Shown: positions 1 through 64,000 of the stretch, piece by piece
How positions within the stretch are numbered: the stretch's first letter is position 1
Layout: every line of letters starts with the position of its first letter
NCBI GenBank assembly: GCA_946534345.1
Contig: CAMNCL010000001.1
Span: 16,485-80,484 of the forward strand
Length of the DNA: 64,000 nucleotides
DNA from: an uncultured Bacillales bacterium
Lineage (GTDB): Bacteria; Bacillota_I; Bacilli_A; RF39; UBA660
Reading direction: 5' to 3'
Program-made: the position numbers and the translations under genes
The notes under the pieces: model-generated
Database searches by the model: none
What the model saw: only the letters and a program-made list of their open reading frames with translations
What the model was told of the DNA's origin: nothing

Positions 1-964
1 GAAATATTAACATTCCTAGTATTCCTGCAACTATAAATTTATCTGTATCTTCTATTTTCTTTCTAGTAAGAAGTATTATTTGAATATCTAGATAAAGAAT
101 TAAACTAAGTAGAATAAATACTCCAATCAATCCAAAGTTAGATGCATATACCGCAAATATAAAATCTGTAGATGACTCTGGAAAATAGATTGGTGTTTTA
201 TTATATCCATGTCCAAATAAACCGGCTGATCCAATCGCAGCTAAAGCATTCTCAAGTTGTAAACCAGAACCATTTTGCCAATTAAATATTCTATCTAAAC
301 GATAATAAATAGAAGATCCAAATATATTTATAAATATATTTTCTTTATAAAAATACAATCCTAAAATACTTGCGATTAGTATTACTGCTAAAGAACCAGC
401 TCCTACAAACCATCTTAGTCTTATACCACTTGTAAACATCATTGAAAAGTAAATTATTAAATAAATTAATACTGCACCTGTATCAGGTTGTAAGAAAGTT
501 AAAATAGAAGGTATTAAAACTATTACTAATGATTTTAAAATAAAAATAAATTCTTCTTTAATAGTAGGATCTTTATAATCACTTCTAAAATTATGAATCA
601 TAGTAGCTAAAACTAACATTATAAATATCTTCATAAACTCACTAGGTTGAAAACTACCAATACCAGGTATAGTAAACCAACATCTACTATTATTAATAGG
701 TGTTCCAAAGAATAATAATAGTAATAATAAAATATTTCCAATAACATATAAGTATTTAGATAAGTTATATAAATATTCGTTTTTATACTTTAAGATAAAT
801 AGTACTAATATCCAACCTATAAAATACCAAATTCCCTGTTTTAAGGCTAAATTACCTAAACTAGGAGAAGTATATGTTAAAGCGCTATTAATAGTAATAA
901 TACTTATTATTGATAAAAGTATTATAGGAATTAATATTTTATAATTAATTTTGTATTTTTTCAT
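1..964 (-). CDS. SEDS-family cell-wall polymerase (FtsW/RodA/SpoVE family), 5' part only; the C-terminus lies beyond the window start
   Basis: Not in ORF track (open at window edge). Reverse strand from ATG (cat at 962-964) reads MKKYKINYKILIPIILLS... I translated GSFQPSEFMK (about 629-658) and IYFPESSTDFIFA (about 151-190), both SEDS hallmarks. Many TM helices. Confidence 0.8.
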   Translation of the reverse strand, partial: MKKYKINYKILIPIILLSIISIITINSALTYTSPSLGNLALKQGIWYFIGWILVLFILKYKNEYLYNLSKYLYVIGNILLLLLLFFGTPINNSRCWFTIPGIGSFQPSEFMKIFIMLVLATMIHNFRSDYKDPTIKEEFIFILKSLVIVLIPSILTFLQPDTGAVLIYLIIYFSMMFTSGIRLRWFVGAGSLAVILIASILGLYFYKENIFINIFGSSIYYRLDRIFNWQNGSGLQLENALAAIGSAGLFGHGYNKTPIYFPESSTDFIFAVYASNFGLIGVFILLSLILYLDIQIILLTRKKIEDTDKFIVAGILGMLIF

Positions 965-1077
965 AAGCTAATTCCTCTCCATTAATTATTATATCAAATG
1001 TTTATTATTTAAAAAGTATTTAATGCATTTTATTAGTTTGTTTGTTATAATAATTATAGATAATAGGAGGTACTATT

Positions 1078-1581
1078 ATGGCTAAAGTAGATTGGATTAC
1101 ATGGAAAACTAATACTGATGAAATTATTAATATTGAAAAAGTAAATAATTTGTTAGATAAAGATATAGCTGACTTAAATAATATTATTGATAATGTCTAT
1201 GATAATATTAAGTCTGAAGTAGATAAAGGTGGTTTAAATAGCGATTCTTTAAGTCTTAATGGTGAATCACCAAGTAACGTAATGGCTAATAATATTTTAA
1301 ATAATATTACTGAGATAAGAACAATTATTAATAATTTAAGTAATAAAATGAGTAATCAAGTTTTAGAACAAAAGAAAATAGAAAAAGAACAGTTAGTAAC
1401 TACTATAGAAGAAAAAATAAAGGAACAAGAGAGAATATTAGAAAATACTAAGTTACTTAGAAATAGAATATCTGCTGGTAGTGATGTTGTTAATATGAAT
1501 GATGTTAATAATGTTATAAGTAGTACTAAAGAAAAATTAGAAATGTTATATGATAGATTAGAAAAAGCTAAAGCAATATAG
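1078..1581 (+). CDS. hypothetical coiled-coil protein (Asn/Ile/Lys-rich)
   Basis: ORF preceded by AGGAGG (1067-1072). No recognisable motif. Predicted helical or coiled-coil. Confidence 0.5.
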   Translation: MAKVDWITWKTNTDEIINIEKVNNLLDKDIADLNNIIDNVYDNIKSEVDKGGLNSDSLSLNGESPSNVMANNILNNITEIRTIINNLSNKMSNQVLEQKKIEKEQLVTTIEEKIKEQERILENTKLLRNRISAGSDVVNMNDVNNVISSTKEKLEMLYDRLEKAKAI

Positions 1582-1591
1582 GAGGAATATT

Positions 1592-2245
1592 ATGAGTACT
1601 GATAAAAATACTGTTGATTTAGAAAAGTTATCAAGTAGTTTAAAAGTTATTGAAGGTATAAATAATAGTATTAATGATTTAAAATTATCTAATATTGTTT
1701 TAGATATAGATAATAATATAAGTAAAATTAGTTTTGAACATGGTAATTGTTTTAGTGGATATAAAGAAATATTAGATTCATTAATAGATTCTACTAATAA
1801 ATTAAAAAGTGAAGTTAATGAATTAGATAAATCATTAGAAAAAACAATTAGTAGTTTTTCTGATATAGAAAATGTTAATTTTAGAAAAGAGGATTTATTA
1901 ACTGATGTGACTAAGATACCTGAAGTAGAAACTGAAACTACTGAAGTTCAAGAAAAGTCTTCTATTAATACTATACCTATTGGTTTAGGAATAGGTGCTG
2001 CAGGTATTGCAGGATCTGTTGGAATGGTCGCAGCTGATTCTATGGGGTTAATTGATGATAAAAAGAAAGATGATATTCCAGAGTATAATGAACAAGTCGC
2101 AATAGTAGAGAAGAAAGAAGAACCAGATGAAGATGAAGAGTTTATAGCTCATGAAGAAAAATTTGATGATGTTACTCCATATCATGCTTCCAGAGATAAA
2201 GATGTAATGGATAAATTCTATGATGAAGAAGAGGATAATAAATAA
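1592..2245 (+). CDS. hypothetical protein with a central Gly-zipper TM segment and an acidic C-terminal tail
   Basis: RBS AGGAGG just upstream; 10 nt after the previous stop. TM-like segment IPIGLGIGAAGIAGSVGMVAA. C-terminal tail rich in D/E. Confidence 0.5.
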   Translation: MSTDKNTVDLEKLSSSLKVIEGINNSINDLKLSNIVLDIDNNISKISFEHGNCFSGYKEILDSLIDSTNKLKSEVNELDKSLEKTISSFSDIENVNFRKEDLLTDVTKIPEVETETTEVQEKSSINTIPIGLGIGAAGIAGSVGMVAADSMGLIDDKKKDDIPEYNEQVAIVEKKEEPDEDEEFIAHEEKFDDVTPYHASRDKDVMDKFYDEEEDNK

Positions 2246-2248
2246 TTC

Positions 2249-2277
2249 TTGTCAAATTCAATAAAATAGTTTATAAT
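2249..2277 (+). promoter_or_regulatory. sigma-A type promoter for the T-box/HD/valS operon
   Basis: TTGTCA (2249-2254), 17-nt spacer, TATAAT (2272-2277). Confidence 0.6.
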
Positions 2278-2284
2278 TACCTGT

Positions 2285-2507
2285 AGATGCAAGGAATCTG
2301 AGGAGTAAGTATCTACTTAATTTAAGAGAGTTTCTGGTTAGGTGAAAAGAAATATTAAGTAATACCCAAGGTAGCAGAGGAGCATAATTATTGAAATAGT
2401 AGTAAATAATTCCGGGTAATTTCCGTTAAAGATATAAAGATTACGTAAGTAATAAATTAAGGTGGTACCACGAGAAATTCGTCCTTTGGATGAGTTTCTT
2501 TTTTTAT
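2285..2507 (+). promoter_or_regulatory. T-box leader (tRNA-sensing riboswitch), probable Val specifier GUA
   Basis: AGAGAG box 2325-2330. Distal-loop GGTGAAA 2341-2347. GTA followed by A at 2359-2362. F-box CCGTTA 2424-2429. T-box sequence AAATTAAGGTGGTACCACG 2454-2472. Terminator hairpin plus T-run 2473-2507. Confidence 0.85.
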
Positions 2508-2523
2508 TAGAAAGGGGACAACT

Positions 2524-3273
2524 ATGAATAAAGCAATAATTGAGTTTTTAAATTATACTAATGACTATTTAAAGTGTGGAGGAAGAATAGATTTAAAAAT
2601 AAAACATACTTTCCGAGTCATGAGATTATGTGAAGAGATTGCTTCTAGTCTAAATCTATCAGAAGAAGAAGTATATATTGCTAAAACAATTGGTTTATTA
2701 CATGATATAGGTAGATTTGAACAATGGAAGAAGTATGAAACATTTAGTGATAAAGATAGTATTGATCATGCTGACTTAGGTGTTAAAATCTTAAAGAAAA
2801 ATAATTATTTAAGAAAGTATATTGAAGATGAAAAGTATGATGATATTATTCTAAAGAGTGTTAAATATCATAATAAATATAAATTACCTAAAGATTTAAA
2901 TGATAAAGAATTATTGTTTGTAAATATAATTAGAGATGCTGATAAGATAGATATATTACGTTTATATACATTAAAAGGAATAGATTTAGAATTAGATAAG
3001 AATCCTTTTAGTGATGAAGTATATAATCTATTATTAAATAAAAAAGAGATTAGTAGAAAATCTATTACAAATAAAACTGATAGATTATCTATATCATTAG
3101 GTTTTATATTTGATATTAACTATTTATATAGTTTTAAATATTTAAAAGATAAAAAATATTTTGATATTATAGTTGATATGTATAAAAAGAAAAGTAAGAA
3201 TAAAGAGTTTGGAAAGCAATTAGATGAAATAATAAAAGTAATTAATAATTATATAGAGGTGAGTTTATGTTAG
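2524..3273 (+). CDS. HD/HDIG-domain metal-dependent phosphohydrolase
   Basis: Motifs H..R (KHTFRV), LLHDIGRFEQ and RDADKIDIL. Its stop overlaps the valS start by 7 nt. Confidence 0.8.
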   Translation: MNKAIIEFLNYTNDYLKCGGRIDLKIKHTFRVMRLCEEIASSLNLSEEEVYIAKTIGLLHDIGRFEQWKKYETFSDKDSIDHADLGVKILKKNNYLRKYIEDEKYDDIILKSVKYHNKYKLPKDLNDKELLFVNIIRDADKIDILRLYTLKGIDLELDKNPFSDEVYNLLLNKKEISRKSITNKTDRLSISLGFIFDINYLYSFKYLKDKKYFDIIVDMYKKKSKNKEFGKQLDEIIKVINNYIEVSLC

Positions 3274-5795
3274 ATAAGAAATATAATCATTTAGAAGTTG
3301 AAAAAGGTAAGTATAAAGTATGGAAAGATAAGGGATATTTTAAATGTGATAATACATCAGATAAAACTCCTTATTGTGTAGTAATACCACCTCCAAATGT
3401 AACTGGTAAATTACATTTAGGACATGCTTATGATACAGCTATTCAAGATGCAATTATTAGATATAAGAGAATGAAAGGTTTCGATACTCTATGGTTACCT
3501 GGAATGGATCATGCTGCTATCGCAACTGAAGCTAAGGTTGTTAAGAAGTTAAAAGATAAAGGTATTGATAAGTATGAGTATGGTAGAGAAAAATTCTTAG
3601 ATGCTTGTTGGGACTGGACAAAAGAATATGGAGATAGTATTAGAGACCAATGGGGTGCTTTAGGATTATCAGTTGATTATACAAGAGAAAGATTTACTCT
3701 TGATGAAGATTTAAATAAAGCTGTAAGACAAGTATTTGTTGATTATTATAATAAAGGATTAATCTATCGTGGAGAAAAAATAATTAACTGGGATCCTGCT
3801 GCTAAGACAGCGCTATCTAATGAAGAAGTTATTTATAAATCAGAAAAGAGTGCTTTCTATCATATTAAATATGTAATTGAAGGAACTGATGAATATCTAG
3901 ATGTTGCGACTACTCGTCCAGAGACTCTATTTGGAGATACTGCAGTAGCTGTTAATGAAAAAGATAAGAGATATAAAAAATATGTTGGTAAAAACTGTAT
4001 TCTACCACTTATGAATAAACCAATTCCAATTATTACAGATGAACATGCTGACATGGAAAAAGGTACTGGTGTTGTTAAAATAACTCCAGCTCATGATCCT
4101 AATGACTTTGAAGTTGGAAACAGACATAATTTAGAGCGTATTGTTATTATGAATGATGATGCTACAATGAATGAAAATGTTCCTGAAGAATATCAAGGAA
4201 TGACTAGAGAAGCTTGTCGTGAAGCTTGTCTTAATGATTTAAAAGAATTAGGTTTATTACTAGAAGTAGAACCATTAACACATGAAGTTGGACATAGTGA
4301 AAGAACTGGTGTAATGGTAGAACCAATGATTAAAGAACAATGGTTTGTTAAGATGGAACCACTTGCAAAAAAAGTATTAGATATTCAAGATAAGAAGAAT
4401 GAAAAGATTAATTTTGTTCCAAAAAGATTTGAAAAAGTATTAAGACACTGGATGGAAATATCATATGATTGGTGTATTTCTAGACAACTATGGTGGGGAC
4501 ATAGAATACCAGCTTGGTATAAAGAGGGAGAAATCTATGTTGGAATGGAAGCACCTAAAGAAAAAGGTTGGGTACAAGATGAAGATGTTTTAGATACATG
4601 GTTTAGTAGTGCTCTATGGCCATTCTCAACATTAGGTTGGCCTGACAAGACTAAAGATTTAGAAAGATATTTCCCAACAGATTGTTTAGTAACTGGTTAT
4701 GATATTATATTCTTCTGGGTAGCTCGTATGGCTTTCCAATCAGAATACATTACTGGTAAGAGACCATTTAAAGACTGTGTTATTCATGGACTTATTAGAG
4801 ATAAACAAGGTCGTAAGATGTCTAAATCATTGGGTAATGGAGTAGATCCATTTGATATGGTAGATAAATATGGAGCAGATTCTTTAAGATATTATTTAAC
4901 TACTGATGGTTCTATGGGAATGGATTTAAGATTTGATGAAGTAAAATTAGCTTCTACTTGGAACTTTGTTAATAAAATATGGAATGCTTCTAGATTTGTT
5001 TTAATGAATATAGAAGATTTAAAAGAGATTAACTTAAAAGATTTAAAGAATGAAGATAAATGGATTTTAACAATCTATGAAAAAACATTAAAATCAGTAA
5101 TTAAACATATGGATAAGTATGAATTTAACTTAGCTGGTTCAGAATTATATGATTTCACTTGGAATTATTTCTGTGATTATTATATTGAAATGGCTAAATA
5201 TTCATTAGATCAAGAAAGTACTAAATCTACATTATGTTATGTACTAACAGGTATCTTAAAGATGCTACATCCATTTATGCCTTTTGTAACTGAAGAAATA
5301 TATCAGATGTTACCAATCAAAGAAGAATCTATTATGATATCTGATTATCCAGAATATGATAAGAAATTAGTATTTGAAAAGGAATCTCAAGCAGTAGCTG
5401 ATCAAATAGAATTTATTAAAAACTTTAGAAATGTTAAAGCTGAAAATAATATTACTAAAGAAATGAAGGTTATGTTTGATACTACTGATGATAATGATCT
5501 AATAGTTAAAATGTTAAAACTAGAAGATAATATAGTAAAAGAACCATTAGGTATTAAAGCTTACAAAGTATTCTCTACTAGAGTAAAAGCACAAATTTTC
5601 TTTGAAAAGATTGAAACTGAAGCAGAAAAAGCTGCAAAGGAATCACAAATCAAGTTACTTCAAGAATCAATTAAGAGAAGAGAAAAATTATTATCCAATG
5701 AAAACTATGTAAATAAAGCACCTGAGAAGATAGTTAATATGGATAGACAAAAACTAGAAGAAGAGAAAAAGAAATTAGAAGAGTTATTAAAGTAA
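3267..5795 (+). CDS. valS: valyl-tRNA synthetase
   Basis: Class I HIGH motif (PNVTGKLHLGHA), KMSKS (KMSKSLGN), WCISRQLWWGHRIP, C-terminal coiled coil; 842 aa. Confidence 0.97.
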   Translation: MLDKKYNHLEVEKGKYKVWKDKGYFKCDNTSDKTPYCVVIPPPNVTGKLHLGHAYDTAIQDAIIRYKRMKGFDTLWLPGMDHAAIATEAKVVKKLKDKGIDKYEYGREKFLDACWDWTKEYGDSIRDQWGALGLSVDYTRERFTLDEDLNKAVRQVFVDYYNKGLIYRGEKIINWDPAAKTALSNEEVIYKSEKSAFYHIKYVIEGTDEYLDVATTRPETLFGDTAVAVNEKDKRYKKYVGKNCILPLMNKPIPIITDEHADMEKGTGVVKITPAHDPNDFEVGNRHNLERIVIMNDDATMNENVPEEYQGMTREACREACLNDLKELGLLLEVEPLTHEVGHSERTGVMVEPMIKEQWFVKMEPLAKKVLDIQDKKNEKINFVPKRFEKVLRHWMEISYDWCISRQLWWGHRIPAWYKEGEIYVGMEAPKEKGWVQDEDVLDTWFSSALWPFSTLGWPDKTKDLERYFPTDCLVTGYDIIFFWVARMAFQSEYITGKRPFKDCVIHGLIRDKQGRKMSKSLGNGVDPFDMVDKYGADSLRYYLTTDGSMGMDLRFDEVKLASTWNFVNKIWNASRFVLMNIEDLKEINLKDLKNEDKWILTIYEKTLKSVIKHMDKYEFNLAGSELYDFTWNYFCDYYIEMAKYSLDQESTKSTLCYVLTGILKMLHPFMPFVTEEIYQMLPIKEESIMISDYPEYDKKLVFEKESQAVADQIEFIKNFRNVKAENNITKEMKVMFDTTDDNDLIVKMLKLEDNIVKEPLGIKAYKVFSTRVKAQIFFEKIETEAEKAAKESQIKLLQESIKRREKLLSNENYVNKAPEKIVNMDRQKLEEEKKKLEELLK

Positions 5796-5836
5796 TAACT
5801 CTTTTTTTGTTAATAATAAAAATAGGGGGAGATTAA

Positions 5837-6523
5837 ATGAATTATCGTATTAGAGATTTACCAATAAACGAAAGACCAAGGGAAAGATTAAAAGAAGTAG
5901 GAGTTACAAATTTAAGTGATAAAGAATTATTAGCTATAATACTAAAGAATGGTACTAAGAATAAAAACGTTACAGACTTGGCTTTAGATATATTAGATAA
6001 ATATAATTTAAATGATTTTAAGAATATATCTATAAATGATCTTACTTCTATAAAAGGAATAGGTATTGTAAAAGCAACTGAATTGATTAGTTCAATTGAA
6101 CTAGGAAAAAGAATATTTTTAAGGGAAGAGTATAAATTAGAAAAATTGGATAATCCTAGAATTATTTGGGAGTCCTCTAAATATTTATTTGATGGTTTAA
6201 AACAAGAATATTTTTATTGTTATTATTTTAATAATAAACAAGAACTTATAACTAAAAAATTATTATTTATGGGAACAATTAATCAATCAATAACTCACAC
6301 TAGAGAAATATTTAGGGAAGCCTATAAAGTAAGCGCATCATCAATAGTATGTCTTCATAATCATCCATCTAATGATGTAACTCCATCTAAGGAAGATATT
6401 ATGTTTACTGAAAGATTAATAAGAACAGGTAATATTCAAGGAATACCAGTAGTTGATCATATTATTGTAGGAAATGATTCTTATTATAGTTTTTATGAAA
6501 ACAAAAATAGTTTAAATATCTAA
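5837..6523 (+). CDS. radC: RadC-family JAB/MPN domain protein
   Basis: N-terminal HhH-like region (ELLAIIL, IKGIG) and HNHPSNDVTPSKED JAMM-like motif. Sits upstream of mreCD as in Bacillus. Confidence 0.9.
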   Translation: MNYRIRDLPINERPRERLKEVGVTNLSDKELLAIILKNGTKNKNVTDLALDILDKYNLNDFKNISINDLTSIKGIGIVKATELISSIELGKRIFLREEYKLEKLDNPRIIWESSKYLFDGLKQEYFYCYYFNNKQELITKKLLFMGTINQSITHTREIFREAYKVSASSIVCLHNHPSNDVTPSKEDIMFTERLIRTGNIQGIPVVDHIIVGNDSYYSFYENKNSLNI

Positions 6524-6558
6524 AAAATTATAATATAATAAGTAAGTGAGATGATAAT

Positions 6559-7332
6559 ATGTATAAAAAGAAAAAGAAAAGACAAAGAGAAATTATATTT
6601 ATAATTGTTGGTTCTATAATAGTTGTAATTCTATTTGTTATTTCATTATTAATGGATAATAGTAATGGTTATTTTCTAAAAGATACTGCTATATTTTTTG
6701 AAAAGATAACTAATCCATTTACTTATGGAAAAAAAGAGTCCGCAATGAATAGTAGTTTAATTGAAAAGAACCTTAATTCATCTTTAGAAGAAGAAGTAAA
6801 AGAATTAAAAGAAGTATTAGAATTAAACAAAACTTTAACAGAATATAAACCTATAAATTCTACAGTATTATCTCGTAATAAAAGTTATTGGTTTAATACA
6901 TTAACTATTGATAAAGGTAGAAAAGATGGAATAGAAAAGAATATGTCTGTTATTACTAAGAATGGATTAATAGGTAAAATATCTAAAGTATCTAGAAATT
7001 CTAGTGAAGTAAAATTAATTACTTCCGATGATATTAATTTTAAAGTGAGTGTTTCTATTAGAACTGGTGATAGAGATAATTATGCTATTTTAAATGGATA
7101 TGATCATAAAAAAGGTTTAATTAAAGTAACTGGTATTGATAAAACAACAGTAGTTAATAAAGGTGATACAGTAATCACAAGTGGATTAGGGGAACTATTT
7201 CCTGCAGGTATTTATATAGGTACAGTAGAACAAGAAGAAAGTGATAAATATGATTTAACTAAAACTTTATATATTAAAACAAATCAAGATTTTAGTAATG
7301 TTCACTATGTTACTGTTTTAAAGGTGAAATAA
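6559..7332 (+). CDS. mreC: rod shape-determining protein MreC
   Basis: N-terminal TM, coiled coil, and GDTVITSGLGELFPAGIYIGTV typical of MreC. Followed by mreD. Confidence 0.85.
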   Translation: MYKKKKKRQREIIFIIVGSIIVVILFVISLLMDNSNGYFLKDTAIFFEKITNPFTYGKKESAMNSSLIEKNLNSSLEEEVKELKEVLELNKTLTEYKPINSTVLSRNKSYWFNTLTIDKGRKDGIEKNMSVITKNGLIGKISKVSRNSSEVKLITSDDINFKVSVSIRTGDRDNYAILNGYDHKKGLIKVTGIDKTTVVNKGDTVITSGLGELFPAGIYIGTVEQEESDKYDLTKTLYIKTNQDFSNVHYVTVLKVK

Positions 7333-7333
7333 T

Positions 7334-7840
7334 ATGATAGGTATTATTATAATAATTATATCTTTATTATTAGATGGATTACTTTCTAATTATTTACCTT
7401 TCTTAGTAAATGATTTATCAATATTTACTCCATTACTAACTTTAATTAGTATTTCTCTATTGTATCCATATTATCGTAAAAAAGAAAAATATTTCTTTAT
7501 AATAATTTTTATTACTGGAATAGTTTATGATTTATTATATACTAACTTATTATTTTTTAATGGTTTGTTATTCTTACTAATAGCTTATATTTCTAAATTA
7601 ATATATCGCACCTATGAGATGGATTATTATAAATTAATTATCTATCTAGCAATGATTATAACCATTTATGAATCAGCAACTGGATTAATACTATTTATTT
7701 TTAATTTAGTTCCAATTACTTTTAGTAGGGTAATATATAAAATTATTCACAGTTTATTGTTAAATATTATTTATGGTGAATTATTATATTTAATATTAAA
7801 TCTAATTCCTAAGAAGTATAAAAGAATAAGTATTAATTAG
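7334..7840 (+). CDS. mreD: rod shape-determining protein MreD (polytopic membrane protein)
   Basis: Starts 2 nt after the mreC stop. Five or so TM helices; size and position fit MreD. Confidence 0.7.
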   Translation: MIGIIIIIISLLLDGLLSNYLPFLVNDLSIFTPLLTLISISLLYPYYRKKEKYFFIIIFITGIVYDLLYTNLLFFNGLLFLLIAYISKLIYRTYEMDYYKLIIYLAMIITIYESATGLILFIFNLVPITFSRVIYKIIHSLLLNIIYGELLYLILNLIPKKYKRISIN

Positions 7841-7863
7841 TACTTATTTTTTTTATAAAAATG

Positions 7864-7893
7864 TTGACATTTAAAGATAATCTTTGTTATAAT
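7864..7893 (+). promoter_or_regulatory. sigma-A type promoter for tRNA-Ala
   Basis: TTGACA 7864-7869, 18-nt spacer, TATAAT 7888-7893, about 20 nt before the tRNA 5' end. Confidence 0.6.
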
Positions 7894-7912
7894 TTTATTG
7901 CCGATTGAAATT

Positions 7913-7988
7913 GGGGCATTAGCTCAGCTGGGAGAGCGCCACGTTTGCACCGTGGAGGTCAGCGGTTCGATCCCGCTATGCTCCACCA
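7913..7988 (+). tRNA. tRNA-Ala (anticodon UGC), CCA encoded
   Basis: Cloverleaf folded by hand. Acceptor GGGGCAU/AUGCUCC with the G3:U70 Ala identity pair. Anticodon loop UUUGCAC. T-loop GGTTCGATCC. Confidence 0.95.
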
Positions 7989-7999
7989 TTTTGATTGTT

Positions 8000-8026
8000 A
8001 ATCGTTGGTAGACAACGATTTTTTTA
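8000..8026 (+). terminator. intrinsic terminator-like hairpin between the two tRNA genes
   Basis: AATCGTTG-GTAGA-CAACGATT followed by a T-run (8020-8025). Confidence 0.6.
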
Positions 8027-8037
8027 TTAAATAAAAA

Positions 8038-8111
8038 GCCGATATAGTTTAGTGGTAGAACAGGTCCTTGGTAAGGATCAGAGGTAAGTTCAATTCTTAC
8101 TTTCGGCACCA
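8038..8111 (+). tRNA. tRNA-Thr (anticodon GGU), CCA encoded
   Basis: Cloverleaf folded by hand. Acceptor GCCGAUA/UUUCGGC (one U-U mismatch). Anticodon stem GGUCC/GGAUC with loop UUGGUAA. T-arm GUAAG-UUCAAUU-CUUAC. Confidence 0.9.
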
Positions 8112-8120
8112 TTATAAATA

Positions 8121-8145
8121 AACAACTAGAAATAGTTGTTTTTAT
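8121..8145 (+). terminator. intrinsic terminator after tRNA-Thr
   Basis: AACAACTA-GAAA-TAGTTGTT followed by TTT. Confidence 0.65.
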
Positions 8146-8235
8146 ATGCTGTAAACTCTAATTATATATATCTTGATTACGTATATATTTCTTTATATAA
8201 TAATTATATAAAGATACTAAGTAGGATGTGTAGTT

Positions 8236-10596
8236 ATGAAAAAAATCACAACTTTATTAGTTTTACTATTTGTAATGTTTTTGCCGTTGTATGTTAATGC
8301 CGAATCAAAATATCTTTATGATGTATTAAAAAATGAAGCAGAAAAAGAAAATGGATTAGCCAAAGAATATACCGGAGAACATCATGATTCATTTACAAAA
8401 GAACCAACTCATAAGATATACCATTGGTATGCTGATAATGATGAAGAAATGAATAATATTGATGATAAAAATAATATAATTTTTGGTGGCTATTGTTGGA
8501 AGATGTTTCGTACTACTGATACTGGTGGAATAAAACTTGTTTACAACGGATTCCCTAGAAATAATAATTGTGTCGATTATTCTGGTAACAGTGATATGGA
8601 GATAGGAAATTTAATATGGGTTTCCGTTGCAGATTTCTTTTATTTTTCAACTGATTTTGATATAGATTCTAATACAAAAAAATTTGTAGCTAAAGGTGAT
8701 GTAAAAAAAGGAAGTGAATTAACTAACAAACTAGGTAGATATATGTTTCAAACTATGGATTTAAATGAAGCAAAGTCATCAATTTATTACATGATAGGAG
8801 ATCATCTAGGAATAGCTTTTTATTCTAACTATGGACTTAATAATAGTATTGGAACCAATGATATAAATTCAAATTTTCCAGAAACTTTATCCAATATAGG
8901 TTATTTAAATGGTAACAAATATCCTATTAGTAATATGTATGCAGATGAAACAAATAATTACTCAACTTCAAGTAATACTTTTGGATATAGTGATTCATAT
9001 GAATTTAGAGATGGATATTATTATCTTCAAAATCCTATAATGATGCAATATAAAGATATTAAAGATAATATAGAGTTTTTAAAAGGTAAATATTCATGTT
9101 TTAATTCAAGCAATAATTGTAATGTTCTATCTTATGTTCAAGGTGGTAATGAAACTAACTATACTAAAGTTAACGTTGCATTAAATAAGTACACTTATTA
9201 TAAAAATGCAAATTATAGTGATGGTAAATATCACCTTAGTGGTGGTAGTATATCATTTGAAGATATTAAAAATAATTTAAATCTATGGGATCAATTTGGG
9301 TTCTTTTGTAATGATGGAACTGCAGAGTGTGAGAATGTATCATATATTTATAATTTGTCAGAAACCCAATCTATGGGGAGAACCTATCACCATATGAATT
9401 CAATTTTATTAACTGGAGGCGACAAACCATCAGATGTTATTGAAAACATAACCAGTGATAACAGTGGTGATTCTTATACAAAAAAAGTAATGGATTTATG
9501 GTATCAGCGTTATTTTAATGGACAGTCTAATAATTTAGAAGATGTGATTTACTGCAACAATAGACAACTAGATAGTAAAGGTAATTTAGATGAAACTGGA
9601 ACAATAACTGATGAGATAGTGATTAAACCTAATATGAGTTTAAAATGTCCTAGAATAAAAGATAGTTTATCAGTAAGTAATGAAGAAGCCAAATTAGACT
9701 ATCCTGTTGGATTGATGAATCTTGCGGAGGCTAGTATGATGGGCAACTTAGATGGAAGTTATCAGAGTTCATTTTTGATGGATGCATATGGAATTGGAAA
9801 GAATATTTCTTTTAATGAAATAATATATGAGTACCCTTCTTATAAAACAAAACTTGGAACAGGCAGTCGTAATAAACTTAAACCTGTAGTAGCATTAAAA
9901 AAAGATTCTACATACTCTTCAGGCTTAGGAACAAAAGAAAATCCTTATATATTTGATAAGATAGTATCGAGATATAAAATAAATGTAGAAATAGAAAACA
10001 AGACAGAGGATTTCAATGTAAATATAAATGATATGTCACAGGTAGAGTATAATGAAGAAGTTTCTTTTAAAGTAACACCTATAAAAGGATATAAAGTAAC
10101 TGATTTAAAAATAATTGATTCAGATAATAATGAAATTGATTATGAGATGATTGATAATAGGAATTATAAATTTATAATGCCTGCATCAGATGTCACAATA
10201 ATGCCTTCATATGAAAAAGTAAAAAATAGTGTAACTGTCGTTGATAATAAGAATACAAAAGAATTAATAATTGAAGTAAATGATTCTAAGGCAGTAATGT
10301 ATGAAGATACTGTAAGATTTAGAGTAACTCCTGAAGAAGGATATGAAGTAGATAAGATTGATATTACAGATGAAGAGAAAAACAAAATAAAATATAAGAA
10401 TACGACTGTTAAGAATGAATATGAATTTAAGATGCCTGATACAGATGTTACTATTGATCCAACTTATAGAAAGATAGATACAAATAATATAAATAATAAT
10501 CCTAATACTAGTCGTAATATATTTTATATAATTCTAGTTATTATATGTATAGCTACTAGTTATATATTTATTAGAAAGAGAAAACACAAATTTTAA
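8236..10596 (+). CDS. large secreted or cell-surface protein: signal peptide, unknown N-terminal region, two tandem ~85-aa beta-rich repeats, and a C-terminal NPNTS + TM + basic tail
   Basis: Signal peptide MKKITTLLVLLFVMFLPLYVNA. C-terminus NNNPNTSRNIFYIILVIICIATSYIFIRKRKHKF. Repeats described in the next feature. Confidence 0.7.
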   Translation: MKKITTLLVLLFVMFLPLYVNAESKYLYDVLKNEAEKENGLAKEYTGEHHDSFTKEPTHKIYHWYADNDEEMNNIDDKNNIIFGGYCWKMFRTTDTGGIKLVYNGFPRNNNCVDYSGNSDMEIGNLIWVSVADFFYFSTDFDIDSNTKKFVAKGDVKKGSELTNKLGRYMFQTMDLNEAKSSIYYMIGDHLGIAFYSNYGLNNSIGTNDINSNFPETLSNIGYLNGNKYPISNMYADETNNYSTSSNTFGYSDSYEFRDGYYYLQNPIMMQYKDIKDNIEFLKGKYSCFNSSNNCNVLSYVQGGNETNYTKVNVALNKYTYYKNANYSDGKYHLSGGSISFEDIKNNLNLWDQFGFFCNDGTAECENVSYIYNLSETQSMGRTYHHMNSILLTGGDKPSDVIENITSDNSGDSYTKKVMDLWYQRYFNGQSNNLEDVIYCNNRQLDSKGNLDETGTITDEIVIKPNMSLKCPRIKDSLSVSNEEAKLDYPVGLMNLAEASMMGNLDGSYQSSFLMDAYGIGKNISFNEIIYEYPSYKTKLGTGSRNKLKPVVALKKDSTYSSGLGTKENPYIFDKIVSRYKINVEIENKTEDFNVNINDMSQVEYNEEVSFKVTPIKGYKVTDLKIIDSDNNEIDYEMIDNRNYKFIMPASDVTIMPSYEKVKNSVTVVDNKNTKELIIEVNDSKAVMYEDTVRFRVTPEEGYEVDKIDITDEEKNKIKYKNTTVKNEYEFKMPDTDVTIDPTYRKIDTNNINNNPNTSRNIFYIILVIICIATSYIFIRKRKHKF
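9970..10475 (+). repeat. tandem duplicated protein domain (2 x ~85 aa) inside the surface protein
   Basis: The two copies align by eye: ...VSFKVTPIKGYKVTDLKIIDSDNNEIDYEMIDNRNYKFIMPASDVTIMPSYEKV and ...VRFRVTPEEGYEVDKIDITDEEKNKIKYKNTTVKNEYEFKMPDTDVTIDPTYRKI. Confidence 0.75.
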
Positions 10597-10622
10597 GAAG
10601 AGAAAAAACTCTTCTTTTTTTT
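10595..10622 (+). terminator. intrinsic terminator
   Basis: AAGAAGAG-AAAAAA-CTCTTCTT followed by T6. Confidence 0.75.
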
Positions 10623-10675
10623 GGATAAATATTTAGAACTGTTAATAATAAGAATAGGAGGTGAAAGTAATATAA

Positions 10676-12748
10676 GTGAAAGTAGTTCTTCAGGATGGTA
10701 TTAAAGATTGTGGTATTTGTTCCCTTTTATCTATTATTAGATATTATGGAGGAGAAGTATCTAAAGAATATTTAAGAGAGATTACTAATACTACTAAAGA
10801 TGGTGTATCTTTATATAATCTTATTGAAGGTGCTAAAATAATTGGCTTTGAAGCAGAAGGGTTATCTGGACAAATAGAAAATATAGAAGAAAATAACTTA
10901 CCCTGTATAGCTCATTTTGTTGTGAATAAGAGTTATAAGCATTTTGTAGTTTTATATGAGATTAATAAAAAGAAATCCCTTGTTACTTTAATGGATCCTG
11001 CTAAAGGTAAAAAAGTAATATCTATTTCAGAATTCAACTTATTATCAAGTAATAATTATATATTCTTAAAACCTATTAAAACATTACCAATAATGCAGAA
11101 GAAAAATATAATTTATAAAAGTATAATTAATTTGTTTAAAACAAATAAAAAACTATTATTCTCAATTGTTTTATTAACATTCTCATATTTCATTATTAAT
11201 ATTCTCACATCTTTTCATTTTAAATACATACTAGAATACGCTATTAAATATAAAATAACTAAGAGTATATATTATTTAAGTATAATTATGATAGTATTTT
11301 ATTTCCTAAAAAATATAAGTAATTTATTACGTAATATTTTACTTAGTAAATGGACTATGCTCTTTGATAATGAAATAACTAATAATACTTATAAGCAATT
11401 ACTTTTACTTCCATATTTATATTATAAAAATAGAACTACTGGTGAAGTTATTTCTAGATTTAGAGATTTAAATACTATTAGAAGTTTTATTAATAGATTC
11501 TTCTGCATTATTTCTACTGATTTAATAAGCATTATAATATTTATAGTTATAATGCTTAAATATCAGTATTTATTAACTCTTTATATTCTTATTCCTTCTT
11601 TTATATTAGTTATATATCAATTTATTATTAGTTCTAAAAAGAAAAAGAATATTAAGAATATTAGTAATAGAGAAGATATAATTAATTCTTATTTAATTCA
11701 AGGTATCAGTAATGTTGATACTATAAAAGGTAGTCATCTAGAGAAACGTTTGATTGATAAATTTTCATATAGTTATAAATCCTTTTTAGAAGCAATTTAT
11801 TCTTATAATAGTTTATTAGAAAGATATTATTTTAATAAGAATGTTTTAAGTGATATTTCTTTATTAATATTATTTGGGCTGGGTTCTTATTATGTTATTG
11901 ATGGTAATTTATCTATTAATAATTTAATTATATTTCATTTGTTTTATTCTTATTTTAATTCTAGTTTTTTTAATATAATAAGTATTTTAGAAGAATATAA
12001 TTCTTTTAAAGTTGCTTTAAATAGAGTAGAAGAAATATTTATGATTAATAAAGATGATTTTAAGAATAATTATTTTTATTTATCTTTTACTTTAGATGGA
12101 GATATTATTTATAATAATTTATCTTATAAACTAGGTAGTAAGTATTTATTTAAAGATTTAAATCTTCATATTAATCGTGGACAGAAGATTTTATTAAGTG
12201 GAGAAAGCGGTTGTGGTAAAAGTACTTTAATGAAGATGTTATTGAGATATATTGAGGTTGAATATAATACTATTAAAATAGCTGATATTGATATTAATCA
12301 TTATCATTTAGAAAACATTAGATCAAATATTACTTATGTTACAGGTAATGAATACTTATTTACTGATACTATTAGAAATAATATTCTATTGTATAAAGAT
12401 TATACTGAAGAAGATTTCTTTGAAGTATGTAGGATATGTTTAGTAGATGATATTGTGAAAAATACTAGTAATAATTATGATGCTTTAATAGAAGAAAATG
12501 GCTTTAATTTTAGTAACGGAGAAAAACAGAGAATTATTTTGGCAAGAAGTATTATTAAGAAGTCTAATATTTATATTTTTGATGAAGCTTTGGCGGGGAT
12601 TGATATTAATAGAGAAAAGAAAATACTTGAAAACGTTTTTAGTTATTTAAGTGATAAGACAGTAATAGTAATATCTCATAGATTTAATAATAAGAAGTTA
12701 TTTGATAGAGTATTAAAACTTGATAAAGGTTGTATTTATGAAAGTTAG
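10676..12748 (+). CDS. peptidase-containing ABC transporter (PCAT/AMS type): C39 double-glycine leader peptidase + ABC membrane domain + ATPase
   Basis: GTG start. C39 triad candidates: QDGIKDCGICS (Cys), HFVVLY (His), MDPAKG (Asp). TMD motif TGEVISRFRDLNTIRSF. NBD motifs: Walker A GESGCGKST, Walker B IYIFDEA, H-loop ISHR. Atypical Q-loop and signature (see findings). Confidence 0.9.
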   Translation: MKVVLQDGIKDCGICSLLSIIRYYGGEVSKEYLREITNTTKDGVSLYNLIEGAKIIGFEAEGLSGQIENIEENNLPCIAHFVVNKSYKHFVVLYEINKKKSLVTLMDPAKGKKVISISEFNLLSSNNYIFLKPIKTLPIMQKKNIIYKSIINLFKTNKKLLFSIVLLTFSYFIINILTSFHFKYILEYAIKYKITKSIYYLSIIMIVFYFLKNISNLLRNILLSKWTMLFDNEITNNTYKQLLLLPYLYYKNRTTGEVISRFRDLNTIRSFINRFFCIISTDLISIIIFIVIMLKYQYLLTLYILIPSFILVIYQFIISSKKKKNIKNISNREDIINSYLIQGISNVDTIKGSHLEKRLIDKFSYSYKSFLEAIYSYNSLLERYYFNKNVLSDISLLILFGLGSYYVIDGNLSINNLIIFHLFYSYFNSSFFNIISILEEYNSFKVALNRVEEIFMINKDDFKNNYFYLSFTLDGDIIYNNLSYKLGSKYLFKDLNLHINRGQKILLSGESGCGKSTLMKMLLRYIEVEYNTIKIADIDINHYHLENIRSNITYVTGNEYLFTDTIRNNILLYKDYTEEDFFEVCRICLVDDIVKNTSNNYDALIEENGFNFSNGEKQRIILARSIIKKSNIYIFDEALAGIDINREKKILENVFSYLSDKTVIVISHRFNNKKLFDRVLKLDKGCIYES

Positions 12749-13145
12749 GAATTATGAGAAGAAAGATATGATTATATTTTTTATGATTCTATTATTAATA
12801 ATTGAAATAATAGTAGTAGTAATTTTATTAACTGTTAAGATAGAAAAATATCAAATAGTATCAGGAATTGTGATTAAAGATAATTTGGCTTTAGTAGTTG
12901 TTTCCTCTGATGAAAGAAGAATTATTTATAGTAATAAAATATTATATTTAAATAATCATAAATATAAATATGAAATAGTTGAAGATAGAGGCAAAGTATT
13001 AAAAAAAGATGATGGTTATTATCAATTAGTATTAAAGTTTAAATTTAATAAGAAATACAAAGTTAATGATTTATTAGAAATAGTTTTTGTTAAAGAAAAA
13101 ATGTACTTGATTGAAATATTCAAGATTATTTGGGAAGGTGATTAG
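12738..13145 (+). CDS. small single-pass membrane protein (135 aa); possible mini accessory (HlyD-like barrel remnant) or immunity protein
   Basis: ATG at 12738 overlaps the PCAT stop. The track's TTG at 12720 is less likely. N-terminal TM MIIFFMILLLIIEIIVVVILLTV, then a beta-rich soluble part. Confidence 0.55.
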   Translation: MKVRNYEKKDMIIFFMILLLIIEIIVVVILLTVKIEKYQIVSGIVIKDNLALVVVSSDERRIIYSNKILYLNNHKYKYEIVEDRGKVLKKDDGYYQLVLKFKFNKKYKVNDLLEIVFVKEKMYLIEIFKIIWEGD

Positions 13146-13296
13146 TATTAGTAGAATAAGTGAAGAAAAGTTAGAGAAGATAAAAGGAGGAGCTACTGTA
13201 ACAGTATGGACTGGTATTGCGATAGCTTCTATAATTATTTTCTTATCCGGTGTAATCGATGGGTTAATTAATCCAGGAGGATGTACTAGTGAATAG
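13138..13296 (+). CDS. double-glycine leader peptide A (bacteriocin-like precursor); mature form predicted ATVTVWTGIAIASIIIFLSGVIDGLINPGGCTSE
   Basis: Leader ...SRISEEKLEKIKGG fits the LSxxELxxIxGG consensus. Start uncertain: GTG 13138, ATT 13147 or the track's TTG 13111. Hydrophobic mature part with GVIDG. Confidence 0.7.
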   Translation: MISISRISEEKLEKIKGGATVTVWTGIAIASIIIFLSGVIDGLINPGGCTSE

Positions 13297-13462
13297 AATT
13301 AGTGATGATAAATTAGATAATATAACTGGAGGTAATACTACTGTTAATGGGCCTATTATTAATGCAATTGTGAATGTAATTAATCTACTAAGAGATGCTG
13401 GTTATAGTATTGGTTCGGGCTTAAGAAGAATAGGCGAAAACAAGATGTGTCCACTAGAATAA
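13289..13462 (+). CDS. double-glycine leader peptide B (57 aa, not in ORF track); mature form predicted NTTVNGPIINAIVNVINLLRDAGYSIGSGLRRIGENKMCPLE
   Basis: GTG 13289 lies 8 nt after AGGAGG (13275-13280) and overlaps the end of peptide A by 8 nt. Leader MNRISDDKLDNITGG. TAA stop at 13460-13462. Amphipathic mature part with GYSIG. Confidence 0.7.
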   Translation: MNRISDDKLDNITGGNTTVNGPIINAIVNVINLLRDAGYSIGSGLRRIGENKMCPLE

Positions 13463-13514
13463 AGTAAAAATATTATAAATAAAAGCTATTTTTGTTGATA
13501 TTTCTTAAAAAAAC

Positions 13515-13543
13515 TTGAAAAACAAATAATATTTTGTTATAAT
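13515..13543 (+). promoter_or_regulatory. sigma-A promoter with extended -10 for rpsU
   Basis: TTGAAA 13515-13520, 17-nt spacer, TGtTATAAT (13535-13543). Confidence 0.65.
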
Positions 13544-13576
13544 TCTTTTTAGTTAAAAGCGAAGGGAGGGAAAATA

Positions 13577-13780
13577 GTGGCTACAAAAGTAACTGTAAGA
13601 GGTAATCTTGATCAAGCTTTAAGAAAATTTAAGCAAAAAGTCGCAAGAGACGGTGTCCCTTCTGAGTGGAAAAAGAGAGAAGCTTACGACAAGCCAGGAG
13701 TAAGAAGAAGAGCAGCTAAAAAAGAAGGAATAAAGAATTCTAGAAAAAGAGAACGCTCAAATCGTAATAGAGATTATTAA
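13577..13780 (+). CDS. rpsU: 30S ribosomal protein S21
   Basis: GTG start after GGGAGGG. Small and very basic. ...LDQALRKFKQKVARDG...KKREAYDKPGVRRR... matches the S21 pattern. Confidence 0.9.
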   Translation: MATKVTVRGNLDQALRKFKQKVARDGVPSEWKKREAYDKPGVRRRAAKKEGIKNSRKRERSNRNRDY

Positions 13781-13783
13781 TTT

Positions 13784-13812
13784 AAGTAGTATCTTTTAGA
13801 TACTACTTTTTG
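13784..13812 (+). terminator. intrinsic terminator after rpsU
   Basis: AAGTAGTATCT-TTT-AGATACTACTT followed by a T-run. Confidence 0.75.
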
Positions 13813-13851
13813 TTTAAAAATAGTGATATAATTAATTTAGGAGATGATATT

Positions 13852-14289
13852 ATGGTAGAACAATTAGAAAAAGATATGATTGAAGCAATGAAGAATAAAG
13901 AAAAAGAAAGATTAACAGTAATTAGAGCTGTAAAAGCTGGTTTAAAACAAGAACAAATCGATCATAAAAAAGAAATTAATGATGATTTACTAATTGAAGT
14001 AGTTAGTAGACAAATTAAAATGAGAAAAGAATCAATTGCTGAATTTGAAAAGGGTAATAGACAAGATTTAGTAGATCAAACACAAGCAGAAATTGATATT
14101 TTAATGAAGTATTTACCTGAACAATTATCTGAAGAAGAAGTATTAAAAGTAATTGATGAAATATTTGAAGAAGTTAAACCAGAAAGTAAAAAAGATATGG
14201 GTAGAGTAATGAAAGAAGCTAATGCCAGATTAAAAGGAAAGGCTGACATGAAAACTGTTTCAAGTATTATTCAAGAAAAATTACAATAA
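13852..14289 (+). CDS. yqeY: GatB/YqeY domain protein
   Basis: ATG 13852 after AGGAG (the track start at 13810 is an upstream extension). ...AMK.KEKERL.VIRAVKA......LPEQLSEEEV... typical of YqeY. Follows rpsU as in Bacillus. Confidence 0.85.
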   Translation: MVEQLEKDMIEAMKNKEKERLTVIRAVKAGLKQEQIDHKKEINDDLLIEVVSRQIKMRKESIAEFEKGNRQDLVDQTQAEIDILMKYLPEQLSEEEVLKVIDEIFEEVKPESKKDMGRVMKEANARLKGKADMKTVSSIIQEKLQ

Positions 14290-14310
14290 GCATCTATGAT
14301 GCTTATTTTT
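14288..14310 (+). terminator. intrinsic terminator after yqeY
   Basis: AAGCATC-TAT-GATGCTT followed by ATTTTT. Confidence 0.65.
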
Positions 14311-14370
14311 AATTGAAAAGCAATGAAAAAAATAGTACAATAGATATGAATAGAAGGAAGGAGTGATACT

Positions 14371-14982
14371 ATGATAAAGCCGCTTTCTAATACAATTCAA
14401 CAAGTTATTAATTTTACATGGCCAATGGTAATTATTTCGGTTGTTATTATGGTATCATGTAGAATTAGTTATTTAATAAAGAATAAAGAAAAAGTTGTTT
14501 TATATAAAGAACTAATGATGTTAATATTTGCAGTATACATTCTATGTTTATTCCAAGTAGTAACATTTCAAGATGATACATCTTGGGCAAGTAATAACTT
14601 TATACCATTTAAAGAAATATTAAGATATAATATATCTAGTAGGTTGTTTATAAAGAATGTTTTAGGTAATATGATTATGTTTTTACCTTTTGGATTCTTT
14701 GTTAGTTATTTTTTAAAATCAGAAAAAATATATATGCCAGTTATTTTAACAATAATTGCTTCTCTTTCAATTGAACTTGTTCAATTAGCAATTGGAAGAG
14801 TATTTGATGTAGATGATATTATTCTTAACTTATTAGGTGGAATAATGGGATATTTTATCTATAGTGTTATTAGAATAATAGGTGAAGGATTACCAGGATT
14901 TTGTCGAAAAGATTGGTTCTTAAATATACTAACAGTTTTATTATTTGCTGGATTAGTCACAATGATTATAATGATTTTATAG
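14371..14982 (+). CDS. VanZ-like family membrane protein
   Basis: Polytopic. NFIPFKEI, GNMIMFLPFGFF and ELVQLAIGRVFDVDDIILNLLGG resemble the VanZ family. Confidence 0.7.
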   Translation: MIKPLSNTIQQVINFTWPMVIISVVIMVSCRISYLIKNKEKVVLYKELMMLIFAVYILCLFQVVTFQDDTSWASNNFIPFKEILRYNISSRLFIKNVLGNMIMFLPFGFFVSYFLKSEKIYMPVILTIIASLSIELVQLAIGRVFDVDDIILNLLGGIMGYFIYSVIRIIGEGLPGFCRKDWFLNILTVLLFAGLVTMIIMIL

Positions 14983-14989
14983 GAGGAAT

Positions 14990-15439
14990 ATGAACAAAAT
15001 AGAAATATTTGTCCAAGTCGGAGAAGAAATAGAAGAATTGGATACAGTAGAAAAAGTATTATATAGTGCCATGGATAAAGAAAAGTTAAAAGATACATCT
15101 TTTAATTTAATTATTGTAGATAATAAATATATTCATGAACTTAATAAAACCTATCGTAATATTGATAGAGAAACTGATGTTATTACTTTTGCTTTAGAAG
15201 ATGAAGATTCTCTAGTAGTTGGAGGTAATGAAAGAATATTAGGAGATATTTATATTTCTTTAGATAAGGCTAAGAGTCAAGCAAAAGAATATGGACATTC
15301 ATTACTTAGAGAATTATCTTTTTTAGCAGTACATGGTTTTTATCATTTATTAGGATACGATCATATGACTGAAGAAGATGAAAAGGTAATGTTTGGAAAA
15401 CAAAGGGAGGTACTAGAAGAATATGGGATTACTAGATAA
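14990..15439 (+). CDS. ybeY: rRNA maturation endoribonuclease YbeY
   Basis: HGFYHLLGYDH metal-binding motif. 149 aa. Lies before dgkA-cdd-era. Confidence 0.9.
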   Translation: MNKIEIFVQVGEEIEELDTVEKVLYSAMDKEKLKDTSFNLIIVDNKYIHELNKTYRNIDRETDVITFALEDEDSLVVGGNERILGDIYISLDKAKSQAKEYGHSLLRELSFLAVHGFYHLLGYDHMTEEDEKVMFGKQREVLEEYGITR

Positions 15440-15848
15440 ATTAAGACGTAAATCACCAAAGAGAAATAAAGATACAGGTACTGCCTTAGAACGTTACGAA
15501 AAAAGTTTTATGCATGCCGTAGATGGAATCATTTATGGAATTAGATTTGAACATAATATGATTATTATAATTATTGCGACAATATTAGTTATTATAGCTG
15601 GATTTATATATAAGATTAGTGTTCCAGAATGGCTATTTGTTATTACAATGATTGGTACTATTAGTGCTTCAGAAATGATTAATACATCAATTGAAGCAAC
15701 TATTGACTTATATACAACAGAGATTCATCCGTTGGCAAAGATTGCGAAAGATACAGCTAGTAGTGCAACATTACTTTTATGTTTTACAGCTTTGGTAGGA
15801 GCTATAATTATCTTTTTACCAAAGGCAATTATATTAATAGGAGGATAA
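15423..15848 (+). CDS. dgkA: diacylglycerol/undecaprenol kinase family membrane protein
   Basis: Three TM helices. ...SASEMINTSIE... and AKDTASSA motifs. Conserved position. Confidence 0.8.
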   Translation: MGLLDKLRRKSPKRNKDTGTALERYEKSFMHAVDGIIYGIRFEHNMIIIIIATILVIIAGFIYKISVPEWLFVITMIGTISASEMINTSIEATIDLYTTEIHPLAKIAKDTASSATLLLCFTALVGAIIIFLPKAIILIGG

Positions 15849-15850
15849 AT

Positions 15851-16237
15851 ATGTTTGAAAAATTATTAGAATTACATAAGAATAGTTATGTACCAATTTC
15901 TAACTTTCCAGTATCTGCAGTTGTAGTTACTAAAGATGGAAAAGAATACTCAGGAGTAAATGTTGAAGATGCTTCAACTAGAGCAGGAACTTGTGCTGAG
16001 AGAGCTGCGATTTTTAGTGCTATTGCAGATGGTGTTCAAATAGGGGATTTTAAAGAATTAAATGTTATGGTATCTTCTGGTAAGATAGGTACTCCTTGTT
16101 TTGTATGTCGTCAAATGATTTCAGAATTATTTGAAGAAGATGCAAAAATTAGATGTTTTAGTACTTCTGGTGAAGGAGCAGAATATACAGTAAAAGAATT
16201 ATGTCCATATCCATTTGGAGAGGATGACTTACAATGA
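15851..16237 (+). CDS. cdd: cytidine deaminase
   Basis: ATG 15851 (the track start at 15779 is an upstream extension). Zinc motifs CAERAA and PCFVCRQ. Confidence 0.9.
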   Translation: MFEKLLELHKNSYVPISNFPVSAVVVTKDGKEYSGVNVEDASTRAGTCAERAAIFSAIADGVQIGDFKELNVMVSSGKIGTPCFVCRQMISELFEEDAKIRCFSTSGEGAEYTVKELCPYPFGEDDLQ

Positions 16238-17124
16238 AATGTGGATTTGTTAGTTTAGTAGGAAGACCTAATGTTGGTAAAAGTACTTTACTAAATAGTA
16301 TATTAGGTATGAAACTAGCAATCACTTCAAATGTCAGTGGTACTACCAGAAATGTTATTAGAGGTATTTATAATGATGAAGATTCTCAAATAATATTTGT
16401 AGACACTCCAGGAGTTCATAAACCTAAGAATAAACTAGGTAATGTAATGAATCGTAAAGCTTATAATAATACTGAAGGAGTAGACGTTATATTATTCTTA
16501 GTAGATATTTCTAAAGGTTTTGGTAAAGGAGATCAATTTGTCTTAGATAAGATAAAAGATAAAGGTGTACCAGTTTTCTTGCTTTTAAATAAGGTGGATT
16601 TGGTAAAGAATAAAGAAGTATTATTAGAAGAAATAACTAAGTTAAAAGAATTATATGATTTTGAAGAGATTATACCTATATCTGCATCTAAAAAGGATAA
16701 TATTAATGTTTTAATAGATTGTATAAAAGAAAAGTTAGATGATATGGATGCTATATACTCTGAAGAAGAATTAACTAATGTTTCTACTAGATTTATTATG
16801 GCAGAGTTTGTTAGAGAAAAAATATTAGAATTAACTCATGATGAAATACCTCATACAGTAACTTGTTATGTAGAAAACTATGAAGAAGATAAAGATAAAG
16901 TTCATATTCAGGTATTGATTGTTGTCGATAGAGAAAATATCAAAGGAATGATTATTGGTAAGAATGGATCTTTACTTAAAGAAGTAGGTACAAGAGCAAG
17001 ACTTGATATGGAGAAATTCTTAGGTAAAAAAGTATTCTTAGAAACATATGTTAAAACTATTAAGAATTGGCGTGATCAAGAAAAAATGATTCTTGAATTA
17101 GGTTTAAATGATGAGGATGAATAA
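16234..17124 (+). CDS. era: GTPase Era
   Basis: G1 GRPNVGKST, G3 DTPG, G4 NKVD, C-terminal KH domain (IIGKNGSLLK). ATGA overlap with cdd. Confidence 0.95.
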   Translation: MKCGFVSLVGRPNVGKSTLLNSILGMKLAITSNVSGTTRNVIRGIYNDEDSQIIFVDTPGVHKPKNKLGNVMNRKAYNNTEGVDVILFLVDISKGFGKGDQFVLDKIKDKGVPVFLLLNKVDLVKNKEVLLEEITKLKELYDFEEIIPISASKKDNINVLIDCIKEKLDDMDAIYSEEELTNVSTRFIMAEFVREKILELTHDEIPHTVTCYVENYEEDKDKVHIQVLIVVDRENIKGMIIGKNGSLLKEVGTRARLDMEKFLGKKVFLETYVKTIKNWRDQEKMILELGLNDEDE

Positions 17125-17127
17125 TAA

Positions 17128-17871
17128 ATGAAAATAGAAGATATAGAAGGACTAGTTTTAACTGAAACTAATTATTCAGAATCTAGTAAAATCTTAAATG
17201 TTTTAACAAAAGAACATGGACTTATAGGAGTTATATCTAAAGGATGCCGTAATATGAAGAGTAAGCTTCATGGAGTTAGTAGAAAACTAATTTATGGTAC
17301 TTTTCATATTTATTATAAAGAGAAAGGTTTATCTACTTTAATTGGTGTAGATGTAATAAATTCTTTTCCTAAAACTACAATTGATTTAGAAAAAGTATCT
17401 TATGCCTCTCTAATACTCGATTTAACTAATCAAGTAGTTAAACAAACTGATAGTGATGAAATACTTGAATTAGTTAAAGATACATTAGTTAAAATAGAAG
17501 AGGGATTAAATCCAATAGCTTTAACTAATATTTTAGAATTAAAACTATTAGATTATTTAGGAGTGGCTCCTAGTATAGATTGTTGTAGTCATTGTGGTAG
17601 TGATAAAGATATAGTTACTCTATCTAGTGATAGTGGTGGTTATATTTGTAGAGACTGTTATAATAATGAACCATTAGTTAGTGATAAAACTATTAAAATG
17701 ATTAGAATGTATTATTATGTAGATATTAAAAATATTACTAAGTTAGATGTTAGTGATGAAGTAACTAATGAGATTAATCAGTTCTTAGATGATTATTATG
17801 ATCGTTATACTGGACTTTATATGAAGAGTAAGAATTTTATTAAGAAGATAAATCAGATTAATAATAATTAA
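17128..17871 (+). CDS. recO: DNA repair protein RecO
   Basis: OB-fold N-terminus, Zn-finger CCSHCGS...CRDC, follows era. Confidence 0.85.
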   Translation: MKIEDIEGLVLTETNYSESSKILNVLTKEHGLIGVISKGCRNMKSKLHGVSRKLIYGTFHIYYKEKGLSTLIGVDVINSFPKTTIDLEKVSYASLILDLTNQVVKQTDSDEILELVKDTLVKIEEGLNPIALTNILELKLLDYLGVAPSIDCCSHCGSDKDIVTLSSDSGGYICRDCYNNEPLVSDKTIKMIRMYYYVDIKNITKLDVSDEVTNEINQFLDDYYDRYTGLYMKSKNFIKKINQINNN

Positions 17872-17916
17872 CTTTTCTTTTAATAAAAAATAATATATAA
17901 TAAATGTGGTGATAAT

Positions 17917-18234
17917 ATGATGAATTATATACAATATTTAATTATAATTGTAGTATTAGTAGTAATACTTTTAGCTATTTTAAAAGCTACTAAGAAAGAT
18001 GCTGGATTAGATTTTAATAAACTAGTTGAATTGTTAGGTGGTAGAGATAATATTATTAGTACTGAAACTAATATGTCTAGGTTTAAAGTTACTTTAAAAG
18101 ATGTTAGTAAGGCTAACAAAGAAGGTATTCAAAAATTAGGAGCTAAAGGAATAGTTGAAATAGATAATCAATTAAAGATTATTTTAGGTAATGAATCTAA
18201 GCACTTAAAGAAATATATAGATGAGATTAAATAA
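17917..18234 (+). CDS. membrane-anchored PTS EIIB(Glc)-like domain protein that lacks the phospho-Cys
   Basis: N-terminal TM (IIIVVLVVILLAIL). LLGGRDNIISTETNMSRFKVTLKD aligns by eye to the EIIB consensus LGG.eNI....hCaTRLRf.lkD, with Cys replaced by Met. Confidence 0.5.
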   Translation: MMNYIQYLIIIVVLVVILLAILKATKKDAGLDFNKLVELLGGRDNIISTETNMSRFKVTLKDVSKANKEGIQKLGAKGIVEIDNQLKIILGNESKHLKKYIDEIK

Positions 18235-18292
18235 ATCTTATCTTTTATTTTTAATGTTTTTTTGATATAATGAGCTAGTTAGAGGTGATCAG

Positions 18293-19009
18293 ATGGAAAG
18301 ATTACAAAAAGTTATAGCAGAAGCTGGTATAGCTTCTAGAAGAAAAGCAGAAGAATTAATAAAAAATGGTAAAGTAAAAGTAAATGGTGAAGTAATAACT
18401 ACTTTAGGTTTTAAAGTAAATAGTAGTGATAGAGTAGAAGTAAATGATAAATTAATTGAAAAAGAGGCTAAAGAATACTATTTATTAAATAAACCACGTG
18501 GAGTAATTACATCTACTAGTGATGATAAAGATAGAAAAGTAGTTACTGAATTAATAGATACTACTAGTAGAATATATCCGGTTGGAAGACTAGATTATGA
18601 TACTACAGGTGCTTTATTACTTACTAATGATGGAGTGTTTGCGAATATTGTGATGCATCCATCTACTAATATGGAAAAAGTATATTTAGCTAAACTAGAA
18701 GGTATAATTAAAGGTGAACAGATTAATAAACTAAAGAATGGTATTAAATTAGATAATAAATTAGTAAAAGCTAGTCGTGTTAAATTAAAAAAAGTAGATA
18801 ATACTACTAATAAATCTTTAGTTGAAATAACTATTCATGAAGGATTAAATCATCAAGTTAAGAGAATGTTTGAAAGTGTAGGTTTTCATGTTGAAAAATT
18901 AACTCGTGAAAGAATTGGAATCTTTGATGTTAAAAATCTTAAATCTGGAGAATATCGTAGATTAACACCTAAAGAAGTACAAATAATATATAGTTATAAA
19001 GACAAATAA
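18293..19009 (+). CDS. rluB: 23S rRNA pseudouridine synthase, RsuA/RluB family
   Basis: S4 domain (RLQKVIAEAGIASRRKAEELI), catalytic GRLDYDTTGALLLTNDG. Confidence 0.85.
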   Translation: MERLQKVIAEAGIASRRKAEELIKNGKVKVNGEVITTLGFKVNSSDRVEVNDKLIEKEAKEYYLLNKPRGVITSTSDDKDRKVVTELIDTTSRIYPVGRLDYDTTGALLLTNDGVFANIVMHPSTNMEKVYLAKLEGIIKGEQINKLKNGIKLDNKLVKASRVKLKKVDNTTNKSLVEITIHEGLNHQVKRMFESVGFHVEKLTRERIGIFDVKNLKSGEYRRLTPKEVQIIYSYKDK

Positions 19010-19033
19010 AAAGAACTTTTAAAGTTCTTTTTT
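19008..19033. terminator. bidirectional terminator between convergent rluB and the ferredoxin gene
   Basis: Perfect palindrome AAGAACTTT-T-AAAGTTCTT flanked by an A-run and a T-run. Confidence 0.75.
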
Positions 19034-19217
19034 ATGCTTCTTCAATAGCTCCTGTTGGACAACTTTCCATAGCTTCTTTTACATTATCAACTGATTCTTC
19101 AGGTACTTCAGAAACTTTTACTGAAGATAGACCTTCATCATTCATTTCAAATACATCATCTGCGATAGACATACAAGCTCCACATCCGATACAAGAATCA
19201 TTTACTTTTACTTTCAT
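19032..19217 (-). CDS. small ferredoxin (single Fe-S cluster type)
   Basis: Start taken at MKVKVNDS, with AGGAG upstream (the track start is 9 codons longer). CIGCGAC....CP cluster ligands. Confidence 0.85.
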   Translation of the reverse strand: MKVKVNDSCIGCGACMSIADDVFEMNDEGLSSVKVSEVPEESVDNVKEAMESCPTGAIEEA

Positions 19218-19357
19218 TATAATCACTCCTTTTGATATATTCATTATATCTTATAGATAATTATTATTCAATATTAATTTGCATTTACGTAAAGAAGTAT
19301 TTAAGACTTTTGTTTTATAATCTATTATGATAAAATTATTATAGGTAGGTGTATGGT

Positions 19358-20314
19358 ATGAAACGAATGGATCGATATCAAAACGAAGACATCTTAGAGA
19401 AAAATAATAGTAGATTAGCTAATAATCAAGAACTATATCATAATTTCTCAAGTAATGCGATTTATACTAATATAACTGATGTTACTAATGCTAATGCTTT
19501 TGAAATTAATAGTCAACCTGTAAATAATTCTCGTACTACTAGAGAAGCTTATCAACAAATGCAAAAGTATCAAACTGTAGAACCTATGCCTAAGAGTAAA
19601 AAAGAATTAGATGATGTTAATTATTTATCTCAAAAGAAAGAGAATAAAACATATGATATAAATAGTTTCTTAGAAGAAGCTAGACGCAATCGTACTGATA
19701 AAGATGATTTAGATGATAAAAGAAAATTAAAAAATAATGCTTATAATATTTTAGCAAGCATAAATAAAGAACAATTAGAAAAGTATCGTGAAGAAAAGAA
19801 AAATAGAGTTAGAACTCCTGAAGAAGAGGAACTTCATGATATTGCGGAAGATCTATTATCTAAAACAATGGCTGGAGAAATAGATGCAGAAACTACAGTG
19901 GATTTATTAAGTGATTTAATGGCTACTAGTTTATTAGATACAGTATCTGCAGCTGATGCTATTACAGAAGATACTGAAGTTACTAAAGAGAATGAAAAGG
20001 TAGAAGATAAAGATAATACTGATACAATAACTGCTACTATCACTACTGAAGAAATTACTGGTACTATTGATAATAATATAAATACTGAAGAAATAAAGAA
20101 AGCTTCTAGAAGTGAGAGAAATGCTAAAAATAGTTTTGATGCTAGAGATACAGATTTTTATACTAGAAGTATGGATTTATCAGACAAAGATTTTGATTTA
20201 GGTGCTGATTTTAGTGATAATAAATTACCATTAATTGTAAAAATAATTATTGCTATATTAATAATTGCTATCTTAGTGGTTGCTGCTTACTTTATATATC
20301 AAAGAATAAGTTAA
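19358..20314 (+). CDS. hypothetical acidic, low-complexity protein with a C-terminal TM anchor
   Basis: ATG 19358 (alternative GTG 19349). C-terminal LPLIVKIIIAILIIAILVVAAYFIY. No recognised domain. Confidence 0.5.
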   Translation: MKRMDRYQNEDILEKNNSRLANNQELYHNFSSNAIYTNITDVTNANAFEINSQPVNNSRTTREAYQQMQKYQTVEPMPKSKKELDDVNYLSQKKENKTYDINSFLEEARRNRTDKDDLDDKRKLKNNAYNILASINKEQLEKYREEKKNRVRTPEEEELHDIAEDLLSKTMAGEIDAETTVDLLSDLMATSLLDTVSAADAITEDTEVTKENEKVEDKDNTDTITATITTEEITGTIDNNINTEEIKKASRSERNAKNSFDARDTDFYTRSMDLSDKDFDLGADFSDNKLPLIVKIIIAILIIAILVVAAYFIYQRIS

Positions 20315-20380
20315 AAAAGATTAAGTTATAGTTCAACTTTTTCTTTTTTTTTGATATTATATATGTATGGTGGTGAAGTC

Positions 20381-21211
20381 ATGAATACTAATTTCATCGT
20401 AAATGATTATGTATTAATATGGAACTTGTTATTTCAAGCTTCAATTTCAGATAGTATATATAAATTAAAACAAAAAATATGGGATACATATAAAACAGAG
20501 TATAATAATACTTATCAAGATAAAGCTAGTATTATAGCTGATTATAAGAATTTTATTCCTAATGATGATACTGTTTATAATATATTATTAGAGAATAAAG
20601 TTTATGAAAAATTAAGAAAACAAGCAGATAAGTATCGTTTAGAAGTAATGCATATATGGGATAAAAATAAAAAAGAAACTAATTATTTTTATAAGAACAT
20701 CGCAAGATTAAAAGTAGCTAATCATACTATGTTTATTGTTAATAAAGAATTAAATATGATAGATTATCCTAGTCATAATTGTATGATTATTGGAAAAGAT
20801 ATTGATAAGAAGAATACTTTATTGATACTTTTAGATATTAATAAGAAAGTTTTATATAATAATATTAAGAGATATAAAGAAGGACAACATAGATATAAAG
20901 ATGCTATTGTAGAATTAGCTCTAAATGAATATGCTACTAGACTAACTGGAAGAAGTTTTTATCAAAGTGGTAAACCAGAATTATCTGCATTAAAGAGATG
21001 GTTATATCCATATTGGTTAATGTATTTAGGTGTACCTAAAGGAGAATTAGCTAATTATATGATGCGAGATAAAATAGTATTTGATTTAGAAAAATATGCT
21101 TATGAAAAAGAATTAAAGAAAATGAATATTGAAGAGTTTATTGATTTTTGTATTCGTAATCAAAGATATATCGTAAGGGAGAGGAAGACTAATCAAGTAG
21201 AAATATTATAA
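20381..21211 (+). CDS. hypothetical protein
   Basis: ATG 20381 after GGTGGTGAAG (the track start at 20351 is an upstream TTG). No recognised motif. Confidence 0.5.
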   Translation: MNTNFIVNDYVLIWNLLFQASISDSIYKLKQKIWDTYKTEYNNTYQDKASIIADYKNFIPNDDTVYNILLENKVYEKLRKQADKYRLEVMHIWDKNKKETNYFYKNIARLKVANHTMFIVNKELNMIDYPSHNCMIIGKDIDKKNTLLILLDINKKVLYNNIKRYKEGQHRYKDAIVELALNEYATRLTGRSFYQSGKPELSALKRWLYPYWLMYLGVPKGELANYMMRDKIVFDLEKYAYEKELKKMNIEEFIDFCIRNQRYIVRERKTNQVEIL

Positions 21212-21229
21212 TTCAACAGGAGGGTTAAT

Positions 21230-24200
21230 ATGGATGATAAAATTAGAATATTACTTGAAAAAATAAATATTGATGAGAATTCTTATCAATATTTTTCTAG
21301 TGCAGTTTTGTCAAAAATAAAGATTAATCCTAATAAAGATAGTTGGATAATTTATATTGATATAGATAATTTATTACCTATAGAAGTATTTGAAGAAGTT
21401 GAAAAGAATAAGAATTTATTAGATAAAAAGGCAAGTAGTATAGATATTATTTATAATGTTAAGTATAAGAAAAATACATTGTATAAAGATTATTATCCTT
21501 ATTTATTAAGTACTTTAAAGAAAGAATTAAAAGTACTTGAATTATATGAAGATTGTCTAGAACTAAGAGATGATAAATTAGTCTTAGTAGTAGCGAATGA
21601 AATAGAGAAGAAGAAGTTAGAAAAAGTACTTCCAAAGATTCATAGATTCTATAAAAAGATTAGTTATAATGAAGATATAGATATTATTGTTAATCATAAA
21701 GATGATATTAAAGAAGCTATTCAACATGAATTAGAAGATGTAGAAGTAAAAGTAGAAAAAAAGAAAGAAAAAGAACCTGTAAAAGAGACTAAACAATATA
21801 GAAGAACTCCAAAAGATGAGAATAGTATTTTTGGTGGAAAAGCTATTAAAGAAAGACCAATTAAGATTAAAACTATTATTGGTGAAGATGGAGATGTAGT
21901 AGTTGAAGCTAAAGTATTTGGAGTTGATTTCTTTGAATCTGCTAAGACTGACTTTAAGATTATTACTTTGAAAATTACTGATTTTTCTGACAGTATGTAT
22001 TGTAAATTATTTGTTAGAGATGAAGAAGAATATAATAGATTAAAGAAAGAATTAAAAGAAGGTAATTGGTATTTAATAAAGGGTTATACTAAGAATGATC
22101 CATATTCTAAAGAAATAGTTTTAAATGCTAGAGATATAGTTAAAATAGAAAAAGAAGAAGAAGAGATAAAAGATACAGCTGAAGTAAAAAGAGTAGAATT
22201 ACATGCACATAGTAAGATGAGTCAAATGGATGGAGTAGCTGATGAAACTGATTTAGTTAAAACAGCTATGAAATTTGGTATGAAAGCAGTCGCAATTACT
22301 GATCATAATGGCGTTCAAGGATTCCCACATGTCTTTAATATGGTAACAAGTCATAATAAAAAGTTGGCTGAGGGAGAAGAACCATTTAAAGCGATTTATG
22401 GAGCAGAACTTACTATGATTGATGACTCTGTAAATATAGTTTTAAGACCTACTGATAAAGTTATGTTAGAAGAGGAGTATGTTGTTTTTGACTTTGAAAC
22501 AACTGGTTTTAATGCTGGTGGAGAAGATTCTATTATTGAAATAGGTGCTGTAAAAATAAAAGATGGAGTTATTCAAGAAAGATATGATGAATTGATTAAT
22601 CCAGGAAGACCATTGCCTAAAAAGATAACAGAGTTGACAAATATCACAGATGAAATGTTAAAAGATAAAGATAATGAAGAGAATGCTGTTAAGAGATTCA
22701 TTGAATGGTTTGGAGATTTACCAATGGTTGCTCATAATGCTAAGTTTGATGTTTCTTTCTTAGAGATGGCTTATAATAAATATAATTTAGGAGAGTTTAA
22801 GAATCCAGTTATAGATACATTAGAATTATCCAGGACAATGGATACAGCTTATGCTAGACATAGTTTAAGTGCTTTAGTAAAAAGATATGAAGTACCTTGG
22901 GATGAAGATGCTCATCATAGAGGAGATTATGATGCCGAAGGAACAGCTTTAGTATTTCATAAGATGTTAAAGAAATTATCTAATCGTAATATAGAAAGAA
23001 TGAATGAATTAGATAAATTAGTTTCTCGTGAAAATATTCATAAATTTGGTCGTGCTCATCATATTAATATATTAGTTAAGAATAAAACAGGATTAAAGAA
23101 CTTATTTAAATTAGTTAGTTTAGCAAATACAACTTATCTATATAAAACACCTAGAATACTTAGAAGTGTAGTAGATGAACATAGAGAAGGATTATTAATA
23201 GGTAGTGGTTGTTACGAAAGTGAAGTATTCAACGAGGCTAAGTCTAAGAGTGATGAAGACTTATCTAATATTATTAGATTCTATGACTATGTAGAAGTTC
23301 AACCTATTGAGTGTTATGATCATTTAATTCAAACAGGGGACTTTGCTACTAAAGTAGAAGTTGCTGCTAATATTGAAAAGATTGTTAGAGTTACAGAAGA
23401 AGCAGGAAAAATAATAGTAGCTACTGGAGATGTTCATCATATAAAAAGAGATGATAAGATTTATCGAGAGATAATAGTTAATCAAAAAGTACCAGGTGGA
23501 GGAAGACATCCTCTTGCTAAAAGTAATATTACTAGTATTCCTTCAACTCATTTTAGAACTACAGATGAAATGCTAGATGATTTTAAGTTCTTAGGAGAAC
23601 AAAAGGCTTATGAAATAGTAGTTGAAAATACTAATAAAATTGCTGATATGTGTGAAATAGTAGAAGTAATTATTGATACTGGTGGTATTCCATTCTCTCC
23701 TAGAGTTAAATCAGATGATGGAAGTGAATATTTAGATTGTCCAGTTGTAGTTACTGATTTAGTTTATACAAAAGCAGCAGATTGGTATGGAGATCCACTA
23801 CCATATGCAATTGAAGAGAGAATTGCTACTGAATTATATGGTGATGTAGTATTTAAGATGATTAAAGAAGATTTAGAATCTAAAGGTATCTTTGGAGAAG
23901 ATTTAGATATAGAATCCCATGAAAGATTACATAATGAGATTTTAAAGGGATCAGATAATATTAAGAAATTAGTTAAAGAATATGTTAAGAAAAACAGTGA
24001 AGAGGAATTAGATGAAAAAGGATTAGAAAAAGCTACTAAGAAAGCTCTAGGAGGAGTTATTGGTGGAGGATTTGATCCGATTTATTTGATTGCTCAAAGA
24101 CTTGTTAAACACTCTAATGATGATGGTTATTTAGTAGGATCAAGAGGTTCTGTTGGATCTAGTTTTGTTGCTACTATGATGGGTATTACAGAAGTTAATC

Positions 24201-25840
24201 CATTGTCACCACATTATCGTTGTGCAAAATGTAAATTAAGTATTTTTGAAGATGAAAATGGTAGATCATTTGGAGCTGACTACTCTTCAGGATTTGATTT
24301 ACCTGATAAAGAATGTCCAAATTGTCATACTAAAATGATTAAAGATGGACAAGATATGCCATTCGCAACTTTCTTAGGATTTAATGCTGATAAAGTACCT
24401 GATATTGATTTGAATTTCTCTGATTTAAATCAAGCTAGTGCTCATGCTTACACTAAGGTTTTATTTGGTGAAAATAATGTATATCGTGCAGGAACTATTG
24501 GTACAGTAGCAGAAAAAACTGCTTATGGATTTGTAAAAGGATACTTAGAGGAAAAAGGTATTGATGATATGCGTAGTGCAGAGATTGAGAGACTAGCTAT
24601 GGGATGTACTGGTGTTAAAAGAACTACAGGACAACATCCAGGAGGAATAGTTGTTATTCCAGATTATATGGAAGTTTCTGATTTTACTCCATATCAATAT
24701 CCTGCAGATGATGTAAATGCGGAGTGGAAGACTACCCACTTTGATTATCACTCAATAGATCAATGTTTATTAAAATTAGATATTTTAGGACATTCTGATC
24801 CAACGCAATTAAGATTAATTCAGAATCAATCGGGAACAGATGTTTTAAATGTTCCATTAGATGATAAAGATACAATGAGTATATTTACTTCAACAGATGT
24901 TTTAGGTGTTACTAAAGAACAAATATTATGTAATACTGGTACATTAGGTATACCAGAGTTTGGTACACCATTCACAATAAAACTAGTTGAAGATACAAAA
25001 CCAACTACTTTTGGTGAATTAATTAAAATATCAGGATTATCTCATGGTACTGATGTTTGGTTAGGAAATGCACAAGAATTAATTCAAAATAATGTTGTTC
25101 CATTTAAAGATACAATTGGCTGTCGTGATGATATCATGGTTTACTTAATGTATAATGGAGTAGCTCCTATAAAAGCCTTTAAGATAATGGAGTTTGTCCG
25201 TAAGGGAAAAGCAAGTAAAGATCCTGATACTTGGAAAGAACATGTTAAAACTATGAAAGAAGCTAATATTCCAGAATGGTTTATAGAATCTTGTCGTAAG
25301 ATTAAATACATGTTCCCGAAAGCCCATGCCGCAGCTTATGTAATAAGTGCATTTAGAATAGCTTGGTATAAAGTACATATGCCAGTATATTTCTATTCTT
25401 CATGGTATTCATGTAAAGCAACTGATGTAGATGTTGAAAATATGATTAAAGGATATAAAGCTATAAAAGCTAGACTTGAAGATATTGAAGAAAAGGGTTA
25501 TGAAGCTACTAATAAAGAAAATGGTCAAGCTGAATCTTTAAAGGTAGCACTAGAGGCAACAGCTCGTGGAATAAAATTCTTAAATGTTGATTTATATGAA
25601 TCAGAAGCAACTACTTGGAAAACTAAAAATGATAAAGAGATTTATCCACCATTTAGTGCTATTGATGGACTAGGTGATACAGTTGCTAAAAAGATTGTTG
25701 AAGAGAGAGAAAAAGGTAAATTCTTAAGTATTGAAGATGTACAAAAAAGAGCTAAAGTATCTCAGACTTTAATAGATAAAATGAAAGAAATGGGAATACT
25801 TGAAGGATTACCTGATTCTAATCAATTATCACTTTTTTAA
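21230..25840 (+). CDS. polC: DNA polymerase III alpha subunit, PolC type
   Basis: 1536 aa. PHP (VELHAHSKMSQMDG), inserted DEDDh exonuclease (VVFDFETTG...HNAKFDVSFL...H.RGDYDA), Zn-finger CAKC...CPNCH, polymerase core (GGIVVIP, KLDILGH), C-terminal HhH. Confidence 0.97.
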   Translation: MDDKIRILLEKINIDENSYQYFSSAVLSKIKINPNKDSWIIYIDIDNLLPIEVFEEVEKNKNLLDKKASSIDIIYNVKYKKNTLYKDYYPYLLSTLKKELKVLELYEDCLELRDDKLVLVVANEIEKKKLEKVLPKIHRFYKKISYNEDIDIIVNHKDDIKEAIQHELEDVEVKVEKKKEKEPVKETKQYRRTPKDENSIFGGKAIKERPIKIKTIIGEDGDVVVEAKVFGVDFFESAKTDFKIITLKITDFSDSMYCKLFVRDEEEYNRLKKELKEGNWYLIKGYTKNDPYSKEIVLNARDIVKIEKEEEEIKDTAEVKRVELHAHSKMSQMDGVADETDLVKTAMKFGMKAVAITDHNGVQGFPHVFNMVTSHNKKLAEGEEPFKAIYGAELTMIDDSVNIVLRPTDKVMLEEEYVVFDFETTGFNAGGEDSIIEIGAVKIKDGVIQERYDELINPGRPLPKKITELTNITDEMLKDKDNEENAVKRFIEWFGDLPMVAHNAKFDVSFLEMAYNKYNLGEFKNPVIDTLELSRTMDTAYARHSLSALVKRYEVPWDEDAHHRGDYDAEGTALVFHKMLKKLSNRNIERMNELDKLVSRENIHKFGRAHHINILVKNKTGLKNLFKLVSLANTTYLYKTPRILRSVVDEHREGLLIGSGCYESEVFNEAKSKSDEDLSNIIRFYDYVEVQPIECYDHLIQTGDFATKVEVAANIEKIVRVTEEAGKIIVATGDVHHIKRDDKIYREIIVNQKVPGGGRHPLAKSNITSIPSTHFRTTDEMLDDFKFLGEQKAYEIVVENTNKIADMCEIVEVIIDTGGIPFSPRVKSDDGSEYLDCPVVVTDLVYTKAADWYGDPLPYAIEERIATELYGDVVFKMIKEDLESKGIFGEDLDIESHERLHNEILKGSDNIKKLVKEYVKKNSEEELDEKGLEKATKKALGGVIGGGFDPIYLIAQRLVKHSNDDGYLVGSRGSVGSSFVATMMGITEVNPLSPHYRCAKCKLSIFEDENGRSFGADYSSGFDLPDKECPNCHTKMIKDGQDMPFATFLGFNADKVPDIDLNFSDLNQASAHAYTKVLFGENNVYRAGTIGTVAEKTAYGFVKGYLEEKGIDDMRSAEIERLAMGCTGVKRTTGQHPGGIVVIPDYMEVSDFTPYQYPADDVNAEWKTTHFDYHSIDQCLLKLDILGHSDPTQLRLIQNQSGTDVLNVPLDDKDTMSIFTSTDVLGVTKEQILCNTGTLGIPEFGTPFTIKLVEDTKPTTFGELIKISGLSHGTDVWLGNAQELIQNNVVPFKDTIGCRDDIMVYLMYNGVAPIKAFKIMEFVRKGKASKDPDTWKEHVKTMKEANIPEWFIESCRKIKYMFPKAHAAAYVISAFRIAWYKVHMPVYFYSSWYSCKATDVDVENMIKGYKAIKARLEDIEEKGYEATNKENGQAESLKVALEATARGIKFLNVDLYESEATTWKTKNDKEIYPPFSAIDGLGDTVAKKIVEEREKGKFLSIEDVQKRAKVSQTLIDKMKEMGILEGLPDSNQLSLF

Positions 25841-25895
25841 AAAACTTTGCGTATTTTATTAATATATGTTATTCTTACAGTAGGAGTGTGATTAT

Positions 25896-26714
25896 ATGGG
25901 ATGGGTAGGATTAAATCCGGAAAAAGCAAAAAATAATATTAATCATTTTTTTGAAGAAGGTGAACATGCTGCAGTAAGGTTAGGAACAGCTTTTACTTAT
26001 TTATCAGATCAATTAAAGATTAATTGGGCTTCTCCAAACGCTGTAAGTTTTGGTCAAGCTACAACACCACAAGTTTCTGGTATAATGGATGATTTTTGTC
26101 ACTTGATTTATGATATTTGTTGTTCAGCAACAAATGCTTATAATGCAGTTGCTGCATCACAAGGAGAGACATCAATTGGATTTGATAGAAGTGTTAGTAC
26201 ATTTGCAATTGAATTTGATTTAAGTGATAACAAAAATGGAAATGTTGGAATGGAAATGCGTGTTATTAGGGATTATGTTATTCCAGAGTTTAATAAATTA
26301 ATAAAAGATGCAATAACAGACATTGAAAGTCTTCCTACAGAAATAGCTTTGTATGATGATGAAGATTCACAACAACATTATTTTCAAACAGGAATAAAAG
26401 CCTTTGGTCAACGCGTAACTGCGACTGTTGAAGATATTAATGGAAAAATAACCGATGAATGTGAAAGAGAAATGGGTAGTACTAATCTTGGTGTTAAAAA
26501 ATCTGAAGAAGAATTATCAGGTATTGGTACACATGGATCTGGCGGAGAAGGACATTCTGGAGGTGCTGGTGGTGGATATACCATCAGAACTGGAGGCGGA
26601 CAAAAATCTTCAAATGGCGGATATCACATCGAAAGTGGTAGTGGTGAAAGAACTCCAGATGGTGGATATCATATTGAAGATGGAGGAGGCTACTCTGGCG
26701 GAGGTAACAAATAA
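25896..26714 (+). CDS. hypothetical protein: helical N-terminal domain with a WXG-like W-x-S-x-x-A-x-x-F motif and a Gly/Tyr/His-rich C-terminal repeat
   Basis: KINWASPNAVSFGQ near residue 45. C-terminus GGGYTIRTGGG...GGYHIESGSG...GGYHIEDGGGYSGGGNK. No signal peptide. Confidence 0.5.
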   Translation: MGWVGLNPEKAKNNINHFFEEGEHAAVRLGTAFTYLSDQLKINWASPNAVSFGQATTPQVSGIMDDFCHLIYDICCSATNAYNAVAASQGETSIGFDRSVSTFAIEFDLSDNKNGNVGMEMRVIRDYVIPEFNKLIKDAITDIESLPTEIALYDDEDSQQHYFQTGIKAFGQRVTATVEDINGKITDECEREMGSTNLGVKKSEEELSGIGTHGSGGEGHSGGAGGGYTIRTGGGQKSSNGGYHIESGSGERTPDGGYHIEDGGGYSGGGNK

Positions 26715-26765
26715 GAATTTTCGGAATTTAGAGAAACCCTTTAGACCTTTCAATAAGTTAAATAT

Positions 26766-26793
26766 AAAACATAGCTTAGTCTATGTTTTTTTT
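26766..26793 (+). terminator. intrinsic terminator
   Basis: AAAACATAG-CTTAGT-CTATGTTTT followed by a T-run. Confidence 0.75.
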
Positions 26794-26843
26794 AAATTGA
26801 AAAATAGTTTAGTATATTTTATAATAAATATAGAGGTGATCGT

Positions 26844-27644
26844 GTGGAGAAAAAGAAGAAAGGAAATAAAGGGTTAAAAGTAATTATTGTTATCTTGATA
26901 CTAGCACTCCTTGGTTGTATAGGTTATATTTGTTATGACAAAGGAATAATAAAATTACCTAAGAAAGAAACTAAAGAAGAGGTTAAGAAAAAAGATAAAA
27001 ATGACAATAAACTAAGTCAAAATGAATTAGATGACATAATGGATTTTGCTAAAGAGTTGAGTAATAATTTTGCAGCATACTATCCTATGGAGGAAAAAGA
27101 TTTTTCAAAAATAGATAATCAAGACTTATTATATTGGACTCTTAAAAGAATTGGCTTTAAGGAATCAATCACAGAAAAAGAAATTGAAGCAGAAGTAGGA
27201 AAGTATTTTGGAAATATAGAAGTTAAACATGAAGATATTGAATGTCCAACGGATGATGAAGAACCATTATATTTACATGAAGATGGTAGATATGTTCCTA
27301 ATCCAAATCATTTTGGACATGGATCAAGTAGTAATCCAAGTGCTGCATTATTCTACTTATCTAGTGAAAAAAAGAATAATGAGATAACAGTAAATTACAA
27401 AATATTATATTCTAATACTTGCAATGATACGTGTATTTTAAATGCTTATTATAGAAAGTATGAAGATGCAGTTAAGGGATTTAATCCTGTACTTGAAGGA
27501 GATCCTGATTCTCCAGATGGACCAGGAGTAAACTTAACTGATGATATATTTAAAACAGTTGAGGTACAAGTACCAGTAACAACATTTAAAATAGAGAAAA
27601 CAAATAAAGGATACTTATTAAAGAGTGTAAGTATTGGTGAGTAG
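26844..27644 (+). CDS. hypothetical membrane-anchored (signal-anchor) protein
   Basis: GTG start after GAGGTGA. N-terminal TM LKVIIVILILALLGCIGYICY followed by a Lys/Glu-rich linker. Preceded by TTGAAA-17-TATAAT at about 26797-26825. Confidence 0.5.
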   Translation: MEKKKKGNKGLKVIIVILILALLGCIGYICYDKGIIKLPKKETKEEVKKKDKNDNKLSQNELDDIMDFAKELSNNFAAYYPMEEKDFSKIDNQDLLYWTLKRIGFKESITEKEIEAEVGKYFGNIEVKHEDIECPTDDEEPLYLHEDGRYVPNPNHFGHGSSSNPSAALFYLSSEKKNNEITVNYKILYSNTCNDTCILNAYYRKYEDAVKGFNPVLEGDPDSPDGPGVNLTDDIFKTVEVQVPVTTFKIEKTNKGYLLKSVSIGE

Positions 27645-27652
27645 GAGGATTT

Positions 27653-28708
27653 ATGAAAAAGAAAATATTATTAATAATTATTTTATTATTAACACTTGTA
27701 GTAGTTCCAGTAGGAGCTAAATCAAAAGATAATTTTATTGCGAATGATAATGTAAAAGTAAATAAAAATATTGGTGCAACTACTTTTATGGCAGGTAATA
27801 GAGTAGAAGCTAGTTCCCAAATAGATGGAGCTAATTTTGTAGCAGGTAACAATGTTGCATTATCTAGTACTCAAGATATTTTGTTTGCTGCAGGTAATAA
27901 TGTAATAGTTGATGGAGCAGTTACAAAAGATGCCTTTTTAGCAGGATCTATGATTAGTGTTGAATCATCTACAATAAGAGATTTATATGCTGCTGCATCT
28001 ACTATTAGAATTGATTCTGATATTAATAGAAATGCATATTTAGGAGCTGATGAAGTTATTATTAATTCTAAAATTAATGGTGATGTAGAAGTAGCTGCAG
28101 ATAAAATAAAGATTGGAGAAGAAGCAGAAATTACAGGTACAATTAATTATCCAGAGAATGCTGATATAAGTATTGCAGAAACTGCAAAAGTTGCTAAAAA
28201 AACAACTTATGAAGTGTCTGAAGTAAATAAAGAAACTGTAGTAATGACAAAAATAATGGATAAGGTATATGCTTTCTTATCAATGTTATTAATTAGTATT
28301 ATATTAATGGCTATGAATAAAAAAGTATTTACTAGTATGGAGAAGATTAAGAAAGATTTAAATACATTTGCTAAACACTTTGGAATTGGATTTGTCTTCT
28401 TAATAGTAGTACCAATTGCCGCAATTATATTAATGTGTACAATGATAGGAGTACCATTAAGTATTATTTCATTATTAATTTATGGAATTATGATTTACTT
28501 ATCTATAATTCCAACTACAGTATATTTTGGTAATCTATGCTTTAAAGATAAGATTAAAAATAAATATTTATTATATGCAGTTTCATTGCTAATAATATAT
28601 TTATTAAGACTTATCCCAGGAATCGGAGGTTTAGTATCATTCATATCTCTATGCTTTGGATTAGGTGTATATACTGAATTGATTAGAAAGAATATTAGTA
28701 CAAAATAG
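27653..28708 (+). CDS. hypothetical membrane protein: signal peptide, repetitive xAGNxV beta-helix-like ectodomain, C-terminal polytopic region
   Basis: Repeats FMAGNRVEA / FVAGNNVAL / FAAGNNVIV / FLAGSMISV. About 4 TM helices at the C-terminus. Confidence 0.5.
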   Translation: MKKKILLIIILLLTLVVVPVGAKSKDNFIANDNVKVNKNIGATTFMAGNRVEASSQIDGANFVAGNNVALSSTQDILFAAGNNVIVDGAVTKDAFLAGSMISVESSTIRDLYAAASTIRIDSDINRNAYLGADEVIINSKINGDVEVAADKIKIGEEAEITGTINYPENADISIAETAKVAKKTTYEVSEVNKETVVMTKIMDKVYAFLSMLLISIILMAMNKKVFTSMEKIKKDLNTFAKHFGIGFVFLIVVPIAAIILMCTMIGVPLSIISLLIYGIMIYLSIIPTTVYFGNLCFKDKIKNKYLLYAVSLLIIYLLRLIPGIGGLVSFISLCFGLGVYTELIRKNISTK

Positions 28709-28729
28709 AGTCATAGGACTCTATTTTTT
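28706..28729 (+). terminator. intrinsic terminator
   Basis: TAGAGTC-ATAG-GACTCTA followed by TTTTTT. Confidence 0.7.
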
Positions 28730-28752
28730 GTTATAATATAAGTGGTGATTCG

Positions 28753-30150
28753 ATGAAATATACTGTTTTAGTTAATAAGATTAATTATATAAAAGATAGT
28801 TATCTAAATAGAATTAACTTAGTTACTACTAAGAATGTCTTAGATAAAGATATTTTAATTGAAGAAGAAACTTATAATAATTATTTAAAATTAAAAGAGT
28901 TTATTAAGAATGAATTAGATATTGAAATAGGAATAGATACCGCATATAGAAGTATTAATGAACAAGAAGAGATATATAATCATTATTTAGAAATTAATGG
29001 AGAAGAGTATTGTAATAACTATGTTGCAGTACCAACTTATTCTGAACATCATACAGGACTTGCTGTTGATATAGAAGCGAAGATAAATAGTGAATTTATT
29101 TATAGTGATGATAATTTTAATTTAACTGAACCAGTATTAAAAAAGATTCATCCATATCTTCATAAGTTTGGTTTTATATTAAGATATCCAGAAAATAAAA
29201 AAGATATTACAGGATATAACTATGAACCATGGCATATTAGATATGTAGGAGAAATACCTGCAAAAATAATTTATGAAAACAATCTAACATTAGAAGAATA
29301 CTTACAAGATTTTGGTTGCGTTCTATATATAAATAAACCAAAAGATGTAACATCTTTTGATGTGGTTAATGAAATTAGTCATTTGTTTGGAATAAAAAAA
29401 GTAGGTCATACTGGTACATTAGATCCACTTGCTACTGGAGTAATGTTAGTATGCGTTGGGAAAGCTACTAAGATAGTTGAATTATTAACAGCTAACGATA
29501 AAGAGTATATTGCAGGAGTAAAACTAGGAATTGAAACTGATACATTAGATATTACAGGAGAAGTAATAGATGAAAAAGATATTCCTAATAATTTAAATAT
29601 AGAAGAAGTACTAAATAGTTATAAAAAAACATATCTACAAGAAGTTCCTAAGTATGCTGCAGTAAAAGTAAATGGTAAGAAGTTATATGAATATGCAAGA
29701 AATAATATAGAAGTAGAACTACCTAAAAAAGAAGTAACTATTAAAGAAATCGAATTATTAAATAAAGATTCTAACTCATTTGAATTTAGATCTCTAGTTA
29801 CTAAAGGTTGTTATATTAGAAGTTTAATTAAAGATATTTGTACTAGTCTAAATACAATTGGTACTATGACATCTCTAATTAGAACTAAACAAGGTATTAT
29901 AGATATTAAAGATACAAATACTTTAGAAGATTTAAAGAATAATAATTATAACTTACATAAAATAGAAGAAGTTCTAGATTACCCAATTATAGAACTACCA
30001 AGTGATTTAATAAAAGAAGTAACTAATGGTATGAAGATTACTAATAATTGGGATATTAAAGATAAAGTTATATTTACAATTAATAATAAATTAATTGGAA
30101 TCTATGAAGTTAATCATAATAATCTAAAAGTATGGAAAAACTTTAATTGA
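28753..30150 (+). CDS. truB: fusion ORF: VanY-type (M15B) D,D-carboxypeptidase domain + tRNA pseudouridine-55 synthase TruB
   Basis: N-terminal half: LVNK, SEHHTGLAVD, EPWHIRYVG (VanY/M15B zinc ligands). C-terminal half: INKPKDVTSFDVVNEISHLFGIKKVGHTGTLDPLATGVMLVCVGKATK (TruB catalytic Asp motif). No stop and no in-frame ATG/GTG/TTG at the junction (about 29285-29345). Confidence 0.8.
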   Translation: MKYTVLVNKINYIKDSYLNRINLVTTKNVLDKDILIEEETYNNYLKLKEFIKNELDIEIGIDTAYRSINEQEEIYNHYLEINGEEYCNNYVAVPTYSEHHTGLAVDIEAKINSEFIYSDDNFNLTEPVLKKIHPYLHKFGFILRYPENKKDITGYNYEPWHIRYVGEIPAKIIYENNLTLEEYLQDFGCVLYINKPKDVTSFDVVNEISHLFGIKKVGHTGTLDPLATGVMLVCVGKATKIVELLTANDKEYIAGVKLGIETDTLDITGEVIDEKDIPNNLNIEEVLNSYKKTYLQEVPKYAAVKVNGKKLYEYARNNIEVELPKKEVTIKEIELLNKDSNSFEFRSLVTKGCYIRSLIKDICTSLNTIGTMTSLIRTKQGIIDIKDTNTLEDLKNNNYNLHKIEEVLDYPIIELPSDLIKEVTNGMKITNNWDIKDKVIFTINNKLIGIYEVNHNNLKVWKNFN

Positions 30151-30186
30151 AAAAGTAATGTTTGAGATTTTTGAGGTGATTAAAGA

Positions 30187-30669
30187 ATGCAAATAATTGA
30201 ATATGAAGATAAATATCTAGAAGATGTTAAGGACTTATTAGTAGAACTTGAGGAATATATAGTATCAATTGATAAGGATAATTTAGACCATGTTCATTCA
30301 GAATATAGAGAAAAAATGGCATTGTTAGATTTAGACAAAGTTAATAAAAACAATGGTAAATGCTATTTGGCAGTAGAAAATAATAAAGCAATTGGTTTAA
30401 TCATGGGATGTATATTTCCATATGAAGAATATGATTATTTAGATTATAAATGTCCTAAAAGAGGAGAAATAACAGAATTAATAGTTACAAACAAAACTAG
30501 AAATAGTGGAATAGGGCAGAAACTAATAAATAAAATGGAAGAATACTTTAAATCAGTTGGTTGTGAATATGTAATGGTAGATGTATTTGCTTATAATGAA
30601 ATGGGTAAGAAGTTTTATAATAAAAAAGATTATCATACTAGAATGGATATAATGATAAAGAAAATATAA
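30187..30669 (+). CDS. GNAT-family N-acetyltransferase
   Basis: Motif A RNSGIGQKLINKME. 160 aa. Confidence 0.8.
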   Translation: MQIIEYEDKYLEDVKDLLVELEEYIVSIDKDNLDHVHSEYREKMALLDLDKVNKNNGKCYLAVENNKAIGLIMGCIFPYEEYDYLDYKCPKRGEITELIVTNKTRNSGIGQKLINKMEEYFKSVGCEYVMVDVFAYNEMGKKFYNKKDYHTRMDIMIKKI

Positions 30670-30675
30670 TAATAC

Positions 30676-30703
30676 TTGTAATATTTATAAAATATGTTAT
30701 AAT
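30676..30703 (+). promoter_or_regulatory. sigma-A promoter with extended -10 for the rimP-nusA-infB operon
   Basis: TTGTAA 30676-30681, 16-nt spacer, TGtTATAAT ending at 30703. Confidence 0.6.
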
Positions 30704-30715
30704 ACAAACAGAAAG

Positions 30716-30749
30716 GAGTGGGAAAGAAGTATTCCCACTCTTATTATTT
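30716..30749 (+). terminator. leader hairpin plus U-rich tract between the promoter and rimP (candidate attenuator)
   Basis: GAGTGGGAA-AGAAGTA-TTCCCACTC (9 bp) followed by TTATTATTT. Confidence 0.55.
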
Positions 30750-30764
30750 GATAGAGGTGATAGA

Positions 30765-31016
30765 TTGAAGACAAAGATTAGTGAATTAGTAAATGAATCT
30801 ATTAAAGATTTAAATGTATTTGTAGATGATGCATTTACTAGTGAAGAGGAAGGTCAAAAGATTCTTAATGTTGTGCTTGATAGTGATGAAATAATTGATT
30901 TAAATCGTGTGACTGAAGCATCAAGAATTATTAATAAGATAATTGATGAACATGAAGAATTATTAAAAGATGTTGATGTGTTAGATATCTATTCTAAAGA
31001 GAAAGGAGATAATTAA
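30765..31016 (+). CDS. rimP: ribosome maturation factor RimP, short form (N-terminal domain only)
   Basis: TTG start after GAGGTGA. 83 aa. Lies immediately upstream of nusA. ...LNVVLDSDEIIDLNRVTEASRIINKIID... resembles the RimP N-domain. No room for the C-terminal domain. Confidence 0.6.
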   Translation: MKTKISELVNESIKDLNVFVDDAFTSEEEGQKILNVVLDSDEIIDLNRVTEASRIINKIIDEHEELLKDVDVLDIYSKEKGDN

Positions 31017-31017
31017 A

Positions 31018-32268
31018 ATGGCAAAGAAAAAAGAAGAAACTCAAAATGGAATGAACGGGAAAGAATTTAAAAAAGCATTAGATAATATAGTTCAAGAAAA
31101 AGATATTGATCCTGAAGTAGTATATAGTGCAATGGAGTTAGCCTTAACTTCAGCTTATAAGAAAAACTTTAATTCTAAAACTAATGTTAAAGTAGTATTT
31201 GATCGTGATACAGGAGATATTAAAGTATATTCATTCTTAACAGTAGTACCTGATGATAAGATGACTAAAGAAGAATATGAAGATGCTTTATTTGAAAAAT
31301 ATGCAGAAGATGATGAATTAGATACTAAACCTGAAGAAGTAGTGGAAGAGACTGAAGCTGTAGAAGGTGAAGATGAAGAAGAAAAAGAAAAGAAAGATGC
31401 ACCAAGTTTCTTCAATAAAGAAACTGAAATAAAATTAAGTGAAGCTAAGAAAATTGATAAAACATTAGAAGTAGGAGATACTATTGATACTGAGGTTACT
31501 CCAAAAGACTTTGGTAGAGTTGCAACTTCAACTGCTAAACAAGTAGTAGTTCAAAAGATTCGTGAAGCTGAAAGAAATAGTATCATGGATGAATTTGGAG
31601 ATAAACAAGATGAATTATTAATTGGTACAGTAGCACTTGAAGATACAGATAATTACTTTATTGATTTAGGTAGAACTAATGGTATCTTACCTAAGAAAGA
31701 TTGTATCCCAGGAGAAAAAATTGAAATGGGTTCTCAAATAAAAGTATATGTATCTAAAGTAGATAATAATGGTAAGAATTTACTTATTCTACTTAGTAGA
31801 ACACATTATGGATTTGTTAAAAGATTATTTGAACTTGAAATACCAGAAATTAATGATGGTACAGTTATGATTTATAGTGTAGCAAGAGATGCTGGTAATA
31901 GAAGTAAAGTAGCAGTTTATTCAGATAATCCAAATGTTGATCCAATTGGAGCTTGTATTGGAGAAAAAGGTAGTAGAATTGCTAGAATAATTAATGAATT
32001 ACATGGAGAAAAATTAGATGTAATTAAATATGATGCAGATCCTGCAGTATTTATTGAAAATGCACTAAGTCCTGCAAAAGACTTAACAGTAGCAATTACT
32101 GATCCTAAGAAATTAGAAGCAATGGTTATTGCTGACGGAGATAATTTCTCACTTGCTATTGGTAAAAAAGGACAAAATGCAAGACTTGCGACACGTTTAA
32201 CTAAATTTAAAAAGATTGATATAAAGACAACAGAACAAGCAAGAGAAGCAGGAATTAACTTTAGATAG
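31018..32268 (+). CDS. nusA: transcription termination/antitermination factor NusA
   Basis: N-terminal domain, S1 (GTVALEDTDNYFIDLG), KH1/KH2 (IGACIGEKGSRI, LAIGKKGQNARLA). Carries an acidic insertion at about residues 80-150. Confidence 0.95.
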   Translation: MAKKKEETQNGMNGKEFKKALDNIVQEKDIDPEVVYSAMELALTSAYKKNFNSKTNVKVVFDRDTGDIKVYSFLTVVPDDKMTKEEYEDALFEKYAEDDELDTKPEEVVEETEAVEGEDEEEKEKKDAPSFFNKETEIKLSEAKKIDKTLEVGDTIDTEVTPKDFGRVATSTAKQVVVQKIREAERNSIMDEFGDKQDELLIGTVALEDTDNYFIDLGRTNGILPKKDCIPGEKIEMGSQIKVYVSKVDNNGKNLLILLSRTHYGFVKRLFELEIPEINDGTVMIYSVARDAGNRSKVAVYSDNPNVDPIGACIGEKGSRIARIINELHGEKLDVIKYDADPAVFIENALSPAKDLTVAITDPKKLEAMVIADGDNFSLAIGKKGQNARLATRLTKFKKIDIKTTEQAREAGINFR

Positions 32269-32277
32269 GAGGTATTT

Positions 32278-32541
32278 ATGAAACAAAGAAAAATACCTTT
32301 AAGAACATGTGTTGTAACTAAAGAAGCTCTTCCAAAAACTGAATTACTTAGAATAGTTAGAACTCCATATGGAGAAGTATTACCAGATGAAACAGGTAAA
32401 TTAAATGGAAGAGGAGCTTATATTAAGAAAGATATAGAAGTATTAGAAAAAGCACGTAAAAGTAAAATATTAGAAAAAAGATTAGAATGTGAAATAGAAG
32501 ATAGTGTATATGATGAAATAAGAGAAATATTAGAGAAGTGA
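32278..32541 (+). CDS. ylxR: YlxR family RNA-binding protein (DUF448)
   Basis: RKIPLRTCVVTKE...ELLRIVRT...GRGAYI motif. Lies between nusA and infB. Confidence 0.85.
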   Translation: MKQRKIPLRTCVVTKEALPKTELLRIVRTPYGEVLPDETGKLNGRGAYIKKDIEVLEKARKSKILEKRLECEIEDSVYDEIREILEK

Positions 32542-32552
32542 GGTGAGTCTTA

Positions 32553-34691
32553 ATGATGACTTTAGAAGATTATGCTATGGACGTAGGAAAAACTATCGAA
32601 GAGATAAAAGAACTATGTGATAAAGTAGGAATTAATTATGAAGATGAAAACTCTTTATTAGACGATGTTAGTATTACTTTATTAGATAATGAAATGCAAG
32701 ATGAAGAAGACTATATCGGTGGAGACTCAGAAGATTTAGAAGAACAAAGAATGGAAGAAGAAGTAGCAGATAAAGCAGAAGAACTTGCTCAAAATACAAA
32801 ATTTGATTTAGATGATACTACTTCATTTACAAAAGTTAAACAAAATAGAGAAGCTAAAAAGACAGATAATAAGAAAGACTTTTTAAAGGAAAAGAAAAAG
32901 TTATATAAACATCGTGAAAAACTTCAAAGTAATGAAGTTGTTCAAGATGAAAATGTAATTCTATATAAAGATGGAATGACTGTTAGTGATGTAGCTGGTT
33001 TATTAGAAGTAAATCCTACAGAATTAATTAAGAAATTAATTGGTTTAGGAGTAATGGCTTCCTTAAATCAAACTCTTGATTATGATACAGTTGCAGTTAT
33101 TGTTAGTGAATATGATAAAGTATTAAAGAAAGAAGAAACTGCTGATATTTCAAATTTTGAAAATTATGAAATAGAAGATAAAGAAGAAGACTTAGTAGAA
33201 AGACCACCAGTTGTTACTATTATGGGTCATGTTGATCATGGTAAAACTACATTACTTGATTATATTAGAAATAGTGATGTTGTTAGTGGGGAAGCTGGAG
33301 GTATTACTCAAGCAATAGGTGCTTATTCAGTTAAATGCAATGATAAAAAGATTACATTTATTGATACACCTGGACATGCTGCATTTACAGAAATGAGAGC
33401 TCGTGGAGCTAGTATTACTGATATAGTAATTATTATAGTTGCTGCTGATGATGGTGTTATGCCTCAAACTAAAGAAGCAATTGATCATGCTAAAGCTGCA
33501 GGAGTACCTATTATAGTTGCTATTAATAAGATTGATAAACCAGAAGCAAATGTTGATAGAATTATGACTGCTTTAGTTGAAAATGGTTTAACTCCTGAAG
33601 AATGGGGTGGAGATGTTATTGTTAATAAGATTTCTGCTAAATCAGGACAAGGTGTTGATGAATTATTAGAAAGTATCTTATTAGTTGCTGAAATGCATGA
33701 ATATAAGGCTAATCCATCACGTTATGCAACAGGAGCTGTAGTAGAAGCAAAGAAGGATTCAAAAGTTGGATCTATCGCAACATTATTAATTCAAAATGGT
33801 ACTCTACGTTTAGGAGATCCTATTGTTATTGGTAATTTTGCTGGTAAAGTTAGAACTCTAAAGAATGATAAAGGACAAAATATAACTGAGGCTGGTCCAT
33901 CTACACCAGTAGAAGTAACAGGTATTTCAGAAGTACCAAGTGCTGGTGATAAATTCATGGCATTTGAAACTGAAAAACAAGCAAAAGAAATTGCTAATGA
34001 AAGACAATTACGTAGTAAAGAAAAAGATACTAACTTTAGTGGAATGACTCTAGAAGATTTATTTGGAAGAATAAAAGAAGGTCAAAAAGAAATTAAAGTA
34101 GTTCTTAAGGCCGACGTTAATGGTTCATTAGAAGCAGTTAGAAATGCCTTAGAGAAAATAGATGTAGAAGGTGTAAAAGTATCTGTAATTAGAGGTGGAG
34201 TAGGAGCTATTACTGAAAGTGATGTAGTATTAGCTAGTGCTTCAAATGCTATTATTATTGGATTTAATGTTCGTGGCACAACAGCTACACTAGATACTGC
34301 TAAACAATATGGTATTGAAATAAAGACATATGATATTATCTATAAAGTAGTAGAAGACATGGAAAGAGCTATGAAAGGTATGTTAGATCCTGAGTATGAA
34401 GAAAAAGTATTAGGTACTGCAGAGATAAGACAAATCTTTAAATTCTCAAAAGTAGGATTAATAGCTGGTTGTCATGTAACTAGTGGTATAATTAAGAATA
34501 ATCTAAAAGCTCGTATAATTAGAGATGATATAGTAGTTTATAATGGTTCAGTAAAAACACTACAACATGAAAAAGATCAAGTAAAAGAAGTTAAGAAAGA
34601 TATGGACTGTGGAATGACTCTAGAAAATTGTCAAGATTATAAAGAGGGAGACATCATTGAAGTATACGAATTAGTAGAGATTAAGAGGTAA
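32553..34691 (+). CDS. infB: translation initiation factor IF-2
   Basis: G-domain [21 protein letters not shown]. 712 aa. Conserved C-terminal domains. Confidence 0.97.
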
Positions 34692-34695
34692 TAAT

Positions 34696-35046
34696 ATGGC
34701 AAGTGTAAAAATAGAAAGATTAAATCATGCTTTCCAAGAAGAAATAAGTATGATTCTAATGCGAGAAGTAAAAGATGAAGATATTAAATTTGTAACTATT
34801 ACTGGAGTAGATACAACTAGTGATTTAAGTTATGCTAAAGTATATTACACAGTATTAGATGATTCTAAGAAAGAGAAGACAAAAGAAGCTTTAGAAAAAG
34901 CTGCATCATTTATAAGAACAAAACTTGCTGAAAGAGTAGAAGTAAGACATACTCCAGAATTAAAGTTTATTTATGATACTTCTATTGCATATGGAGAGCA
35001 TATAGATAAATTAATTGATAAAATTAATGAAGAAAAGGCAGAATAA
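34696..35046 (+). CDS. rbfA: ribosome-binding factor A
   Basis: 116 aa. ...ITGVDTTSDLSYAKVYYTV...HTPELKFIYD... typical of RbfA. Follows infB. Confidence 0.9.
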   Translation: MASVKIERLNHAFQEEISMILMREVKDEDIKFVTITGVDTTSDLSYAKVYYTVLDDSKKEKTKEALEKAASFIRTKLAERVEVRHTPELKFIYDTSIAYGEHIDKLIDKINEEKAE

Positions 35047-35062
35047 TCTGCCTTTTTATTTT
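35036..35062 (+). terminator. intrinsic terminator after rbfA
   Basis: AGGCAGA-ATAA-TCTGCCT followed by TTTTATTTT. Confidence 0.75.
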
Positions 35063-35092
35063 GTTTGTGGTATAATTAAATAAGATAGGAAG

Positions 35093-36391
35093 ATGTTTAT
35101 GGCATATAAAAGAAGATTAAGGTTTGATAAAAGAATTAAACATAAACGAAATATGGATATTTTATATATCATTGTTTTTGTGTTGTTTGCTTCTCTAGGA
35201 ATTGGTTATTCTTATATAAGTACTAATTTGAATATTGATGGAACAGCTAATGTAACTGCCGCAAACTGGGATGTTCACTTTGCCAATTTAAATGTTACAG
35301 AAGGATCTATTACTGCAACAACCCCAGCTTCTATTACTAGTGACACAACAGTAGAATTTGCCGCAACACTAGAGAATCCAGGAGATTTTTATGAATTCAC
35401 AGTAGATGCAGTAAATAGTGGTACAATGGATGCTATGATAGATAGTTTTTCTATTAATCCAACACTAACTACAGATCAAAAGAAATATTTAGAATACACA
35501 GTAACTTATTTAGATGGTACAGAATTAGTAAATAAACAGGCTCTAAGACAAGGAACTAGTGAGATAATTAAGGTAAGATTCAGTTATATAGAAAATGAAG
35601 ATAAAACTAATTATCCAACTGAAGATCAAAACTTTACAATTAGTTTTAATATAGATTATTCACAAGCAGATGATAGTATGATAGAAGTTAATCATGTTTT
35701 TGCAAATGAGTCATGGACTACTATTATTAATAATATTAAAACAGGAAGAATACCAGACTATTATAATGGGGCTACTAAAGATGTTGATTTAGGAAGTCTA
35801 GGAACACATACTTTAAGAATATCAAATACTACTACCCCTAGTGAATGTTCTAATAGTGGTTTTTCTGAGACTGCCTGTGGAGTAGTATTAGAATTTGCAG
35901 ATATAATTGATGAACAAAGAATGAATCATTCCACATCTAATGAAGGTGGATGGGAATCTTCTGAACTACGTACATATTTAAATAGTACAGTATATAATTT
36001 AATACCGGAAGAAATTAGAAGTAACATTATTGATACTTATGTAGTATCAGGACATGGTTCAAAAGATTCTAATAATTTTACTACTACTGATAAAATATAT
36101 TTATTATCTACAAAAGAAGTATGGGGAAAAGAAGGTACAACTAATATATGTACTAGAGATACAGCAGAAGTTGAAACTAGACAACTTGACTATTATAAAG
36201 ATCAAGGAATTAAAACAGATAGTAATAATGGCGCGATAAAGAAATATAATGGTAATACTAAAAACTGGTGGCTACGTACAGCAGATAGTGCTGATGGAGA
36301 TGATTTTATGAGAGTAAATGATACAGGTCATTGGGGAGATAGTACTGCTAATGTAACTAATTATGTATCACCAGCTTTTAGAATAGGATAG
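35093..36391 (+). CDS. hypothetical secreted or signal-anchored protein
   Basis: Basic N-terminus plus TM ILYIIVFVLFASLGIGYSYI. Beta-rich domain. C-terminal region with KIYLLSTKEVWG and NWWLRTA motifs. Confidence 0.55.
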   Translation: MFMAYKRRLRFDKRIKHKRNMDILYIIVFVLFASLGIGYSYISTNLNIDGTANVTAANWDVHFANLNVTEGSITATTPASITSDTTVEFAATLENPGDFYEFTVDAVNSGTMDAMIDSFSINPTLTTDQKKYLEYTVTYLDGTELVNKQALRQGTSEIIKVRFSYIENEDKTNYPTEDQNFTISFNIDYSQADDSMIEVNHVFANESWTTIINNIKTGRIPDYYNGATKDVDLGSLGTHTLRISNTTTPSECSNSGFSETACGVVLEFADIIDEQRMNHSTSNEGGWESSELRTYLNSTVYNLIPEEIRSNIIDTYVVSGHGSKDSNNFTTTDKIYLLSTKEVWGKEGTTNICTRDTAEVETRQLDYYKDQGIKTDSNNGAIKKYNGNTKNWWLRTADSADGDDFMRVNDTGHWGDSTANVTNYVSPAFRIG

Positions 36392-36400
36392 AGGTGTAAC

Positions 36401-36979
36401 ATGAAATTAATAAGAAGAAAAAAAGATGAAGAATTGTATAAAGATAGTTGGTTATATATTTTACTATTAACTACTTTAGTAATATTAATAGAATCACTTA
36501 GAGATTATACTTTTGTCTTGGGAGGCGTATCTTTATCATATTCATTGATACCTCTACCATTAGTATATTTTATGGTTAATTATATAGTTAAAAAGTTTGA
36601 TTATAGAAAAGCAGTAGAAGCAATTGCAGTATCAGGAGTAATATTTGTATGTTTTTCTGCAATACTATCATTTGCTTTTGGAGAAAGATTAATTCTAAGT
36701 AGTATAAGTGGTGAATTTTGTGGTTATGCAATTAGTCAATTTGTTAACTTAACTATTTACTATTACATAATTAATAATACAGAAGCTCCATATGTATTAG
36801 TATTATTAAATTATATGTTTTCATTAATGGTATATTACTTATTCTATACTATTATATATTTAGATTTAGTTATATATGAAGATTATTGGACAGCATATTT
36901 TATAACTATAACAATACAATTTGTAGTATGTTTAATTGTTTCAATATTTGATTGCAAAATAAAAAGAGGTCATGAATAG
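36401..36979 (+). CDS. hypothetical polytopic membrane protein
   Basis: About 5-6 TM helices. No confident family assignment. Confidence 0.5.
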   Translation: MKLIRRKKDEELYKDSWLYILLLTTLVILIESLRDYTFVLGGVSLSYSLIPLPLVYFMVNYIVKKFDYRKAVEAIAVSGVIFVCFSAILSFAFGERLILSSISGEFCGYAISQFVNLTIYYYIINNTEAPYVLVLLNYMFSLMVYYLFYTIIYLDLVIYEDYWTAYFITITIQFVVCLIVSIFDCKIKRGHE

Positions 36980-36990
36980 ACCTCTTTTAT
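36962..36990. terminator. bidirectional terminator between convergent genes
   Basis: AAAAGAGGTC-ATGAATA-GACCTCTTTT. Confidence 0.7.
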
Positions 36991-37680
36991 TTATAATAGG
37001 AAAACAGACATAAGTGATAGAACTAAGTTGTGCATCATATGAAGTGATAGGGATGTAAAAATTGTATCTGTATCATGATATGCAAGAGCAAATGCTCCTC
37101 CTAAGGCTCCATATGGAATTATGTATAATAAATCAATAATATTATGAGCATCTTCAATTACATGAGCTCCACCAAATAATAAGAATGATAGAGCTGCAAA
37201 TACCCATTTATTTTTAAAAATATCTTTTAGAGTTTTTCTAAAGACTATTTCTTCATTAAATGGAGCAATAAATCCAGCTATTATTATCATTAACCAAGGT
37301 AGACCTTTAAGCATTTCTTGAACAGCATTTTCATTATTGGCACCACCTGACTTTAAAACAAATGTAAGAAATAAATTAGATGCCATCATAATAATTAATC
37401 CTACAGTCCAATACTTTAGACCAATATCTAAATTGTTTAAAATATTTTTCTTAAATATTTTAAATTCTTTCTTTAAATCTTTACGATAAATAAAATAAAA
37501 AATGAATGCCATACATATACTAGAAAAAGCTGATAATAACACTAACATTTTTTTACTAACATTTGTATAATCTATATTAAATAGTTTAATAGGTATTAGT
37601 TGAAAATATACTCCATAATGAAATATTAAAAAGACAAGTATTCCTTTTATAATTAATCTTATTTTTTTATCTTTTAACAT
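36991..37680 (-). CDS. CPBP-family intramembrane glutamic endopeptidase (CAAX protease/Abi family)
   Basis: APFNEEIVFRKTL (EExxxR), FGGAHV, SLHMMHN (HxxxN). Polytopic. Confidence 0.8.
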   Translation of the reverse strand: MLKDKKIRLIIKGILVFLIFHYGVYFQLIPIKLFNIDYTNVSKKMLVLLSAFSSICMAFIFYFIYRKDLKKEFKIFKKNILNNLDIGLKYWTVGLIIMMASNLFLTFVLKSGGANNENAVQEMLKGLPWLMIIIAGFIAPFNEEIVFRKTLKDIFKNKWVFAALSFLLFGGAHVIEDAHNIIDLLYIIPYGALGGAFALAYHDTDTIFTSLSLHMMHNLVLSLMSVFLL

Positions 37681-37732
37681 CTAATCACCATATTAAATAT
37701 ATCATATTATTATTTGTTATTGTAAATAAAAC

Positions 37733-37761
37733 TTGCATTAAGTGTAAAACAATAGTATAAT
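37733..37761 (+). promoter_or_regulatory. sigma-A promoter for rpsO, followed by an ~80-nt structured leader
   Basis: TTGCAT 37733-37738, 17-nt spacer, TATAAT 37756-37761. The leader contains the hairpin GAATAAG...CTTATTC (about 37783-37806). Confidence 0.6.
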
Positions 37762-37843
37762 ACTGTTTGTTACCGGTACTAGGAATAAGAATTTCCGACT
37801 TATTCTTTGTATTAGGCGAATTATTAAGAAAGGAAGTGTACAA

Positions 37844-38113
37844 ATGGCTTTAACAAAAGAAAGAAAACAAGAATTAATCAAAGAATTTGCTAAAAATGAA
37901 AAAGATACAGGTTCTGCTGAAGTACAAATTGCTATTCTTACAGAAGAAATCAATAACTTAACAGAACACTTAAAAACACATATTCATGATTTCCATTCTC
38001 GTAGAGGACTTTTAAAGAAAGTTGGACAAAGAAGAAATATGTTACAATATTTAGCAGATAGAGATATTCAAAGTTATCGTAATGTTATTAAAAAATTAGG
38101 ATTAAGAAAGTAG
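37844..38113 (+). CDS. rpsO: 30S ribosomal protein S15
   Basis: 89 aa. ...[35 protein letters not shown]... is canonical S15. Confidence 0.95.
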
Positions 38114-38142
38114 ACACATTTTTTTCAGTGTCTATTTTTTTT
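38111..38142 (+). terminator. rpsO-pnp intergenic hairpin (terminator/processing site)
   Basis: TAGACAC-(10 nt)-GTGTCTA followed by T8. Confidence 0.7.
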
Positions 38143-38155
38143 GAAAGGAGTATTT

Positions 38156-40345
38156 ATGAAAAGTAAAAAGAAAGTATTTGAATTAGACTTTCATGGAAGA
38201 AAAATTGTAGTAGAACATGGTGAATTAGCTAAACAGGCTGATGGAGCTGTACTTGTTAGATATAATGATACAGTTATTTTAACTGCTGCTGTTGTATCTA
38301 AGAATGTTAACTTATTAAGTGATTTCTTCCCACTAACAGTTAATTATCAAGAAAAACTATATTCAGTAGGCAAGATCCCTGGAGGATTTATTAAAAGAGA
38401 AGGTAGACCAAGTGAAGCTGCTACTTTAGCTGCTCGTATGATTGATCGTCCTATGAGACCATTATTCCCAGAGGGATTTAAGAATGAAGTACAAATTATT
38501 TCAACAGTTTTATCAGTAGATCAAGATTGTTCTCCTGAATTAACTGCTATGCTTGCATCAAGTCTTGCAGTATCTATTTCTAAGATACCATTTAATGGCC
38601 CAATTGCTGGAGTTAAAGTAGGTCGTGTTGATGGTAAATTTGTAATTAACCCAACACCAGAAGAATTAGAAGTAAGTGAGCTTGAATTAACAGTTGCTGG
38701 TACTAAAGATGCTATTAATATGGTAGAGTCTTCAGCTAAACAAGTACCTGAAGATGTTATGTTAGAAGCATTAATGTTTGGACATAAAGCAATTAAAGAA
38801 TTAATTAAATTTGAAGAGAAAATTATTAAAGAAATTGGTGAAGAGAAGATGGAATATGAAACTCTTACACCAGAGCCTGAATTAGTAGAAAGAGTTGAAA
38901 AACTAGTTACTAAGAAAATGGATAAAGCTCTTCGTATAAAAGATAAGTTAAAGAAATATGATGCGATTGATGCTATTAAAGAAGAAATGAATGAATTATT
39001 CACATCTGAATATGAAGATACAATGAAAGATGATGAATTAAAAGAATTACTTGTAAAAGTACAAATGGTAATATCTGATATTGAATATAGATTATTTAGA
39101 AGTATCGTAGTTAAAGAAAAAACAAGAGCTGATGGACGTAAGATGGATGAGATTAGGCCTTTATCTACAGATATAGATCTATTACCTAGAACTCATGGTA
39201 GTGCTTTATTTACTAGAGGTCAAACTCAAGCATTAAGTATTACTACACTAGGAGCTTTAAATGAACATCAAATTATCGATGGACTTTCTATGGAAGATCA
39301 AAAGAGATTTATGTTACATTATAACTTCCCACAATTTAGTGTCGGAGAAACTGGAAGATATGGTGCTCCAGGACGTCGTGAAATTGGTCATGGTGCCTTA
39401 GGAGAAAAAGCTCTTGCTCAAGTAATTCCAAGTGAAGAAGAATTCCCATATACAATTCGTGTTGTATCTGAAATTCTTGAATCTAATGGTTCTTCATCAC
39501 AAGCAAGTATTTGCGCTGGATGTATGTCTTTAATGGCTGCAGGTGTACCTATTAAGGCTCCAGTTGCTGGTATTGCTATGGGATTAATTACTCATGAAGA
39601 TGATTATACTATTTTAACTGATATTCAAGGTATGGAAGATCATTTAGGAGATATGGACTTTAAAGTAGCTGGTACTAAAGATGGTATTACTGCTCTACAA
39701 ATGGATATTAAGATCAGTGGTATTACTGAAGATATTTTAAGAGAAGCCCTAGCTCAAGCTAAAAAAGCTCGTATGGAAGTATTAAAAGTAATGACTAAAC
39801 AAATTAAAGAACCACGTCCAGAAGTATCTAAATATGCTCCTAAGATGGAAACATTTATGATTAACCCAGCTAAGATTAAAGATGTTATTGGTAAGGGTGG
39901 AGAAACAATTACTAAGATTATTTGTGAAGCATCTAATGTTACTGAAGTTACTAATATTAACGCAGTAAAAGTAGAATTAGAAGATGATGGTCGTGTAATT
40001 ATCTATCACTCTGATAAAGAAATAATTGAAAAAACTAAAGCTATGATTGAAGAAATAGTTAGAGAAGTAGAAGTTGGAAAAATCTATGAAGCTAAAGTAG
40101 TTAAAGTAGAAGACTTCGGTTGTTTCGTACAATTATGGCCTGGTTGTGAAGGAATGGTACATGTATCTCAACTTGCTCATGAAAGAGTTGATAAAGCTGG
40201 AGATGTTGTATCAGTAGGTGATGAAATTATTGTAAAAGCACTTGGAATGGATAAGAAAGGAAGACAAAACTTCTCAAGAAAAGATGCTTTACCACAACCA
40301 AAGAAAAAGGTTAAAAAAGAAGAAAAAAAAGAAGAAAGTGAATAA
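38156..40345 (+). CDS. pnp: polynucleotide phosphorylase
   Basis: ATG 38156 after AAAGGAG (the track start is 5 codons upstream). Two RNase PH domains, KH (VIGKGGETI) and S1 ([18 protein letters not shown]). Confidence 0.97.
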
Positions 40346-40359
40346 TTCTTCTTTTTTTT
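40331..40359 (+). terminator. intrinsic terminator after pnp
   Basis: GAAGAA-(9 nt)-TTCTTC followed by T8. Confidence 0.6.
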
Positions 40360-40400
40360 GATATTATGTGTTATAATATCCTCAACGGAGGGAGATCGGA

Positions 40401-40778
40401 ATGGGAGATTTAATTAGAACTATTATTAGATGGATAATAATAATACTAATAGTTATCTTAATTATTTTCTTACTATTTAAAATTACAGATAAGAGTAGTA
40501 AGGCAAAAAAAGCTGTTGATACTGGTGTTACTACAGTAAAGAAAACAAAAGATAAAGTTAAACAAACAGTAAAAGATACAGTTCAAGATATTAAAGAAGA
40601 TACTGCAGATGATTCAACTGTAACTGGTGAAGATACTTCTTCAACAGGAACTCAAGATGAAACTATGGTAGTTGAAACACCTGATACTGCTTCATCTAGT
40701 GCTGTAGGTTTAATTGGTGTTATTATTTTATCTTGCGGAACATATTACGTATATAAAAGTAGAAAAGCACTAAATTAA
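40401..40778 (+). CDS. small hypothetical surface protein: N-terminal TM, charged linker, TPDTA + TM + basic tail
   Basis: N-terminal WIIIILIVILIIFLLF. C-terminal VVETPDTASSSAVGLIGVIILSCGTYYVYKSRKALN. Confidence 0.5.
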   Translation: MGDLIRTIIRWIIIILIVILIIFLLFKITDKSSKAKKAVDTGVTTVKKTKDKVKQTVKDTVQDIKEDTADDSTVTGEDTSSTGTQDETMVVETPDTASSSAVGLIGVIILSCGTYYVYKSRKALN

Positions 40779-40854
40779 GAGATTCTTAGGAATCTTTTTT
40801 TTGTAGAAAAAACCATTGTATTGTGCTATTATATTCGCAAACGGAGATGTCTTT

Positions 40855-42150
40855 ATGAATAAGAAAGTATTATTGTTAGTATTTATATTATTTTTATGTA
40901 TCTGTCATAAAGATGTTTTTGCTTTGTCTCGAAGTGAGTTAACTGAATTAAATTTAAAACCTATAACTACAATAGATAAACCTGCTAATTTCACAAGTGT
41001 TCAAGGAGGAGTAACTACAGATAAATATGTGATTACTATATTTATTAATGAAAATGAAAACAGTGATCATAAAGCAGCTATATTAGTTTTAAATAAAGAT
41101 AATTATAAATTAGTTAGATTAGTAGAAAATCCTATAATAGAATATGACTTAGGACATGCTAATGATGTTACTTTTAATGATAAAACTAATGAATTATTAG
41201 TACTTAGTGGTCGTAAAATAAATGTTATTGATTTAGAAAATGATAGTTTTGCTTTGAAAAGACAAATTAAATTAAACTTTTATTATAGTGGATTAGGATA
41301 TGATTCTTTAAATGATCAATATGTTTTCGCAAGAGGAATAGAAGGTGGATCTTTCATTGAAATTAGAAATAGTGATTTTAGAATACTTAGAACATTTGTC
41401 TTGAAAACTAATTTAACTAAACAATCACTTACAGTTTATCAAGGTAATATTTATTACGTTTGTTACGAAGCTGGAAGATTAACTAAACATCAAACTGTAT
41501 ATGATGGATTATTAAAAAGAAAAGAAAATTTAATTTATGTATATGGATTAAATGGTAAGAAAAAAGTTATTTATTATATTCCTTTTTCTTATAGAAATAT
41601 TATATTTGGAGAAATAGAAAATATATCTTTTAATGATGGTAAGATGCTAATTCAATTTAATCATGCTAGTAAAGCAGGATATTTTACTGCTAGTTATAAT
41701 TCTAATGTAAGTACTAATATTAAAATTGATACAGAAGAGGGAAATAATAATATTTATAGTGTACTTTTAAATGATAAAGAAATCTTAAAAACTAAGTCTA
41801 AGAATAATACTATTCCTATTAGTTTGAATTATACTTCTGAAGGTGAATATAATTATGATATTAGGAATAATGAAGAGTTAAGTGAACTAGAAGATAAGTA
41901 TCAAGAAATAGTTAAAAATTTAAAAGTAGAAGTCTACTATGATCCATTATCTAATAAATTAAAAGTAGATAGTAATGCAGAAGACTTAGTATTTTCTAAT
42001 GATTATTTATATGATAAAGAAGAGTTAAAAAAAGCAAATGAAACTTTAATAGTAGATGTTCCAGATACTAATAGTAATGATTATTTATATTTGATAGGAT
42101 TATTATTTATTATACTTAGTATTATTTACGTAAAAAGAAGACTTATTTAG
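40855..42150 (+). CDS. hypothetical secreted protein with a VPDTN + TM + basic tail C-terminus
   Basis: ATG 40855 gives the signal peptide MNKKVLLLVFILFLCICHKDVFA (the track's TTG at 40816 is less likely). C-terminal IVDVPDTNSNDYLYLIGLLFIILSIIYVKRRLI. Confidence 0.55.
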   Translation: MNKKVLLLVFILFLCICHKDVFALSRSELTELNLKPITTIDKPANFTSVQGGVTTDKYVITIFINENENSDHKAAILVLNKDNYKLVRLVENPIIEYDLGHANDVTFNDKTNELLVLSGRKINVIDLENDSFALKRQIKLNFYYSGLGYDSLNDQYVFARGIEGGSFIEIRNSDFRILRTFVLKTNLTKQSLTVYQGNIYYVCYEAGRLTKHQTVYDGLLKRKENLIYVYGLNGKKKVIYYIPFSYRNIIFGEIENISFNDGKMLIQFNHASKAGYFTASYNSNVSTNIKIDTEEGNNNIYSVLLNDKEILKTKSKNNTIPISLNYTSEGEYNYDIRNNEELSELEDKYQEIVKNLKVEVYYDPLSNKLKVDSNAEDLVFSNDYLYDKEELKKANETLIVDVPDTNSNDYLYLIGLLFIILSIIYVKRRLI

Positions 42151-42211
42151 TCTTTTTTTTATTTGTCAAGTATTTGAATTTATAGTATAATTCTAACTAG
42201 GGTGAAGAGAT

Positions 42212-45166
42212 ATGTACTTAAAGGAAATAAATGCCAGTGGTTTTAAATCTTTCGCAGATAAGTTAGAAATAAAACTAGATGGTAAGACAACTTGTATAGT
42301 TGGACCTAATGGTTCAGGTAAAAGTAACGTTGTAGATGCTGTTCGCTGGGTTTTAGGAGAACAATCAGTAAAATCTCTTCGTGGAGAAGGTTCAATGACT
42401 GATGTAATCTTCTCAGGTAGTAAAACAAGAAATCCATTAAATGTAGCTTCAGTAGAATTAGTATTTGATAATAATGATCATTTTTTAAATGTTCCATATA
42501 CTGAAATATCTATTAAGAGAAGAATGTATCGTAGTGGAGAAAATGAATATTATTTAAATAATGAAAAATGTCGTCTAAAAGATATAACTAATTTATTATT
42601 AGATACTGGTATGGCTAAAGAGTCATTTAATATTATTTCACAAGGTGAAGTAGATAAAATATTATCTAATTCAGCACACGATAGAAGAATAATATTTGAA
42701 GAAGCATCAGGTATTTTAAAGTATAAGAAAAGAAAAGAAGAAGCGCTTCGTAAATTAGATAGAACTCATAATAACTTAGATCGTGTAAATGATATTATTA
42801 CTGAGTTAGAGATACAAGTAGGTCCTTTAAAAATACAAAGTGAGAAAGCAAAAGAATATTTAGAGAATAAAGAAGGATTAGATAAATATGAAGTAGCTTT
42901 ACTAGCTTTTGATATAGAAAATATTAATAATAATTTAGAAAATGATAAAGTTAAAAAAGAAAAAATAGATAATGAAATAGTAACTTTATCTAATGCTAGT
43001 AGTTTGAGTGATACAAAGAGTATTGAGGATAATAATAAATTATTAAAATTAGAAAATGAAAGAGTAAAGCTAAATAAAGAATTATTAGAGGTAACTGCTG
43101 AAAAAGAAAGATTAGATGGAGAAAGAAATCTTTTAAGAGAAAAGAGTAAGAATAGTGATTCTAATGATAAAGTAAAAGAGAACTTAAGAGAATTAATAAA
43201 TACAAAAGAAAAATTAACTGGAAGTATATCTATTATTGAAGAAGACATAAAAGGTATAAAAAAAGAGTTAATTAATAATGATAATAATTTAACTGATATA
43301 GAAAGAGAATTACAAAATGCTAAATTAAAACAAAATATGCTTAATAATGATTATTCTACTCATAATCAAGAATTAATCGCAACTTCTCATAAGATTGAAA
43401 ATTTAAAAATAGAAATAGAACAAAATGGAGATATGCCTAATAGTGTTAGAAAGGTATTAAAGAATAATACTTTATCTGGTATTCATAATACTATTGGTAA
43501 TATCTTGTCTGTTGAAGAGAAGTATGTAAAAGCTCTTAATACAGCAATTTCTTCTAACAAGAATTTTGTAATTACAAAAGATGAAGATAGTGCTAAAGGC
43601 GCAATTAATTATTTAAAAGATAATCATTTTGGAAGAGCTACTTTCTTCCCAATGGATGTTATAAAAGAAAGATATGTTGATAATGATACTTTAAATATAT
43701 TAAAGAATAGTAATGATTTCTTAGGTGTTATGTCTGACTTAGTTACTTATAATAGAATGTATGATTCTATTATTAAGAATCAATTAGGTATAGTAGTAGT
43801 TGTTACTGATATAAATGCTGCAACTAGATTGTCTCATATGATTAAAGCTAAATATAAGATAGTTACTTTAGATGGAGATGTAGTAAATGTAGGAGGATCT
43901 CTTACTGGAGGATCTACTTATCAAGGTAAAAGTACTATTATTCTAAAACAAGAATTAAATCATTTAGAAGAGAAAGCTAACTTGTTAAAGAATGAAGAGT
44001 CTGAAATAAAGAAAGAATTATTAGATAGTAATAAAGAGATTAATGAGATAGAAGAGAAGTTATTTAGTCTATCTAAAGAAAAAGTATCTATTAGTGAAAG
44101 ATTAGATGCAAAGAATAATGAATTAAAAGAAGTTAAAGAAAAATTGTCTTTTACTAATAAGGAATATACTTCACTAGAATCTATTAGTAATAATTCTGTA
44201 GATAAGAAAGAAGCTGAATTAATTAAATTATTCCATGAAAAAGAGGCTTTAAAAGAACAATTAGAAATAAGATTAAAAACTCTTAATAAAGATATAAGTA
44301 ATTTAAAAGATAAAATAGAAAAAGATCAAGCAGATGATAAACTAAAACAATCTCACTTGAGAGAATTAGAAAAAGAATCTCGTGAATTAGAAATAAGTAT
44401 TAATAGAAGTGATGTTAAACTAGATAATATGTTAGAAACACTTGCGGTAGATTATGAATTAACTTATGAAAGAGCTAAGTCTGAATATGTTCTAGATATA
44501 GAACCTGATGAAGCTAGAAGTAAAGTTAATAAGTATCGTGCTAATATTAAAAGAATTGGTATGGTTAATCTAGATGCAATTGAAGAGTATGAGAAAGTTA
44601 ATACTAGATATGAGTTTTTAACTAATCAAAGAGAAGATTTACTTCATGCAGAAGACACATTATTAGAGATAATGAATGAAATGGATGAAGTAATGAAAGA
44701 AGAATTTAAAACTACTTTTGAAAAGATTAGAGAAGAGTTTTCTAAAGTATTTAAAGAATTATTTAAGGGTGGAAAAGCTGACTTACATTTAACTGATCCT
44801 AGTGATTTATTAAATACTGGAGTAGAAATAGTTGCTTCACCTCCAGGTAAGAAGTTAACTACTATTTCATTGTTATCAGGAGGAGAGAAAACATTAACCG
44901 CAATTAGTTTGTTATTCGCAATACTTAATGTTAGAAGTGTACCATTCTGTTTATTTGATGAAGTAGAAGCAGCGCTTGATGAAGTAAATGTAGAAGCATT
45001 TGGTAAATACTTAGATCATTATAAAGATAAGACTCAATTCTTAATCATTACACATAAGAAAAAGACAATGGAATATGCTAATACTCTATATGGTATTACA
45101 ATGCAAGAGTCTGGTGTATCTAAACTAGTAAGTGTTGTCTTAGACAATTATGTAGAAGTAATATAA
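42212..45166 (+). CDS. smc: chromosome segregation protein SMC (short, 984 aa)
   Basis: Walker A GPNGSGKSN, hinge (GIHNTIGNIL...GRATFFPMD), signature LSGGEKTLTAISL, Walker B LFDEVEAALD. Long coiled coils. Confidence 0.95.
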   Translation: MYLKEINASGFKSFADKLEIKLDGKTTCIVGPNGSGKSNVVDAVRWVLGEQSVKSLRGEGSMTDVIFSGSKTRNPLNVASVELVFDNNDHFLNVPYTEISIKRRMYRSGENEYYLNNEKCRLKDITNLLLDTGMAKESFNIISQGEVDKILSNSAHDRRIIFEEASGILKYKKRKEEALRKLDRTHNNLDRVNDIITELEIQVGPLKIQSEKAKEYLENKEGLDKYEVALLAFDIENINNNLENDKVKKEKIDNEIVTLSNASSLSDTKSIEDNNKLLKLENERVKLNKELLEVTAEKERLDGERNLLREKSKNSDSNDKVKENLRELINTKEKLTGSISIIEEDIKGIKKELINNDNNLTDIERELQNAKLKQNMLNNDYSTHNQELIATSHKIENLKIEIEQNGDMPNSVRKVLKNNTLSGIHNTIGNILSVEEKYVKALNTAISSNKNFVITKDEDSAKGAINYLKDNHFGRATFFPMDVIKERYVDNDTLNILKNSNDFLGVMSDLVTYNRMYDSIIKNQLGIVVVVTDINAATRLSHMIKAKYKIVTLDGDVVNVGGSLTGGSTYQGKSTIILKQELNHLEEKANLLKNEESEIKKELLDSNKEINEIEEKLFSLSKEKVSISERLDAKNNELKEVKEKLSFTNKEYTSLESISNNSVDKKEAELIKLFHEKEALKEQLEIRLKTLNKDISNLKDKIEKDQADDKLKQSHLRELEKESRELEISINRSDVKLDNMLETLAVDYELTYERAKSEYVLDIEPDEARSKVNKYRANIKRIGMVNLDAIEEYEKVNTRYEFLTNQREDLLHAEDTLLEIMNEMDEVMKEEFKTTFEKIREEFSKVFKELFKGGKADLHLTDPSDLLNTGVEIVASPPGKKLTTISLLSGGEKTLTAISLLFAILNVRSVPFCLFDEVEAALDEVNVEAFGKYLDHYKDKTQFLIITHKKKTMEYANTLYGITMQESGVSKLVSVVLDNYVEVI

Positions 45167-45190
45167 ACCCCCTAGGGGTTTCTTTTTTTC
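45165..45190 (+). terminator. intrinsic terminator after smc
   Basis: AACCCC-CTA-GGGGTT followed by TCTTTTTTT. Confidence 0.75.
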
Positions 45191-45230
45191 TTATTTTGTG
45201 GTATAATATGTGGACATATGAGGGGTTATT

Positions 45231-46106
45231 ATGAAAAGAATAGAAGAAATAAGTTTAAAATCTAGTGATATTGATAAGTTAAAAGAATATCCATTACAAG
45301 ATGTTTTTTGTACTGAGAGTCAAATCTATTATTATAAGATGAATAATGATAGAAGTAATATTTTATTAAAGAAACTATTTGTTACTGATGAGAAAAGAGT
45401 AAATAGAAAAATAGAAACAATTGAGACTCTACAAAATAGTGAATTGTCTACTTATAAAGAATTAGTAATACCAGATGAAGTAGTATCTATTAGTGGTATT
45501 AATTCAGGTTTTACTATTAAAGAAGTAAATGATTGTGTTAACTTATCTGCTTTTTTAAAATCTAAAAATGTATCAGATGAAGATAAAATAATGGTGCTTG
45601 AAAAGATTGGTCATTTATTAAGAAAAGTACAAAATCAAGATCAAGAATTCTATTTTGGAGATCTCCAAGAATTTAATTTCTTGGTAGATAGTAATAATGA
45701 TATATATGTAGTTGATTTAGATAGTTCTGCTGTTAATAGAAAAAAACCATTAGAGACTAAATATATAATTATTGATAAAAAGACAAGAGATGTTCCTAAG
45801 TATAAAGTAAATAGTGCTGGTAGATGTTATCCAAATCAAAATATTGATACATTCTGTTATAATACGATGATTTTAAATTATTTAGCAGGTAAAGACTTAC
45901 ATAGATTAAGTTATGAAGAGTATTATCAATATATGGAGTATTTAAGTTATTGTGGAATACCTAGAGAAATGATTGAAATATTTGATAATCACTATAGTAA
46001 TAAAGATAATGAAAGTGTAGTAGACTATTTAGATGAATTAAAGAATGGTCATAGAAGAGCTCATTATAAAGTATATGAAGCATTAAAGGAAAGAAAAAGA
46101 TATTAA
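45231..46106 (+). CDS. hypothetical protein-kinase-like fold protein (atypical)
   Basis: FYFGDLQEFNFLV resembles the catalytic loop (D and N retained). YVVDLDSS resembles the DFG position. ILLKKL is a possible beta3 Lys. No Gly-rich loop seen. Confidence 0.45.
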   Translation: MKRIEEISLKSSDIDKLKEYPLQDVFCTESQIYYYKMNNDRSNILLKKLFVTDEKRVNRKIETIETLQNSELSTYKELVIPDEVVSISGINSGFTIKEVNDCVNLSAFLKSKNVSDEDKIMVLEKIGHLLRKVQNQDQEFYFGDLQEFNFLVDSNNDIYVVDLDSSAVNRKKPLETKYIIIDKKTRDVPKYKVNSAGRCYPNQNIDTFCYNTMILNYLAGKDLHRLSYEEYYQYMEYLSYCGIPREMIEIFDNHYSNKDNESVVDYLDELKNGHRRAHYKVYEALKERKRY

Positions 46107-46119
46107 AATATCTTTTTTT
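46096..46119 (+). terminator. intrinsic terminator overlapping the stop codon
   Basis: AAAGATA-TTAAAA-TATCTTT followed by a T-run. Confidence 0.6.
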
Positions 46120-46135
46120 GTTTTATAATATTATT

Positions 46136-47359
46136 ATGAAAAGAATAAGTATAATGACAATTATTTTAATGATTTTATTTATTCCTATGAGTATTAGAGC
46201 TTTAGATTTTGATATCTATTCTAATAATGTTATTTTATATAATACTAAGGAAAATAAAGTTGTTTATGAAAAGAATAGTAAAGAAAAAATAAGTATTGCA
46301 TCTCTTACTAAGATAACTACTGGTATAGTCGCAATTGAGAATATAAAGGATTTAGATGAGAAAGTTACTATTACTAATGATGACTTTAAAGGTTTATATG
46401 AAGCACATGCTGCACTTGCAGGATTTAAAGTTGGACAAGAGGTAACATATAGAGATTTATTATATGGATTAATGCTTCCAAGTGGTGCAGAAGCTGCTAG
46501 AGCATTAGAGAGAACAGTCGCAGGCTCTGAAGAAGAATTTATTAAACTAATGAATACGAAAGCCAAAGAATTAAAGTTAGAAAACACTCACTATACTAAT
46601 CCTACTGGTTTAGATGATAATAATCATTATTCTACTGCTAGTGATGTATTAAAAGTATTTAAATATGCTCTAAAGAATAAAGAATTCAAAAAAATAATCA
46701 CTACTAAAAAATATGTGACTAGCGATAAATCAGTTACTCTTAAAAGTACACTAAGTAGATTAAATACTCTTGATATGGATTATGTTTTAGGAGGTAAAAC
46801 AGGTACTACTGATAATGCTGGCTTATGTCTAGCTACATTAGCTAATTATGATAATACAGATTTTATATTAGTGACTACAGGAGCAGAATACTCTAGAACT
46901 AGTCCTAGAAGTTTCTTAGATCAAAAAGAGATATATGAATATATTAGAGATAATTATGATTATCAGGAAGTAGTAAATAAAAAAGATGTTTTAGTAACAC
47001 TTCCTACTAAATATTTAAAAGAAGATGAAATAAAATTTACTAGTGATAAAAATATTAAAATGTATTTAGAAAATAATTTTAATAAAAAAGATTTAAAATA
47101 TAAATATATTGGTGAAAAAATAATTACTCATAAAATGAAAAAGAATCAAAAGATAGGTAGGGTAGATATCTATTATCATAATAATAAATTAACTACTGTA
47201 GATATTAAATTAAAAGATAAACCTAGATTATCAATAATTAAATATTTATGGGGACATAAATTAATAGTAGGTATCATTTTACTAATAATTATTTTTATTC
47301 CTAAAAATAAAAAGAAGAGAAGAAAAATAAAAATTAAAGTAAAGAAAAAAAGGAGATAA
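46136..47359 (+). CDS. D-alanyl-D-alanine carboxypeptidase (S11, PBP5/DacA-like) with a C-terminal TM and poly-basic tail
   Basis: ATG 46136 gives the signal peptide MKRISIMTIILMILFIPMSIRA. SxxK (SLTK), KTG (GKTGTT). C-terminal LIVGIILLIIIFIP then KNKKKRRKIKIKVKKKRR. Confidence 0.85.
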   Translation: MKRISIMTIILMILFIPMSIRALDFDIYSNNVILYNTKENKVVYEKNSKEKISIASLTKITTGIVAIENIKDLDEKVTITNDDFKGLYEAHAALAGFKVGQEVTYRDLLYGLMLPSGAEAARALERTVAGSEEEFIKLMNTKAKELKLENTHYTNPTGLDDNNHYSTASDVLKVFKYALKNKEFKKIITTKKYVTSDKSVTLKSTLSRLNTLDMDYVLGGKTGTTDNAGLCLATLANYDNTDFILVTTGAEYSRTSPRSFLDQKEIYEYIRDNYDYQEVVNKKDVLVTLPTKYLKEDEIKFTSDKNIKMYLENNFNKKDLKYKYIGEKIITHKMKKNQKIGRVDIYYHNNKLTTVDIKLKDKPRLSIIKYLWGHKLIVGIILLIIIFIPKNKKKRRKIKIKVKKKRR

Positions 47360-47373
47360 TTTATCTCCTTTTA
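47348..47373. terminator. bidirectional terminator between convergent dac and def
   Basis: AAAGGAGATAA/TTATCTCCTTT palindrome overlapping both gene ends. Confidence 0.65.
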
Positions 47374-47934
47374 AATTCCTCTCATTTGATCTTTACCTTT
47401 AAATGGATTCTTAGGATCAATATGATCTACAAATAATATACCATTTAAATGATCTAATTCATGTTGAAAACAAATAGCTATTTCTTCACGTCCTCTAATA
47501 TGAATCTTTTTACCATCCATATCATAAGCTTCCATTGTAACTCTAGCATATCTTGGAACTATGCCTTCTACAGGACGATTAACACTTAAGCATCCTTCAC
47601 CTTCATCAACATATATTTTTTCCATTGAATTACTGATTATCTTAGGATTAATTAATACATAAGTTTCAAATTTTTGTTCCTTATCATCTTCTTCAGTTAT
47701 TTCGTTAACTACTACAAAGTATCTTTTAGGAACTCCTAATTGAATTGCACTCATACCCATTCCTGGACGTAAATCATATTTTTCAGCTAATTCTTCAATT
47801 TGACTATCATGTAAATATTCAATCATAGTGTTTATTAAATCTCTATCTTCTTTAGATAGAGGGAATTCTACTTCTTTACTAATAGTACGTAATCTTCTAT
47901 CTTTTTCATCAAGTATTTCTTTAGTTTTTAACAC
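47371..47934 (-). CDS. def: peptide deformylase
   Basis: GTG start after GAGGTGG. Motifs G.G.SA.Q (GMGMSAIQLG), EGCLSV, QHELDHLNG. Confidence 0.95.
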   Translation of the reverse strand: MLKTKEILDEKDRRLRTISKEVEFPLSKEDRDLINTMIEYLHDSQIEELAEKYDLRPGMGMSAIQLGVPKRYFVVVNEITEEDDKEQKFETYVLINPKIISNSMEKIYVDEGEGCLSVNRPVEGIVPRYARVTMEAYDMDGKKIHIRGREEIAICFQHELDHLNGILFVDHIDPKNPFKGKDQMRGI

Positions 47935-48064
47935 TGTACCACCTCGACCTCTTATATTTTATCAAAAAAAGTTAATTTTGCCAATGTTAATTGACACCTT
48001 TTTAAATACTTATTCAAGTATAATATTGAAATATATGATATATTTATAGTAAAGAAGGGATTAT

Positions 48065-49210
48065 ATGAAAAAGACATTTAAGTATTTAGATAAACCTTTA
48101 CTTATTGTGACTGTAATTTTATTCTTAGTTGGATTAATTATGGTTTTTTCAGCATCTAATGTTACTGCTTATATGTCTTATGCAGTTAGTCCTTATAATT
48201 ATTTTTTAAAACAAGGTTTGTTCTTACTATTAGGATTATTTGTATTCCTATTTATGATTAAAATGAATACTAAGACATATGGAGTCTTTTCTTGGGGATT
48301 ATTATTAATATTAATCGCTTCTTTAGCAGTTTTATTAGTTATTGGTACTGCAAAAAATAAAGCAGTCAGTTGGTTTGATTTAGGTTTTATTAGTATTCAA
48401 CCTAGTGAATTTGTTAAAGTTGTCACAATAGTTTTTTTAGCTTATTATTATGATCGTAATAAAAGTAAATTAAAGAGTTGGGGAAAGAGTTTATTTCCTA
48501 TAGGTATTTGTGGTATAGTCGCAGCCTTAATATTTATACAACCAGATTTAGGTACTACTATTATTTATTCATTATTAGTATTTTGTATTTTTGTAATTTT
48601 ACCAATTATTCCCGAAATAAAGTATAAGACTATTTTTGCAGGTTTAGGACTTGTAGGTTTCGCAGTATTAAGTATTTTTGGAACTGGTAAGGGGGTTCTT
48701 TTAGAAAGACAAATGGAGAGATTTGATTTTAAAAGACCTTGTGATAAGATTCTAGAAAATGGTAACCAAGTATGTAATTGTTATATTGCGATGAATAATG
48801 GTGGATTAACTGGAGTTGGTTTAGGTAATTCTACTCAGAAATATTTATATTTACCGGAACCATATACTGACTTTATATTCGCGATAATAGTAGAAGAATT
48901 AGGAGTTATATCAGGAGTATTATTAGTATTAGCTTATATGTTTGTTTTATACCGGATATTGCTTATTGGTAGAAGATCATATACTAATATGGGAGCTATA
49001 CTATGTTATGGAGTAGCTATTTATATTTTTTTACATATTGCGATTAACTTAATGGGTATTATGGGTATGATGCCTATGACAGGTGTACCTCTTCCATTTA
49101 TGAGTTATGGTGGTAGTTTTACTATCTGTTTAATTGCGGCACTAACTATAGTTCAAAGAGTAAGTGTAGAGAATGGAAGGACTCGTGATAGAGAATTAAA
49201 AGGCAAGTAA
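48065..49210 (+). CDS. SEDS-family protein (FtsW/RodA)
   Basis: IQPSEFVK, IQPDLGT, LPEPYTDFIFA, PLPFMSYGGS. 381 aa. Second SEDS gene in the window. Confidence 0.9.
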   Translation: MKKTFKYLDKPLLIVTVILFLVGLIMVFSASNVTAYMSYAVSPYNYFLKQGLFLLLGLFVFLFMIKMNTKTYGVFSWGLLLILIASLAVLLVIGTAKNKAVSWFDLGFISIQPSEFVKVVTIVFLAYYYDRNKSKLKSWGKSLFPIGICGIVAALIFIQPDLGTTIIYSLLVFCIFVILPIIPEIKYKTIFAGLGLVGFAVLSIFGTGKGVLLERQMERFDFKRPCDKILENGNQVCNCYIAMNNGGLTGVGLGNSTQKYLYLPEPYTDFIFAIIVEELGVISGVLLVLAYMFVLYRILLIGRRSYTNMGAILCYGVAIYIFLHIAINLMGIMGMMPMTGVPLPFMSYGGSFTICLIAALTIVQRVSVENGRTRDRELKGK

Positions 49211-49264
49211 TTGCTTTTTTTTATGTTTTGTGGTAAAATATAGCTAATTTTGAAGGGGATATAT

Positions 49265-50374
49265 ATGAGTCCAATTGATTTTAAAAATTTAAAGAGTACA
49301 CTTGAATCAGAAATTAAAAAAAGTTCTAATGTCTTTATTGTGGGCCATAATAGTCCAGATTTTGATTCTATTGGGGCTTGTATTGGCTTGGATATTTTAG
49401 TCGAGAATTATAATAAAGATGTATATATTATTGTTAATGATAAAGAAATAAGAATGGAACCAGGTGTAAAAAGAATAATTGATGAGAATAGAGAGAATTT
49501 TTATTTTATTACTAATGAACAGTTTTTAAAATTAAAAGATAATAAATCTCTTCTTATAGTTACTGATGTTAATAAAGATTATATGATATCTGTAAAAGAT
49601 TATTTAGATGAAATGAATAGTGTAGTAGTTGTAGATCATCATGCTGAAGATGAACATACAATAAAAACTGATAAAAAGTTTATATTTCCAGATGCTTCTA
49701 GTGCTTCAGAAATAGTTGGAAGATTATTAAATCTTTCTAGAGTAAAGTATTCTAGTAGAGTAGCCAATTATTTATTAGCGGGTATTAGTTTAGATACTAA
49801 GAGATTTAAACAAAATACTACTTCTAAAACTCATGATATTGCTGAAAAGTTAATTGATAATGGAGCAGATATTGATTATGTTAATAATCTATTCTTAGAA
49901 GAGTTTGAAAGTTTTTGTAGAATTAGTAATCTAATTATTAATGGAACTACTATTAAGAAATTTAGTGAAGATACATTATCTCCAATTCAAGTATCATTTA
50001 CTTTAGATAGAAATCATCCTAAAGAAATATATAATAAGGAAGATTACGCTAAAGCTGCTGATAAGATGATGAAATTTGAAGGAGTAGATGCTGCTTTTGC
50101 TTTAGGTTTAGTCGATGAAGATACTATTCATATTTCCGCAAGAAGTGGTAAGAAGGTAAATGTTGAAAAGATAATGGAAGCTATAGAAGGCCAATGTGGT
50201 GGAACTTGTCAAGCTGCAGGTGGTAGAGTAAAATCAAATGATATCTTCGCAGTAGAAGAAGATATTACAAATAAAGTAATTTTAGGAATTTCAGATGAGG
50301 AACAAGTAATTGAAGAACCTCCTGTTATTAAGAAGAAACAAATTAGAAGACCTGTTTTTAAAGAAAAGTCGTAA
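49265..50374 (+). CDS. DHH/DHHA1-family phosphoesterase (GdpP catalytic-domain-like/NrnA-like), stand-alone
   Basis: ATG 49265 after AAGGGGA. DHH motifs GHNSPDFDSIGA, TDVN, VVDHH, LLAGISLDTKRF. The DHHA1 region reads GGTCQAAGG where GGGH is expected. Confidence 0.75.
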   Translation: MSPIDFKNLKSTLESEIKKSSNVFIVGHNSPDFDSIGACIGLDILVENYNKDVYIIVNDKEIRMEPGVKRIIDENRENFYFITNEQFLKLKDNKSLLIVTDVNKDYMISVKDYLDEMNSVVVVDHHAEDEHTIKTDKKFIFPDASSASEIVGRLLNLSRVKYSSRVANYLLAGISLDTKRFKQNTTSKTHDIAEKLIDNGADIDYVNNLFLEEFESFCRISNLIINGTTIKKFSEDTLSPIQVSFTLDRNHPKEIYNKEDYAKAADKMMKFEGVDAAFALGLVDEDTIHISARSGKKVNVEKIMEAIEGQCGGTCQAAGGRVKSNDIFAVEEDITNKVILGISDEEQVIEEPPVIKKKQIRRPVFKEKS

Positions 50375-50416
50375 GACTCTTCTTTTTTTTTGAATAATAT
50401 AATAGAGGTGAAGATA

Positions 50417-51091
50417 ATGACATTTAAATATAGACATCGTAGAGAAATAATAATTGGTATAATCGCAACTATTATAATTAGTAGTCTTATTATTTTTACT
50501 ATTATTAGTATTAAAAAAAGCAATAAAAAAGAAGAAGATGTAGTAGTAGAAAAAAAGATAACTAAGAGAAAAGAAAAAGTTATAGAGGAAGAATTAAAAG
50601 TAGATATAAAAGGACAAGTAATTAATCCTGGTATATATTCTTTAAAAGCAAATTCCAGAGTGATAGATGTAATTGCGGCAGCTGGAGGATTAACAGGAGA
50701 AGCTGATACTTCTGTTATTAATTTGAGTAAGAAGATTAAAGATGAAATGGTTATTATTGTCTATAGTAGAGAAGAAGTAATGGATTTTCATAAGACAAAG
50801 GAAATAGAAAAACAAGTAGAAGATAAATGTATTCAAAAAGATGAAGAATCTCTAAAGAATGATGCTTGTATAAGTAGTGAAATTGAAAAAACTGTAATAG
50901 GTAAAGTATCTATTAATAATGCTACTAAAGAAGAATTAATGACACTAACTGGTATAGGTGAGTCTAAGGCTAAAGATATAATTAGTTACCGTGAAAAGAA
51001 TGGACCATTTAAAACTATAGAAGATATTAAAAATGTATCAGGTATAGGAGATAGTTTATTTGCTAAGATTAAGGAAAATATTACTACTTGA
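50417..51091 (+). CDS. comEA: competence protein ComEA (DNA receptor)
   Basis: ATG 50417 after GAGGTGA. N-terminal TM, SLBB-like (VDIKGQVINPGIYSL), C-terminal tandem HhH (NNATKEELMTLTGIGESKAKDII...VSGIGDSLFAKI). Confidence 0.85.
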   Translation: MTFKYRHRREIIIGIIATIIISSLIIFTIISIKKSNKKEEDVVVEKKITKRKEKVIEEELKVDIKGQVINPGIYSLKANSRVIDVIAAAGGLTGEADTSVINLSKKIKDEMVIIVYSREEVMDFHKTKEIEKQVEDKCIQKDEESLKNDACISSEIEKTVIGKVSINNATKEELMTLTGIGESKAKDIISYREKNGPFKTIEDIKNVSGIGDSLFAKIKENITT

Positions 51092-53099
51092 TTATTTATA
51101 TGTAGGTATAACTGTACTAGTATTATTGATAAGTATAATTAGATTATCTATTCCTATAAATTCTAATTATAATGAATCATCTACTAGTTTTATTGGTATT
51201 ATTACAAAGATAATTATTAAAGATGATAAAGTAACACTCTATGTAAATAATAAAGAAACTGTAATAGCTACTTACTATGATTCTAGATGTAATTATAAAT
51301 TAGGAGATAAAGTAAAAGTACTAGGTGAATTTAAGTTACCTAGTACTAATACAAGTGATTATTTATTTGATTATAGAAAGTATTTAAGAAATAGAAGAAT
51401 ATTTTATTTAATAGATGTAGCTAGTATTAAAAAAATAAAAAGTAATAGTAATATTTATTATTATTTAAAACAAAAATTAATTGATAGTTTAGATTATAAT
51501 CCCTATCTTTTTACTTTTATATTAGGTGATAAAAGCTATTTAGATAGTAATATTAAAAGATCATATCAAAGTAATGGTATAAGTCATCTATTCTGCATAA
51601 GTGGAATGCATACAGCTTTATTGATTAGTATTATTAGTAAGCTTTTAAAGAAATTTAAACTAAATGAAAATAACTTATTTGTAATTACTACAATAATTCT
51701 AATAATCTATTTATTCTTAGTAGGACTCTCTCCATCAATTCTAAGAGCAGTACTTTTCTATATAATTTTTTCTATTAATAGAATTAATTGCTTTTATATA
51801 AAACCTACTAATTTATTCTTTTTAGTACTAAGTATTAGTTTACTAGTTAATCCATATTATATTTATGATGTTGGTTATTTATATTCTTATTCAATAAGTT
51901 TTGCTTTAATTAAAATGCTTGGATTTCTTCAAACTAATAAGTATTTTAAAACTCTATTTAAAACATCAATTCTATCTTTATTAATAAGTCTACCAATTAC
52001 TTTATATAATTTTTATGAAATAAATATTCTAAGTATTATTTATAATTTAATATTTATTCCTATAATTAGTTTAATCATTTTCCCATTAAGTTTATTAGTA
52101 GTAATAATTAAACCATTAATTCCTATTTATAATTTATTAATAAAAATAGTAGAGAATTTATCATTATTACTTAGTAAGATATCTTTTGGTAAATTATTAT
52201 TTAAAAGATTACCAATTACTATTTATATTATATATTTTATTATTATAATTATTTATTTATACAAACCTAAAAGATTAGTATTATTAATACTATTATTTTT
52301 ATTAACTATTCATCTTTTTATACCATATTTTGATTCTAATTATTTAAAAATAATAGATGTTGGTCAAGGAGATTCTAGTTTAATTCATTACAATCATAAG
52401 AATATTTTAATAGATACTGGAGGGATTACTTCTTACTATAAAAAAACTGATGGAATAGTTTTTAATAATACTCTAAATCCACTATTAAAAAGTTCAGGTA
52501 TTAAAAAAATTAATTATTTAATACTAACTCATGGTGATTTTGATCATATGGGTGAAGCTATAAATATTGTAGAAAACTATAAAGTAGATAAAGTTATATT
52601 TAATTGTGGAGATTATAATTATCTAGAAAAGGAGTTAATAAAAGTATTAGATAAAAAGAACATTAAATACTATACTTGTATTAATGAATTAAATATTAGT
52701 AATAATAAATTATACTTTTTACAGACAATAGACTTTAATGATGAAAATGATAATAGTAATGTTATTTATACAGAACTAAATGGTTATAAATTTATGTTTA
52801 TGGGAGATGCTTCAACTAAGACAGAAGAAGAGATAATAAAGGAATATGATTTACCTAAAATAGATGTCTTAAAAGTAGGACATCATGGATCAAGAACAAG
52901 TAGTAGTAAAGAATTTATAAATACTATAAAACCTAAGTATTCTATTATTAGTGTAGGAAAAGATAATAAGTTTAAACATCCAAATAAAGAAGCACTGGAT
53001 AACTTAAAAAATTCCAAAATATATAGAACAGATAGGGATGGAAGTATTGTGATTAAAGTAAAGAATAATGAATTAAAGATAGAAACTTATGAATCATAA
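51060..53099 (+). CDS. comEC: DNA internalization competence protein ComEC/Rec2
   Basis: TTG 51060, 8 nt after GGAGA; overlaps the end of comEA. Polytopic competence domain (SHLFCISGMH) plus C-terminal metallo-beta-lactamase (IIDVGQGDS, LTHGDFDH, VGHHGS). Confidence 0.9.
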   Translation: MLRLRKILLLDYLYVGITVLVLLISIIRLSIPINSNYNESSTSFIGIITKIIIKDDKVTLYVNNKETVIATYYDSRCNYKLGDKVKVLGEFKLPSTNTSDYLFDYRKYLRNRRIFYLIDVASIKKIKSNSNIYYYLKQKLIDSLDYNPYLFTFILGDKSYLDSNIKRSYQSNGISHLFCISGMHTALLISIISKLLKKFKLNENNLFVITTIILIIYLFLVGLSPSILRAVLFYIIFSINRINCFYIKPTNLFFLVLSISLLVNPYYIYDVGYLYSYSISFALIKMLGFLQTNKYFKTLFKTSILSLLISLPITLYNFYEINILSIIYNLIFIPIISLIIFPLSLLVVIIKPLIPIYNLLIKIVENLSLLLSKISFGKLLFKRLPITIYIIYFIIIIIYLYKPKRLVLLILLFLLTIHLFIPYFDSNYLKIIDVGQGDSSLIHYNHKNILIDTGGITSYYKKTDGIVFNNTLNPLLKSSGIKKINYLILTHGDFDHMGEAINIVENYKVDKVIFNCGDYNYLEKELIKVLDKKNIKYYTCINELNISNNKLYFLQTIDFNDENDNSNVIYTELNGYKFMFMGDASTKTEEEIIKEYDLPKIDVLKVGHHGSRTSSSKEFINTIKPKYSIISVGKDNKFKHPNKEALDNLKNSKIYRTDRDGSIVIKVKNNELKIETYES

Positions 53100-53131
53100 A
53101 TATGATACAATAATATTAGGAGTTGATATTA

Positions 53132-53686
53132 ATGAATCAAATAACAATAAGACACTTGACTGTTAATGATGTTTTGGGAGCTGCTGAAATAAGAGTTGAT
53201 GGTTGGAAAAAAGCCTATAAGGGAATTATTGACGATAAGCATCTAGATTCATTAAGTATAGAGGAACAAGCTAAGAAATTTGAAAAACTAGTTGGTAATG
53301 ATAATTTTATTGTTGCTATACATGATGAAAAAGTAGTTGGTTTCTGTAGATTTATTTACGATAACTCTTTTTCATCAGATTTAGATTATGTAGATTGTGA
53401 ACTTTCTGCAATTTATGTGCATCCAGATTTAAAAGGGAAAGGTATAGGAACTAAGTTATTTGATTATGTATTAGAGAGATTTAATTCTCAAAATAAAAAC
53501 ACAATGATTTTATGGTGCTTAGCTGACAATGTTGATTCTATTATTTTTTATAAACATATGGGAGGTCATATTAAAGAATCAAAGCAAGCTACAATTGGTA
53601 ATAAAAACTATGAAGAACTTGGCTTTGTTTATAATGTAAAGGAATTATGTAATAAAAAAACAGAAAAAAATATAGGACGTGATTAA
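53132..53686 (+). CDS. GNAT-family N-acetyltransferase
   Basis: ATG 53132 after AGGAG. Motif A LKGKGIGTKLFDYVLE. Confidence 0.8.
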   Translation: MNQITIRHLTVNDVLGAAEIRVDGWKKAYKGIIDDKHLDSLSIEEQAKKFEKLVGNDNFIVAIHDEKVVGFCRFIYDNSFSSDLDYVDCELSAIYVHPDLKGKGIGTKLFDYVLERFNSQNKNTMILWCLADNVDSIIFYKHMGGHIKESKQATIGNKNYEELGFVYNVKELCNKKTEKNIGRD

Positions 53687-54362
53687 TGTGAACTTTGATT
53701 TGAAAATTCAGAATAATGAATTAACAGTTTTGTGCTCAAATTCATTAGAAAAATTTTCTAATGAATTTATAAAATATTATGATGAGAATATTGAAAGAAT
53801 TAAAGAAGAGTTATCAATTAATCAAGAAATAAAACTAATAGTAGCTTTAACTGCTGAAGAAGAAAAAGCAGGTTTTGTATATGGAAAAACATCTTTTTCT
53901 GGATTCTTTACCGATACAGGAACATTCGCATATATTAATTTGGATGGTAAAAAAACTAAAGAAGATATGTTTAAAGGATTAATGCATGAACTAATCCATC
54001 ATCTTTATAAATATTATGTATATGGAAAAGACAAAGAGAGAATTACCTGGGTTGATGAAGGAATTGCTCAATACTTTTCTGGGCAAAAAGATGATATGAA
54101 GGATGATGAAAAATACAAATTATTTTTAGAAGAAAATTTACAATCTATTGATAACATTAATCTAAATGAATTAAATCACAATGATAGAAGTTTTGGAGAT
54201 AATAATGGTTATAATCTATCTTACATGGCAATTAGATACTTATATGAAAATAATAGTCATGAAGAATTTATTAAAATTATTAAAAATCAAGATTTACTTA
54301 AGGACTATGGTAATACTGTGTTAAATACTATTAATGAAAGGTATAATAGTAAGAGTAAATAA
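53679..54362 (+). CDS. putative zinc metallopeptidase, MA-clan (HExxH...E) domain, cytoplasmic
   Basis: GTG start overlapping the GNAT stop by 8 nt. LMHELIHHL and WVDEGIAQYFSG (HExxH plus a downstream Glu). No signal peptide. Confidence 0.55.
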   Translation: MINVNFDLKIQNNELTVLCSNSLEKFSNEFIKYYDENIERIKEELSINQEIKLIVALTAEEEKAGFVYGKTSFSGFFTDTGTFAYINLDGKKTKEDMFKGLMHELIHHLYKYYVYGKDKERITWVDEGIAQYFSGQKDDMKDDEKYKLFLEENLQSIDNINLNELNHNDRSFGDNNGYNLSYMAIRYLYENNSHEEFIKIIKNQDLLKDYGNTVLNTINERYNSKSK

Positions 54363-54483
54363 ATTGACTTGTAGCTATCATTCAGTAAGGAAGCAAAGAC
54401 TTCTTTTTATTGTGTAAAAACAAGTAAAAAGGTGGACTTTTATTGATATTTTCGATACAATTTATATAGGTGGTGGTAAGTTT

Positions 54484-55380
54484 ATGAAAAAAGATTTATT
54501 TAAAACAGATTCAATTAAACTTACCCAATCTTTTCAAGAAGCATGTGCTGATAAAGAATTTAAAGATTTTGTATACGGTTTAAATATTAAAGAAGAAATA
54601 TTAGAAAAATATACATCTTCACTACAAGATGCTTTTTTAGAGTGTAAAAATTGTGATAAATGTAAAGGGTTAAGTACTTGTAAGAATATGGTTAAAGGAT
54701 ATAAATATACTCCAGTATTAGAAGGGAATATAATTAACTTTTGTTATGACGAATGTCCTAGAGAAACTAAGAGAAGAGAAGCTAATTCTTATAAAGACAA
54801 TTTAGATTTATTTGAAATGCCTATGGAAGTAAAAGATGCTTCTTTTAAAGATATTTATAAAGATGATAAAGCTAGAATTCCAATTATTAAGTATTTTAAA
54901 GAATTCATGGATAATTATAAAAATAGTGATAAACCTAAAGGTATTTACTTAACTGGATCTTTTGGATCAGGAAAAACTTATTTAATCGCAGCTTTGTTTA
55001 ATGAGATGGCTAAAAAAGGTGAGAAGTCAGTATTAATCTATTATCCAGAATTCTTAAGAAGTTTAAAAGCTTCATTTGGAATAGATTATAATGAAAGATT
55101 TGAATATATAAAAAGAGTTCCATTATTATTACTTGATGATATAGGAGCAGAAAATTGTAGTAACTGGTCTAGAGATGAAGTCTTAGGACCAATATTACAA
55201 TATAGAATGGAGAATCATTTACCAACATTTTTTACTTCAAACTTAACTTTAAATGAATTAGAAAAATCTCTTTCAATCACTTCTTCAGGGGTGGATAAAG
55301 TAAAGGCAAGAAGAATTATTGAACGAATTAAACAATTAACAGTTCCATTGGAATTGGTAAGTAAAAACAGGAGGGATTGA
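54484..55380 (+). CDS. dnaI: primosomal helicase loader DnaI
   Basis: N-terminal Cys-rich Zn module (CKNCDKCKGLSTCKN...CYDECP). AAA+ Walker A GSFGSGKTY, Walker B LLLLDDIGAE. C-terminal ...SKNRR. Confidence 0.85.
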   Translation: MKKDLFKTDSIKLTQSFQEACADKEFKDFVYGLNIKEEILEKYTSSLQDAFLECKNCDKCKGLSTCKNMVKGYKYTPVLEGNIINFCYDECPRETKRREANSYKDNLDLFEMPMEVKDASFKDIYKDDKARIPIIKYFKEFMDNYKNSDKPKGIYLTGSFGSGKTYLIAALFNEMAKKGEKSVLIYYPEFLRSLKASFGIDYNERFEYIKRVPLLLLDDIGAENCSNWSRDEVLGPILQYRMENHLPTFFTSNLTLNELEKSLSITSSGVDKVKARRIIERIKQLTVPLELVSKNRRD

Positions 55381-55384
55381 TAGA

Positions 55385-57331
55385 ATGAAGAATATCGAGA
55401 AATCAGTTGTAAATTTTATCAAAGGCAAAGGGCCAATTGTAAGTAATGATATTATTTGTACTTATGCCGCAAAGAATGCTAAACAGGCTGATGAAGTAAT
55501 CGATATTCTTTTTAATGTTATAAATGATGAAGTAGATACAGTAACTGGTATTGAATCATTAGAAAGAGTTAGAGAATTATTTAAAAGTATAAGTGTAGTT
55601 TTAAGTACTAATGATTTAATAGATAGAAAAAAAGTTGCGAGAAAGATAAATAAATTAGATGAAAAAATAGATCGTATTGAATTAGAAAATAAAAATAAAT
55701 TTGTTGATGAAAAAAATGCTATTAATGAGTTGGAAGCTGTTAGAAGTGAATTAGATAGCATTGAAGGAGAAACAGTTGTTAAAGATACTAAACAATATGA
55801 TTTAATTAATTATTTAACAGAAGAGAAAAAAGATATAAATTATATAGAATATACTTTTAAGAAGATGCCTACTTTAGTAAATGCTAGAGATAAAAAAGAT
55901 GTTTCTCTATTTAGAAATATAGTTAAAAAATATATTCAAAGTATTAAAGATGAAGATAATGAAAATGCTCTTTATTATAATAATTTAATATCATTAATAC
56001 TTTCTCAAAGAAGTTTTAATTTAAGTACACAAGAAAAAAGACAAACACTTAATTTAGTATATTCCGCAATAGATAGATTAAGTATTAAGAAAAGTTATGC
56101 TAAAAAGAATAAAGCTAAAATAGACTGGTTAAATAACTTAGCTGATATTATTAAAGGTGATGAATCTAAAGATACTAGAATTGAATTACTTGCTAATAAA
56201 TATAATATCTCAGTATTCTTTAATGAAGATATTTTAGATAAAGCAAGATTAGTAAAAGTAACTGATAAAGATCATAATATAAGAGAATATGTAGATGAAT
56301 ATATAATCACAATTGATGGAGATAATGCAGTTGAAATAGATGATGCCCTAAGTTGTAGAATGCTTCCTAATGGTAATTATTTATTAGGTGTACATATAGC
56401 TTCAGTATTAGGTTATTTTCCCTATCATGATGAAATAGTAAATGAAGCAATAGGTAGAGGAAGATCTATTTATTTATCTAATAAATATCAAACTAAAGAG
56501 AATGATTATAATAGAACAATACCATTATTTCCATATGAGTTTTCAGCTAAAACTGGTTCATTAATTACAGGTATTCCAAAATTAGCTAGAAGTTATTTCT
56601 TTGAAATAGATAGTGAAGGAAATATCGTTAATGAAACTTTTCAAAAGACAATAATTGAGAGTAATAGACAAACTACTTATAAAGAAATAGATAAAGTATT
56701 AAAACATGGTTCTAAAGATAAAGAGTTACAAGATACAGTATTTAACTTACAAAGAGTAACTGAACTATTAGATAGAAAATATAAAGGTGGAGACCAAGTA
56801 TATGAAAATATAAAAGCTAGTACTGATGATTTATCTGATTTAAGAGTACAAAAGATTGGTTCTGAAAAAATAGTTTATCAATGTATGTTATTAACAGGTA
56901 ATAGAGTAGCTGAGTTTTTTGCAGATAATAATTATCCATGTTTATATAGAGTTCATAGTGTTAATCAATCAGATAGTCAGAAATTACAAGCTTTGATAGA
57001 TAGTTTAACTAAGACATATGGAGGAGAACAATATAGTAAGTTATATCAATTAATTGAAGGTATTTATCCTAAAGGTTGGTATGATGTAGAAGGTTCTCAT
57101 GATGGATTAGGATTAGATCATTATTGTCATTGTACTTCTGCTTTAAGACGTAGTGCAGATATTGTAGTAGAACATGCTTTAGAAGTTTGTTATGACGATA
57201 ATCCTAAAGATAAAGAATTAGTAAAACTAGAAGAAGAAGTGGCTAGAAGAAAGAATGAAATAAATAGTAAATTAGATCCAATAGAATGGTTTGGTAAAGA
57301 CTATAAAAGAGCTTATCAAAAAAGGAGATAA
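55385..57331 (+). CDS. RNB-domain (RNase II/R family) protein with an unrecognised ~300-aa helical N-terminal region; no CSD or S1 domains
   Basis: ITIDGDNAVEIDDALS, GVHIASV, RGRSIYL...IPLFP, HCTSALRRSADIVVEHAL correspond to RNB motifs I-IV. Confidence 0.7.
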   Translation: MKNIEKSVVNFIKGKGPIVSNDIICTYAAKNAKQADEVIDILFNVINDEVDTVTGIESLERVRELFKSISVVLSTNDLIDRKKVARKINKLDEKIDRIELENKNKFVDEKNAINELEAVRSELDSIEGETVVKDTKQYDLINYLTEEKKDINYIEYTFKKMPTLVNARDKKDVSLFRNIVKKYIQSIKDEDNENALYYNNLISLILSQRSFNLSTQEKRQTLNLVYSAIDRLSIKKSYAKKNKAKIDWLNNLADIIKGDESKDTRIELLANKYNISVFFNEDILDKARLVKVTDKDHNIREYVDEYIITIDGDNAVEIDDALSCRMLPNGNYLLGVHIASVLGYFPYHDEIVNEAIGRGRSIYLSNKYQTKENDYNRTIPLFPYEFSAKTGSLITGIPKLARSYFFEIDSEGNIVNETFQKTIIESNRQTTYKEIDKVLKHGSKDKELQDTVFNLQRVTELLDRKYKGGDQVYENIKASTDDLSDLRVQKIGSEKIVYQCMLLTGNRVAEFFADNNYPCLYRVHSVNQSDSQKLQALIDSLTKTYGGEQYSKLYQLIEGIYPKGWYDVEGSHDGLGLDHYCHCTSALRRSADIVVEHALEVCYDDNPKDKELVKLEEEVARRKNEINSKLDPIEWFGKDYKRAYQKRR

Positions 57332-57432
57332 GCTCTTTTTTTTTTACATACTTTTACAAAAAAACATATTGTTTATTGTATATTAATACTACAAAATGTA
57401 TAATCAAAGTAAATAAGATAGTAGGTGATTAT

Positions 57433-58782
57433 ATGAAAATGAAGAAAATATTTGTATTATTAGTTGTATTGTTTATGCCTTTTATGGTAAGTGCTAAGAC
57501 ATGTGATACAAGTAAAATAACAATCGACTCTATTAATCTTGATAATAAATCTAATACAGTAAGTGAAATAACTCCCGCAACAGCCAGTGGAAAGAATGTT
57601 AATCTAGATTTAGCTATGTCTAAAAAAGGAGATAATATTCAATATAAAATTGTTATAAAAAATGATTCTGATGAAGATTTTGAAATAGATAGTAATAGTT
57701 TAGGACTAAATTCTAACTATGTAACATATACTATTGATGCTGGAGATGACAATATTGTAAAAGCTAATTCAACAAAGACAGTACAATTAAGAGTAGAGTA
57801 TACTAGTTTAGTACCTGCAAATGAATATAAGTCAGGAGTATATAAAGATAGTAAAGACTTAGTAGTTAATCTATCAAATGGAAGACAAATACTAAGTAAT
57901 CCAGAGACAGGTAGGAATATACTATTCTATACTTTATTAATAGGAGGATTAACTATTGGTACTTATATTGCGATTAGAAAGAAAAAACATAGTTTAATGG
58001 TAATACTATTAATAGGTATTATTACAGTACCTGCGAGTGTTTATGCTTTATGTAAATGTGAATTAAAAGTAAATTCTAAAGTTGCAATTCAACAAACTAA
58101 TTTTACAGGAGTAATATATAGAAACAATACTGAAGAATTATATCCAGGAGATTCTATTCTCCCTTACGAATCATGGTATATATATAATGAATTAATTAAT
58201 AAAGTGTACAGGATGGTAAGATTTGATACTAAAGAAGAATGTGAAGATTTTGTAGAAGATAGATTTACTATAGATATTAGTGGAGTTATACAAAAGGAGA
58301 AAACTATGTTTCTGCCTAAAGAAAGTTTTGTATGTAAATCAACCATAACAGGAGCTGGTGATTACGTAACAAAAGCAAGTGATTTAAATAAGAATTACTA
58401 TATTAGAAATGAAGTGGAAAATGATATAGTAACCAAGGCTCAAGTTTGCTTCTTCACAACAAAAGAAGTTTGTTTAGATCCTGAGGAGAAAGATTATGTA
58501 AATAATTACAATTTAATTCAAGGACAATCTAGTTGGTTTGAAGGAAAAAATGGAGAATGTCATTTCAGCTTAGAGAACAGTTATAATGGGTGCTTTTCTG
58601 ATACATTAGGGGCAGTGATTTATCGAGATGGATATCCATTTAATGTTATTGCTGGAATTAAGCCTCAAGAAAGAAAGTATTGTACAGCATTTTTCTGTGG
58701 CTTAGATCCAGAAGAATTTACGATTGCACCAGGTGAATTCCCAGATGATGATGGAACAGGAGGATCAGAAAGAACAGAGTAG
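57433..58782 (+). CDS. bipartite surface protein: signal peptide + beta-rich module + NPETG/TM/RKKKH, then a second signal-peptide-like TM + Cys-rich module
   Basis: ATG 57433 after TAGGTGA. MKMKKIFVLLVVLFMPFMVSA. Internal ...LSNPETGRNILFYTLLIGGLTIGTYIAIRKKKHSLMVILLIGIITVPASVYALCKC... at 57898-58050. Confidence 0.55.
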   Translation: MKMKKIFVLLVVLFMPFMVSAKTCDTSKITIDSINLDNKSNTVSEITPATASGKNVNLDLAMSKKGDNIQYKIVIKNDSDEDFEIDSNSLGLNSNYVTYTIDAGDDNIVKANSTKTVQLRVEYTSLVPANEYKSGVYKDSKDLVVNLSNGRQILSNPETGRNILFYTLLIGGLTIGTYIAIRKKKHSLMVILLIGIITVPASVYALCKCELKVNSKVAIQQTNFTGVIYRNNTEELYPGDSILPYESWYIYNELINKVYRMVRFDTKEECEDFVEDRFTIDISGVIQKEKTMFLPKESFVCKSTITGAGDYVTKASDLNKNYYIRNEVENDIVTKAQVCFFTTKEVCLDPEEKDYVNNYNLIQGQSSWFEGKNGECHFSLENSYNGCFSDTLGAVIYRDGYPFNVIAGIKPQERKYCTAFFCGLDPEEFTIAPGEFPDDDGTGGSERTE

Positions 58783-58804
58783 GTTTTAATTCCTACTCTT
58801 TTGT
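58776..58804 (+). terminator. intrinsic terminator
   Basis: AGAGTAGG-TTTTAATT-CCTACTCT followed by TTTT. Confidence 0.7.
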
Positions 58805-58808
58805 TTAA

Positions 58809-58837
58809 TTGACAAAAACACCATTTTTTAGTATAAT
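58809..58837 (+). promoter_or_regulatory. consensus sigma-A promoter for the M23 peptidase gene
   Basis: TTGACA 58809-58814, 17-nt spacer, TATAAT 58832-58837. Confidence 0.7.
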
Positions 58838-58863
58838 AAGCATCACTTTTTGGAGGGCTTATT

Positions 58864-59658
58864 ATGGGAGAGGTAAAAAGAAATATTATTAAGATTATTT
58901 CTTTGGTATTTGTAGTTTGTGCTATTGCACTACAAGTTACAAATAATATGTCAAAAGAAGAATTATATGATGATATTAGTTTTGAATATATTAATACTAA
59001 AGATATGGCTAAGACTAAATTAGCTACTAAAGTAGATAATCAAGTTGATTTAATAGATTCAGTATTTACTGGCTCTACTAGTTCTTCTGTAGAAGAAGTT
59101 GCTCTTCCTAAAATGAATGGTTTCCAAGAAGTTGAATTTGCTGGTGTACAAAAGATAGTAGAACAACAATCAGTCCCAAAAAGAATTTGGTATTTGCCAA
59201 CAGAAATGGGTAGAGTAACTCAAAATCCTCATTATGGACATGTTGCCTTAGATATTACTAGTCCAAGAGGATCTAATGAATTAATATTCCCAGTCGCAAA
59301 TGGTAAAATATCAGGAATATATAGAGATAATGCAGGAGCTTTAATAGTTACTGTATTACATGATATTAATGGTAAGAAGTATACATCACAATATGTTCAT
59401 TTAGCTAGTTATGCTGAAGGATTGTATGTAGGTAAACCTGTAACTATAAATGATTGTTTAGGAAGAATGGGAACTACAGGTTATTCGACAGGTATACATT
59501 TACATTTAGCAGTTCTAGATTGTGCTTTATTTGATCCAAGTGATTATAATTGTCGAGACTTAAATGGATTCTTTAGATATGCTAATTATCGTTTAGGTCA
59601 AGGATATATTGGTTTAGGCACAATGATGACAGTTCCAGGTAGTTGGAATCAAAGATAA
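58864..59658 (+). CDS. M23-family (LytM/lysostaphin-type) peptidoglycan endopeptidase, membrane-anchored
   Basis: N-terminal TM IIKIISLVFVVCAIALQV. HYGHVALDI (HxxxD) and GIHLHLAV (HxH). Confidence 0.85.
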   Translation: MGEVKRNIIKIISLVFVVCAIALQVTNNMSKEELYDDISFEYINTKDMAKTKLATKVDNQVDLIDSVFTGSTSSSVEEVALPKMNGFQEVEFAGVQKIVEQQSVPKRIWYLPTEMGRVTQNPHYGHVALDITSPRGSNELIFPVANGKISGIYRDNAGALIVTVLHDINGKKYTSQYVHLASYAEGLYVGKPVTINDCLGRMGTTGYSTGIHLHLAVLDCALFDPSDYNCRDLNGFFRYANYRLGQGYIGLGTMMTVPGSWNQR

Positions 59659-59659
59659 C

Positions 59660-59688
59660 TTGCATTATTCAAAAATAAGTGTTATAGT
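59660..59688 (+). promoter_or_regulatory. sigma-A promoter with extended -10 for the thrS T-box operon
   Basis: TTGCAT 59660-59665, 17-nt spacer, TGtTATAGT ending at 59688. Confidence 0.65.
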
Positions 59689-59699
59689 GATTTAGGAAA

Positions 59700-59898
59700 T
59701 ACATTGACAAAGGACACGATTATTAATAGAGTCTTTTAGAGAGTTCATGGTAGGTGGAAATGAACAGATATATTAATAGTTACTACCTTTCGAGTAGAAT
59801 TATGAAAAGTAATTCCGGTGAAAGCCGTTATTGATTTAAGTTAAACAAAGGATGGTACCGTGCACATGCACTCCTGTACTATCCTTTTTATTTTTTTA
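59700..59898 (+). promoter_or_regulatory. T-box leader, Thr specifier (ACU/ACC)
   Basis: AGAGAG 59738-59743. GGTGGAAA 59753-59760. ACTACC at 59782-59787 (ACU followed by A). F-box CCGTTA 59825-59830. T-box AAAGGATGGTACCGTG about 59847-59862. Terminator GGATGGTAC...GTACTATCC plus a T-run to 59897. Confidence 0.85.
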
Positions 59899-59911
59899 AG
59901 GAGGTGGTTAA

Positions 59912-60634
59912 ATGACCGATACTGATACTTTTACCAGATACAAAGAACAAAAGGCAATCTTTGAACATGAATTGAATCATCAAGCTAGATTATTAGAAAA
60001 AAGAACTGATAGTAATGGTTTTAAAGGATCTAGAGAGTATCAAAAGAACTTAACTAAATTACAAAAAGAATTCAAAAAATTATTGAAGTCATTTACCCAA
60101 GTAAGAGATAATAGTGTTTCTTTAGATAAATATAGTCAAGAATTAAAAGCTATTAGAAAATATACAACTACTGTGGAAGGATTTATTAAAATAGCTAATA
60201 CTTCTTATATGCGTACCGGTATGCCTAAAGAAGATACAGATATCTATGATTATTTTAGTGAAATAGATTCAGATACTTCTTATATTTGTAAATTTCTTAA
60301 AAACAATAGTCAAGTAATTGGCTTAGAGGAAGAAGAGGTTATTTCACTAATACATAAAGTTTTAAATAGTAAAAAAGAAACTACTAAAAATATTATTAGA
60401 AGTACTATTAAAAAGCCTAAAATTGAATTAGACTTTAAAGATGTTAATAGTGGTGAAATGTTACACAAACTTAGAAGTGAACAAGTGACTATAAAGTATT
60501 TACTTAGAGAAGAAACAGATTATGATACTATTAGAGATTATGAAGAAAGATTATTAATATTAGAAGAAAAAATAAAATTAACTAGAAAAGGATTAACTAG
60601 AGAAAAATCAGAAAAGAGAGGAATGAGAAAATGA
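59912..60634 (+). CDS. hypothetical helical/charged protein encoded between the T-box leader and thrS
   Basis: Strong RBS AAGGAGGTGG. Begins MTDTDTFT. ATGA overlap with the thrS start. Confidence 0.5.
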   Translation: MTDTDTFTRYKEQKAIFEHELNHQARLLEKRTDSNGFKGSREYQKNLTKLQKEFKKLLKSFTQVRDNSVSLDKYSQELKAIRKYTTTVEGFIKIANTSYMRTGMPKEDTDIYDYFSEIDSDTSYICKFLKNNSQVIGLEEEEVISLIHKVLNSKKETTKNIIRSTIKKPKIELDFKDVNSGEMLHKLRSEQVTIKYLLREETDYDTIRDYEERLLILEEKIKLTRKGLTREKSEKRGMRK

Positions 60635-62397
60635 TAAATATTAAAGAAGATGAAAAGTTAAATGTATTAAACCACTCTTGTGCTCACTTACTTGCACAAG
60701 CAGTAAAACATTTATATCCAAATGCTAAGTTTTGGGTAGGACCAGTAATAGAAGAAGGTTTCTATTATGATATTGATTTAGGTGATGAAGTTATTACTGA
60801 AGAAGATTTACCTAAAATTGAAAAAGAAATGAAAAAGTGTTCTAAAGATAATAAGAGAATTGTTCGTGAAGAAATATCTAAAGAAGAAGCTTTAGAAAAG
60901 TTTAAAGATGATCCATATAAAGTAGATTTAATATCTAGAATGGATGAGAATGAAGTAGTTATTTCAATGTATACTCAAGGTGACTTTACTGATTTATGTC
61001 GTGGGCCTCATGTTGAATCTACTAAGTTATTAAAGAATTTTAAATTATTAAAGGTTAGTGGAGCTTATTGGAAAGGTGATGCTCATAACAAGATGCTTCA
61101 AAGAATTTATGGTATTTGTTTTGAAAATCCTGAAGATTTAGAAGCTCACTTAAAAGCACTTGAGGAAGCTAAAGAAAGAGATCATCGTAAGATTGGTAAA
61201 GATTTAGGAATCTATATGATGAGTGATTTAGTAGGTAGAGGATTACCTATGTATTTACCTAATGGATTTATTCTTTGGAATAAGTTAGAAACTTATATTA
61301 GAGATAAAGAGATTGCCAGAGGATATTTACATGTACAAACTCCACCACTAGGTAATGTTGAATTATATAAAACATCTGGACATTTAGATCATTATAAGGA
61401 TGCAATGTTCCCTATTATGCAAGTAGAAGATGAAGAATATGTTCTACGTCCAATGAATTGTCCACATCATATGGTTATGTATGGAAATGAACTACATTCA
61501 TATAGAGATTTACCATTAAGAATAGCAGAGATTGCTAGAGACTGTAGATATGAAGCAAGTGGAGCTTTAAAGGGAATTGAAAGAGTACGTACTTTCTGTC
61601 AAAATGATTCACATATCTTCTGTACTCCTGATCAAATAGAAGAAGAATTCAAAGGAGTAGTAGATTTAATTCTAGAATGTTATAAAGAATTAGGTATTAC
61701 TGATTATAGATTTGAATTAAGTCTTAGAGATCCAGAAGATAAGGTTAAATATCATCAAGATGATGAAATGTGGGATAAGGCAGAAGATATGTTAAGACAA
61801 GTTCTTAATGATTTAAAAATTGAATATGTAGAAAAAATAGGGGAAGCAGCTTTCTATGGACCAAAATTAGATGTTCAATTAAAACCAGCTGTTGGTAATG
61901 AAATAACTGTTTCTACTTGTCAATTAGATTTCTGTTTACCAGCTAAGTTTGATTTAACTTATGTTGATAAAGATGGATCTAAGAAGACTCCAGTAGTTTT
62001 ACATAGAGCAGTATTTGGTTCAATTGACAGATTTATTGCTTATTACTTAGAAGAAACTAAGGGAATCTTACCATTATGGTTAGCTCCTAAACAAATATGT
62101 GTTATTCCAGTAAATTCTGAATATCAAGGAGATTATGCTAAAGAAGTAACTGAAAAGTTAGAAAAAGAAGGATTCAGAGTATTCTTAGATGATCGTAATG
62201 AAAAACTAGGTTATCGTTTAAGAGAATCTCAAACTAAGAAGATTCCATATACTTTAATCTTAGGAGATAATGAAAAGAATGATAAGACAATTAGTTATCG
62301 TTTATTTGGAGAAAAAGAGACAACTACATTATCTTGGGATGAATTCTTAAAACAAGTAAAAGATGAAGTAGATAATAAGAAATTATTTAAGAAGTAA
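60631..62397 (+). CDS. thrS: threonyl-tRNA synthetase (no N-terminal TGS domain)
   Basis: Starts at the editing domain (LNHSCAHLLAQAVKHLYP). Class II motifs (RDHRKIGK, MNCPHHM, FRVRTF.QNDSHIF, GEAAFYGPKLD). Anticodon-binding domain. 588 aa. Confidence 0.95.
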   Translation: MINIKEDEKLNVLNHSCAHLLAQAVKHLYPNAKFWVGPVIEEGFYYDIDLGDEVITEEDLPKIEKEMKKCSKDNKRIVREEISKEEALEKFKDDPYKVDLISRMDENEVVISMYTQGDFTDLCRGPHVESTKLLKNFKLLKVSGAYWKGDAHNKMLQRIYGICFENPEDLEAHLKALEEAKERDHRKIGKDLGIYMMSDLVGRGLPMYLPNGFILWNKLETYIRDKEIARGYLHVQTPPLGNVELYKTSGHLDHYKDAMFPIMQVEDEEYVLRPMNCPHHMVMYGNELHSYRDLPLRIAEIARDCRYEASGALKGIERVRTFCQNDSHIFCTPDQIEEEFKGVVDLILECYKELGITDYRFELSLRDPEDKVKYHQDDEMWDKAEDMLRQVLNDLKIEYVEKIGEAAFYGPKLDVQLKPAVGNEITVSTCQLDFCLPAKFDLTYVDKDGSKKTPVVLHRAVFGSIDRFIAYYLEETKGILPLWLAPKQICVIPVNSEYQGDYAKEVTEKLEKEGFRVFLDDRNEKLGYRLRESQTKKIPYTLILGDNEKNDKTISYRLFGEKETTTLSWDEFLKQVKDEVDNKKLFKK

Positions 62398-62417
62398 TAT
62401 TAATTACTTCTTTTATT
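62391..62417 (+). terminator. intrinsic terminator after thrS
   Basis: GAAGTAAT-ATTA-ATTACTTC followed by TTTTATT. Confidence 0.7.
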
Positions 62418-62466
62418 GACTTGATATAATATTTAGTCTAAGATAATTACTCAAGAGGGTATAAAT

Positions 62467-62991
62467 ATGGAAACTTTAGAAGAGATGATTGATGAATATG
62501 AAGCCTATGGTTTAGTAGATAATTATAATAGTAGTATGGATAATATTATTACGTATTTAAAAAACGAAATAGCCGGGAATAACGAAAGCTTTGTATTCTT
62601 TAATAAGAATTATAAGGATAATAAAAGTTTCTTAAAGAAAATAAAAGAAATTATTTCTAATCCAGAAAAATATGAAAAGACTAGTAAAATAATTGGTGAG
62701 TGTCAAATGCTTACTATTTTACAAAATAAATATTTAGAAACTCTATTAGAGATAATTGATGAAGATAATTTAAAAGAGATAGCTAAGTTAGTAGATTTCT
62801 TAAGTTATTATTATCAAGAATCAATTGTTCATTTAGAAAGACAATTATATGCTTTAGAGGATATTTATGATGATTTCTTCTTTGGTGGAAATAAGTATGA
62901 ACAAAGACAAGTGGCTTTTAATGAATTTATGGAACATAAACTTAATGAGTTAAAAGGTGTCAAATCTATAGAAAAAAGTCATAAAATATGA
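62467..62991 (+). CDS. hypothetical protein
   Basis: RBS GAGGG upstream. No recognised motif. Lies upstream of dnaG. Confidence 0.45.
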   Translation: METLEEMIDEYEAYGLVDNYNSSMDNIITYLKNEIAGNNESFVFFNKNYKDNKSFLKKIKEIISNPEKYEKTSKIIGECQMLTILQNKYLETLLEIIDEDNLKEIAKLVDFLSYYYQESIVHLERQLYALEDIYDDFFFGGNKYEQRQVAFNEFMEHKLNELKGVKSIEKSHKI

Positions 62992-63024
62992 TATTATATA
63001 TAAGTAGTTGAAGGTGGCGGTAAG

Positions 63025-64000
63025 GTGAATCATGATCTAGCTAATGAAATACGTAGTAAAGTAGATATTGTTGATATCATCGGTGAGAGAATACCGTTAG
63101 TTGCGAAGGGCAAGAATTTCTTTGGAGTTTGCCCTTTTCATGATGATACAAATCCTTCGATGAGTGTATCAAGAGAAAAACAAATATATACTTGTTTTTC
63201 TTGTCATGCGACTGGTAATGTTTTTACATTCTTAATGAATTATGAACATATAGATTTTAAGGAAGCACTTAAATACTTAGGAGATAAAGTTGGTGTTGAT
63301 ACTGGTAGTGTTAAGATAGCCAAGAAGAGTACTAAGTTTGATAATTTATATGATGCTTATAAGTTATCTTTAAAATATTATCAAAATAATTTACATAGTA
63401 ATTATGGACATCAGGCTAAGAAGTATTTAGCTAGTAGAAATATAGATGAAGCAACTATTAAAGAGTTTGAAATTGGTTTATCTCTAGATAAAAGAGATGA
63501 TTTAACTAAATTACTTACTAGTAAAGATTATGATTTAGCTACACTAAATAGAATTGGTTTAACTTCAGACAATCATGATATTTATAATAATCGTATTATG
63601 TTTCCACTATATGATATTAATGGAAGAGTAGTAGGTTTTAGTGGTAGAAGATATGATGATATTAAAGATAATAAATATGTTAATACTAAAGAAACTCCTA
63701 TCTTTAAAAAGGGAGAAATGTTATATCACTATCATATTGCTCGTGAAGAATGTAGAATAAAGAAATCTGTTATTGTAATGGAAGGATTCATGGATGTAAT
63801 TAGAGCTAGTACTATTGGTATTAAGAATACTATTGCTTTAATGGGTACAGCCTTAACAAAAGAACAGATTAATTTAATTAAAAGATTATCTAATAATATT
63901 ATTTTATGTTTAGATGGAGATGCTCCTGGAGTTAATGCTGCCCTAAATAATGGAGAATTATTATTAAATAGTGGAATAGAAGTAAAAGTAGTAGAATTAC
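63025..64000 (+). CDS. dnaG: DNA primase DnaG, N-terminal part (continues beyond the window end)
   Basis: Not in ORF track (open at the edge). GTG 63025, 8 nt after GAAGGTGG. CHC2 zinc finger GVCPFHDDTNPSMSVS...YTCFSCHATGNVFTFL. TOPRIM beginning (VIVMEGFMDVI...LDGDAPG). Confidence 0.9.
   Translation, partial: MNHDLANEIRSKVDIVDIIGERIPLVAKGKNFFGVCPFHDDTNPSMSVSREKQIYTCFSCHATGNVFTFLMNYEHIDFKEALKYLGDKVGVDTGSVKIAKKSTKFDNLYDAYKLSLKYYQNNLHSNYGHQAKKYLASRNIDEATIKEFEIGLSLDKRDDLTKLLTSKDYDLATLNRIGLTSDNHDIYNNRIMFPLYDINGRVVGFSGRRYDDIKDNKYVNTKETPIFKKGEMLYHYHIAREECRIKKSVIVMEGFMDVIRASTIGIKNTIALMGTALTKEQINLIKRLSNNIILCLDGDAPGVNAALNNGELLLNSGIEVKVVEL

Follow-up and report, generated by a model that had tools for sequence, protein, structure and literature searches.

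The transporter PCAT1 of Clostridium thermocellum functions without an accessory protein and handles a single cargo of ~90 aa. Accessories of the ComB/LcnD type are HlyD-like, measure ~450 aa and contain a coiled-coil hairpin, and those of the PedC/Bta type show a thioredoxin fold with a CxxC motif. In the ComAB, BlpAB, RtgAB and LcnCD systems, the exporter gene is followed by the gene of a single-pass N-in protein with an extracytoplasmic beta-rich domain, and such pairs export double-glycine (GG) peptides of the same operon (PMC7018657). Class IIb bacteriocins are defined by two adjacent peptide genes in one operon with GG leaders of 15-30 residues, and all two-peptide bacteriocins characterised so far share GxxxG as their hallmark motif (PMC2850506). 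Members such as lactococcin G, plantaricin EF/JK and lactobin A/cerein 7B have a dedicated C39-ABC exporter, and their peptides are typically cationic. The window analyzed here, a 64,000-nt stretch of DNA from an uncultured Bacillales bacterium, contains a cassette of comparable design with the genes PCAT-p135-pep1-pep2, in which the paired GG-leader genes and the GxxxG motifs are both found. A class IIb two-peptide system is the best reading of pep1 and pep2 from their sequences, and the operon as a whole probably makes and exports a class IIb-like two-peptide bacteriocin from four translationally coupled genes (probability roughly 0.6).

The cassette is a real operon. All four ORFs described in the initial annotation were confirmed, all on the + strand, as was their order, with the exporter first, then p135 and the peptides. 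Consecutive genes overlap by 11 nt (PCAT/p135), 8 nt (p135/pep1) and 8 nt (pep1/pep2). Upstream, the operon is bounded by the intrinsic terminator of a surface-protein gene (10,595-10,616; 8-bp stem and T run), with a hairpin and T run at the equivalent position in relatives, and downstream by rpsU. A weak sigma-70-like promoter candidate, TGGATA-16-AATAAT (10,622-10,649), is a consensus match only and its assignment is putative, because the number of promoter-like matches in this region equals the shuffle expectation; its -10-like AATAAT(A) box just 5' of the RBS is kept in relatives. The interval between pep2 and rpsU lacks a terminator, and a strong predicted promoter for rpsU, TTGAAA-17-TATAAT with a TG element, is located at 13,515-13,543.

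The first gene (10,676-12,748) starts with GTG, preceded by AGGAGG at 10,656-10,661, and encodes a 690-aa PCAT composed of a C39 peptidase (aa 2-133), an ABC transmembrane domain and an ATPase. Domain searches suggested earlier for this protein all returned matches: Peptidase_C39 (PF03412, 2.6e-30), ABC_membrane (PF00664, 6.1e-30) and ABC_tran (PF00005, 4.6e-24). The best match among solved structures is PCAT1 (4ry2), which shares the architecture, aligns over the full length (E 2e-87) and places the catalytic residues at Q6, C12, H89 and D107. Pfam and this alignment thus bear out the intact C39 triad proposed for the exporter, with one correction: the catalytic His is present but belongs to the second HFVV, within KHFVVLY, not to the first. 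The six-helix exporter domain is followed by an ATPase with Walker A/B, signature and H-loop, read as GESGCGKST, FSNGEKQR, IYIFDEA and ISHR. Catalytic triad motifs are retained in all 15 of the related-locus PCATs picked up by a motif scan, and the gene has a pN/pS of 0.17. The protein scores 351.5 bits on TIGR01193 (cutoff 523.85) and is therefore a divergent member; on NF045998, the Mycoplasma Mbov_0121 family peptidase-ABC transporter model, it reaches 294 bits, also below the curated cutoff. Its cognate GG-leader cargo genes are located 0.4 kb 3' of the PCAT gene. Whereas PCAT1 has one ~90-aa cargo and no accessory, the exporter described here has a conserved partner and two short cargos.

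This partner is p135, a type II membrane protein. The program-listed ORF comprises 141 aa from a TTG; since all relatives start with MKVRNYEKK, the true gene begins at an ATG and spans 12,738-13,145 (135 aa). The small overlapping ORF with a single TM helix noted initially is genuine. More than an incidental frame, it is the invariable companion of the exporter, and its family is large, with at least 337 clusters at 50% identity, yet nameless and absent from Pfam. It directly follows PCAT in every locus, including the one mobile variant (L038). In N-in/C-out topology, the protein carries the cytoplasmic motif MKVRNYEKK and has its TM helix at aa 3-32; residues 34-123 make up a beta-barrel-like ectodomain, ahead of the C-terminal helix LIEIFKIIWEGD. 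AF2 models (pLDDT 87.5 and 89.1) display a single TM helix and a single small barrel besides the terminal helix, with no hairpin. Neither p135 nor 41 relatives match the HlyD models of Pfam and NCBIfam. The absence of a full-length HlyD accessory nearby was confirmed. A thioredoxin-type accessory of the PedC/Bta kind was considered for p135 and rejected, as the protein has zero Cys residues and no thioredoxin match.

It is proposed that p135 would serve the exporter as a minimal partner, in the place taken elsewhere by ComB/LcnD-type accessories, because of its strict co-occurrence with PCAT, the gene order, the N-in/C-out topology and the beta-barrel ectodomain. Compared with ComB, BlpB and LcnD, it is reduced to 135 aa and one small barrel, and lacks any Pfam or HlyD match. 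In Foldseek searches with the ectodomain, BesA, MacA, AcrA, MexA and Spr0693 recur (probability 0.8-0.94, TM 0.41-0.44, none below E 1e-3). The likeness to membrane-fusion-protein barrels is not significant (TM 0.43-0.48, no Foldseek match below E 1e-3), which argues against this step of the bacteriocin reading. Higher scores are obtained with HerA HAS-barrels. On the Mycoplasma MAG1140 family model NF045999, p135 obtains 15 bits (E 0.021; curated cutoff 35 bits), and 18 of 41 distant relatives match the model weakly across all 126 positions (best E 2.5e-5, all below cutoff), so that remote homology is plausible at the sequence level. The two Mycoplasma loci that were fetched contain ordinary ABC ATPases, and the literature yielded no published function for the NF045999 or NF045998 family. 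If p135 is an adaptor, it would represent a new minimal class for PCATs, far simpler than ComAB or HlyBD for accessory studies.

Alternatively, p135 might be a dedicated immunity protein and not a transport accessory. No other gene of the cassette evolves as fast (34-65% identity versus 47-85% for PCAT), a frequent trait of immunity proteins, this genome offers no other immunity candidate, and accessory proteins of class IIb systems may share in immunity (PMC2850506). However, the gene directly follows and overlaps that of the exporter and never follows the peptides, and in topology and barrel ectodomain the protein is similar to exporter adaptors. In addition, Y6 and E7, present in at least 90% of 41 distant members, suggest docking on a cytoplasmic partner, and the weak MAG1140 matches in distant members would count against immunity as well if that family partners an exporter. 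A better-suited immunity candidate exists in deeper relatives (L033-L035, L047, L049-L057), in which a fifth overlapping small membrane ORF of 34-59 aa with an invariant GxxxG follows pep2; judged from its sequence and position, it is likely the immunity factor of the ancestral cassette. In the sub-lineage of this genome the fifth ORF has been deleted recently. The earlier statement that no immunity gene follows the peptides holds insofar as none is intact in the window; comparison with the intact ORFs reveals a six-codon remnant of the lost gene, GTG-MSTRIK-stop, at 13,447-13,467, and this is all that is left of a putative class IIb-type immunity gene beside the peptides. A dedicated immunity role for p135 is a serious but unlikely option; as an exporter partner, p135 may still add to self-protection.

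The pep1 gene (13,138-13,296) starts with GTG, as supported by relatives beginning with MVKISKIS... and by public gene calls of the identical 52-aa product, and overlaps the p135 gene by 8 nt. Its 18-aa leader, MISISRISEEKLEKIKGG (13,138-13,191), precedes a mature peptide of 34 aa, ATVTVWTGIAIASIIIFLSGVIDGLINPGGCTSE, that is hydrophobic (GRAVY 1.24), essentially a single TM helix, carries a net charge of -2 and contains the GxxxG motif GVIDG and a single Cys. The pep2 gene (13,289-13,462; 57 aa) also starts with GTG, 8 nt downstream of the Shine-Dalgarno sequence AGGAGG (13,275-13,280), which is embedded in the Pro-Gly-Gly codons of pep1 (CCA GGA GGA), and overlaps pep1 by 8 nt. Here, a 15-aa leader, MNRISDDKLDNITGG (13,289-13,333), is followed by an amphipathic mature peptide of 42 aa, NTTVNGPIINAIVNVINLLRDAGYSIGSGLRRIGENKMCPLE, with a net charge of +1, the GxxxG motif GYSIG and a single Cys. 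Hydrophobic residues occupy positions -4, -7, -12 and -15 from the double glycine in both leaders, and these are the positions reported as PCAT recognition determinants (PMC7018657). The pep1 sequence, the pep2 coordinates, the GG leaders and both GxxxG motifs given in the initial annotation are all correct.

That such short frames arise by chance in AT-rich DNA has to be considered, as they encode only 52 and 57 aa, one of them under usual ORF cutoffs, and GTG starts alone are weak evidence. This explanation is vanishingly improbable and is ruled out by the conservation data. Both peptides are kept at ~30 independent loci from rumen, goat, human and sloth gut, beside the same exporter and p135, and public assemblies call identical products. 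The GG, the GxxxG (G38 and G42 in both alignments, present in every relative read) and the C-terminal Cys are invariant; pep2 comprises 41 clusters of 61-100% identity with 16 invariant positions. With a pN/pS of 0.18-0.19 for pep1 and 0.25 for mature pep2, the mature peptides are under purifying selection. Therefore, pep1 and pep2 are real genes.

Several traits match class IIb systems: adjacent genes for two different GG-leader peptides, a dedicated C39-ABC exporter, helical hydrophobic and amphipathic mature products of 34 and 42 aa with a GxxxG each and, in deeper relatives, a small membrane ORF in the immunity-gene position directly 3' of the peptides. GG-leader GxxxG peptides adjacent to an intact PCAT thus sustain, as far as sequence evidence goes, the two-peptide bacteriocin inferred in the initial annotation, although two of its supporting observations do not stand. 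The peptides are hydrophobic and amphipathic as described, but not cationic, and their families are neutral or anionic (mean net charge -1.3 for pep1 and -0.1 for pep2), unlike typical class IIb peptides. A C-terminal Cys is conserved in each family, a further difference from class IIb; the proposed common CxxE ending is not, since pep2 always ends in Cys plus three residues (C[PS][LIM]x), while one to eight residues follow the Cys of pep1 and some pep1 relatives have a second Cys. Exporter and p135 also come first in the operon, and this genome has lost the immunity candidate.

Family models give a mixed picture. TIGR03949, the class IIb model for the lactobin A/cerein 7B family, is matched at E <= 0.1 by 12 of 19 pep1 relatives, and its cutoff of 21.5 bits is passed by L034 (29.1), L052 (22.1) and L038 (22.0). 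The matches lean on the leader, because mature sequences alone match nothing. The pep1 of the window does not match this model at E <= 0.1, pep2 is without a known family match, and neither peptide of the window passes any curated bacteriocin model, which weighs against the bacteriocin reading. One pep2 relative is already labelled 'bacteriocin' at NCBI. No cultured producer or published assay for any member was found in the literature, and the ~30 loci are all from uncultured organisms.

The peptides could also be secreted pheromones of the ComC/BlpC type with a sensor encoded elsewhere, as PCATs export pheromones too (PMC7018657), the mature sequences are strongly conserved and a few members weakly match the EntF induction-factor and ComC models below threshold. 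Yet these matches fall in the leader, and mature products of 34 and 42 aa that are very hydrophobic or amphipathic and contain GxxxG are unlike known GG-leader pheromones. Moreover, two distinct peptides are always co-inherited, and no histidine kinase or response regulator gene occurs within ~10 kb on either side, as first noted, or in the gene lists of related loci. A signalling role is considered very improbable.

Homology with PCAT1 and ComA suggests that the C39 domain of this exporter would bind the leaders and cut after Gly-Gly, and that the ABC core would then expel the 34-aa hydrophobic (3390 Da) and the 42-aa amphipathic (4497 Da) peptides. Outside the cell, by analogy with class IIb systems, pep1 and pep2 would pair helix-to-helix via GxxxG in the target membrane and cause leakage, and a disulfide between their Cys residues may fix them as a heterodimer. 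The plasmid-like copy L038, which is mobile and comprises PCAT-p135 and a pep1 without the Cys tail but no pep2, fits Cys-Cys pairing as a single case. If the peptides are active, rumen and human-gut Bacilli without cultured representatives would widely harbour a bacteriocin family that is unstudied so far, unusual in its charge profile and possibly disulfide-linked between the two peptides.

In all but one of the ~29 loci read, where the flank is on the contig, the cassette immediately precedes rpsU, even at a p135 identity as low as 25%, and loci with p135 only 25-45% identical share the context ...mreCD/tRNA - cassette - rpsU-yqeY-yabP-yqfD.... A fixed rpsU-side site over a deep lineage is atypical for a bacteriocin and weakens a simple 'accessory weapon' picture; combined with purifying selection, it differs from the patchy, often plasmid-borne and fast-diversifying pattern of most bacteriocin loci. 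These data, together with the retention of both peptides in a genome without the candidate immunity ORF, argue against the bacteriocin reading and suit another one, in which the peptides are not weapons but serve the physiology of the producer as an exported pair conserved in the lineage, PCAT being only a leader-dependent route for secretion and insertion. Such a pair might be a heterodimer embedded in the membrane, a factor tied to the envelope or to sporulation, or a one-time bacteriocin that has been domesticated. Mature peptides and exporter are under comparable purifying selection, the family mean charges lie at or below zero and pep1 is in essence one TM helix, all of which is consistent with this proposal. 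On the other hand, a PCAT gene with paired GxxxG peptides is how class IIb loci are classically arranged (PMC2850506), pep1 relatives match TIGR03949, no receptor or regulator gene is nearby, at least one relative can dispense with the cassette and a plasmid-like copy exists, as expected of a competitive trait. A purely physiological role is thus judged fairly improbable.

A joint reading of the bacteriocin cassette, likewise fairly improbable, combines a neutral or anionic covalent disulfide heterodimer, p135 as the sole PCAT helper and a near-core rpsU-side locus in a large clade of gut Bacilli. If it held, the disulfide-linked pair would be without precedent among unmodified two-peptide bacteriocins, p135 would be a sequence-novel, stripped-down replacement for the ~450-aa HlyD/ComB adaptors, maybe common to Mycoplasma PCATs, and near-core retention would point to functions other than sporadic warfare, for instance kin-directed killing, cannibalism or a part in membrane physiology. 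The fixed cassette also bears on whether some 'bacteriocin' loci are conserved, housekeeping-like peptide systems. In one relative, a serine-recombinase element replaces PCAT-p135-pep1 and an orphan pep2 remains; this variant, the loss of the fifth ORF and the pep1-only copy without Cys provide ready comparisons for the role of each part.

The cassette comprises four genes on the same strand with overlapping ends, located between an intrinsic terminator at 10595-10616, which forms its 5' boundary, and the rpsU promoter at 13515-13543. The first gene (GTG 10676 to 12748, with AGGAGG at 10656-10661 ahead of the start) encodes a C39-ABC exporter (PCAT) of 690 aa and overlaps by 11 nt with the gene for p135 (ATG 12738 to 13145), a transmembrane protein of 135 aa. 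Two genes for GG-leader peptides follow, each with an 8-nt overlap to the preceding gene: pep1 (GTG 13138 to 13296, 52 aa) and pep2 (GTG 13289 to 13462, 57 aa), the latter starting 8 nt after AGGAGG (13275-13280). The coordinates and sequences of the initial annotation are correct, and two start codons were refined. A mechanical ORF listing yields a p135 of 141 aa from TTG, but ATG 12738 is the true start because MKVRNYEKK begins all relatives. For pep1, relatives begin with MVKISKIS and exactly the same 52-aa product is present among public gene calls. No terminator was detected between pep2 and rpsU; the next one is found after rpsU at 13784-13808. The region upstream of PCAT was compared between the window and eight related loci (L001, L002, L026, L028, L032, L034, L035 and L038). 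An AATAATA / GAATAATA box is conserved roughly 8-12 nt 5' of the AGGAGGTGA ribosome-binding site; no -35 element is conserved, and most of these PCAT genes begin with GTG AAA GT. A sigma-H-type promoter was rejected, since the GAAT box that recurs 5' of the gene in some relatives is not accompanied by a consistent -35.

Pfam identifies the Peptidase_C39, ABC_membrane and ABC_tran domains in the exporter. Among solved structures its closest match is 4ry2, PCAT1 of C. thermocellum (E 2e-87 over the full length), and pneumococcal ComA ranks second. Residues Q6, C12, H89 and D107 align with the catalytic positions of PCAT1. The C39 residues had been described as intact, which the alignment to 4ry2 supports, but the catalytic His is that of the second HFVV motif and not of the first. 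Walker A, signature motif, Walker B and H-loop are all readable in the sequence, and the N-terminal catalytic motifs are kept in 15/15 related exporters picked up by a motif scan. As the exporter scores under the curated cutoffs of TIGR01193 and other PCAT models, it is considered a divergent member. A scan of the genome collection returned two true relatives (L001 and L002), with the other 23 loci representing generic ABC ATPases; the two from Mycoplasma, L020 and L022, do not encode PCATs when translated with code 4. An exact look-up among contigs gave no match, and an identical sequence is present in the protein collection.

The reality of both peptide genes is supported by their conservation. 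Searches with pep2 recovered 41 clusters of 56-58 aa (one of 54 aa) at 61-100% identity, and their alignment contains 16 invariant positions, including GG, GPIIN, AG…G, RR, E and CP; a single cluster of the 41 is named, as 'bacteriocin [Bacilli bacterium]' (MBR2678121.1). Locus contexts were drawn from a genome collection, contig look-ups and a metagenome scan, and the approximately 30 related loci stem from cattle rumen, goat jejunum, human gut and sloth gut, nearly all with the constant order PCAT, p135, pep1, pep2. Among six or seven close loci, pN/pS amounts to 0.18-0.19 for pep1, 0.25 for mature pep2 and 0.40 for the pep2 leader, compared with 0.17 for PCAT, 0.10 for YqeY and 0 for S21, indicating purifying selection. 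This conservation across loci together with the low pN/pS rules out chance ORFs. Both leaders share a consensus of hydrophobic residues at -4, -7, -12 and -15 (I/L/I/I in pep1, I/L/I/M in pep2), positions that have been implicated in PCAT recognition (PMC7018657).

The mature form of pep1 (34 aa) is in essence a single hydrophobic helix (GRAVY 1.24), in which an invariant F.SG(V/I)(I/F)xG stretch precedes NP..C and a tail that varies between 1 and 8 residues. In its mature form, pep2 (42 aa) is amphipathic (µH up to 0.65) and presents an invariant AGxxxG followed by RRI.E…C[PS][LIM]x, so that exactly three residues always follow the Cys. The GxxxG motif that had been noted in each peptide is therefore invariant in both alignments, whereas two further descriptions did not hold. 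First, the CxxE ending shared by both peptides is a coincidence of this genome, given the variable pep1 tail. Second, the peptides are not cationic: net charges are -2 for pep1 and +1 for pep2 in the window, with family means of -1.3 and -0.1. A Cys near the C-terminus is conserved in both families, and some pep1 sequences from human gut carry a second one. The stretch CCA GGA GGA TGT (13273-13284) is doubly constrained at the sequence level, as its CCA GGA GGA codons for Pro-Gly-Gly of pep1, which precede the Cys codon, contain the AGGAGG of pep2; in relatives with a fifth, small membrane ORF 3' of pep2, the pep2 Cys codon contributes to the ATG of that ORF. Maintenance of the pep1 'PGGC' solely as the pep2 Shine-Dalgarno sequence was rejected, since the motif persists with a weak Shine-Dalgarno and the Cys codon lies outside it. 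Because the pep1 PGG and pep2 Cys motifs both persist despite weak or absent overlaps, dual coding alone does not explain them. Cys S-glycosylation (glycocin-like) and AviCys-type crosslinks were likewise discarded, as neither the operon nor its flanks encode a glycosyltransferase or a LanD-like or radical-SAM protein, and so was CaaX-like prenylation of pep2: the Cys plus three residues is invariant, but no prenyltransferase was found and the tail is acidic.

The two conserved Cys residues might form a disulfide between the peptides. A lone Cys does not by itself imply a disulfide: lactococcin B needs its lone Cys reduced, and the organisms hosting the cassette live in anoxic guts. The sole available test is a single locus (n=1), L038, where a divergent PCAT-p135-pep1 copy (2939-5533; p135 23% identical) is found on a contig that also encodes KilA-N, ParA and ParB. 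Here, pep1 ends in GVIEGLFRLK and lacks the NP..C tail with its Cys, and pep2 is absent as well. This cassette may represent a plasmid-borne one-peptide variant.

No curated bacteriocin model was passed by the window peptides, which gave sub-threshold matches to Bacteriocin_IIc, the lactococcin G-beta/enterocin 1071B family and the GG-leader domain. Within the pep1 family, NF038034 is matched by 16/19 members and TIGR03949 ('class IIb bacteriocin, lactobin A/cerein 7B family') by 12/19, and three pep1 relatives exceed the cutoff of the latter model (21.5 bits; best 29.1). Mature-only pep1 sequences match none of the bacteriocin models, and the signal therefore depends on the leader and the first part of the helix; the pep2 family matches the leader model only. 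Class IIb bacteriocins are characterized by adjacent genes, GG leaders of 15-30 residues, a dedicated ABC transporter, an immunity gene in the operon and GxxxG motifs in all known members, while the role of their accessory protein is unclear, possibly immunity and/or a requirement for secretion (PMC2850506). The cassette shares the adjacent peptide genes, the 15-30-residue GG leaders, the dedicated ABC transporter and the GxxxG motifs, but differs in that its peptides are not cationic and an immunity gene is absent in this genome. We favor, at a probability of roughly 0.6, a class IIb-like two-peptide bacteriocin with leader-dependent cleavage and export by PCAT and p135 as a minimal partner. 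Judging from the sequences, PCAT would remove both leaders and export the peptides, and pep1 and pep2 might then, by analogy, pair helix to helix and damage membranes. A role of the peptides as pheromones is unlikely; as initially reported, neither a histidine kinase nor a response regulator is encoded near the cassette in the window. The bacteriocin-like system is of a known kind, and what is new about this variant is an unnamed, widespread 135-aa exporter partner instead of a ComB/HlyD-type accessory, a pep2 family without known relatives, neutral or anionic peptides with a conserved Cys in each, and chromosomal fixation adjoining rpsU. Literature searches on inter-peptide disulfides in two-peptide bacteriocins, on rumen/Erysipelotrichaceae GG-peptide mining and on PCAT genome mining returned no description of this family. 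The cassette is solid, testable and uncharacterised, with some atypical traits and no surprise in kind.

No Pfam family covers p135. A word-index search returned 88 relatives, all unnamed. An exhaustive profile search reached 337 cluster representatives at E ≤ 1e-3, of which 229 have E ≤ 1e-10; of the 150 relatives listed, full-length members measure about 120-150 aa and shorter entries reflect partial profile coverage. A second profile search against a set of 5.8 billion proteins, using a very diverse alignment without a conserved stretch (A3), added exclusively unnamed relatives. Among 41 distant members, at least 90% keep Y6 and E7 of the cytoplasmic N-terminal motif; Y38 and a C-terminal helix IEIFKIIWEGD are conserved as well. 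In confident AlphaFold models (pLDDT 87.5 for the whole protein, 89.1 for the ectodomain), residues 3-32 form a TM helix, the ectodomain is a small beta-barrel-like domain that includes one helix, and the protein ends in an amphipathic helix. No Foldseek match in the PDB fell below E 1e-3; recurring sub-significant matches comprised HerA HAS-barrels and the beta-barrels of BesA, MacA, AcrA, MexA and Spr0693 (TM 0.41-0.48), and the modeled likeness of the ectodomain to membrane fusion protein barrels is at most suggestive. The p135 profile found no match among PDB sequences, and Foldseek against viral structures nothing meaningful. The Mycoplasma MAG1140 family model (NF045999) is matched full-length by 18/41 distant members, the best at E 2.5e-5 and under the cutoff; in the accession series it stands next to the Mycoplasma PCAT model Mbov_0121 (NF045998), which the exporter itself matches. 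A literature search on Mbov_0121, MAG1140 and MG406 revealed nothing relevant. As p135 comes directly after the exporter at all loci, the mobile variant L038 among them, a predicted role as transport partner is favored; a contribution to immunity is conceivable.

The initial annotation recorded no immunity gene after the peptides. This stands for the window, where only a remnant is left (GTG-MSTRIK-stop, 13447-13467), but deeper relatives (L033, L034, L035, L047, L049-L051 and L052-L057) contain the fifth ORF of 34-59 aa, intact for example at 1968-2108 in L033, 4702-4866 in L049 and 4706-4843 in L052. Its start lies 16 nt (in L035, 22 nt) ahead of the pep2 stop, and the product usually begins with MS[FT]R[VL]. 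This product has one TM helix and an invariant GxxxG that precedes LR; judged by where it lies, its size and its hydrophobicity, it is a candidate immunity protein. The spacer between pep2 and rpsU is reduced from about 234 nt to 90-190 nt in the window, L001, L002, L026, L028, L032 and L039-L046. The shortened spacer and the remnant, set against the intact ORF in relatives, identify the 'missing immunity gene' as a secondary loss. In one relative only (L028, 6240-8647), two paralogues of about 400 aa lie between pep2 and rpsU; each has a TM helix at its N-terminus and neither matches Pfam.

Wherever the flank on the contig suffices, the cassette is found directly upstream of rpsU-yqeY(-yabP-yqfD)-vanZ-ybeY-dgkA-cdd-era, with mreCD/tRNA genes on its upstream side, and this position holds at a p135 identity of only 25-29% (L035, L037 and L056). 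Identities to the window are 47-85% for PCAT, 34-65% for p135, 41-78% for pep1 and 40-70% for pep2, in comparison to 93-99% for S21 and 70-90% for YqeY. The fixed site and the lower identities indicate that the cassette is inherited with the chromosome and evolves faster than its neighbours. Its fixation beside rpsU, the purifying selection and the retention of the peptides after loss of the immunity candidate point toward the main rival explanation, in which the conserved, non-cationic pair serves the physiology of the producer and is not a weapon; we regard this as possible but rather doubtful and retain the bacteriocin-like reading. Viral contig scans with the p135 alignment, the L038 p135 and the pep2 alignment detected no copies, giving no sign of a phage origin. 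In L030 (4291-6174), L031 and L058 (8291-10174), the gene of a 565-aa large serine recombinase ends 12 nt before an intact pep2, and the 10 kb upstream contain small ORFs, sortase, signal peptidase, surface protein and reverse transcriptase genes and no PCAT, p135 or pep1. This arrangement looks like an integrative element inserted at the pep1 3' end, whose other junction was not found.

Upstream of the cassette, the window encodes valS with a T-box, radC, mreC, mreD, two tRNAs and a 786-aa surface protein. Rfam detects only the T-box and the two tRNAs in the whole window and no RNA element at the cassette locus; the T-box leader (2283-2489, 120.5 bits) precedes an HD-domain gene and valS, and tRNA-Ala(tgc) and tRNA-Thr(ggt) lie within 7913-8111. 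Downstream, in the stretch 13852-14982, yqeY is directly followed by a VanZ-like gene, while most relatives (L002, L026, L030, L032-L037 and L056) carry the sporulation genes yabP and yqfD in between, which may have been lost from this genome. The 786-aa protein (8236-10596) combines a signal peptide and a C-terminal TM anchor with two divergent InlB B-repeat (Flg_new_2) domains. It occupies the slot between tRNA-Thr and the cassette, where L001 encodes a 588-aa coiled protein, L026 Ham1 and L002 nothing, and which by this comparison is a variable insertion point.
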